Positions 1-37,082 of a stretch of 37,082 nt of DNA are shown here, one piece after another. Position 1 is the first letter of the stretch. Each line of letters begins with the position of its first letter. The stretch comes from a virus (lineage: Duplodnaviria; Caudoviricetes), in the IMG/VR virus record IMGVR_UViG_3300044670_001591, positions 1 to 37,082 of that record; one strand, given 5' to 3'. A model generated the notes under the pieces. The model made no database searches, was not told the DNA's origin, and saw nothing but the letters and a program-made list of their open reading frames with translations. The translations under genes and the position numbers were made by a program.

Positions 1-2
1 CC

Positions 3-536
3 GAGCAGATGGTGCATGAACTGTGGCACCTAATCCACGCGCTCATTCTGGCCTTGGCCGAGGTCGCAGAGGTAGACCTGTGGCTAATGGAGGCCAACCA
101 CGATGGCATTCTAGGGCACGCCCTGTTCGCCAGCCTGAGCGTAGCCTTCGGGGATTCCGAGCGCGTCCACATCAAGCGAGACCGCAGCAGCCCCCATGGC
201 CCCTACCAGTTGGGTGTGTACGGCAAGACTCTGCTAGGCTTCGCCCACGGTGATGGGCGGCACAGCCCTGCGGACCTCTCGGCTGTCATGTCACAGCAGG
301 GTCGAGCGCACTGGAGCAGTACCGAACACCGTATCTGGGTGACTGGCCACCGCCACGCCCATAGCGTGCGGGAAGACCACGGTGTCGAGGTTCACGTCAT
401 GCCGTCCCTGTCTGGAGCCGACCGCTACCACGCAAAGAACTGGCCCATCAAACAACAGCCCCGCATGAAGGCCTTAGTGCTGCATCCCGAGGACGGCTTG
501 GTCTGTTCTATTTTTGGCAAGCCTAGCCTTGACTAG
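3..536 (+). CDS. Calcineurin-like metallophosphoesterase (C-terminal part; 5' end probably outside the window)
   Basis: Motifs ANHD (GNHD-like), FAHGD, VTGHRH and SL..ADRYH, typical of phage metallophosphoesterases. The frame is open to the window edge. Confidence 0.75.
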   Translation, partial: EQMVHELWHLIHALILALAEVAEVDLWLMEANHDGILGHALFASLSVAFGDSERVHIKRDRSSPHGPYQLGVYGKTLLGFAHGDGRHSPADLSAVMSQQGRAHWSSTEHRIWVTGHRHAHSVREDHGVEVHVMPSLSGADRYHAKNWPIKQQPRMKALVLHPEDGLVCSIFGKPSLD

Positions 537-575
537 GATTTGCTAGACGTTACAGACTGCCAGGAGAGGCCGCTG

Positions 576-740
576 ATGCAGAAACAGCTGGAACGTCTAA
601 GCAACGAACTGATAAAAACGGAGCAGGGTTTTGAGCAACTACTCGACCTGCTGCGCGACCTCTACCACGCCGAAGCTCTGGACGACGAATACCTTGAGCA
701 GATCGAAGATTTGTTTGAGGCTCTTGAGCAGGACCTGTAG
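576..740 (+). CDS. Small acidic helical hypothetical protein (54 aa)
   Basis: AGGAGA RBS at 562-567 before ATG 576. Its stop overlaps the next start (TAGTG). Confidence 0.7.
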   Translation: MQKQLERLSNELIKTEQGFEQLLDLLRDLYHAEALDDEYLEQIEDLFEALEQDL

Positions 741-916
741 TGCCCATCTACGAATACCGATGCGACGAATGTGACCACGAGCACACGGAGATGCGGAAGG
801 TCGCAGAGCGCGATACGGAAACCAAGTGCCCCGAGGGGCATGCCATGAAGCGCAAGGTCTCGGCCTCGAGCTTTTCACTGAAGGGAAGCGGCTGGTATCG
901 GGACGGTTACAGTTAG
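740..916 (+). CDS. FmdB-family zinc-ribbon protein (58 aa; not in the ORF track)
   Basis: Manual translation MPIYEYRCDECDHEHTEMRKVAERDTETKCPEGHAMKRKVSASSFSLKGSGWYRDGYS contains the MPIYEYxCxxC...CP...FxLKGSGWY signature. Confidence 0.88.
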   Translation: MPIYEYRCDECDHEHTEMRKVAERDTETKCPEGHAMKRKVSASSFSLKGSGWYRDGYS

Positions 917-924
917 GAGAAGCC

Positions 925-1566
925 ATGGGACAGTTGAACGCGAACATGCCCTACATCAGCTGCATGATTCGACCAGAGTTTTCCGGCCTCAAGACTCTGC
1001 TCGAGGGCTACATCTTCGGGGTCAAGAGCATGCTGAACAGGCCACTGCACTTCCACTTCCAGGGTGCGAACGGTGCTGTGTTTTGGAACATGCCCATCAG
1101 CGCCTTTGTCCACCGGGAAGATTACGCGGTGCTGTCCGATGACGAAGCCAAGCGGCTGCAGTTGCTGGAAAGCTGGGACTGTCAGTCCAACAACATCGCT
1201 GTGACTACCTTTGCTTTTCTGCAGAACAAGCGGGTGGACATATTCTGTCGAGACAGACAGTGGCGGTCGGGTAAGTACATCACCACCATCGACGACTACG
1301 AGGGCGACCTCAACGAGATTAACGTAGGGTACGCCAACGACCAAGACAGCAAGTGCTTCCACTTCATTGAGATGGACGACGGCAACTTCTGCTGCCAGCC
1401 CAACAACCTACTGCGGTGGCACAACGCAGACTTCATTGTGCCCTACCCCAAGGACGACCCGCCTCGAGTCAAGGTCTTCAAGGAGGCTCTGTCCTCTGAA
1501 GACATCGACCGCTCGTATGGTAACAGCCCGTACTACTTCTACGGCTATCACTCCGAGGGCGACTGA
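925..1566 (+). CDS. Conserved phage hypothetical protein (213 aa; LNANxP...NGAVFxxxPISAF...GNFxxQPNN family)
   Basis: AGGAGA RBS before ATG 925; the annotated 826 start overlaps the FmdB gene. Motif pattern recalled from uncultured aquatic phage proteins. Confidence 0.75.
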   Translation: MGQLNANMPYISCMIRPEFSGLKTLLEGYIFGVKSMLNRPLHFHFQGANGAVFWNMPISAFVHREDYAVLSDDEAKRLQLLESWDCQSNNIAVTTFAFLQNKRVDIFCRDRQWRSGKYITTIDDYEGDLNEINVGYANDQDSKCFHFIEMDDGNFCCQPNNLLRWHNADFIVPYPKDDPPRVKVFKEALSSEDIDRSYGNSPYYFYGYHSEGD

Positions 1567-1937
1567 CCCTCTTCCTCAAACTCAGCAGCCTGGGCGGTGG
1601 ACACCGTGATGCCGCTCGTGCTCATGTTGAGGTCTAGCGAAGAACCAGCTGCTACCGCCACCAGTGCGATAAAGCCAACCAGTGCAACGGCGACCATGGC
1701 CAGCGTGTTTCGGTTCACGTTGGCTCGCAGTTCGGCAAGGCCCTGGTGGGTCTCTTGCTTCAGCGCGTTAATGGCTTCTCGGTTGGCGGCAGACTCAGTC
1801 TTGAATGCTTCGACGATGCGGTCGGTCTGCTTTTCGTTAGACTTTGAGCTTGCCTCGGACAAGCGCATAACGGCCTTTAGCCACACGCTGTCACTCAAGT
1901 CTTCATCGGCAACGATGGCATCCCATTCTGGAGACAT
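1548..1937 (-). CDS. Coiled-coil plus single-TM membrane protein, possible holin/lysis accessory (129 aa)
   Basis: GGAG RBS before ATG 1937, hydrophobic stretch LAMVAVALVGFIALVAVAAG, last gene of the structural cluster. Confidence 0.55.
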   Translation of the reverse strand: MSPEWDAIVADEDLSDSVWLKAVMRLSEASSKSNEKQTDRIVEAFKTESAANREAINALKQETHQGLAELRANVNRNTLAMVAVALVGFIALVAVAAGSSLDLNMSTSGITVSTAQAAEFEEEGQSPSE

Positions 1938-1955
1938 GGTCACTCCACTAGGGGG

Positions 1956-1984
1956 CTCATAACCCGCTGTGAAGTTTTAGTCAC
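1956..1984 (-). promoter_or_regulatory. Putative promoter GTGACT-N15-GTTATGAG
   Basis: Member of the recurrent intergenic motif, fixed 15-bp spacing to GTTA. Confidence 0.55.
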
Positions 1985-2274
1985 GCCTGCCGAGCGGCCT
2001 TGCGAGCAGCCCGCCGAGCCTTTCGCGCAGCCCGTTTTTCGGGGTCAACGCGGAAAGTCTTGATGAAAAGCGGAACAAGGATGCCGAACAACTTTCCGTC
2101 CAAGGCCTCAGCCGCAATGCCAGGTGCGCCAGGAATGAGAATGTCCAAGGGCAGAGCTACGTCAAGGAACTCCGAGACCGCTTCAACGATTTTGTCCTCG
2201 TCACCGCCCGCTTCAATCAGGTCGTCAACAAGGTCGCTAACCCCAGCCCACACTGCAATAGGGTTGATGTTCAT
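1981..2274 (-). CDS. Small protein with hydrophobic core and Arg/Ala/Lys C-tail (possible holin-like)
   Basis: GAGG RBS, C-terminus RAARKARRAARKAARQA, position next to the membrane gene. Confidence 0.55.
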   Translation of the reverse strand: MNINPIAVWAGVSDLVDDLIEAGGDEDKIVEAVSEFLDVALPLDILIPGAPGIAAEALDGKLFGILVPLFIKTFRVDPEKRAARKARRAARKAARQA

Positions 2275-2301
2275 AACTAGCCTCTGCTTTGTAAAGTTTT
2301 G

Positions 2302-4482
2302 TTAGATGGGCGAACCGTCTTGGAACGCCACACCCTCGACCTCAATGGCCCAGATTTGAATGTCGGTCGCTCCGCCGCCGCCGCCGCCATCTGCAGTCAT
2401 GCTGAACTGGAAGAGGACGAGGTCGCCAGCGTACAGATCCCGAATCGAGTAGGGACCAAACTCTTCCGACTGCAGCTTAGTCGGGTCCGTGGTCGTGGTG
2501 ACGCGGCTTGTGATTTGGCCAGCAGTCGCTGTCAGGGTGGTAGTGTTCGCTTCGGTTCGGGCGACCGGAGTAAGCCCTCCCGCGCTATCTGCAACCAAAA
2601 CTCCCGCGCGCTCAACTCCCAAAATACGCCCCTCGATGGTGGGTGCGGCGAAGAACTGCAAGTAGTTGAAGATGACCCGAATCCGAATGGCGTGCGCCGT
2701 GGAGATGCCGTTGGGTAGCAAGAACTGCGTGGACACCGTGTCTCCGCTACCGTTCAAGCGGGCGTTGTCTAGGGCGTGCGTCCAAGTCCCCAGCCCGGTA
2801 CCGACGGTGGCTTGGCCGTTGGCCGTAGTGCCGCCCCCGGCGAACACGTTACCGGCACCCACCAGCGTCCGTCGCCATTGGCCTAGGCCGGTCGCAGCGC
2901 GTTGGCCTCGGTCGTTGATTTGGGTAGAGCTTTCCTCGAGCCACCAACGCTCAAACGTGGGCACGGTTGTAGCTACGGTGTTGATTCGCACCCGAACCCA
3001 GTATGCGTTGACGCCGTCGATGGTAAGCGTCGCCCAGGTCGTGGCGCTATCCAACCCGTAGGTGATGCGCTCTTCGCTGTTTGCCCGAATGAAGTAGCTT
3101 GAAGAGTAACGGTACCTTTCGGCATCGCTGGTAGCCATGGCCCCAATCTCAGCCCAGTTCGCTCCATTCCAAACTTCAAAAACGTAGGAGCCTCCGACAG
3201 CTGCCGCTACCGTGCTGATGCGACCACCCCAGTGCTTCAGCGGGTTAGACGCGCCATCCCTGCGCTGCGTTGCGAAGTAGATACAGTGGTTGGCTGCAGT
3301 TCCCTGGAACGTGAAGGTGCTGCTGTCCAAAGACTGCGCCGCAGTTGTCACGTCGGTGAGGTTGCCCCCCACAGCGACACCCGTAGCAGTCGAGTCGGAA
3401 GTGACCACCTTAATGCCATCACCGTAATCCGCGCCCCTACCGCTAATGAAGCTACTACCCTTCTCGGGAAAGCCCAGCGCAAAATCTTGACCAATGATGC
3501 GATGCCTCGCCTCTCGGACAACAGTAGGTTCTTGCGAGAACTGAAGCACGAAGTCGGCGTTCTGTGCAGCTGCCGGGGGAAACGAAAACAGCGGCTCCAG
3601 CGAAGTCGCCAGAGTCGTCACCTTTGTTCCTGTCCCTGTCAAAAGCGGGTCAACTAGCACCGTGTAGGTCACGGCTCCGAATCGGCCTCCAGTCGAAATA
3701 AACGTAACGCCATCTGCCGCAATGCGGACTGCGTTAATGACGTTGAAGATGTTGGGGCTGTACACAATGGCAGTGCCCGTCCCCTCCAACTTCACACCGT
3801 CTACGATGTTGTTGGAACCGGCGTTGAAGCCCTGACCCTGGAACCGTCCGGTGCCCTGCACATTGAGGGCCGAGAGCGTGATGCCGCTGGACTGGGGGAA
3901 GTGAACGTCGTCAAGAGACAGCACCCCCGAGTCCACCCGCAGGCCCGCGTTGAACCCGCCAGTCTCAAAGCGAATGGTGCCGCCAATGAGCTTACCAAGG
4001 CCGGTCTTGTAAATACCGTCGCCAGAGCCCGCAGCGCCGGTACCCGTGAAGTTAAGGCCTGTGACGCTGGCTGTGCCTCCGCTGTGGACAAGGCCTGCCA
4101 ACCCTGCACCGGCTGGACAGATAATGTCGAGGTCGTGAACTGCGCCGCCCGCGATGTTCAGCGTGAAGATGCTCGAGGTCGCCGCATTCGACCCAACTCG
4201 GGTAGATTCCCAGCCGTAGCCTCGCACCGTCACGTTGGCCGGGACGTTAAGACCGAACTCTGCGTAGGTTCCGGGGCGCAGCAGAACAACCGATCCCGAA
4301 ATGGCAACGGCGAGAGCGGCTGCAACCGTGGCGAAGGGCAGGTTCTGGTCCCCAAAGGCACCCGTGCCGTCGTCGCCGTTAACCGAGTCAACGAAGACCG
4401 TGTTGCCGGTGTCGATGGTTGTAATGCCGCCGCCGCCACCACCGCCGCCAGTTCCAGGCGCTGGGATTTGAATAGTAGACAT
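2302..4482 (-). CDS. Tail spike/fibre with parallel beta-helix (pectin-lyase-like) domain and C-terminal beta-sandwich (726 aa)
   Basis: VFVDSVNGDDGTG...PFATVAAAL...VLLRPGTY beta-helix cap motif and Gly/Thr-rich sequence. The start overlaps the upstream stop (TAATG at 4482). Confidence 0.75.
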   Translation of the reverse strand: MSTIQIPAPGTGGGGGGGGITTIDTGNTVFVDSVNGDDGTGAFGDQNLPFATVAAALAVAISGSVVLLRPGTYAEFGLNVPANVTVRGYGWESTRVGSNAATSSIFTLNIAGGAVHDLDIICPAGAGLAGLVHSGGTASVTGLNFTGTGAAGSGDGIYKTGLGKLIGGTIRFETGGFNAGLRVDSGVLSLDDVHFPQSSGITLSALNVQGTGRFQGQGFNAGSNNIVDGVKLEGTGTAIVYSPNIFNVINAVRIAADGVTFISTGGRFGAVTYTVLVDPLLTGTGTKVTTLATSLEPLFSFPPAAAQNADFVLQFSQEPTVVREARHRIIGQDFALGFPEKGSSFISGRGADYGDGIKVVTSDSTATGVAVGGNLTDVTTAAQSLDSSTFTFQGTAANHCIYFATQRRDGASNPLKHWGGRISTVAAAVGGSYVFEVWNGANWAEIGAMATSDAERYRYSSSYFIRANSEERITYGLDSATTWATLTIDGVNAYWVRVRINTVATTVPTFERWWLEESSTQINDRGQRAATGLGQWRRTLVGAGNVFAGGGTTANGQATVGTGLGTWTHALDNARLNGSGDTVSTQFLLPNGISTAHAIRIRVIFNYLQFFAAPTIEGRILGVERAGVLVADSAGGLTPVARTEANTTTLTATAGQITSRVTTTTDPTKLQSEEFGPYSIRDLYAGDLVLFQFSMTADGGGGGGATDIQIWAIEVEGVAFQDGSPI

Positions 4483-5255
4483 TACTCCACCTTCCAAGAG
4501 AGCAGGTCAACGTGCCCATCTTCTTCTAGCGTGCCAATGTGGAACCCGAACTCGTCAGGTCCAGAAGCCATGAAAGTGGTTCTGCCGTGGCGGAAATATT
4601 CGATCTCGATCCCACTGTACGGCATTAGGATTCGGAAGATCAAATCCACGCCGTCGTCCTCGATGCTGTACGTGATTGGCCCCGATTCCGGCAGCAGGTT
4701 TTGCCTGTCGCCAAGGCTTGTCGTGCCGAGCGGTGGTCCCGCGCCGGTTTCGCTGTAGAGCGACGCGCCGAAGTAGACATTCGGCATCGAAATCCCGAAG
4801 CGGTAGATTTTATTACTGCTCGATTCTCGCAGTGAAAGCCCAATAGTCCGCGATCCACCGAAGCCGTCAAACATTGCTGTCAGCTTCCACGGGGTTGCGG
4901 GCGCTGCAACAAACCTGTGCCGGATGTGGTTGCCGCTTGCAATGCCCGGCGTTGTGATTGATTGAAAGGGACCAGGCGTAGATACGGTTGCCGTCGCGCC
5001 GCCGCTCGTCTGGTTGTTCCAACTCCACCCAGCGCTTGGCACAGGCGATAGCTCAATGTCGCGAAGGAACTTCGTCCAAGTACCTGCAGAGAAGCAGCGC
5101 AGCGTCAGGCCTGGAAGGTCGCTGGCGTATGCGATGTCGCCTGCAGATGGCGTGAGAGCCAGAATGTTTGCGTAGGTGTCTAGGGTTGCCACGATGCCTC
5201 CTCCGCCACCGCCGCCCCCACCAGATGCCGGTGCTGGGATTTCAACGGTGGCCAT
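4482..5255 (-). CDS. Virion accessory/receptor-binding protein, possible concanavalin-like lectin fold (257 aa)
   Basis: N-terminal IPAP-polyGly anchor shared with the 726-aa protein, beta-rich C-terminus. Confidence 0.6.
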   Translation of the reverse strand: MATVEIPAPASGGGGGGGGGIVATLDTYANILALTPSAGDIAYASDLPGLTLRCFSAGTWTKFLRDIELSPVPSAGWSWNNQTSGGATATVSTPGPFQSITTPGIASGNHIRHRFVAAPATPWKLTAMFDGFGGSRTIGLSLRESSSNKIYRFGISMPNVYFGASLYSETGAGPPLGTTSLGDRQNLLPESGPITYSIEDDGVDLIFRILMPYSGIEIEYFRHGRTTFMASGPDEFGFHIGTLEEDGHVDLLSWKVE

Positions 5256-5256
5256 G

Positions 5257-5718
5257 TCATTGCCCCTGTGCGCGAATAACTACGTTGACCTTGCCCGTAA
5301 CGCCTGAGATGGCGAGGAACAAGGCATTGCTGGGAACGCTAACCGCGTAGACTGCAGCCCCAGTCGTTTGGTCTCGGACGTTGACCTTGTCCGAAGAGAC
5401 CGTAGCCGAGGGCGCGATGGTCAGGCCGACGATGCGCAGCGCCTGGTCGCCGTCTGGGATAGTAGCCGGGTCCAGCTTTGCGACGTCCACAATGCCGGGA
5501 GCGTCGATGTAGTCAGCCGGGTTCTTGGGAATGGGGGCCTCAAAGAGCATCAGCGTGGCGGTGCCCGTGGTTGCGTCGGTCGGGTCGCCGCGAACTTCCA
5601 GAGACACGACCTCACCAGAGCGGCCCATCTGGTCAACAAGGATTGGGTTCGACCAGCCAACACCCAGCCCGTCGGGCTCGAGAGTGGCCTTGAAGGTCTT
5701 TACGGACGGAAGGCTCAT
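5257..5718 (-). CDS. Small beta-rich virion protein (153 aa)
   Basis: Own promoter motif upstream, alternating hydrophobic strands, located in the fibre cluster. Confidence 0.6.
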   Translation of the reverse strand: MSLPSVKTFKATLEPDGLGVGWSNPILVDQMGRSGEVVSLEVRGDPTDATTGTATLMLFEAPIPKNPADYIDAPGIVDVAKLDPATIPDGDQALRIVGLTIAPSATVSSDKVNVRDQTTGAAVYAVSVPSNALFLAISGVTGKVNVVIRAQGQ

Positions 5719-5747
5719 TGCGTATTCCAGGCAAGGGTGGTGGGGGT

Positions 5748-5776
5748 TTCATAACACACCGACCAACCTGCAGCAA
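5748..5776 (-). promoter_or_regulatory. Putative promoter TTGCTG-N15-GTTATGAA
   Basis: Recurrent motif in an intergenic gap. Confidence 0.65.
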
Positions 5777-5779
5777 AGG

Positions 5780-7966
5780 CTAGGTAATGTCTACCTCGAC
5801 GTGCCGCGCGTAGTAGGTTGCGGTGTCTGGAAGGTACTCAAAGACGAACAGCTGGTAGACGGCGGGGTTGGCCCCCGCAGGAGCGCCTGCGCTGAAGGTA
5901 ATGTCCGAGGCCCAGATAAGGGGAGCTACACCAGCGGGCCGTCCCTTCATCCACAACTTGTGCGTGCCGCCAAGGCGGGGGTGGCGGAAGCTGATGTTGA
6001 CCTCGCCATCTTGCGCGGCTTGGGCAGACAGGTCGATGATTTGGTCTTCGCCGCGAGCCCAGTCAATGAGGTTAAACGACTCGGAGCCCGAGGACGGTAC
6101 GACCACTCGGAACATGCCATTGGTTCCGGGGTCGTTGATGCGGGCTCGAGAGCCAGAGCCGGGGTCGTAGCTGCACTGGTTGCCGCCGCTATCCGCCGAG
6201 ACCCAGATGGCGTCAACGCCCCCGCGCTGCGTCGTGATGTCGGACACGTCGGAGACGGAGATGTCGTGGCCCGCAGCCACCAGCACAAACTCGATGTTGG
6301 TGATTTGAGGCCCGCGAAGTTCGACCTCGCCGCCAGGGTGCCGCCCTGCCACCTTCTCGTTGGTGCCGAGCTTGGGGCGGGTGGTAATCAGACCGGGCAC
6401 CGTGTAGCCGGGGCCGCCCTGCTGCATGCCAACGACAACGCAGATGTAGCCCCCGCTCTTGCGGTGGAACGTACCCTTCTCGCAGATAATGTGGGCATGC
6501 GACCGCAGCCACAGCCCGCCCTCGACGTGGACATGCGAGCCCTTGCGCATCCACACCGAGGCAATGGTGCCCGTGGTGAAGCCCGCGTCAGGGGGCAGGA
6601 CGTCGGTGCCGTCCATGGTGCAGCCGGTCTTCACAATGAGGGTGGTCGAGGTCAGGTCCATACAGCCGTGGTCGGGGACGTCGGTGTAGTTGCGCAGGTA
6701 CACGCGCTCGAGTTCGACCTCGGTCTCGTTCATGTACCAGGCCAGCGTCAGCGCATGGCAACCCTCGAGCCGAACCGGGGAGTTACCCGAGAAGGTCAGG
6801 TCGGTGAGGTTCTGCATGTACAGGTGCTTCATCTTGAAGCCCGAAGAGTCGTAGATGCGCGTGGCCTCGTCGCCTGGAGCAAACACGCCGGGGCGCAGGT
6901 TGACCTTGGTCAGCAACAACTCGGGGTTGAAGATGGTCAGGTCGCCCTCCCACGTCGGAGCCAACTGCCGGTCAGACAGGTACAGCGTGTGGGTACCAGA
7001 GCCGCCATCGTAGGTCGAGCGGTTGATGTGGGCGTAGTCCGTCGTGTTGTCGAAGTCGTAGCCATCGACGGCAATCCACTGCCCCTTGTACAGGTCGTTG
7101 GTCGTACCCGGCAGGGCTGCAGTGGTGATGATTACGTTGCCGTCCTCAAAGGCCACGTCCAAGAAGGTCGCCGTGAAGGTCGCAATCTGCGAGGTGGCGC
7201 TGGTGTCGAGGCTACCCTGGATGGTCACGTCGTCGAGGCTCCCCACCAGAGCCTGCCCGCCCCAAGCGTAGGGGTTGCCCGAACCGTTGTGAACGAGGCG
7301 AATGAAGACCTCGTCCTTCTGCAGCCCGTTGCGGTGGTGGGGAATGTCGAGGATGGCCTTGTCAATGGTAGCGTAGGCCGTCCCAGCCGTCTGGCCGTCG
7401 CCCGTGGTGTCGCTACCGGCCACGTTGTCAACGAAGACCGTGCGGGTGCCTGCAACAGCGGCCTCCCAGTCTGCGTCGAACTCGTCGCGCCACTTCTGGT
7501 CGAGGGTGAACGGAGCAGTGCCGAAGCCCTGGAACAACTGGGGAGCAATGACCACCTTGCCCGTCACGCCAACCGTCAGCACCTGACCCACCTTGCGGAC
7601 ATTTGCAGGGGGCGTCAGGGTCACAGCGCCGGGTGTAGTACCCGAGAGGTAGACCGGGTCTCCAATCGCCGCCAGCGACGTGTCAAACTCAACTACGAGC
7701 AGGGTACGGCTACGGAACTTGTCGCGGCGCTCAGTGTCCGATTCTTGGATGGCCTGACCCACAACGAACAGAAGCTCCTGACGCCACGTTCCGTCGGCCA
7801 CACCCAGCTGAACCGCCATGTAGGCCTCGGAGTCGTTCATCGACTCGACGGCGACCACCTGGCCCACGGAGAGCGGCGCTCCCGTCTGGTTCTGCAGAAC
7901 TCGTTGGTTGAGTTCGTCGGAGAGCAGCATGGGCTTGACCCAGCGAGGCTCAACAGATTGGCTCAT
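5780..7966 (-). CDS. Fibre/spike protein: N-terminal cement-like domain, beta-helix, C-terminal fibre tip domain (728 aa)
   Basis: NQTGAPLSVGQVV...IGDPVYLS...VGQV at the N-terminus, VFVDNVAGSDTTGDG...YATIDKAI beta-helix cap, and IDWARG..QIIDL...LIW...FEY at the tip. Confidence 0.7.
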   Translation of the reverse strand: MSQSVEPRWVKPMLLSDELNQRVLQNQTGAPLSVGQVVAVESMNDSEAYMAVQLGVADGTWRQELLFVVGQAIQESDTERRDKFRSRTLLVVEFDTSLAAIGDPVYLSGTTPGAVTLTPPANVRKVGQVLTVGVTGKVVIAPQLFQGFGTAPFTLDQKWRDEFDADWEAAVAGTRTVFVDNVAGSDTTGDGQTAGTAYATIDKAILDIPHHRNGLQKDEVFIRLVHNGSGNPYAWGGQALVGSLDDVTIQGSLDTSATSQIATFTATFLDVAFEDGNVIITTAALPGTTNDLYKGQWIAVDGYDFDNTTDYAHINRSTYDGGSGTHTLYLSDRQLAPTWEGDLTIFNPELLLTKVNLRPGVFAPGDEATRIYDSSGFKMKHLYMQNLTDLTFSGNSPVRLEGCHALTLAWYMNETEVELERVYLRNYTDVPDHGCMDLTSTTLIVKTGCTMDGTDVLPPDAGFTTGTIASVWMRKGSHVHVEGGLWLRSHAHIICEKGTFHRKSGGYICVVVGMQQGGPGYTVPGLITTRPKLGTNEKVAGRHPGGEVELRGPQITNIEFVLVAAGHDISVSDVSDITTQRGGVDAIWVSADSGGNQCSYDPGSGSRARINDPGTNGMFRVVVPSSGSESFNLIDWARGEDQIIDLSAQAAQDGEVNISFRHPRLGGTHKLWMKGRPAGVAPLIWASDITFSAGAPAGANPAVYQLFVFEYLPDTATYYARHVEVDIT

Positions 7967-7987
7967 TGGAGGCTCCTATACCCCGAG

Positions 7988-8016
7988 TTCATAACACGCA
8001 GGCCCTATCTGGGCAC
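7988..8016 (-). promoter_or_regulatory. Putative promoter GTGCCC-N15-GTTATGAA
   Basis: Recurrent motif. Confidence 0.55.
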
Positions 8017-11000
8017 CTACACGCCCTCTTCGATTTCCTCGGCGGTGTAGGACCGTGCGGTAAACTTGGTCTCTGAGGCGACGCCTGTAAGCTGGCGCAG
8101 CAGGTAGCCAAGGTCGCGCTGCTCTGTCACAGTCAAAATAGCCGGGTCGAGGAAGCCCGCGAGGTCAACTGACAGCATGGGCAGGAAGGCCCGGTACAGG
8201 GCATGCGTTGACGAGGCTGTGTACACACCACCTGCGTATTCGTAGGTGCTTTGGCCAGGGCTGAGCATGTCGTAAATCCCAAAGACAATCTTTTCGGTGG
8301 GCTTGTCCAACTGCGTAACCCGAACCTTCTCCCCAACCTCGCCCAACTCCATGCCAAAGTTGTTGATGTCCTTGCCGTAGGCCATTTGCAAGCCTCGGAC
8401 CATCTCACGTCCGACGGGTCCGGTCATGCCGCCAGCCAGGTTGAGCGCGGGCTGCACCGGCTCACCCGAGGCCATGCCCTTGAGTACAGCCAGGGTGTCT
8501 GAGATTAGCTGCATGCTGCCAAACGATGTCGCAGCCGGGGCACTGTACATGTAGGCGTCGTAGGGTCTGCCTTCGGTACCCAGCACTCGAGCATTTCGGA
8601 GTTCAAGGGGCAGGCGGCTCTTGCCGAAGTAGGTCCGTGCCGTGGCTTCACTACGCCAGAGCGGGTAATCGTAGGGCATAACGCCCTCTTGGTCTGTCAG
8701 GTATTGGTCGACCGACTCTGTGAGCCCCGTTTGGATTTGAGCGATTTTGCTGGTTCGGGACATTTTGTTGCTGTAGCCAAAGGTCGGGTCCAGCAGCGCG
8801 TTCATCTGCTGCCCCAGTGCCCTGCGCTGGAACGACCAGAACATGAAGAACTTTTTGAGGTACTTTTCTTCTACCTGCGACATCGGAGCCTGCCAGTCGT
8901 ACAAGGCCTTCTTGACCCGAAATGCCGCTTCTTCTGCGCTGACGCCTTCGTTCATGAGGTGCAGCCACATTCCAACGCGCTGACGTTCCTCGATGTGCTG
9001 GAAGAAGGAGAGAATGTTGTCGGCATTTTGACCGAACTCGTCTGCGTACTTCAAAACACCTTTCGGGGCATTCAGCCTACGCGTTACCCGCTTCACGCCA
9101 GAGGTTCCGACAAAGGAAGTCACAACGCCTTTGTCATGAGCCATCGCACGAAGCTGTGCCCAGGTGTACTTCTTTCCAGCAATCTCTATCAAATCCTGTG
9201 GGGTGCCATACTTTGGGTCGAAGAACGCAGTGATTGTTTTGTTGATGGCGCTGCCTACCGCAGAGGGCAGTGAGTTGGGCGCAGGTTCGCCGGACTCAGC
9301 CTTGAGTACCTTGCCGACATAGGGCAAGTGCTCTACCCCCGCTGCCGTGATGTCCGACATAAACCGAGTACCGGCTGCAGCTGCGTAGCCAAGTCCCTCT
9401 TCTAGGAAAATCTGTGACATGTTTCCGAACTGAATCATGACGGCGTACTTGGGGTCTGGCAAGAATAGGCCCTGCAGGATTGCCTGGTTCCAGATGCGGG
9501 TGAACGTCGAAGCCAGTTGTGCCCCTGCTCCTGCGTAGGCCCCTCCCTCAACTCCAGCCTCTGCCGCATCTAGGGAGTTGGCAAACTCGCTCATGTTCTT
9601 GTTCATCTGGGTAATCCAGCGGCGCGGTACGAAGGTTGTCACCTCGTCTTCTCTGCCAGTCAAAATCAACTCAGCGGCCTCCCGCCCATCCACGCCTCGG
9701 TTCTTGACGTTGTAGATAGCAAAGCCTTCCGCCAGCCGCTTGCCCGTGGCTTGACCTGTTTTTTGCAGATTTGCTGGGAAGCCCAGTCTAGACATCATGT
9801 CCAGCATGGCCTCGCCATAGTTGCCTAACTCGGCTATATCGTTACCTGTCCAAGCGTTTACCAGCTTTGCCAAGTTTCCGTCAGGGTCAGCGGCAATCTT
9901 GCTCAGGTTCCAACCCATCCGCTCAATCGCAGCAGCCTGCGTAACGGCAAGTGCTGCCTTGGTCATGCCTCTGTGGCCTGCCTTTGCTTTAAGGCTACCT
10001 GCCACCTGTTGTTCCTTACGACGTATCTCTGCATTGGCCTTTGCCTTAGCAGCAGCAGCCTCTGCCTTGTCAGCGGCTGAAGCGTTGACGTCGTCCAAAA
10101 TGCGTTTAGCGTCGTCAATGATTTTATTGCGGGGCGCGATGTAGAGCTTGAAGTCTCGCTTGGCTACAACCTTGGCGGTCTCTTCCAGCATGTGGTCTTG
10201 GAACTCGTCAAAGGTTGCGTTTTTGTTGTCATTGAGGAACTTTGCTGCTCTCGCGAATAGCGTTCCACCCTCGCTTTCAGTGAGGGCCTGTCCCACAAGC
10301 CACATACGGCTTAGTTGAACAAGGATAGAGTCATCTTTGGTCAGTTGCTCTGATTTGATTAGGTCCTGCTCGTTTCGCAAGTAATACTTGGCTGCACCCC
10401 AGCGGCTCTCGGGGTAAGACCCAGCAATCAACCCCATCTCGCCAGTGGTGTCGTCCAGCATATCAGTAACGAAGTCTTTGGCCTTCGTTGCGAACTCTGC
10501 GGGGTCCATCTCCCCGCGTGCAATCTTGCTCAGGGAGTCTACGATGTACTTGAAGTCAGCGTTGCGGTTGATTTCTGCGCCGAGGAACACCTGCTGTACG
10601 TCCGCATTTGTAGAGCCCGTTCGGGGAATGACCGGCGAAACAGTGTCCCGCAACCACACCCTTGCTTTGTTGAACGAACCGCGCAGGCTTTTGTCTGTGT
10701 GCGAGAACTCCACAGCAAAGCGGTCGGCCTGCTGAACAATAGCAGGGGGCACCAAGTTGTTGGGGTTTGCCGCCACCTTGTAGGCATCTGCCGTCCGACT
10801 TAGCACCCTAAAGAGCGAGGCCATTCCGCGATTCCCGGCGTATTGTTCCGAAGCCTCTTCTAACGCAGCAAGTGTGTCTTTCATCACTTTAGTGGCTTCA
10901 TCAAACTCCGGTTCCCAGAAGTTAAGTCTCTTCATGTATTCGCGCTGGCGGTTGTAGTCTTTCTTAGCTCCCTTTACGGACTTCTCCATCTGCGCGATTT

Positions 11001-13344
11001 TGTCGTCCAACACCTTTAGAACGTCAGCACCTACGTTATTTGCCACATCTCCAAGCTCCGTGTAGAACTGAACAAGCACATCGGCTCGTTCGGCATCGCC
11101 TACCGAAGGATCCAGTGACTTACGCATCAGCTGCTCTAGGTTGGCAGCTAGTTCCTCTGTTTCTTTTGTAGGCACTGGGGCGGCTCGACCCCTAATCACC
11201 GGTCGAATAGCACCTACAGTTTTGCGCAGGTTTTTCAAATCGGCCAGAGCCGCGCTGGCCAAAACAAAGTTGTCTGCCTTGACACGAAAGTCCAGAACAG
11301 CCTTCGACCTGGGAGAGCTATCTGCGCCCGCGAGCAGATTATCGAAGTCGTCGATTGCTTTCTTTTGACGAGCCGCGACATCACGGACGGCTCGAGCATC
11401 ATCTACCTTCTTTCTTGCCCGCGCTGCCCGCTTAGTGTTGGGGTAGCTCGCCTCAATCTGGATGCGGGCATTGATGGCATCGGCTAGACTTCTCTCCGCA
11501 TTTCGGGCCGTGCTATCGACAAGGCCTCTGTCGGGATTGCTCTGTACAAATCTCCTTGTCTGCTCGTCGAGGGCGTCCAAGAAGCTCTGGGCCTCGTCCA
11601 TCTTTTCCCACTCAACCGACCGTGCCCTTGCGCTTCGGTTAGCCTCTTCAAAGGCGTCCAAAACTACCTTGCTGGGGCTTGTATTAACGCCCAAATCTGC
11701 CTGGTAGAGCGCCCTAATCATCGCTGCAGGTCCGGGGCCTGCCCTTTTTTCAATGTCATTCAAGCTGATTTCCACGGCTTCCTGCAGCTGCTCACGAGTA
11801 AAGGCCACGTTCTCTGGCATACTTAAAAGCCGCTGGATCTCGTCCATGTTCTCTCTAATAATGTTCTCGGTCGTCTTCATGCTGGTTGCATGGTTGATTA
11901 GACCCAGCGACTGGTCAGTAACCGCCTCGATGCCCTTTACGGCTGCACCTATTCCCTTCTTAGAGAGCTTCGCTACAGAGCCGCCCACCCCCATCCAGAC
12001 GTCAGGGTCTATAAAGGTAAGCCCTGCGGCTGCAATGAAGTCCCCAATCGCCTCTGAGGCTTCGTCCGAGGTCATGTCGATGCCCGTTAAACCCTCAAAG
12101 ACGTTACGCGGAATGATAGTGGCGCCCTCCGCTGCGCCCGATAGCCCAGAAAGGAAGCCTCCAAACCCTGCCTGAAGGTACCCTGCGTCAGGGTCGCCAA
12201 ACTTAGCCTCTGCTCGGTCGAACAACGTGAACAGTTCCTCGCCTCGAGCCAGGTTGCGCATCATCTCGTCGCCGCCCCAGTCCTCACGTCCCGGTACAAC
12301 GAGATAGTTGCTCACCATCGTAAGCAAGCTCTGCCGTCCCGCCCAGTCCAAACCACCCCAGTTAAGACCTTCGTTGTAGGTGCGTCGGCCAAGGGGTGAC
12401 TGTGCGCTGATTTCTGCCCCAGCCCAGGAGCCTACAAAGGGCGCTACAATCTTACGAAACTCGCCCTCGGGCAGCATTTCAGCAAACTTAGATAGCAGAG
12501 AGTTGGGGTCCTCTAGCGACTCGCTATTTGCCCAATGCCGAATGTTTTCGCCGCCTGGGTCCAGCTGCAGCCCCATCAAACTGAGAGGCATCTTGACCTC
12601 GGCCAGGGGCGCTGTAATCTCGCCGCTCTCCGAAGCCTTGGTGTACCAGTCGCTCACCTCGCGCTTGGCCTTTGTGAACTCAGAGGCCGCAATGCTTTTG
12701 GCCTCGCTCGCTGTGTAGCTTGCGCGCTTCTCCAGGGCCAATGCCGTCCGCTCGCGGGCCAGTTTCTGAGCCGTCGCGTTCAAGTCTAGCGCACGCTCAC
12801 CGGACTGCAGCCCTTGTCCCTCGCCCTCAACCCCTGTCGAAAGCAGCAGCATGGATTCGGTTTGCACTTCCTTGGGAGACTCAAAGAACACAGGCTCAAG
12901 GGTAATACCCGGTACGCCCTCTTCAGCCGAGTCGAACGTGACTCGCATAGGCGGAGGTTCTACGCGCTCCTGCGCCTCAAGGTACTGCTGGCGCATGCGG
13001 AGCATTGGAACCATTTGAGGCCAAAGCCCAGGCTCGTCCCCCTCCGTCTCTGAATCTGGGCCAGGAGAAGGGGAAACCCGCTCTTCGGGAACGGAGGGGG
13101 CGAGCGGCGCAGGTGCTGCCTGCATGGGTTCGGGAGGCTCAGGGGCTGGCACGTCGAGCATGTTAAGGAACTCGGCCAACTCGTCTTTGCTGGGCTGCGC
13201 CGCTGGAGCCTGCGCCGGGGCCTGCGCCGGGGCCTCGCCCAGGTACTCTGCCTTGCTGATAGGCTTTGGCAGTGTCTCAAGGTACTCTGCCTTGCTGATA
13301 GGCTTTGGCAACTCGTAGGGGGACTTCTCGTAAGGCTCAGCCAC
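8017..13344 (-). CDS. Large internal virion (DNA ejection) protein, about 1775 aa
   Basis: Long helical ORF after the nozzle/tail genes. C-terminal region (ALYDW...KKFFMFWSFQRR) resembles podovirus internal proteins. AGGGAG RBS favours GTG 13344. Confidence 0.7.
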   Translation of the reverse strand: MAEPYEKSPYELPKPISKAEYLETLPKPISKAEYLGEAPAQAPAQAPAAQPSKDELAEFLNMLDVPAPEPPEPMQAAPAPLAPSVPEERVSPSPGPDSETEGDEPGLWPQMVPMLRMRQQYLEAQERVEPPPMRVTFDSAEEGVPGITLEPVFFESPKEVQTESMLLLSTGVEGEGQGLQSGERALDLNATAQKLARERTALALEKRASYTASEAKSIAASEFTKAKREVSDWYTKASESGEITAPLAEVKMPLSLMGLQLDPGGENIRHWANSESLEDPNSLLSKFAEMLPEGEFRKIVAPFVGSWAGAEISAQSPLGRRTYNEGLNWGGLDWAGRQSLLTMVSNYLVVPGREDWGGDEMMRNLARGEELFTLFDRAEAKFGDPDAGYLQAGFGGFLSGLSGAAEGATIIPRNVFEGLTGIDMTSDEASEAIGDFIAAAGLTFIDPDVWMGVGGSVAKLSKKGIGAAVKGIEAVTDQSLGLINHATSMKTTENIIRENMDEIQRLLSMPENVAFTREQLQEAVEISLNDIEKRAGPGPAAMIRALYQADLGVNTSPSKVVLDAFEEANRSARARSVEWEKMDEAQSFLDALDEQTRRFVQSNPDRGLVDSTARNAERSLADAINARIQIEASYPNTKRAARARKKVDDARAVRDVAARQKKAIDDFDNLLAGADSSPRSKAVLDFRVKADNFVLASAALADLKNLRKTVGAIRPVIRGRAAPVPTKETEELAANLEQLMRKSLDPSVGDAERADVLVQFYTELGDVANNVGADVLKVLDDKIAQMEKSVKGAKKDYNRQREYMKRLNFWEPEFDEATKVMKDTLAALEEASEQYAGNRGMASLFRVLSRTADAYKVAANPNNLVPPAIVQQADRFAVEFSHTDKSLRGSFNKARVWLRDTVSPVIPRTGSTNADVQQVFLGAEINRNADFKYIVDSLSKIARGEMDPAEFATKAKDFVTDMLDDTTGEMGLIAGSYPESRWGAAKYYLRNEQDLIKSEQLTKDDSILVQLSRMWLVGQALTESEGGTLFARAAKFLNDNKNATFDEFQDHMLEETAKVVAKRDFKLYIAPRNKIIDDAKRILDDVNASAADKAEAAAAKAKANAEIRRKEQQVAGSLKAKAGHRGMTKAALAVTQAAAIERMGWNLSKIAADPDGNLAKLVNAWTGNDIAELGNYGEAMLDMMSRLGFPANLQKTGQATGKRLAEGFAIYNVKNRGVDGREAAELILTGREDEVTTFVPRRWITQMNKNMSEFANSLDAAEAGVEGGAYAGAGAQLASTFTRIWNQAILQGLFLPDPKYAVMIQFGNMSQIFLEEGLGYAAAAGTRFMSDITAAGVEHLPYVGKVLKAESGEPAPNSLPSAVGSAINKTITAFFDPKYGTPQDLIEIAGKKYTWAQLRAMAHDKGVVTSFVGTSGVKRVTRRLNAPKGVLKYADEFGQNADNILSFFQHIEERQRVGMWLHLMNEGVSAEEAAFRVKKALYDWQAPMSQVEEKYLKKFFMFWSFQRRALGQQMNALLDPTFGYSNKMSRTSKIAQIQTGLTESVDQYLTDQEGVMPYDYPLWRSEATARTYFGKSRLPLELRNARVLGTEGRPYDAYMYSAPAATSFGSMQLISDTLAVLKGMASGEPVQPALNLAGGMTGPVGREMVRGLQMAYGKDINNFGMELGEVGEKVRVTQLDKPTEKIVFGIYDMLSPGQSTYEYAGGVYTASSTHALYRAFLPMLSVDLAGFLDPAILTVTEQRDLGYLLRQLTGVASETKFTARSYTAEEIEEGV
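13241..13310. repeat. Two exact 31-bp direct repeats (39-bp period) encoding LPKPISKAEYL
   Basis: aggtactctgccttgctgataggctttggca at 13241-13271 and 13280-13310. Confidence 0.95.
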
Positions 13345-13362
13345 GTCTTCTCCCTGCAACCC

Positions 13363-15009
13363 TTACGGGTTCTTCTTTTTCTGGTCTTCCTGCGCAGCGG
13401 TGCTGGCCCCTGCCAGTTCGCCTGCCACCTTGTCTGCAGCGGCGTCGGCCACTGCCTGGGCGGCAGGTGTCTCGGGAGCCTCGGGCGTTTCGACAACACT
13501 CTCCGCATCTTGACGTGACAGCTGCCCTTCTTTGACCAGTTGCCGAACACGCTGACGGCTCTGGCTTCGGCTGGCTTGCTTCATTGCTCGAGCTTCGCGG
13601 TTCATCAGCTTGAAGGCGATGTCGGGGTCGTAGACCTGACGCTCTTCCATGTACTTCTGAAACTCGGGAGATGCGAAGATTTCACCCTTAATCGACTGGG
13701 CCGACGGCAAGTCCTCGTACTCTTCGATGGCTTGCAACATCTCAAGCCGCTTGTCTGCGGCAGGGCCTTGCGGCTCCGCGAGAATGTTGTAGAAGTTATT
13801 GGTGCGCTCGTCCTCTTCGGAAACAGGCTTGCCGAGATTTGACGCCTTTTGCAGCTGCGTCAACGTAGTCTGGAGGTCACTCAGCGCCGCTCGGATTTTG
13901 TCCTTACCGTAGCCGACTCCCGCAACTTTGAGCAAATCGTCGTGTAGTTGCTCGCCTTCCGCGTCTAGTGTCGCCAACTCTTGAGGTTTGGCAAGAACAG
14001 AGCCCTGTACGGTTAGCAGCTTACTTACTCCGTCTGCATCCCCCTGCTTCTCAGCCTCGTTAATAGCCAAGTCGAGAAGCACGTCCTCGGGCACGCCTGT
14101 TGCCCTTGCGATTTGCTGCACCGTCCCGGCCTGCAACTCCGGTGCAGAGTTGGCCGTGTCTCTAAGCGCAGAGATGGCAGACTGAATCTTCTTATCGTCA
14201 AAGGCTTTCTGTGCTGCCTCTGTCTCCTGCCGTGCAGCCTCAAGCTGTTCTGGCGTTGCGCCAAGTGCTCCGCCTCGGTCAAGCCAGTTGTTCGCCATGA
14301 GTTTTTCAGCCCATGCCTTCAAAAATATTTCTTGCGCCTCGGCATCGTCTTTGGCTTGAGCGAGCCTATCGGTGATGCCAAGACGCAGGGCCTGCTTACC
14401 GATTAGAGTTTCAGGACGTTGCGCTTCGGCCTCGTACCATTTGTCGGAGCTTCTGTCGATTTCTTGCCATGCGGGGCTTCGCCTAACAAGATCGCGTGCT
14501 GGGCCTTCGGTTAGCGAGGGTATCGAACCTCCGCCGCCAGCCGAAGCCCGTGCAAAGGCTGCTTGCTGCGCTGGGTCCATACCTAAGTCAAGCGAGAAGC
14601 CTTCCAAAACATTGGGGTCTGCTTCTCGAGCGGCCTGCTGCTCTCTGATGTTTGTTTTAATCTGCTGCAAGATGGCTGTTTGTTGGTTGCGCGAAGTCTG
14701 ACTGCTGGAGGTAACGTCCATCTGCCCCTCCGTAAGCGCGGCCTGCAAGTTCTGCAGCTTAATGTCCAACTGCTTATTGAGCGCGTTCTGCTGGGCCTCG
14801 TACTCCTTTCCGAAGTAGAACTGCGTCGATTGCTCAAGCGCAGAAACAGACGGCTCCATCAGGGCCTGCTTCTCTTGCAGACGCTTCCAGGGAGCCTGGT
14901 AGTCGATGCCCTCTTGAGTAATAATGCTGCCAATCGTACCCATAGCTTGGGCCTTCTTGGCCCTCTGGCGTTGCTGCAGCCTAGCGTAGAGTTTGGGGTC
15001 GAGTGCCAT
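13363..15009 (-). CDS. Putative internal virion protein, coiled-coil rich (548 aa)
   Basis: Gln/Ala/Glu-rich helical protein, AGGAG RBS, lies between the pilot-like gene and the large protein. Confidence 0.6.
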   Translation of the reverse strand: MALDPKLYARLQQRQRAKKAQAMGTIGSIITQEGIDYQAPWKRLQEKQALMEPSVSALEQSTQFYFGKEYEAQQNALNKQLDIKLQNLQAALTEGQMDVTSSSQTSRNQQTAILQQIKTNIREQQAAREADPNVLEGFSLDLGMDPAQQAAFARASAGGGGSIPSLTEGPARDLVRRSPAWQEIDRSSDKWYEAEAQRPETLIGKQALRLGITDRLAQAKDDAEAQEIFLKAWAEKLMANNWLDRGGALGATPEQLEAARQETEAAQKAFDDKKIQSAISALRDTANSAPELQAGTVQQIARATGVPEDVLLDLAINEAEKQGDADGVSKLLTVQGSVLAKPQELATLDAEGEQLHDDLLKVAGVGYGKDKIRAALSDLQTTLTQLQKASNLGKPVSEEDERTNNFYNILAEPQGPAADKRLEMLQAIEEYEDLPSAQSIKGEIFASPEFQKYMEERQVYDPDIAFKLMNREARAMKQASRSQSRQRVRQLVKEGQLSRQDAESVVETPEAPETPAAQAVADAAADKVAGELAGASTAAQEDQKKKNP

Positions 15010-15010
15010 G

Positions 15011-15742
15011 CTACGCTCCTAAATCTTCAAGGGCATCAAGCTGCTGCTGAAGGTTAGCCCTGTCTTCTTGGGACAAACCTTCTAACTGCAAGGCTCTTTG
15101 CAATGAGGCCTTGTAAGCTGCTGGGGTGCTTTGGGAAGCCTTGGCCACCGCGTCTAGTGCCTCTGCTGCGGTCCCTGCTGTCTTAAAGGCTACTTGGGCT
15201 TTCTCAGCCGTAGTTGCTGCCTGCCTAGCAGCCTCTGCCGCCTCAACACCCTTTGCCACATTTGCACCTGCCTCTTGTGTTCGTTGGGCTGCGCCGACCA
15301 ACTGGCTTGCGGGACCTGTCAGCAGCGTAGTAGCTACGTCAACAGCGGCTTTCGTGCCTTCGATTGCCAACTGGGCTCGGCGGTCGCGGACGGCCTGGAC
15401 CTGCCCAATCTCTTGCGAGGCCATTTGCCTGCGGGTGTCCTGTAGCTGAGCCTCGAGCAACTTCTGCTGACCCGAGGCCTTGACCGCTGTCTCTGCCTGC
15501 TGCTTGGCCAGGTCCTGCTGACTCTTCTGGAACTGCTGCTCCATGAAAGGCCCGCCGCCCGCTGCTGCTTTGGCTGCTTGGCCGAGGTTCATCTGCTGAG
15601 CCTTCAAGCCAGCCCCCGCCGTTTCAACCATGGCCTGTTCCATCTGCTGGGCTTCTACGTCGGAGACCATGTCCCCGCCTGCAGCCAGCTTTCGGCCTAG
15701 TTGCTTGGCGTACTTAGCACGCAGTCGTCCCGCTGTAGGCAT
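15011..15742 (-). CDS. Putative DNA pilot/ejection protein, Ala/Gln-rich (243 aa)
   Basis: GGAGG RBS, low-complexity helical composition like podovirus pilot proteins. Confidence 0.6.
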   Translation of the reverse strand: MPTAGRLRAKYAKQLGRKLAAGGDMVSDVEAQQMEQAMVETAGAGLKAQQMNLGQAAKAAAGGGPFMEQQFQKSQQDLAKQQAETAVKASGQQKLLEAQLQDTRRQMASQEIGQVQAVRDRRAQLAIEGTKAAVDVATTLLTGPASQLVGAAQRTQEAGANVAKGVEAAEAARQAATTAEKAQVAFKTAGTAAEALDAVAKASQSTPAAYKASLQRALQLEGLSQEDRANLQQQLDALEDLGA

Positions 15743-15757
15743 GAGACCTCCATCCTC

Positions 15758-15786
15758 GGTTTAACCTGCGGGGGAGGCCGTAGCAA
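15758..15786 (-). promoter_or_regulatory. Putative promoter TTGCTA-N15-GTTAAACC
   Basis: Recurrent motif. Confidence 0.65.
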
Positions 15787-15790
15787 CTGC

Positions 15791-16723
15791 CTACTTCTGG
15801 GCGTTCTCTGCAGCGGCCTCGTTCAAAGCCTCGCGCACGATGGCCTTCATGGCATCACGCTCCGGGTACTGGAACCCACCGCCCATCGCAGGCAGGGGCA
15901 GGGGCTGCGAAGTGGGTACCGCCGACTGCGGAGGTGCAGGGATAGGCACAGCCGACTCGGGGGGAGCCTCGCCCATCTCCAACTCGTAGCGCGACAGGAT
16001 GCTCTTGTAGGCGTCGGTACCCTCGGGCACAACGCTCCAGTCGCCGGTTCCCTTGAGGCGCGCTTGCACACCTCGAGCGCCTGGAAGGTCTTCAACAGAC
16101 TCAACCTTGTACTCGTAGGGGTCTCCCTCGGAGGTAAACACCTGCTCCGTAGGCTGCGGTGAAGTCGGAGGCGGCTTGTACGGCAGCTGCCGACTACGCG
16201 AGATGGCTTGGCGCTCGGCCATAGAACCAGGCATGACGGGATTGCCGTAGGCGTCCGTGCCCGGCACAGTCTTGGGCTCGATAGGCGTTGTCACGGCATC
16301 CGAGGCGTCGAACGCAACAGTTTCCTCGGGCACATCTTCCGTGACGAGCAGGTTCATCTGCCCCTCTTCGATGGCGGAGCCAATCATGTTGGCCATGAAC
16401 CCCTGCGGAGGGAACTCAAATCGCTGTCCGGTGCGCTCATTGACCACGGCGACCGCCCCACTGGGGTACTGCTCGTAAATCTCGTCGGGCGCGTTCGGGT
16501 CTTCGTAGGTGACAGGTGTGCCTGCCATTGGCCCGATGGCTGCAGCGGTGTCTTCGACAGGGGCTGCAGGCGTCGGAGGCGCAGGCATAGCAGGCATGTC
16601 CGCAGCCATATCCATGCCCGTGTCCATGGTCGTGTCGCCAGTGTCTTCGGCTGCAGCCTTGCGCATCTGCGCGGCCTTACTAGCCAAGAGCGATTGGTCT
16701 GCACTGTAGCGTGGCTTATCCAT
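15791..16723 (-). CDS. Pro/Ala-rich acidic protein with two small GDPY-like domains (310 aa)
   Basis: GAGG RBS, disordered linkers separating two roughly 50-aa globular segments. Confidence 0.7.
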   Translation of the reverse strand: MDKPRYSADQSLLASKAAQMRKAAAEDTGDTTMDTGMDMAADMPAMPAPPTPAAPVEDTAAAIGPMAGTPVTYEDPNAPDEIYEQYPSGAVAVVNERTGQRFEFPPQGFMANMIGSAIEEGQMNLLVTEDVPEETVAFDASDAVTTPIEPKTVPGTDAYGNPVMPGSMAERQAISRSRQLPYKPPPTSPQPTEQVFTSEGDPYEYKVESVEDLPGARGVQARLKGTGDWSVVPEGTDAYKSILSRYELEMGEAPPESAVPIPAPPQSAVPTSQPLPLPAMGGGFQYPERDAMKAIVREALNEAAAENAQK

Positions 16724-16731
16724 GACGACCT

Positions 16732-17475
16732 CTACTTGCTTGCCTTACTCGGAAGCCTTGCCTCGATTCTACGACGTTGAGCGGCCTCTTGCTCTTCTTG
16801 GTCGCTCATCATCGTTTCGTAAATCTGCTCAACTAAGGAGGGGCTGGGTGCTTCTTCTTCTTTGGGTTCGTCGCGCTTTTGCCACTCCGAGAACGTCATA
16901 ATAGACGGGAAGCGGCTAGGCCGACCCTTTGAATCTCTTGGGTCTTCCTTGGCCCGTTCACGGTACTCAAGGTAGCTGTCGTATTCCGCCTGCCGCTGCG
17001 CAGCGCCAGGGCCACCGCTGGGGTCAATACCCTTGGTGTTTGATCGGTACCCCTCATACCTGCTAGGGTCTGCAGGAGGCGGAGCCATGCGCGCTGCAGG
17101 GGAGAGGTAGCGGCTAGACTTGCGCACAATGCGGTCTTCCATCGTTTCCTCTGGCTCGGCCTCAACCTCAGCTTCGGCTTCGGGCTCGGCCTCAACCTCG
17201 GCTTCGGCTTCGGGCTCGGCCTCAACCTCGGCTTCGGCTTCGGGCTCGGTGGGCATGGGCTCTTCCGTCAGCTTGAACCCGCGCTCGTCGCCTTCCTCGG
17301 TCAGCTGCGCCTCAATGGCCTTGACCTGTGCGGCGTTGGGCGTAATCCAACCGAAGTCAGGCTTGGTCGTATCCATGACCTTCCAAGAGCCGTCGGCCAT
17401 CTTGGCGTACTTCCAGCTGTCACCGGCAGCACCGTACAGCTTCTCAACACCTTCTAACATTTCACCGGAGAGCAT
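16732..17475 (-). CDS. Acidic protein with GD(S/P)(W/Y)xY domain and EPEAEAEVEA repeats (247 aa)
   Basis: GAGGA RBS and in-frame tandem repeat. Confidence 0.7.
   Translation of the reverse strand: MLSGEMLEGVEKLYGAAGDSWKYAKMADGSWKVMDTTKPDFGWITPNAAQVKAIEAQLTEEGDERGFKLTEEPMPTEPEAEAEVEAEPEAEAEVEAEPEAEAEVEAEPEETMEDRIVRKSSRYLSPAARMAPPPADPSRYEGYRSNTKGIDPSGGPGAAQRQAEYDSYLEYRERAKEDPRDSKGRPSRFPSIMTFSEWQKRDEPKEEEAPSPSLVEQIYETMMSDQEEQEAAQRRRIEARLPSKASK
17153..17249. repeat. 30-bp tandem repeat, about 3.2 copies (EPEAEAEVEA)
   Basis: ggctcggcctcaacctc(a/g)gcttcggcttcg repeated. Confidence 0.95.
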
Positions 17476-17481
17476 AGGTCC

Positions 17482-17940
17482 TCACTTGTTTTTCTTTTGC
17501 TTGTCAGCGGCTTCCATCTGGGCAACCACCTTATCGGCCCAAGCCTTAGCAGGGTTCCCACCCCACAGCAACCAGGCCACATAGCCCTTGTCGTTGTACG
17601 GCTTGTCCCGCTTGTCTGGGTCAATCTTGGCTGCGTCCTCGGAGCGCGCCAAGAAACTCTTCATGCGCTTGACAACCTCGGGCGACAGTTCGTCGCGGTT
17701 CTTGAGGTTGACTGCACGCTGCACGCCAGAGCCGACGCCTTCCTTGGCGGCTTCCTTGGCGTCGAGGCCACCCTTGTTTGACGGGCTGGCCTTCTTGCGC
17801 AGATCAAGGCCGCGCTTGGCAGCACTGGCCACGCTCTCGGGCGGCTTGAAGTTGATGTGGCCGTACTTCCCCTCACCGAGGGACGAGCGGATAGCCCGCT
17901 CTACGACTTCTTCGTCCTTCTTGCGCTTGGACACAGGCAC
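17482..17940 (-). CDS. Conserved phage helical domain protein (PP..V...AKRGL...RA..L...LS...VKRM.SF..R...AW.LWGG...W)
   Basis: Motif recalled from phage head-morphogenesis-associated proteins; function unknown. Confidence 0.75.
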   Translation of the reverse strand: MPVSKRKKDEEVVERAIRSSLGEGKYGHINFKPPESVASAAKRGLDLRKKASPSNKGGLDAKEAAKEGVGSGVQRAVNLKNRDELSPEVVKRMKSFLARSEDAAKIDPDKRDKPYNDKGYVAWLLWGGNPAKAWADKVVAQMEAADKQKKNK

Positions 17941-17941
17941 C

Positions 17942-18733
17942 TCAACGAACGTACCTATAACTCATATTGCGCACTTTGACACGAACCTGCGGGCCGTTGC
18001 TGGTAATGCGAAGCTCTGCGCTATGGAAGCCTGGTCCAGAGGGGCCAAACACTCCAACTGGCAGGCTGCTGCTAAAGGGGTCGCCTGGGTAGTACGCTGC
18101 AACGCAGGTCCAGTTGCGGTGGTCAACTAGCGTCGGGCTATTCCGATATTGGTGCTTAGTCTTTGCTCGGTCGTACACCGACAGCTGCGATGCTTTAATC
18201 TCTTGAGTGAACCGGGGGTCTGCCCTCCCATCAATGTAAAGGCGAAGCAGAACAGAGTCTTCAATGAGGTCTCCCTCACCAAAGGCAACCTTGGGCCACG
18301 CTGGGGTAAAATCCCCAATGTCCCCACCGGGGTCGTATACGTCCTTTCCCTGCGCAATGAGGCTGATTTGCCACTTGATGTATACTACCGAGGCTTCCGA
18401 GGGAATGCGGTACGTCAGGGCAGCACCTGGGATAGCCACAGCCGATGCGTTTGGTCGAGTCAGCGGGCCTTTGAATGCCGCATACCAATCCCGGTAGTAG
18501 TCTTGGTTTGCTGTAGCTCCGACAAACCCGCCGCCCGAATACGCATCTCCACGGACAGCCTCGCGCTCAAGAGGCAACGTCGCTGGGTCAAGGTTGTCTT
18601 TGTCTAGTACCCCATTGATTGCCGCTAAAGAAGCCGCTGTTGCCGCATTGGGTGTGTAGAGGTTCTGGGAAACCTCGGCAGCGTCTGCAGGGTCCCCGTC
18701 AACCTGAGTGTTGGGCAGTACGATAGTAGGCAT
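17942..18733 (-). CDS. Tail/fibre-associated virion protein (263 aa)
   Basis: Start 18733 overlaps the upstream stop (TAATG); N-terminal GDPADAAEVSQNL anchor-like motif. Confidence 0.65.
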   Translation of the reverse strand: MPTIVLPNTQVDGDPADAAEVSQNLYTPNAATAASLAAINGVLDKDNLDPATLPLEREAVRGDAYSGGGFVGATANQDYYRDWYAAFKGPLTRPNASAVAIPGAALTYRIPSEASVVYIKWQISLIAQGKDVYDPGGDIGDFTPAWPKVAFGEGDLIEDSVLLRLYIDGRADPRFTQEIKASQLSVYDRAKTKHQYRNSPTLVDHRNWTCVAAYYPGDPFSSSLPVGVFGPSGPGFHSAELRITSNGPQVRVKVRNMSYRYVR

Positions 18734-19617
18734 TACAGCACCAAATCTCCACCGCGAACGGGTTCGATTGTGATTTGGAAGTTCTTGATTCGCATTTGTC
18801 GGGAAGCGTGCTGGTCCGTAGTTGACAACCATAGCGCCGACAGCACCGCTCCAAAGATTTCACGAACGGTGCCGTTGAGGGTTCCCTCGCTCAAGTCTTC
18901 GGGTCGGATAAGTGTGGTGGTCGTCCAGGCACCCGTGTAGCCGGTCTCCGGTGAAATGCGTCGAATGGTCCGGTTTAGTACATGCCGAGTTCCGGCGCTG
19001 TCTACAATGCCGATACCCAAGTAGCAGGCGGTCTGGTAGGCGTATGCCACTTGTGTCTTGGTACCAAACACCGGACCCGTATCCCGATTAAAGTTAGGGT
19101 CGTTACTTGGTTCTGTGGCGACGGGCAGAATCAAAGTCTCTACTGATTTCACTGGGGCTTGGTAGTTTACCCAAGCCGTTGCTTTGATTCCAGCAAGCCC
19201 CGCATCCGTCATGTTGGTTGGGCCGTTTAGCACGACCTCCATGTTATTCCCGCCCTGACTAGGAATGAGCCAACCCTCTTCAGCCACGTTGCCCGCGCCC
19301 CTAGTGTAGGGTCCGTAAGGGCCTGATGGAGCAAACAACTCCAAATGGGTATGCACGCCGCCGCCATCTGCTCCTGCACCTGTAGGTAGCGTGTTGTCGT
19401 ATCGACTAACCGCCGCCCCACTAAACGGACTACCTCCCGAATACTCCGTAAACAGCGAGCCTACGTTAATCAAAGCAGGTGTTTGGGTGTGGTTAAGCCT
19501 ACGGTAGTTTAGGTCTTCCTGGCTAAGCGCATTGTACTCGTCTGCAACTTCCTGCAGTCGGTTGTCCACGCTGGCAGCGGTAAGGTCGTCCCCTTCCTCT
19601 GTTACGTTAATAGCCAT
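18733..19617 (-). CDS. Tail/fibre-associated virion protein (294 aa)
   Basis: TAATG coupling; N-terminal GDDLTAASVDNRL anchor-like motif. Confidence 0.65.
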   Translation of the reverse strand: MAINVTEEGDDLTAASVDNRLQEVADEYNALSQEDLNYRRLNHTQTPALINVGSLFTEYSGGSPFSGAAVSRYDNTLPTGAGADGGGVHTHLELFAPSGPYGPYTRGAGNVAEEGWLIPSQGGNNMEVVLNGPTNMTDAGLAGIKATAWVNYQAPVKSVETLILPVATEPSNDPNFNRDTGPVFGTKTQVAYAYQTACYLGIGIVDSAGTRHVLNRTIRRISPETGYTGAWTTTTLIRPEDLSEGTLNGTVREIFGAVLSALWLSTTDQHASRQMRIKNFQITIEPVRGGDLVL

Positions 19618-20480
19618 TACGAGTCCTCCACCAGAACGAGTTCTCTGCTTCCAACGTAGAGAGAGCCTCCAGGGTAGGCTACTTCATAACCTGACGAACG
19701 AAACTCTTCAGCGGTTTCGATGTCGCCAGCACCTAGAAAATATCTAGTTACGCCCTCAACAAGCCTAGTGACTATCCTTAACTGATGCGTGCCTGGAGCT
19801 ACGTTTAGGGTCGCCTCAAGGTGAGCCGGAAAAACAAACCCGGCTAGTCCGTACTCCATGTTGGTTCCCGCAACCGAGATGTCTAGGTCGCCAACCACCG
19901 TTTCCGCAATGACGTTTCCGTCTAGCTCTACGGCAAACAAGAAGTAAGTATTAGAGAAGTCGTAATCGTCATATACGCCAGTAGCTGGGTCTACTGGGAT
20001 TACGCCTCCCCCAGTTCCGCCCCCGACAAATACGTCTTCGGGCAGCGTCCCATTAGGAGGTCTAGTTACAACGACCGCACCGTTAATATCTTGAGTGACT
20101 GCAGTATCCGAATCTGGTCGCCAGCACTGCAAAGAGGCCGACACATCAACAGTGCCTCCCCTAGACGTAAACTCATGCACAAGGTTTCTGATAGGAACCC
20201 AAGTGTCCCTTATCTGGATTCGCTGAATGTCTGATCCAGAGTATTCTGGGTCCGTTTCGTCGCGTACATCGTCGTTGCAACTGACTGACGTTGAGAAGTA
20301 GCGCCGATGCACATCAACCGCCATGTTGGATGGCGTCAGCTGCGTTTTTAGGCTGGTGCTGAAGTTGGTTTCGTCGAGCGAGCCCAGTTCTTCAACAAAG
20401 GGCTGAGTAGCCTCTTGAAAGTCCCGGTAGTCCATGACGTTGTTGGCTCGCGGCTTACGCTTGGGAAATCGCCAGCCCAT
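19617..20480 (-). CDS. Tail/fibre-associated virion protein (287 aa)
   Basis: TGATG coupling to the nozzle gene, beta-sandwich-like C-terminus. Confidence 0.65.
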   Translation of the reverse strand: MGWRFPKRKPRANNVMDYRDFQEATQPFVEELGSLDETNFSTSLKTQLTPSNMAVDVHRRYFSTSVSCNDDVRDETDPEYSGSDIQRIQIRDTWVPIRNLVHEFTSRGGTVDVSASLQCWRPDSDTAVTQDINGAVVVTRPPNGTLPEDVFVGGGTGGGVIPVDPATGVYDDYDFSNTYFLFAVELDGNVIAETVVGDLDISVAGTNMEYGLAGFVFPAHLEATLNVAPGTHQLRIVTRLVEGVTRYFLGAGDIETAEEFRSSGYEVAYPGGSLYVGSRELVLVEDS

Positions 20481-22747
20481 CAGTAGCTCCCCTGCATCTT
20501 GGCTCCGCCACCATAGCTATCCCGCTCTTCGTAGATTGCCATGACGAACTCCCAATCACCTGTACCTGTGATTCGGAACTTGAACGTCTCGCAGGCAGGA
20601 ATGTCGATGTCTTCCTTGGCCCAGTAGTTTCTGCGCCGAACCCAGTAGTTGGTGAAGGTGCCGCACCGTTCACGCTCAACGTGCTTACCCGCCAGCACAG
20701 TCTGGTCCCAGAAGGGTGTGAACTCTTCTGCCTCGGCGTATCGCTTGACCTCGGGTTCAGTCTGTAGAGCCGGGTAGGCCCGTCCGTCGCGGAATGTCTC
20801 AAGCGTTAGCGTGTCGTCTCGGGTAGCCCGCAGCCAGAACCTGGCCACCTTGGGAGATGCGTTTCGGTACGACCTTCCGTTGCGCAACCACACAGTCTCG
20901 TAGATGGACGTCACAGGGTCCGTAGGGTCCGTTCCGTCCCCGTCATGGTCTAGGACCCACAGGCTGTTCTTTCGCACGCTAGACACGCTTGCAGAGCCCA
21001 AGGCCAGCATCAGCTGCCGCTCGTCTCGAGTCACACACATAGCTGCGGCATACACATCATCTCGAGTACGCCAGCCCAAATCGTCAAAGATGACCATCAG
21101 GTTGTTGACTTTGCTACCGTCAATGGGGACGGCACAGCGGTACTCACCCGAGGTCGGGTCTACCGCAGCGCATGCGCCGATTCGGTAGCCCTTGTTGATT
21201 CGACGAATAACGGTGTCTTCAATGTTGTCCGAAATGCGAACCACGTCGGCTCCGTCGTAGCCGTAAAACCCCTCTCGGCCCAACCAAACCGTAGTCCCGT
21301 TGGGCAGGCTTTGGATGCTGCTCGGGGCCACGCACCCAACCGAAGGGTGCAGGGTGGCGCTGATGTATCCATCCCCCACCTCGTTCGGCGCGATAATGAA
21401 GGTGGCAGTAGCCGTGAACACCAGCATACGCCCAGCTACGGCGTACATGCCCGTAATGGGGTTGCCTTGGGTGTTAGTCCAAATACCCAAGTCTTTAGGG
21501 AAAGTGCCCCACTGAAAGGGATTTGAGGGGCGTACAAGGCCTGGTTGATCGGCATCGTTGACCCAGAGCCTTCCGTCGAACTGCGTTGCAAGGGTCATGC
21601 GTGGCACAGGGTCGTAGTCCTGCATCGGAGAGACAAGCCAGCTGTCTGGGATATTGTCTGGGAAGGTGTCTGTGACATTATCCGGCAGGGTTGCGAAGTC
21701 GTAGGAGCCCGAGGTGGAGTAGTTTGAGATTACGAACACGTCAGGAATGCCGCTGTTTTTCAAATCACGGGTACGGCCAAGCAATCGTCCAATCGTCCCT
21801 ACGGGGCCTGGATTGATGCCAGCCCACGCTACTTGAAACCTAAGCACGGACGCAGGTTCGTCTTTGTCACGCTTACGGTCTTTGGTCAGGTTGTTTTCCG
21901 TAGTGCATGTGGCAGGCTCTGACAGTCCCGACATCGGAGACACGTTGCCGAAGTGGTCCACCCACTGCACAGCTGCTCGCCATTCCCCATCCTCAAGCGT
22001 TCCACCAAGGGCATTGCTCTTAGCACCGCTTGCGGTGTCCAATGCTTGGTTGTTGATGGTGCCTAAGCGGTTGTTTCCCCAAAACTCTGGAGAGTTCGTT
22101 GTCTGGTGAGAGTATCCCCCGGAGTTCGCAGTTTTATCGGCCTCCGCAGGTGTATCGTCTCCAGACGGTCCTGCGTTGTCCGAAACGGGGTCGGTAGTTT
22201 GCTTGGGCGCAAAGGTTTGCGGAGGTGCTGGGATTTGGTCAAAGCCCAGTGGCAGGATAATCTCCCCGTCCGTGAACAGTGCTCGGTCTCCTTGGGGAAT
22301 GATTACAACCCCGTTAGGTAGCGCAACGAACTGCGTAGGGGGTCCCGGCCTTCTGTTAGCCGCTGTCACATTGCCTAGAATGGCTCGCTGACTTGGGTAG
22401 TTTAAGATACCTGCTGCCGTTCCAGGCTTTGTCAGGATCTCAATCCAACTCTGTGTGGGGCCGTTGAACCTGTAGATTGCCTCGCCCCACTGCGCCAGCA
22501 GAATGTCCCTTCCGTTAACCACGGCGTGGAACACACCCTTGAGCGGGCCGTCGTAGGTGTAACTTGTGCCAGCGCCTGGAAGGTTTCGGGGGCGGTACTC
22601 GACAGGCCCCACAACCGTCCTCAACGTGCCGTATTCGGTAAGCACAAAGTTGTGCAGCCGCCCTGCCAACTCCTCTGGTGCGAAGAGTTGGTCAGAGGCC
22701 GCTGCCGCTGTGCCTGTACGGTTGTTGAGGAGGTCGTGGGTCCACAT
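20480..22747 (-). CDS. Tail nozzle / head-closure (DNA stabilization) protein, P22 gp10 / T7 gp12-like beta-propeller (755 aa)
   Basis: NFVLTEYGTL at the N-terminus, FDGRLW, ITGM...MLVFT, VGCVAPSSI, VWLGREGFY..DG..V.RISDNI propeller pattern, and position after the adaptor. Confidence 0.75.
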   Translation of the reverse strand: MWTHDLLNNRTGTAAAASDQLFAPEELAGRLHNFVLTEYGTLRTVVGPVEYRPRNLPGAGTSYTYDGPLKGVFHAVVNGRDILLAQWGEAIYRFNGPTQSWIEILTKPGTAAGILNYPSQRAILGNVTAANRRPGPPTQFVALPNGVVIIPQGDRALFTDGEIILPLGFDQIPAPPQTFAPKQTTDPVSDNAGPSGDDTPAEADKTANSGGYSHQTTNSPEFWGNNRLGTINNQALDTASGAKSNALGGTLEDGEWRAAVQWVDHFGNVSPMSGLSEPATCTTENNLTKDRKRDKDEPASVLRFQVAWAGINPGPVGTIGRLLGRTRDLKNSGIPDVFVISNYSTSGSYDFATLPDNVTDTFPDNIPDSWLVSPMQDYDPVPRMTLATQFDGRLWVNDADQPGLVRPSNPFQWGTFPKDLGIWTNTQGNPITGMYAVAGRMLVFTATATFIIAPNEVGDGYISATLHPSVGCVAPSSIQSLPNGTTVWLGREGFYGYDGADVVRISDNIEDTVIRRINKGYRIGACAAVDPTSGEYRCAVPIDGSKVNNLMVIFDDLGWRTRDDVYAAAMCVTRDERQLMLALGSASVSSVRKNSLWVLDHDGDGTDPTDPVTSIYETVWLRNGRSYRNASPKVARFWLRATRDDTLTLETFRDGRAYPALQTEPEVKRYAEAEEFTPFWDQTVLAGKHVERERCGTFTNYWVRRRNYWAKEDIDIPACETFKFRITGTGDWEFVMAIYEERDSYGGGAKMQGSY

Positions 22748-22752
22748 CTTCC

Positions 22753-23304
22753 CTACTTAGCTGCAGGTGCCGAGGCTTTGTTCTTTTCGCGCAGCAGCTT
22801 GGCAGCGGTCTTCGCAGCCTGCGAGGCTCCCGTCTTCTCGCCTTCCGCAGCGAGCGATTCAAAGCGGGACTTGACCTCGCCCCAGCCCATGCCGAAGGGC
22901 TTGCCAACTTCGCTCCAACGAGCGCCCTCGGCAACCCGCTTGACAAGCACGTCGTCGGTGAGTTCGCTCTTCTGCACAGCGCGCTCGAGGTCGGCCACAC
23001 GGTCCATGGCCACAGCCAGCTGGCGCTTCAGCGAAGCGTTCTGGGTCTCGACAATGTCGCCTGCGCTGATGCGCTCGGCAAGCTCTTCGGGCTTGGCAAC
23101 CAAGGCCCAACCAGCCATGATTTCGTCGCCCTCGATGAACTCAAGGGCATATGCCTGCTCGGCTTGGCGGGCGAGGCCAACTAGGCGTCCACCAACCATG
23201 CGCTTCGTGGCGTAAACCAGCACGCGCTCGGGCAGACCAGTGTGGGGGTCGTGGCGCTCGTAAACGCCGCCGCAAATCAAGGGTACGGTCATCTTTTCTG
23301 ACAT
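22753..23304 (-). CDS. Protein with coiled coil and C-terminal helix-turn-helix (183 aa)
   Basis: AGGAG RBS; EGARWSEVGKPFGMGWGEVKSRF matches the G.sW.eiG..lG.s......Rf HTH pattern. Confidence 0.6.
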   Translation of the reverse strand: MSEKMTVPLICGGVYERHDPHTGLPERVLVYATKRMVGGRLVGLARQAEQAYALEFIEGDEIMAGWALVAKPEELAERISAGDIVETQNASLKRQLAVAMDRVADLERAVQKSELTDDVLVKRVAEGARWSEVGKPFGMGWGEVKSRFESLAAEGEKTGASQAAKTAAKLLREKNKASAPAAK

Positions 23305-23331
23305 TGCACTTCTCCTTAGAGGGGCTACCTG

Positions 23332-23360
23332 TCTGTATTACCGACAAACCTTGATGTCAA
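23332..23360 (-). promoter_or_regulatory. Putative sigma70-type promoter TTGACA-N17-TACAGA
   Basis: Perfect -35 with 17-bp spacer in the gap upstream of 23304; the -10 lacks the final T. Confidence 0.45.
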
Positions 23361-24850
23361 GAGATGGGGTCTTCAGAGTAGATGTACCTGCGGGTGTATC
23401 GGCGTCCGCGAACTCGAGCCGGTTGGCGCTGCCGAGGCACGTTGGAAGGCTTGCCGAGACCGTAGTTCTTGCGAATGTTCTGCAGGGCTGCAGAGTATTC
23501 GTAGGCTGTGTTGGCCTTCATAGACGCATTGCCCATGCTCTCGTACAAGAACATCAGCGTGCGCGTCAGCAGGGCCTCCATGGCCACCTCTGGCAGGCGC
23601 GGTGCATCGGTGTCGGTCTCGAGCCGGGGTGGGGCCAGCGTGACACGCAGCATCATGTCGTACCGCTGGTCGGGCGGAGGGTACATCTCAAGGTGCTGGA
23701 ACTGGTGGTTGTCCTGCATCGCTGCGCCGAGGTCAGGCAAAACTGACCCGTTGTCCGTAAATGAGGTCACGTTACCTGGCACTTCGCTGAGAAGGTAGAA
23801 ACGCTCCCGAACTTCGACGGTGTTCGACGGGTCCGACAGGCGGCGAACGTAGATGCGCTTGCGGAGGCCAGGTCGGTTGTAGCGCAGCGTTCCTGCATCG
23901 TCGAAGCCCAACATCTTGGTGATGTTCGGCAGGCTCAAGGTGACCACCCCACCAGCCTCGACATCTGCAACTGCGCTGATTTCCGAGGGCGGGCTCTCAA
24001 TCCAGGGCACGTTACGGCTGTTCTCGATTGAGGTCGCAGCATTTTGCGACGGCCCACCGCTGTTATCCCACTGCTCACCACGACCCCAAACGTAGGTGAC
24101 GCAGTATTCAAACTTACCGGCGGGTCGCTCGCCTACCCACACGCCAATGGCATCTGTGGTGATGTTCGGTGTGTAGGCCGGTGCCGACAAACGCGCAGGC
24201 GGGCGTCGGAACAACTTGCGGGGTGGTCCTGTGGGCAGCAGCTGACCAGGGCGGATGGAGGCGAAAGCCTCTGCGCTACCCTGGAACTCAAAGTCCAGCG
24301 GGTAGCTAATGCCGTCGCGCAGCATGTGGCAAGCCTTCACGCGAATGACGTCTGCGGGCAGTCGCAGAACGTGTGCGTAAATCTTCCAGTCGATGTCCGT
24401 GATACCTGCGCCACCGGGGTACGGCTGTGTCAGTGTGATGTACCTGACGTTGGTACCCGAGTCTACCCAAGCCTCGCGGATAGTGAACAGCTGCCACTGC
24501 AAATCGTCGGGGGCCTTGAGGTGAATCTGACGGCCATCCCAATCAACGTCCTCTTCCCACGGCGTTGCATTTGGGTCGGTGGACAGCAGCGTCATGCGCA
24601 GAACCCAAGGGTCCGACGTAGTCTCAAACGTGTCGGTCGTCACCTTTGGTGTGACGTCCTTGTAGACGGGCGTCTGAATCAACGCCTCGTCAAACAGGAA
24701 CGGCACGTCCTTGGCAAGCTCAAGCAAGGCTCGGTTGATGAACCCATTGAGGATGCTCACCGCTCGAGGTGAGTTCTTGGGTTTCCAATCCGCAACGCCC
24801 CAAACGTGGTCGCGGATTCCCCGGCGATTCATGGTTTCGATGCGGCTCAT
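23357..24850 (-). CDS. Head-tail adaptor (P22 gp4 / T7 gp11-like) with inserted beta domains (497 aa)
   Basis: LNGFINRALLEL at the N-terminus, LPADVIRV, LEMYPPPD...LETDTDAPRLPE...EALL at the C-terminus, position after the capsid genes. Confidence 0.75.
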   Translation of the reverse strand: MSRIETMNRRGIRDHVWGVADWKPKNSPRAVSILNGFINRALLELAKDVPFLFDEALIQTPVYKDVTPKVTTDTFETTSDPWVLRMTLLSTDPNATPWEEDVDWDGRQIHLKAPDDLQWQLFTIREAWVDSGTNVRYITLTQPYPGGAGITDIDWKIYAHVLRLPADVIRVKACHMLRDGISYPLDFEFQGSAEAFASIRPGQLLPTGPPRKLFRRPPARLSAPAYTPNITTDAIGVWVGERPAGKFEYCVTYVWGRGEQWDNSGGPSQNAATSIENSRNVPWIESPPSEISAVADVEAGGVVTLSLPNITKMLGFDDAGTLRYNRPGLRKRIYVRRLSDPSNTVEVRERFYLLSEVPGNVTSFTDNGSVLPDLGAAMQDNHQFQHLEMYPPPDQRYDMMLRVTLAPPRLETDTDAPRLPEVAMEALLTRTLMFLYESMGNASMKANTAYEYSAALQNIRKNYGLGKPSNVPRQRQPARVRGRRYTRRYIYSEDPIS

Positions 24851-24856
24851 GCTTAC

Positions 24857-24885
24857 CCTCTAACACGCTAGTCTAAAAGCAACAA
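24857..24885 (-). promoter_or_regulatory. Putative promoter TTGTTG-N15-GTTAGAGG
   Basis: Recurrent motif overlapping the terminator U-tract. Confidence 0.55.
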
Positions 24886-24910
24886 AGGCCACCCCGCAAT
24901 GGGGTGGCCT
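24875..24910 (-). terminator. Rho-independent terminator after the capsid/cement genes
   Basis: 10-bp stem aggccacccc/ggggtggcct with 5-nt loop, followed by TTGTTGCTTTT on the minus strand. Confidence 0.8.
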
Positions 24911-24931
24911 AGTGTTCACGCAGAGGGCGGA

Positions 24932-25561
24932 TTAGCCGAGGGCGTGAATCGAAGCGTCCACCAGCGAGGCACCGGGCACGGTCTCAAGCGAGAGGCCGTA
25001 GGTCGGCACACCGGCAGCAGCGGTCGCGGCCTCACCAGTCGTGGTGGCCAGCAGGTCTCCCTGAGCCAGAGCCCCAGCGGACTTGACCTTACCCACGCCA
25101 GCGCAGAGCACCCAAGCGTAGTTGGTGTTGGGAATGTTCCACTGCGCCACGCCGATGACCTTGCTCGCATCGGTAGCCTTGAGGACCACCATCGCGCCAG
25201 CGGCAGTGACATCAAGCATAACCGCTTCACCTCGAGCAATCGCCTCACCAGCCTGGACGTAAATCCAAGTCTGGCCACCCGCGTTTGCGGGCGAAACGAA
25301 CTTCTCGATGGAGCCAGCGGCAACCAGCGTGTTGATGTTGGTCAGGTCGGAGTAGCCCGGCCCCGCGAACACGTCACCTGCCACCAAACCGGCGGGAGGG
25401 GTCGCGGTCGCAATGTACGCAATCGTGTCGTCCGACGAAGACGCCGAGAAGTCCACCCGCGTACCGAGGACGTGCTGCTGTCCAGGGCCAGCTTCCGGCG
25501 TCGCGGCGGGAGCCTTGACGTCGTGAAGTGCTGCATCTTGAGTGAGGGAGATAGGACCCAT
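24932..25561 (-). CDS. Capsid cement/decoration protein (DUF2190-like beta-tulip; 209 aa)
   Basis: WIYVQAGEAIARG...VIGVA...YAWV...G...GALAQGDLL; immediately after the MCP. Confidence 0.75.
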   Translation of the reverse strand: MGPISLTQDAALHDVKAPAATPEAGPGQQHVLGTRVDFSASSSDDTIAYIATATPPAGLVAGDVFAGPGYSDLTNINTLVAAGSIEKFVSPANAGGQTWIYVQAGEAIARGEAVMLDVTAAGAMVVLKATDASKVIGVAQWNIPNTNYAWVLCAGVGKVKSAGALAQGDLLATTTGEAATAAAGVPTYGLSLETVPGASLVDASIHALG

Positions 25562-25591
25562 TTTTCACTTGCCTCTTTGGAAGTGGGTTGA

Positions 25592-26674
25592 TTACTCGAC
25601 TGCGCCGCCGGTAACCGCACCGTGAACCCGGAGGTTCTTGGTGTAGATACCGCGCGAGAGAACGAACTCGTAACGCCAAGCCTCTTGGTCCTGCAGGCGG
25701 TCGCCGCCGCGCAGAGCGAAGTTGCCGTCGGTCTCCATCTTGGAGTTGCCACCCTGGTGCATCATCTCCATAGCCTTGGAGTGAATCAGGTAGCAGACAC
25801 CGTTCTGGGCTTCCGGCGTTTGGAAGGCGGTGAGGTCAATGTTGCGCTCGCGGTACATCGTCGCAGCGCCAGCCGCGAAGGGCAGGCCACGGCGGAGGTC
25901 CTTGGCGGGCGTCGGAGAGCCGGCGCTGACGTCCTTGTTCACCAGTCGAATGTGCGGCAGAACGCTGTCCGCGTAGTTCTCGTAGGTGAAGGGGTCGGCA
26001 AGGATAAGGTCAACCGGACCCTCGGACTCCATCATCTGGTCGCTGGAGTCGTTGTAGACGGTCTGGAGAACCTTGTTGCCGTCGGCAGCGAAGGAGGTGA
26101 TGTGCCCGTACTGGCTGTGCCAGTTCGGGATGCTGTTGCGGGCCACACCGAAAACGGTGCCGGTCTGCGACAGGGGCGGGGCGAAGGCCAACATTCCCTG
26201 GCTCGCCTCGACACCGCGAGGGTCGAAGGAAGCGTCACCGTTCAAGGTGGGGAAGGTGTCGGCGTCGGTCACGTCGCCCGTGCAGAACTGGCGAGCCAGC
26301 ATCTGGCAGAACTCGGAGAGCGCCGTGGTCGGGTATTCCTTGATAAGGCCGACGACGTCGTCCTCGTCCGCCAAGTCGCGGAGGTCCTGACCGGGCAGGT
26401 CCCAAGCGTAAATGAGCGTGGCGCAGTAGGCCCGCCCGCGAATCGCGTTCTGACGGCGACCGCCGCGAATGCGCTCGTCACCCTGAACAATCTTGTTCAG
26501 ACGACCGGGGCCGCTGGGAACGAGGGTGAACTCGGTGTACCGCTTGGTCAACTTCTTGGAGGGCTTGTTCTTAACCAGCGTCATGAACGCCGGGTTCCAA
26601 GTGTCGAAAGTGGTGCTAAACGAGGGCTCCAGCTTGTACAGGCTGGACCGGATTACGTCGTGGCTGAAACCCAT
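25592..26674 (-). CDS. Major capsid protein (HK97 fold, 360 aa)
   Basis: Follows the scaffold, strong GC3 bias, VDLILADP..YENY and C-terminal NLRVHGAV motifs, own promoter. Confidence 0.85.
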   Translation of the reverse strand: MGFSHDVIRSSLYKLEPSFSTTFDTWNPAFMTLVKNKPSKKLTKRYTEFTLVPSGPGRLNKIVQGDERIRGGRRQNAIRGRAYCATLIYAWDLPGQDLRDLADEDDVVGLIKEYPTTALSEFCQMLARQFCTGDVTDADTFPTLNGDASFDPRGVEASQGMLAFAPPLSQTGTVFGVARNSIPNWHSQYGHITSFAADGNKVLQTVYNDSSDQMMESEGPVDLILADPFTYENYADSVLPHIRLVNKDVSAGSPTPAKDLRRGLPFAAGAATMYRERNIDLTAFQTPEAQNGVCYLIHSKAMEMMHQGGNSKMETDGNFALRGGDRLQDQEAWRYEFVLSRGIYTKNLRVHGAVTGGAVE

Positions 26675-26717
26675 TGGTCACTCGCTCCTAGAGGGGTTGT
26701 CCGATTAGGGTGATGTC

Positions 26718-26747
26718 CACATAACACACCACCTTAAAAATCGCCAA
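26718..26747 (-). promoter_or_regulatory. Putative MCP promoter TTGGCG-N16-GTTATGTG
   Basis: Recurrent motif with spacing one base longer. Confidence 0.6.
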
Positions 26748-26755
26748 CCCGCTAT

Positions 26756-27688
26756 CTACCTTCTCGGGCCATTTTTCGACAACATGCTTTTGACAACGCT
26801 CAGAATGTTGCTGTTCAAGTCGGAACTATCCAACGTACTTGGCGCATTTTTTGTGGTCGGGGGCGGTCGGTCGGAGGCTGCTGCCAGCTTTTGGCTTGTC
26901 TTTTCTTGACGGGTTGTCTGCTGTGGTTTTTTCCCGCCGTACTTCAGACGCAACAGTTCCATAGTGTCCTGCATGTCCTTGCCTGCGGAAGCTCGAGAGA
27001 TGGCCTCTTCTACAGCAGAGCTTCCCAAGTTTTGAATCTCAACGGTGTCATGCCACTCAATGTTTAACTTGTCCGACAAGTCTGCCATGGCGTCAAAGCG
27101 CGCTGAGTCGTTGACCAGCTCCGGGTAGTTGTGAATAAACCACTCGGTGTAACGGTTGGTCTGCTGCTCTACGATTTGTTCGACACGTTCGTTGAGGGCG
27201 TCCATGGCCTTCTGCTGCTCGGCCATCTTCGTCTTCATGCTCTCGACCTTGCCCTCGGCTTCCGAAATGCGGGGGTCCTCTTCTCCGTCGAGCATCGAGT
27301 TCCACAGGCCTTCCCAACGAGAGGCTGCAGCCTGGGCCTGCTCAAGAGAGCTTTTGTGCTTGGTCGCCATGACGTGCATGATGCGTTGCGCCCAATCTCG
27401 CACGTCTTCGGGCAATGCCTCGGTGTTGGTCAGTTCCCAGGTATCCCAGTCGAAGTCGTCGGCCTTCATGCGCTCCTGCAGTTCCTGCATGGGCGTGGGT
27501 GCTTCGGGCTCCGCAGCTGGCTCTGCCGCAACAGGTTCCGGCGTGGGCTCGGGGGTCGCCTCCGCAACGGGCTCTGCCGCAACAGGTTCCGGCGTGGGCT
27601 CTGCAGGCGCAGCCACTGGCTCCGCAGCAGCGGTCGTTTCAGACACAGGTGCAGGTGCAGCCTGAGTTGTCGTCGCGGCCTCTTCCAT
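26756..27688 (-). CDS. Capsid scaffolding protein (310 aa)
   Basis: Acidic Pro/Ala/Glu N-terminus, LPEDVR motif, coiled coil, directly upstream of the MCP, AGGAG RBS. Confidence 0.8.
   Translation of the reverse strand: MEEAATTTQAAPAPVSETTAAAEPVAAPAEPTPEPVAAEPVAEATPEPTPEPVAAEPAAEPEAPTPMQELQERMKADDFDWDTWELTNTEALPEDVRDWAQRIMHVMATKHKSSLEQAQAAASRWEGLWNSMLDGEEDPRISEAEGKVESMKTKMAEQQKAMDALNERVEQIVEQQTNRYTEWFIHNYPELVNDSARFDAMADLSDKLNIEWHDTVEIQNLGSSAVEEAISRASAGKDMQDTMELLRLKYGGKKPQQTTRQEKTSQKLAAASDRPPPTTKNAPSTLDSSDLNSNILSVVKSMLSKNGPRR
27519..27601. repeat. Two exact 32-bp direct repeats (51-bp period; EPTPEPVAAEP)
   Basis: ggctctgccgcaacaggttccggcgtgggctc at 27519-27550 and 27570-27601. Confidence 0.9.
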
Positions 27689-27708
27689 GGTCCTTCTCCT
27701 TGTTGAGT

Positions 27709-28041
27709 TTAACTCATGGGCTTTTTCTTGCCCTCGGCCTGTGCGGCCTTGAATGCCTTCATAATAAGGTCATCGGTCGGGACGCCAGTAAAAACTGCCT
27801 CGTCCTCGTCCATGTCCTCGCCCTCGGGCTCGCCCTCGACCGGCGCTCCAGAGGGGGCCGACTCGGTGTCTTCCTCTTCCTCGGACTCCGAGGACTCGGG
27901 CATGTCCTCGGTGGGCTCGACCGAGACCATCGTGAGGCTTACGCCAGCGTCAGACAGCGCCTTGCACACCTCTTCAAGGTCGGTGCCCTCGGGCAGAGCC
28001 TTGGCAAGCGCAGCCTTTGCATCATCATCGTAGTCCATCAT
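27709..28041 (-). CDS. Small highly acidic protein (110 aa)
   Basis: GAGG RBS, own promoter motif, between the portal and scaffold genes. Confidence 0.7.
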   Translation of the reverse strand: MMDYDDDAKAALAKALPEGTDLEEVCKALSDAGVSLTMVSVEPTEDMPESSESEEEEDTESAPSGAPVEGEPEGEDMDEDEAVFTGVPTDDLIMKAFKAAQAEGKKKPMS

Positions 28042-28067
28042 GTCAGCCTCATTTGGTGAGTGCGCTA

Positions 28068-28096
28068 CTACTAACCCGCACTACTTGTCTTGTCGA
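28068..28096 (-). promoter_or_regulatory. Putative promoter TCGACA-N15-GTTAGTAG
   Basis: Recurrent motif. Confidence 0.55.
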
Positions 28097-28581
28097 AGTC
28101 CTGTAGAGCCGAACTTTTTGTCATCGGCGCTCATTTTGAGTTCGCCGTTGTACTTTTTGTTTTGCCGAGAAAGGTATTTTTCTCGAGCGTCCATCACCAT
28201 CTGGTGGCCGTTCTTTTTCCGCGCGTCTGCGTAGGCCTCCTTGGACTCGTACCCCAACTCTTTGGCGTAGGCGGCTGAAGCCTCTTTGCTAGAGTCTCGC
28301 ACGATTTGCTTCTCGTCCGACTCGAGGATTCGCAGACCCTTTGCATCTGCAGCCTTCTCTACCTCTCGATATGTCGAGAACTCGCCCTTCAGCCCCTCGA
28401 CCTTAATCGAGCTTCCTGAGCACAGTACATTCGGGCTGCGTCGGTTATGCCAACTGACTTTGCAGGGCTGCTTGCACTCGGGACATGGTATGCCTCCAAG
28501 CTCGTCCCTCTTGCTGATTGTACAGAACACATCATCCCAACATGCTTCACAGTCGTCGCATGCGATGTCGTATCTTGGCAT
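28081..28581 (-). CDS. FmdB-like zinc-ribbon protein with helical extension (166 aa)
   Basis: MPRYDIACDDC...CPEC, AGGAG RBS, immediately after the portal. Confidence 0.8.
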   Translation of the reverse strand: MPRYDIACDDCEACWDDVFCTISKRDELGGIPCPECKQPCKVSWHNRRSPNVLCSGSSIKVEGLKGEFSTYREVEKAADAKGLRILESDEKQIVRDSSKEASAAYAKELGYESKEAYADARKKNGHQMVMDAREKYLSRQNKKYNGELKMSADDKKFGSTGLRQDK

Positions 28582-28590
28582 TACCTTCTC

Positions 28591-30396
28591 CTAGATATTG
28601 ATGCCGAGGCCTGCGGCCCCTACCATTCCTTGGTCGATTCCGCCCTCGCCCGTATCCACCTGGCCACCTTCCATCGGACCCACAGCCGCATCTGAAGCGG
28701 GAGCCATCATGTCGGGGCTAGGTGCGCCAGGTCCCATAGGAACCTCGCCGCCAGCTGCAGCCATTGCCTGCTCGTCAGCGAGAATGTCCTGCATAAACGC
28801 CATCTCGAGCAGCATCTCGGTCAGCTTGCGCTGGTCTACGTTGGGATTGCCTACCAGCGACGGCAGCAGAACCTGCAGCTTGCGGAACTGTGCAACCGAG
28901 TTGAGGCTTTCGGCGTTGAAGGGGTGACAGTTCGACTCGAGATTTTCCATGTCGAAGGGCACACGGTTGCCGTCCACGTCAATGAAGCCCATGCTCAACG
29001 GAGTGATGGTCGTATCTCCCTTGCCATCGTCAACGTCCCACTCCCAGTCGTCTGGTAGCAGTTGCGCCGACAAGGCTAGGAACGAAAGGGATGTCCACTC
29101 CCCAAGGTCGTACACTTGGTCCTGGCGGTCCTTGTTGCGCGTCTTGACTGCGCCATCCATGGCAGCGATGTCGGTTGCGACGTCCGAGGCGCTCGCCTGA
29201 CCTCGCTGGTTAGCGGGCATGGCCAGCACCCACTCTGCATCTCCGATAAGCTGGTTCATCATCTTGTCGAAGTCGAGGTTGAGGTTCGGCACAGGGGTCT
29301 GCGTGAACACGTCCTCCGGGCGAACCTGCTGCTTGGTCTCAAAGACTGCGTACTGCCCAGGGCTCGTGGCTCGGTCTAGGCTGGTCTGGAAGGCCTCGGG
29401 GTCGTCGAGCAGCTTGGCGTTCAGCATGCCGGTGGGTACCGACATCTTGGCATGGTGCAACCGAAGAGAAGACATCTCGTTGATGCGCTGCACCGAGGGG
29501 AATGCCAGCTGTCCGTCAGAGATGCCGCCGAGGTCCTCGAGGTTGTCGTGGAAGGTCAGCAACTTGAAGGGGTTGTTGAGGTACTGCCAGGGCAATGGGC
29601 CTTCGTACAGGACCCTGCACTCGCCATCTAGGAAGTGGTAATACTTCTTGGCCACAAAGTCGTAGACCTCGTAGATGGTCGTCCACTGGTAGTTGTTGCG
29701 CACAACCTGAGCTTCGTCGCTCTTGTCCGTGCGGTCCTGCGGCACAAGCCACTGCGGGTACGAGCCGTATGAAACGTCGTCCTTTGCCGAGGCGCGGTAC
29801 ACACCGCCCTGCTTACCCTTGACTCGCAGCCGGTCCTCAAACACTGCGCGCGTGATGGGCTTGGCCTCAATCACATAGCGCACATCTTCCCAGTCATCTG
29901 CAGCCGTATCGAAGAAGATGCTATGCGGCTTGATAGCCCGAAGCACAGGTCGGTTTTTCTCGGGGCTCCAGTATGCCTTCAGAAATGCGCGGGGGTAGAT
30001 GCAGGCCATTCGGACGGCCTTGCGAATGTGCTTGCCTACCTTGGCTCGCGTCATCATGTCGTTGACGTACACCTCGCGGTGTCGGGCCTGGTCCTTCTCT
30101 CGGCGCAGCCGAGGCCGCAGCGAAACCTGCGGGCGCGGTGGGCAGACGTTGGCAACGAGGGTGTCTGCGAAGCCGAACAGGTAGTTGACCTCGTGCTCAA
30201 GACCGTACTCGTCCATCATGTCTTCGGGACGGGCCTCCATCGAAGCCCGGTCGTCCATCCAGTACGAGCCTCGGTAGGTCCGACCCAGCACGTCCCAGCC
30301 CGCTCGTTCATCCCGAAGGTTTTCCCGGTGCGAACGAATGGTGGCATTCCAAAAACGCTCTGTGGGATTGAGGTCGTCGTTACCGTTGCTTTCCAT
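28591..30396 (-). CDS. Portal protein (P22/T7-like, 601 aa)
   Basis: Follows TerL; IKPHSIFFD...EDVRYVIE, IYEVYD, QRINE..S, QRG....ATDI motifs and low-complexity tail. Confidence 0.85.
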   Translation of the reverse strand: MESNGNDDLNPTERFWNATIRSHRENLRDERAGWDVLGRTYRGSYWMDDRASMEARPEDMMDEYGLEHEVNYLFGFADTLVANVCPPRPQVSLRPRLRREKDQARHREVYVNDMMTRAKVGKHIRKAVRMACIYPRAFLKAYWSPEKNRPVLRAIKPHSIFFDTAADDWEDVRYVIEAKPITRAVFEDRLRVKGKQGGVYRASAKDDVSYGSYPQWLVPQDRTDKSDEAQVVRNNYQWTTIYEVYDFVAKKYYHFLDGECRVLYEGPLPWQYLNNPFKLLTFHDNLEDLGGISDGQLAFPSVQRINEMSSLRLHHAKMSVPTGMLNAKLLDDPEAFQTSLDRATSPGQYAVFETKQQVRPEDVFTQTPVPNLNLDFDKMMNQLIGDAEWVLAMPANQRGQASASDVATDIAAMDGAVKTRNKDRQDQVYDLGEWTSLSFLALSAQLLPDDWEWDVDDGKGDTTITPLSMGFIDVDGNRVPFDMENLESNCHPFNAESLNSVAQFRKLQVLLPSLVGNPNVDQRKLTEMLLEMAFMQDILADEQAMAAAGGEVPMGPGAPSPDMMAPASDAAVGPMEGGQVDTGEGGIDQGMVGAAGLGINI

Positions 30397-30413
30397 AGCA
30401 TCCTCGCTCGTCT

Positions 30414-30442
30414 CGTTTAACCCAAGCCCATAGGCCCAGCAA
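30414..30442 (-). promoter_or_regulatory. Putative promoter TTGCTG-N15-GTTAAACG
   Basis: Recurrent motif. Confidence 0.65.
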
Positions 30443-30444
30443 GG

Positions 30445-32283
30445 CTAACGCTTGGGCAAACCAAAGCGTCTACGCGCCCTCTCTGCCTCTCGTTTGTCCT
30501 GACGCTCTTCTCTGTGTTTGGCCCACCTGCGCTTCTGCCACTGCGCCGCCGTTAGGTCGGCGTAATCCCTACGCTCGTCGTCTTCGTCGCTCTCCGGTTC
30601 GACGTAGGGCTTGAACCGGGTAGGCATTTGCGTGGCGAACCAGCACGCCCACAGCAGTGCGCTGACCCGGTCCCAGTGGTGCTTCTCCCGACGGCCTCGC
30701 TGGTTCTCACCAGGCCGTAGGATTTTGAACGTCTCGCTTTCTACAACTTCTTTGTCTCGGCGGTAGCTGCTGATTTGCGCAAAGGTCAGGTCGCCTCGGA
30801 CGCGGAGCTTCTTGTCGAGCATGTAGTCAATCATGCGGCTCATTGCCTGCGCGTTGGTCTTCCGTGTTGCAGGTACTCCGGGTTTTCCAAATGCGTGATA
30901 GTACAGGTTCTTGATGTGGTATTCCTGCATGTCCCCTTCCCGGTTGGGTAGGGTCGCATAGTTACTGTCCGCAAGTACAAGCTGACTAAGAACGCCAAGG
31001 CCAACACCGTTATTCTCCACCACAACCATCGCGTCGTTGTATGCGCCAGCAAGCTCGCAGGTCACTCGAGCTACAAGTAGCGGGTCTGCTGTACGGCTAC
31101 TGAACTCGGCCACCTGTGTGACCTCTTCCTCAAATACCGACAATACTTGAATCGAAGCCTGGTCGCCTGCGCCAAAGCCAGAGGGGTCTACGCCAATGAC
31201 GTACTGGTGGTCTGGCTGAGGCTCTTCGTAGATTTGCAGCCCCTCTTCGTCGGGGTTCCACGGGATGCGGATTTGCTCTTCTAGGTTGGTGATGGCCTGC
31301 AGCGGCAGCGAGCCTGAGCCCTTATGCTGCCAGCACGAGACGGGGTCCATGGGGTAGAAGACCCAGAACAGCTGCGGGTCCCTTCGCAGGCGCGGGTTGG
31401 TCTTCATCATGTGGCGGCGGAAGGCCAAGTTCTCTAGTGTCAGGTAGGGTGCGCCCGGTGCGCTAACGGGGTCGTCGCCTCGAGGTCCGTACCTGCGCAG
31501 CCAGTTGATTTCCTCGGGCGTTGGCTTCCAGTCCTTTCGCCAGATGCGCTCATTTAGGTTTGAGCGGTAGAAGGGCATGAAGATAAAGCGGAAGCGGCCT
31601 GTCTGGTCACCCATGGTCTCAAAGCAGATGTCTCTGAAAAACTCTGCACTGGGTTCGGACAGGGGTGCGGGGGTGCTCTCCATGCACATCATGGCTTCTT
31701 TGCGGTTCACAAAGGCAGGCTCCATGACGTACCACTGGTTTTCTGCGGCGCGCATGAATGGCACCTCAGACAAAACGGCGGCATCCCACGAACGGCCAAT
31801 GCCCTGGTTGTCTGCGTCGAGCGAGAACGTGGCTAGGCTACCGCTGGGGCGACCGTCGCGCGTGAAGCTCAACTTGCGGTTTGGGTTGCCGCTAACGGTT
31901 GGCCTAATCTCTGGCGGCAGGTTGTAGTGCGTCCAGTTGATGTACTTGAACAAGTCGTCGGCACGCTCGCGCTTGTCCGCTAGAATGCCGCCCGTCTGGC
32001 CTGGGTTGAAGGCCGTTTGCAAATATGCGCAACTTGCATTCACATAGCTCTTCGTGCTCTGACGACTGGCCACCACAAGCGGCCAGCACTTGTGCCCTTC
32101 CTCTGTTCGCGGCGGGTCAGTCCAAAAGTCAAAGAGTTGTGTAGCCAGCGAGGGGGCTACACCTTTGATGTCGTACCGCTCGAGTTCCGAGGTTGATTGG
32201 TTCAGCACGGTACCGTATGCAGCCATCGTGGCCGCATAGTCCTGCGTCATCAGTTGGTCTATTTTTGTTTTAGCAAATCGCAT
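30445..32283 (-). CDS. terL: Terminase large subunit (612 aa)
   Basis: Walker A-like ASRQSTKS, Walker B AVLSEVPF, coupling motif MESTP, FMPFY, and RNase H-like nuclease motifs YVIGVDPSG, VVENNGVG, HWDRVSA. Confidence 0.92.
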   Translation of the reverse strand: MRFAKTKIDQLMTQDYAATMAAYGTVLNQSTSELERYDIKGVAPSLATQLFDFWTDPPRTEEGHKCWPLVVASRQSTKSYVNASCAYLQTAFNPGQTGGILADKRERADDLFKYINWTHYNLPPEIRPTVSGNPNRKLSFTRDGRPSGSLATFSLDADNQGIGRSWDAAVLSEVPFMRAAENQWYVMEPAFVNRKEAMMCMESTPAPLSEPSAEFFRDICFETMGDQTGRFRFIFMPFYRSNLNERIWRKDWKPTPEEINWLRRYGPRGDDPVSAPGAPYLTLENLAFRRHMMKTNPRLRRDPQLFWVFYPMDPVSCWQHKGSGSLPLQAITNLEEQIRIPWNPDEEGLQIYEEPQPDHQYVIGVDPSGFGAGDQASIQVLSVFEEEVTQVAEFSSRTADPLLVARVTCELAGAYNDAMVVVENNGVGLGVLSQLVLADSNYATLPNREGDMQEYHIKNLYYHAFGKPGVPATRKTNAQAMSRMIDYMLDKKLRVRGDLTFAQISSYRRDKEVVESETFKILRPGENQRGRREKHHWDRVSALLWACWFATQMPTRFKPYVEPESDEDDERRDYADLTAAQWQKRRWAKHREERQDKREAERARRRFGLPKR

Positions 32284-32969
32284 TGCAGCTGCTCGATTTC
32301 GTCCTGTGCCGCAAGGAACGAAACCGCAATGTGTTGGTTCAGCAGCCAGCGGCGCTCAATGTGCTTCTTGAGGTCCTCGGAGCAGTCCTTGCTCTGGCTC
32401 ATGACGTCTACGGTTTCTTGAATCGAGCCCTTTGGTCGAACAAATAAAATGTTCTGCAGAGCTACCTTGAGGTCCTGCTGCTCTTCTCGGGTCAGGGTCT
32501 GCCGCCAAATCTCAAGCCCGTCTTGGTAGTGGCCTTCGGTCAGGTATTCCTTAATCTCGGCAGGGTCTGCCTCGACCCAGATGGCGCAATCGCCGAATCC
32601 GAACTCGAAACTTTCGTCTTCGTGTAGTGCGGTCAATGTCATAAGGTCCGTGAACTGGCTTACCGTCATGCCCTCGAGCAGGGTACGGTTGAAGGCTCCA
32701 CTCGGCTCCGTCGGCATTTCGCCCATGGGGCTGGGGTAGTGGTAGTAGCCTCCGGTCTCCTTTTCCTCGTCCTCGTAGAAGTCAATCGACATGCCGCCGA
32801 GGTGGTCGATGGAGATGCTCTTGAGGCGTCGCAACTGCCCCTCGTCAAGGAGCGCGAATACAGCCTCGGGCGTTGGCGTGGTCTTCAGCGCGCCCATTAG
32901 GTTTGGGTGCAGCATGCCCTCGGGGGCCTTGAACTCTGGTATGTTGAACAAGGCCTTCAGAAACTTCAC
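32259..32969 (-). CDS. Hypothetical protein (236 aa)
   Basis: GTGA coupling with the upstream gene; 25-bp overlap with terL. Confidence 0.65.
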   Translation of the reverse strand: MKFLKALFNIPEFKAPEGMLHPNLMGALKTTPTPEAVFALLDEGQLRRLKSISIDHLGGMSIDFYEDEEKETGGYYHYPSPMGEMPTEPSGAFNRTLLEGMTVSQFTDLMTLTALHEDESFEFGFGDCAIWVEADPAEIKEYLTEGHYQDGLEIWRQTLTREEQQDLKVALQNILFVRPKGSIQETVDVMSQSKDCSEDLKKHIERRWLLNQHIAVSFLAAQDEIEQLQCDLLKQK

Positions 32970-33394
32970 GACGTCCCTCGCTTCAGTTTGAGTGGTTCTG
33001 CGTCAATCACTGCAGGCTCTGGGTTGCTTTGGTTAATGAAGTTGTCAAGGTTGCCGTAGTCGGGCAGTTTCTTTTTGACGGCCTTCTCGAGGCGGCTTGC
33101 CTCGCTCAGGGTCTGGCTCACCGTGGCTGTTAGTGTCGCCGTGGTGGTGTTGGTCTTGCGCGCAACCAGGCTGTGGCTAATGAGGGCGAGCAGGTCGTGG
33201 CAGGCCTTCGACATCGAGGGTGTTAGCCGTCCTGCCGCTGTGTAGGCCAGGACCTTGACCGTCAGTCGTTCAAATACGTCGGCGTCCCCGGCTACGTCGC
33301 AGCTGAGAATGTCGAGGTAGATTTCCTGGCGGATTTTTTCGGGCACCTCGGTGTAGTAGGCCCGAAAGCTCGCCGCTTCACCTTTGTCGGCCAT
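32966..33394 (-). CDS. Hypothetical helical protein, candidate terminase small subunit (142 aa)
   Basis: AGGAG RBS and own promoter motif. Only size and position support TerS; no diagnostic motif. Confidence 0.45.
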   Translation of the reverse strand: MADKGEAASFRAYYTEVPEKIRQEIYLDILSCDVAGDADVFERLTVKVLAYTAAGRLTPSMSKACHDLLALISHSLVARKTNTTTATLTATVSQTLSEASRLEKAVKKKLPDYGNLDNFINQSNPEPAVIDAEPLKLKRGTS

Positions 33395-33411
33395 GGCTTC
33401 TCCTCTGGCTA

Positions 33412-33440
33412 CGGTTAACGCTCGTAGAGTTTGGTTGCAA
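33412..33440 (-). promoter_or_regulatory. Putative promoter TTGCAA-N15-GTTAACCG
   Basis: Recurrent motif overlapping the 3' end of the upstream gene. Confidence 0.6.
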
Positions 33441-34296
33441 GGTACATGGGCTCGCGGTCGGATGCCCAGGTTCGTATGACGTTGATTCGGTCAGGCCGAG
33501 GCTTGGCCTCCCCCTGCGAGGCCACATGCGCAGCATTTCTGCCGAGCAGCGGGGCGTCGAGGGGTAGAAGGTCGGAGGCACGGGTACGGAGAGGCTCAAA
33601 GGGGCGGGCGCGTGCCTGGAGGGCCTTGGGGTCCCACAGCCAGGGGGGTAGGGCCATGGCCACCTCTGCGTCCTCTGTAGCGAGGGGGTCCCGCTCGAGG
33701 TGCTGTAACGCTTGAGCTTGTTTGAGGGGTGGCTTGTCGAAACGTCGCCAGAGGTTGCAGTCCACGTTGTGTGCGTAAATGTTGAACTGCGGTGTCTGCA
33801 GTAGGCTGCGTGCGCCTCGGCGGGCCACTGCCTCTTCCTTGCGGTTGAGGGGGACGCCGTAGACGTAGGCGAATAGCTCAGGTAGGCCTGGCCGCACTGT
33901 CCACTTGTAGAGGTATTGGCTGTAGTCGTACTTGGCACAGCGATTTGAACCGCCAAAGGCTCGTAGAAGGTGGATGGGGGTTACCCAGGGTGGCCAGTCG
34001 TCAGGCCACTTGGAGGGCCACTCGCCGTTGGGGTTGAATAGCAGTCCTCGGTCAGCCCAGTTTGCAGCGGGCTCGTAGTAGGCCAGGAACTCTCGCCAGC
34101 GTAGAACGGATACTTTGTGGATGGTTGACAGGCTGCTGAGCTTTTTCTGCTCGTAGCCTTTGGAGTACGCGCTACGCCATTGGCCATATTGCACATAGAA
34201 GAGGGGGCGCACGCCAAGGGGCAGCGGGTTGTAGTTGGACTTGTTGGCTAGGTAGCGCAGGAAGGGCGCGGCAGAGCCATGTTTAACGGGAGGCAT
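33415..34296 (-). CDS. Basic, aromatic-rich hypothetical protein (293 aa), probably leaderless
   Basis: The track start at 34560 runs through the repeat array. ATG 34296 lies 6 nt downstream of a -10 box and has no RBS. Confidence 0.6.
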   Translation of the reverse strand: MPPVKHGSAAPFLRYLANKSNYNPLPLGVRPLFYVQYGQWRSAYSKGYEQKKLSSLSTIHKVSVLRWREFLAYYEPAANWADRGLLFNPNGEWPSKWPDDWPPWVTPIHLLRAFGGSNRCAKYDYSQYLYKWTVRPGLPELFAYVYGVPLNRKEEAVARRGARSLLQTPQFNIYAHNVDCNLWRRFDKPPLKQAQALQHLERDPLATEDAEVAMALPPWLWDPKALQARARPFEPLRTRASDLLPLDAPLLGRNAAHVASQGEAKPRPDRINVIRTWASDREPMYLATKLYER

Positions 34297-34301
34297 GGCA
34301 T

Positions 34302-34330
34302 AGCCTAACCAGCGAAAGGCAAAAGGCCAA
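34302..34330 (-). promoter_or_regulatory. Putative promoter TTGGCC-N15-GTTAGGCT (has the -7 T)
   Basis: Recurrent motif; the -10 TAGGCT is near consensus. Confidence 0.65.
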
Positions 34331-34361
34331 TGGGGTGAAACAGGCCTCTGTGCCAGCGGGG

Positions 34362-34734
34362 TGTTACATTGAAAGCAGGCGGTAGACCTGGCTTTTGCGG
34401 CGGTGGCGAGGGGACTGTTACACCTTGTAACACCCCTGGGTGTGTCACTGTAACAGCAGTTTGGCCGGGGCATATGAAGAAGTTTGAGGGGACTGTAACA
34501 CTGTAACACTTCCAAAAAATATATATACATAAGTGTGCGTGTAAGTACACACACACACATGCCCTACGTCTATATTTTACCTGTTACATTGTTACAAGGG
34601 GTATAAAAGTAAATAAAACTACGGTAGAACCTGCCATATGCATGACACACTTTCGGGTGTTACAGATGTTCCAAGAACATGGGCTTTTTCGGCGATATTG
34701 CAGTTTGGCGCGATGTAACAGTTGGGGTGTTACA
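34362..34734. repeat. TGTWACA iteron array with dyad-symmetric AT-rich core; putative replication origin
   Basis: 11 perfect TGTTACA/TGTAACA copies, at 34362, 34416, 34426, 34449, 34494, 34502, 34582, 34590, 34658, 34714 and 34728. Confidence 0.8.
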
Positions 34735-34777
34735 GACGAAAATAGGACTAAACTGGGCCATCTGGGGGGTGGCACGG

Positions 34778-34806
34778 TTGCCATCGCAGACCCCGTCGGT
34801 TATGAG
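34778..34806 (+). promoter_or_regulatory. Putative promoter TTGCCA-N15-GTTATGAG
   Basis: Same motif on the plus strand, upstream of 34840. Confidence 0.65.
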
Positions 34807-34839
34807 TAGGCCGACAACCCACTTGAGCAGGAGTGCTCC

Positions 34840-35268
34840 ATGTCCCAGTCTCTCCGCCCTGACGACCTCGTAATCGGGGCGCTGGGCCAGAACTTTCTCG
34901 GTAAGGTTAAGGCCCTCGTCGCAGGTGCCAACGCAGTGTCTAAGGGCGACTCTGTGGTTGTGACCTCGCTGTCCTTTGGCCCCCGAGGCACTCCTCGCGC
35001 TGGTCAGGTTACGCGGTCAACCGCTGCGCCTGATGGCCTGGTGATGATTGCTTCCAACGACGCCGCTGTTGGCCGTCAGGTCGTGCTGGTGGATTGGCTT
35101 CCGCTTCAGTTCGACACCTCGGCAGCTGCTGCGGGCGACCCGGTCTACATCGCCGCCGACGGCTCTCCCACGCTTGCCTTGGGCACCGTGATTGTTGGCG
35201 CGGTCGTCGACGTCGGCACCATCGCTAACGGTGGCTCCATTATCTTGAAGGGCCCCGGCGTCGTCTAA
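34840..35268 (+). CDS. Stand-alone capsid cement-like (DUF2190-like) protein (142 aa)
   Basis: AGGAG RBS; AVSKGDSVVV...MIASNDAAVG...FDTSAAAAGDPVYI...IVGAV; own promoter and terminator. Confidence 0.7.
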   Translation: MSQSLRPDDLVIGALGQNFLGKVKALVAGANAVSKGDSVVVTSLSFGPRGTPRAGQVTRSTAAPDGLVMIASNDAAVGRQVVLVDWLPLQFDTSAAAAGDPVYIAADGSPTLALGTVIVGAVVDVGTIANGGSIILKGPGVV

Positions 35269-35288
35269 CCCCGACAAGGTTTCCCTCG

Positions 35289-35328
35289 AGCCCCAGTCCC
35301 TATTCTCCAGGGGCTGGGGTTTTTCTTT
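35289..35328 (+). terminator. Rho-independent terminator
   Basis: agccccagtccct / aggggctggggtt stem (with G-U pairs) followed by TTTTCTTT. Confidence 0.8.
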
Positions 35329-35400
35329 GCATAAACTTTGCTGGCAGTTTTTGTCGCCAAGACCATTCTTTTTTTCTTACCTCCCCTCATTAATGGAAAC

Positions 35401-35729
35401 TGTCCTGGCGAAAGCGAGGACACCCCCACCTTGGGGCGTGGTCTTCCGGACAGCTAAGTCGGCCTGTGGGCGGTCGTCCGGACTGAGGGCGCAAGGCGCC
35501 CGAGGTAACTTGTCCGACCGCAGGGAGGACCTGTAGGTCAGCGAGCGAAGCGAGTGACCGGGATTACAGGGGCGGTAACTTGTCCGACCGCAGGGAGGAC
35601 TTGTAGGCCAGCGAGCGAAGCGAGTGGCCGGGGCGACTAGGGGCCCCTAAGGGCCCTGGATGGGAGCGAAGCGACCTGTGACTACGGAGCGAGCGCAGCG
35701 AGCGGAGTTCCGGAGGGAGCGAAGCGACC
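35401..35729 (+). other. Cluster of GNA-triloop hairpins with tandem G.A mismatches (ssDNA signal or structured RNA)
   Basis: Seven stem-GA-NN-GNA-NN-GA-stem units, plus tgtcct..aggaca and gggcgc-aag-gcgccc hairpins. Confidence 0.7.
35504..35632 (+). repeat. 59-bp direct repeat x2 (70-bp period), 3 mismatches
   Basis: Copies at 35504-35562 and 35574-35632. Confidence 0.92.
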
Positions 35730-35758
35730 GGAGGCGATTTTTGCATTTTGGACGGTTA

Positions 35759-35900
35759 GGGGCCACACTATGGGGCCCAGTATTGCCCGGCCTACTATGG
35801 CCCCCCTGGGGCCATAGTTCCGCACATATTACCCGGCGCCACATATAACCGGGCACAATACCCGGCGGCCATAGTGAACACGGGCCACAATACCCCGGGC
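35759..35900. repeat. Periodic GC-block / ACA(A/C/T)TA-like repeat region with an 11-bp perfect inverted repeat
   Basis: cacactat, agtatt, tactat, catagt, cacatat x2, cacaatac x2 separated by GGCC/CCGG blocks; ACTATGGCCCC-cct-GGGGCCATAGT at 35794-35818. Confidence 0.65.
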
Positions 35901-36103
35901 CCGGCCCGACTTGGGGCGCCCGATGCACCGCGCACACCTTGACGCGTCAAGGGTGCCCGGAAGTTTTGACAACTGCGCATAACTGGCGGGGGACCTTGGA
36001 TATCGTGGGGGTCGTCTTCATCCCTCTCCCCGCTATAGGTTTTTTGTGGCATTGTGTCGGGGCCATTCAGGCAACCGGGCACCATGCCCATTGGATAGAA
36101 GAC

Positions 36104-36754
36104 ATGACCGATAGAGAACTTTACGCCCCTACCTTCGAACCTGACCGCCGGTCCGTGGTCCTCTGCCTCGGCCTTCTGACGCATGAGGGGCGCACACCGC
36201 GTCCCCTGTGGGGTGCTGCGGATCACATGCACGTGGTTGACGTGGTCTTCCGCGCGGCGCTTCGCGGCGTGGTCGGTGCCCAGCGTGACACGTTTGAGCG
36301 TCTCCCCTGGTACTCGCTGGCCTACGCTGCCGCCGACGATAACGCTGACGAGCAGGGCCAAGCCGAACCGGCGGCGGTTATTACCGTGGCCCTCGGCGGT
36401 GCTTACACGGCCTGGATGCTGCGTGAGGTGGCGGCCGTCCTGGCGGAAGTCTTCGACCAGCGCTCCGTGGCTGTCGTCGGGGCACAGACAAGCTTCGTCG
36501 ACCGTTGGGGACGTGACGAGGAAGCCCGGAACACAGTTATCGCGGTTGACGCGGGCGCTCGTGCCGGGGCTCTGGAGCTTGAGGCCCCGAGCTTCGACGG
36601 CTGGCCTTACGGCTGCGCAAAGAGCTTCGAACGAGCAGCGGACCGCGCGGCGGCGATGGTAGCGGACGGCCACGAGCCCGCCGAGGCTATCGCGGCCGTC
36701 TCCGATGCCATCGCTGTTGCACAAGTGCAGTTCGTGACGGGGGGTGGCCAGTGA
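36104..36754 (+). CDS. Putative early protein with SAM-lyase/DUF3574-like motif (216 aa)
   Basis: LCLGL strand, then E-PAAVITV, helix and FDQRSVAV. ATG 36104 is preferred over the track start at 35939. Confidence 0.5.
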   Translation: MTDRELYAPTFEPDRRSVVLCLGLLTHEGRTPRPLWGAADHMHVVDVVFRAALRGVVGAQRDTFERLPWYSLAYAAADDNADEQGQAEPAAVITVALGGAYTAWMLREVAAVLAEVFDQRSVAVVGAQTSFVDRWGRDEEARNTVIAVDAGARAGALELEAPSFDGWPYGCAKSFERAADRAAAMVADGHEPAEAIAAVSDAIAVAQVQFVTGGGQ

Positions 36755-36864
36755 GCCCCCGTCTTGAACTGCTGGCCGTGGTCGGGCTGGGTTCCGCTGC
36801 GCTGTACCTGCTGGCCTGGGTTGACGTCCTCGGGGCGGCTTGGGCCGCTGGGGCGCTGCCATGA
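36751..36864 (+). CDS. Small membrane peptide (37 aa; not in the ORF track)
   Basis: MSPRLELLAVVGLGSAALYLLAWVDVLGAAWAAGALP; GTGA and ATGA overlaps with both neighbours. Confidence 0.6.
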   Translation: MSPRLELLAVVGLGSAALYLLAWVDVLGAAWAAGALP

Positions 36865-37082
36865 CGGGCGCGGCGTTGATTGATGGTCAGTGGCGGCTGC
36901 TGCTCGATGGGGTTGCAACCCTGGAGGTTTACCCGTCGGAAGCGGCGGCGCTAGCTGCCCTGGTGGACGTGGAAGAGAGGGCCGCCGAACTTGCCCAGCT
37001 TGCCGGTATGGCCTTCGGTGTCGCCGGCTACAATGACGCGCGCGGCTGGGGTGATGACAACCCCGGACCGTGTGGCCAGCAT
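36861..37082 (+). CDS. Hypothetical protein, 3' truncated by the window
   Basis: ATGA coupling; open frame MTGAALIDGQWRLLLDG... to the window edge. Confidence 0.6.
   Translation, partial: MTGAALIDGQWRLLLDGVATLEVYPSEAAALAALVDVEERAAELAQLAGMAFGVAGYNDARGWGDDNPGPCGQH

Follow-up and report, generated by a model that had tools for sequence, protein, structure and literature searches.

An array of seven tandem-GA hairpins in the probable terminal repeat of an uncultured tailed phage

Introduction

The linear IMG/VR tailed-phage record IMGVR_UViG_3300044670_001591 (67% complete), whose 37,082 nt form the window analyzed here, raises the question of why a phage should carry, within one short non-coding segment, a row of similar small hairpins that all lie on the same strand. 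A preliminary description of this DNA had reported seven GA-NN-GNA-NN-GA units and had proposed a multivalent landing pad on single-stranded DNA (ssDNA) for priming, replication restart, end-processing, or nuclease protection. The source is an aquatic tailed phage, and the array likely lies within its terminal repeat. Literature searches of incomplete coverage returned no account of tandem-GA hairpins in phage terminal repeats, and no matching motif occurs in the available portions of the main text of PMC5737381, PMC2864571, and PMC6061790. The hairpin building block itself is a known one that occurs widely, and relatives of the phage do without the array.

Genomic setting

The minus strand of the window encodes the terminase, portal, scaffold, SU10-type adaptor, and internal virion proteins (36 open reading frames, ORFs, scanned), and the array occupies a non-coding gap between this leftward virion operon and a set of rightward genes, upstream of the terminase (Table 1). 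It lies ~0.8 kb from a cluster of heptamers and is flanked by a poly-C box (C-box, 35377) and a GCGATTTTT tract (35734). The ORF at 32966-33394 shares 119 of 256 features with T5-type small terminase subunits (TerS; Atlas score 0.92) and has a positional homolog of 22% identity in the related record L138; it has no match at E<=0.001 among PHROG and Pfam families and is a lead only. Elsewhere in the window, a 1,780-aa protein of the virion operon (8017-13359) is without a Pfam, PHROG, PDB, or motif match, and rightward exonuclease-like (phrog_704) and phrog_3704 genes (1-1566) converge on the end of that operon.

All 11 copies of TGTTACA/TGTAACA in the window fall within 34362-34734, where 2.15 would be expected across the whole window. 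This cluster is likely an origin, a reading adopted because a cluster of the identical heptamer adjoins an 825-aa primase-helicase in L138. That primase-helicase, present in two of five related records, is missing from the corresponding place in the window, and no primase gene was identified in the 67%-complete record. In further relatives the position of the cluster is kept and the repeat is altered (TGTCACA in L110 and L113, GTTACA-like in L255). To the right of the array, short ACAATACCC-type repeats just past the predicted end (35813-35902) resemble repeats in L223 and L224; beyond them lies a perfect 16-nt palindrome (35937-35952) with TTGAC on both strands, followed by TTGACA at ~35966. 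A similar palindrome is present in L223 and L118, and the element is possibly an early promoter or operator.

Table 1. Features of the hairpin array and its surroundings, with positions numbered along the window
Feature	Position	Strand	Basis or remark
Terminase large subunit	30445..32283	-	phrog_2 E 5e-17, PF17289 E 1e-8; near start of leftward virion operon
Candidate terminase small subunit (lead only)	32966..33394	-	Atlas feature match to T5-type TerS
TGTTACA/TGTAACA heptamers (n=11) around AT-rich core; likely origin iterons	34362..34734		
142-aa gene, no family match	34840..35268	+	ORF
Intrinsic-terminator-like site; would stop plus-strand read-through ahead of the array	35288..35322	+	
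Poly-C box after T-tract; predicted inner boundary of the repeat	35377..35386	+	Conserved in relatives
Predicted direct terminal repeat, ~380 bp; approximate inferred boundaries	35378..35762		Contig depth, homologous contig ends
Hairpin containing GCGAAAGC (35408-35415), the phage G4 origin mini-hairpin sequence	35401..35422	+	Sequence, fold
Plain 6-bp hairpin with natural compensatory variant	35487..35501	+	Run X5 variant
Unit 1, CC-GCA-GG core, four outer pairs	35512..35530	+	
Unit 2, GC-GAA-GC core, bulged outer stem	35536..35559	+	
Unit 3, duplicate of unit 1	35582..35600	+	
Unit 4, duplicate of unit 2 carrying the compensatory pair	35606..35629	+	
Unit 5, identical to unit 7	35662..35676	+	
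Unit 6, GCA loop	35689..35703	+	
Unit 7, last hairpin of the array; corresponds to the widespread element of hairpin and tract	35715..35729	+	
GCGATTTTT...ATTTT tract	35734..35749	+	Sequence; homologous tracts, contig ends in L185, L329, L359, L182
First rightward gene past the predicted end, likely an early gene, without PHROG match	36104..36754	+	ORF

The seven hairpin units

A scan for the pattern GA-xy-GNA-y'x'-GA with complementary arms recovered all seven units at the positions first reported, with cores starting at 35516, 35543, 35586, 35613, 35664, 35691, and 35717, all on the plus strand. The window contains 11 such cores in total, and the four outside the array (one on the plus strand and three on the minus strand) are all scattered. 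Dinucleotide shuffles of the 830-nt gap yielded a mean of 0.019 cores and a maximum of one (n=5,000), and shuffles of the whole window a mean of 1.2 and a maximum of five (n=200). The same range also holds four plain hairpins, one of them with GCGAAAGC. Parts of the array recur in contigs from six runs (X2-X6 and X8) other than X1, which may be the source run; the array is thus not an assembly artefact.

Units 1-4 are two copies of one 70-nt duplication, so that the array comprises ~5 independent units. The 59-nt direct repeat at 35504-35562 and 35574-35632 differs between its copies at three positions, two of which are the T-A to C-G compensatory pair reported at the outset (T35538-A35557 versus C35608-G35627); that pair is real. 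A second compensatory pair (C35490T with G35498A) is found in the neighbouring plain hairpin in the variant from run X5. Units 2 and 4 each have one outer C-G pair plus a bulged A. The first impression that structure rather than sequence is conserved is borne out only in part, as five of the seven units share GC-GNA-GC and four stem from the single duplication. As a separate observation, GGTAAC heads each 59-nt copy (35504-35511 and 35574-35581), the same segment in L181, L184, L185, and L256 is filled by GGTAAG and GGTAAT repeats, and repeats of this type are a possible duplex protein site.

Probable folding as single-stranded DNA

In all seven units, as well as in GCGAAAGC at 35408, a GNA or GNNA loop is closed by two G-C/C-G pairs. 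A duplex palindrome cannot have GA opposite GA, and DNA mini-hairpins form with no loops other than GNA; the units therefore most likely work in the form of folded ssDNA. Four observations support such folding, which had been proposed from the first: the GA/GA symmetry, the free loop N, the covarying outer pairs across phages, and the strand-specific coupling to a T-tract (the last two described below). In an available excerpt of PMC13037366, GNA loops alone form mini-hairpins, which are exonuclease-resistant, and two in a row bind ssDNA-binding protein (SSB) poorly. Nearest-neighbour folding of the region is not exceptional (z -0.74 as DNA and -1.77 as RNA); models of this kind miss mini-hairpins, according to the same excerpt (PMC13037366). 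A search of the window with Rfam 15 gave no match at the gathering threshold and five weak matches, none overlapping the array.

The hairpins could alternatively work in RNA, as a structured non-coding RNA or as a terminator or pause site (hairpin plus U-run) at a concatemer junction, for which the transcription-coupled packaging of T7 offers a precedent. The units do fold as drawn with RNA parameters, with the RNA z-score of -1.77 given above, and a T-run placed after a hairpin is reminiscent of a terminator; however, unit 7 reaches only -3.0 kcal/mol as RNA and was not called as a terminator, a terminator-like site already stands just ahead of the array, no plus-strand sigma-70 promoter was found, and the loops are GNA triloops, neither GNRA nor UUCG, without an Rfam match. 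We regard an RNA element as highly improbable. An N4-type promoter, a comparison raised in the preliminary description, is also unlikely, given that the rightward genes use the minus strand as template, whereas the hairpins are on the plus strand, and that no virion RNA polymerase was found in the 67%-complete record.

Relatives sharing the terminase

The terminase alone as a query returned no viral loci, and an alignment of terminases returned 160, mostly 32-47% identical; no cultured close relative of the phage was found. Conservation of the array among these relatives was ruled out (0 of 160 loci), and with no clustered array at any of them the multivalent landing pad fails as a conserved design. 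A scan for tandem-GA hairpins in general form showed no upstream enrichment, and five related whole records yielded no match to a strict pattern. The GA hairpin is not present in the left ends of FlowerPower, Immanuel3, and Manuel, in the parts of PaP2 that were read, or upstream of the terminase in Neko and Tiera.

One clade (L181, L184, L185, L249, L255, and L256) has the arrangement of the window on the strand opposite the terminase large-subunit gene (terL): a T-tract and C-box, then a variable stretch of 320-490 bases, and finally a single compact hairpin immediately ahead of A(A)TTTT. The corresponding spacing in the window is 357 nt. The clade hairpin is of the GA type in three of six members and another compact hairpin in the remaining three, and further hairpin types occur in L182, L217, and L564; the hairpins that relatives place at this spot include plain GCGAAGC and hairpins with TTTA, CTTG, or TT loops. 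Among the relatives read, the closest with enough flank (L110, L113, and L215; 44-45% terL identity) keep the iterons and C-box and have no such hairpin, which counts against an essential array.

These comparisons bear on whether the array could be the neutral product of slippage in a hypervariable repeat, with only the last unit, or none, being of consequence. Stable hairpins promote duplication, units 1-4 derive from one duplication, units 5 and 7 are identical, strains diverge right after the C-box, the sequence ahead of unit 7 is a different one in run X8, and unrelated short repeats fill the segment in relatives. Drift of this kind is very unlikely to be the whole explanation, as it sits poorly with a compensatory pair that accounts for two of the three differences between copies, with the second such pair in X5, and with the presence of 2-3 cores between the C-box and the terminal unit in the unrelated phages L271, L293, L326, L337, and L342.

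The terminal hairpin and tract as a widespread element

The last unit and its tract, expressed as GAGCGNAGCGA followed by GCGAWWTTT within 14 nt, were found at 109 IMG/VR loci, with a gap of 0-4 nt between hairpin and tract in 75 of them. With the hairpin flipped, the pattern occurred at 26 loci, and only 4 of these had a gap <=4 nt. Spacing was flat in a sample of prokaryote genomes, where both outer pairs were formed at gaps <=4 nt in 5 of 38 cases, versus 51 of 55 viral contigs. Among 81 distinct viral elements, outer pair 1 was complementary in 69 (50 expected from margins) and outer pair 2 in 64 (31 expected; C-G 33, G-C 29), and the loop N was A in 47, T in 14, G in 11, and C in 9. Covariation across phages is thus a property of the outer pairs and not of the inner GC-GNA-GC core, which is fixed; inner-arm covariation was ruled out, with GC/GC in 19 of 20 distinct elements when the arms were left free. 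A relaxed test that allowed any compact hairpin before a T-tract was not discriminating (20 vs 15 of 68).

Of the 109 loci, the first 80 were checked for terL by scanning the N-terminal 300 aa of each ORF of 370-800 aa that lay within 6 kb (145 of 148 ORFs scanned; three from L327 were omitted as duplicates of those in L305 and counted on that basis). The gene was present at 52 of the 80 loci, in the geometry of the window at 35, downstream on the same strand at 10, and otherwise at 7. When both outer pairs are required, the element is on the upstream side of terL in 13 of 14 terminase clusters (50% identity), a count drawn, like the others on terL proximity, from a collection (IMG/VR) that is enriched for terminase contigs and in which non-coding room is mostly upstream of terL. 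Orientation relative to terL is mixed (nine clusters versus five, with one cluster showing both). BLAST of the array or the element against cultured phages and plasmids gave short matches only, and no cultured terminase phage having both the element and known ends was found.

Other arrangements were also observed. In the L344 group (L303, L319, L322, L375, and others), the element is on the terL strand, ~1.1 kb upstream of a TerS-like gene and between two opposite-strand genes, a different geometry. Three or more GAGCGNAGCGA units spaced 5-30 nt apart, nearly always on one strand, occur at 104 viral loci (L006-L109), some of them on small contigs (2-5 kb) or in giant-virus bins; near contig ends, triple arrays were not biased toward the 3' side (5 vs 8 of 80).

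Evidence for a direct terminal repeat

The segment holding the array is probably the terminal repeat of the phage. It is non-coding and upstream of the terminase genes, as is the case for fixed direct terminal repeats, and in the portion of PMC3896407 available, podoviruses of the T7/T3, N4, and Beephvirinae types have repeats of a few hundred bp upstream of the terminase, as predicted here. At the inner boundary, the C-box is conserved in all six members of the clade described above and, by eye, in L110, L113, L215, and L217, and the X3 variant diverges directly after 35386. The physical end is predicted to lie ~10-30 nt past the GCGATTTTT...ATTTT tract.

Contig depth, which here is a per-contig mean summed over strains and not a copy number (X1 is one contig and may be the source), rises across the segment. 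For X8 it was 20.8 to the left, 49-62 inside, and 26 to the right; for X5 it was 8.4 to the left, 20.9 and 20.7 inside, and 12.3 in a mixed right contig for which 12.4 was predicted. The resulting ~2-2.5-fold depth between ~35390 and ~35762 in these two independent runs is weak evidence for a repeat, and run X2 fits poorly (5.7 and 8.9 predicted, 7.6 and 7.0 seen).

Contig ends may point to the same place. Among IMG/VR contigs with the family C-box, found with patterns chosen after the contig ends were seen, three of six end at the same GAT just past the hairpin and tract and three of six read through; L182 ends 4 nt beyond that shared end (the ends of L185 and L182 were read by eye from the output of a homologous-end search). 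Within the L276 group, the ends of L295 and L335 coincide to the base, and that of L351 falls 4 nt short. Contigs end within 300 nt on the 3' side of the element at 8 of 55 loci and on its 5' side at 1 of 55. L303 and L375 start 71-75 nt 5' of the element beside strain variation, and graph branches can mimic ends. The homologous-end search among terminase relatives listed coincident ends only in identical-length contigs common to both collections. In the record of the cultured phage FlowerPower, whose terminase is 49% identical to that of the L276 group and whose ends we take to have been fixed by experiment, the 253-bp end repeat opens, on the strand opposite terL, with a C-box preceded by an A/T tract. 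The predicted repeat of the window has these features too; that of FlowerPower is without a GA hairpin. In L276, L284, L273, and L347, which belong to the Beephvirinae terminase family, the hairpin is flanked by GATAGTG on its upstream side and GACTATC on its downstream side, an inverted pair ~230-250 nt apart, near the length of the FlowerPower repeat.

A hairpin so placed might be a terminase-coupled cut or stop signal made up of the last unit and the A/T tract, folding on the strand displaced during repeat duplication, with the upstream units serving as TerS-binding sites or redundant copies. The close spacing to the tract (0-4 nt at 75 of 109 loci), the distance of 10-30 nt to the apparent end, the position upstream of terL in 13 of 14 clusters, and the placement of other compact hairpins at the same spot in relatives would all suit such a signal. 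Known terminase sites, however, are read as duplex DNA, cultured relatives package without the hairpin, and the same core occurs in ColE1 and near the ends of three protein-primed phages (20-110 nt from the 3' end of the strand); a cut signal is an unlikely account of the array.

Comparison with known systems

As described in part of PMC4513846, replication of Streptomyces chromosomes from an internal origin leaves telomeres with a 3' overhang of ~300 nt, in which packed GCA-loop hairpins with sheared G:A pairs are bound by Tap. The array is similar in having GNA-loop hairpins, whose facing GA would give sheared G:A pairs once the strand is single, and that strand may likewise be a 3' overhang; in contrast to the telomeres, it belongs to a terminase-portal phage with a predicted direct repeat, lacks the terminal 13-nt palindrome, and would structure one end only. 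Streptomyces-type ends are inverted and carry a terminal protein as cap; no terminal protein, tap/tpg, or Tap-like gene is among the 36 ORFs scanned in the 67%-complete record.

Mini-hairpins of the d(GCGNAGC) and GCGAAAGC types are present at the origins of G4, St-1, and alpha3 and in RepB' ssiA (PMC13037366, excerpt). A high melting point and resistance to exonucleases mark the folded strand in this class. The array has GNA cores of this class (GCGAAAGC at 35408, GC-GNA-GC in five units, and CC-GCA-GG in two) but differs in its tandem GA/GA extension, sevenfold repetition, dsDNA phage context, and T-tract coupling. The N4 virion RNA polymerase promoters are likewise ssDNA hairpins with GNA-type triloops, although their stems of 5 bp are without GA/GA, as far as the same excerpt covers them (PMC13037366).

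A link to the ColE1 primosome region, drawn in the preliminary description, holds roughly. One core with a GTA loop lies at 1332-1342 of NC_001371.1, on the strand of RNA II and downstream of RNA I, and we assume the position of the ColE1 origin relative to it. The PriA consensus is GAAGCGG, and the core in ColE1, present as a single copy, is followed by GAAGCGG, with neither a T-tract nor a genome end. The n'-pas/ssiA region of ColE1 contains a single GA-GC-GNA-GC-GA core, which is on the displaced strand and lies downstream of the origin region (PMC3167613, in part).

The array could accordingly be an ssi/pas-type site for lagging-strand priming from the adjacent iteron origin, unrelated to any genome end. 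If the iterons ~0.8 kb away are the origin, the plus strand is the lagging template of a rightward fork, and G4 GCGAAAGC and RepB' ssiA CCGAAGG are of the same class (PMC13037366, excerpt), as is the ColE1 core in type. Such a site would nevertheless leave the T-tract coupling, contig ends, and depth unexplained; the window has GAAGCGA where ColE1 has GAAGCGG, and L138, with its iterons and primase, has no paired core nearby on the matching strand. A priming site of this kind is distinctly unlikely. On the features tested, the array falls outside the telomere, PriA-site, and N4-promoter families, and the best reading by analogy is that it would work like the mini-hairpin ssi signals and the Streptomyces overhangs.

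Proposed function

The reading we prefer, tentatively and with chances a little short of even, is that the hairpins form a protected, SSB-poor platform of folded ssDNA for priming and completing the chromosome end. The C-box and T-tract likely bound a repeat of ~380 bp, with the hairpins on the strand whose 3' end would form one physical end; if the repeat is as predicted, the 3' end of the plus strand would lie 20-40 nt past unit 7. A rightward fork from the adjacent iterons would leave the plus strand as an unreplicated 3' tail, and the hairpins, folding once this strand is single-stranded, would resist exonucleases and bind little SSB, giving a primase or end-processing protein a platform from which the end may be primed and completed. 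The units themselves, their symmetry on one strand, their neighbourhood of iterons, C-box, T-tract, and terminase, and the recurrence of the last unit ahead of terL in phages of unrelated groups are observed; the repeat and its limits, the origin role of the iterons, the 3' tail, and the action of a protein there are predicted. Counting against the platform, a direct repeat could protect only one of two 3' tails. Of the roles first listed (priming, restart, end-processing, and protection), end-processing gains most support because the array maps to a probable terminal repeat. The copy number probably reflects local expansion of one functional unit within a hypervariable repeat.

A broader proposal, possible but doubtful at present, is that many unrelated linear dsDNA phages, both terminase-packaged and protein-primed, share a previously undescribed, telomere-like tandem-GA/GNA hairpin just inside the 3' terminus as an ssDNA element that completes or duplicates terminal repeats and marks the genome ends of uncultured phages, with the window as its seven-fold form. 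To our knowledge, the duplication of terminal repeats and the completion of ends are poorly resolved outside T7/T3. With its fixed core, covarying flanks, and fixed spacing to an apparent cut site, the element is a precise target for mutation, and it offers a way to predict the physical ends of metagenomic phages. If the proposal is true, the chemistry of G:A-hairpin telomeres would extend from Streptomyces and parvoviruses to tailed phages.
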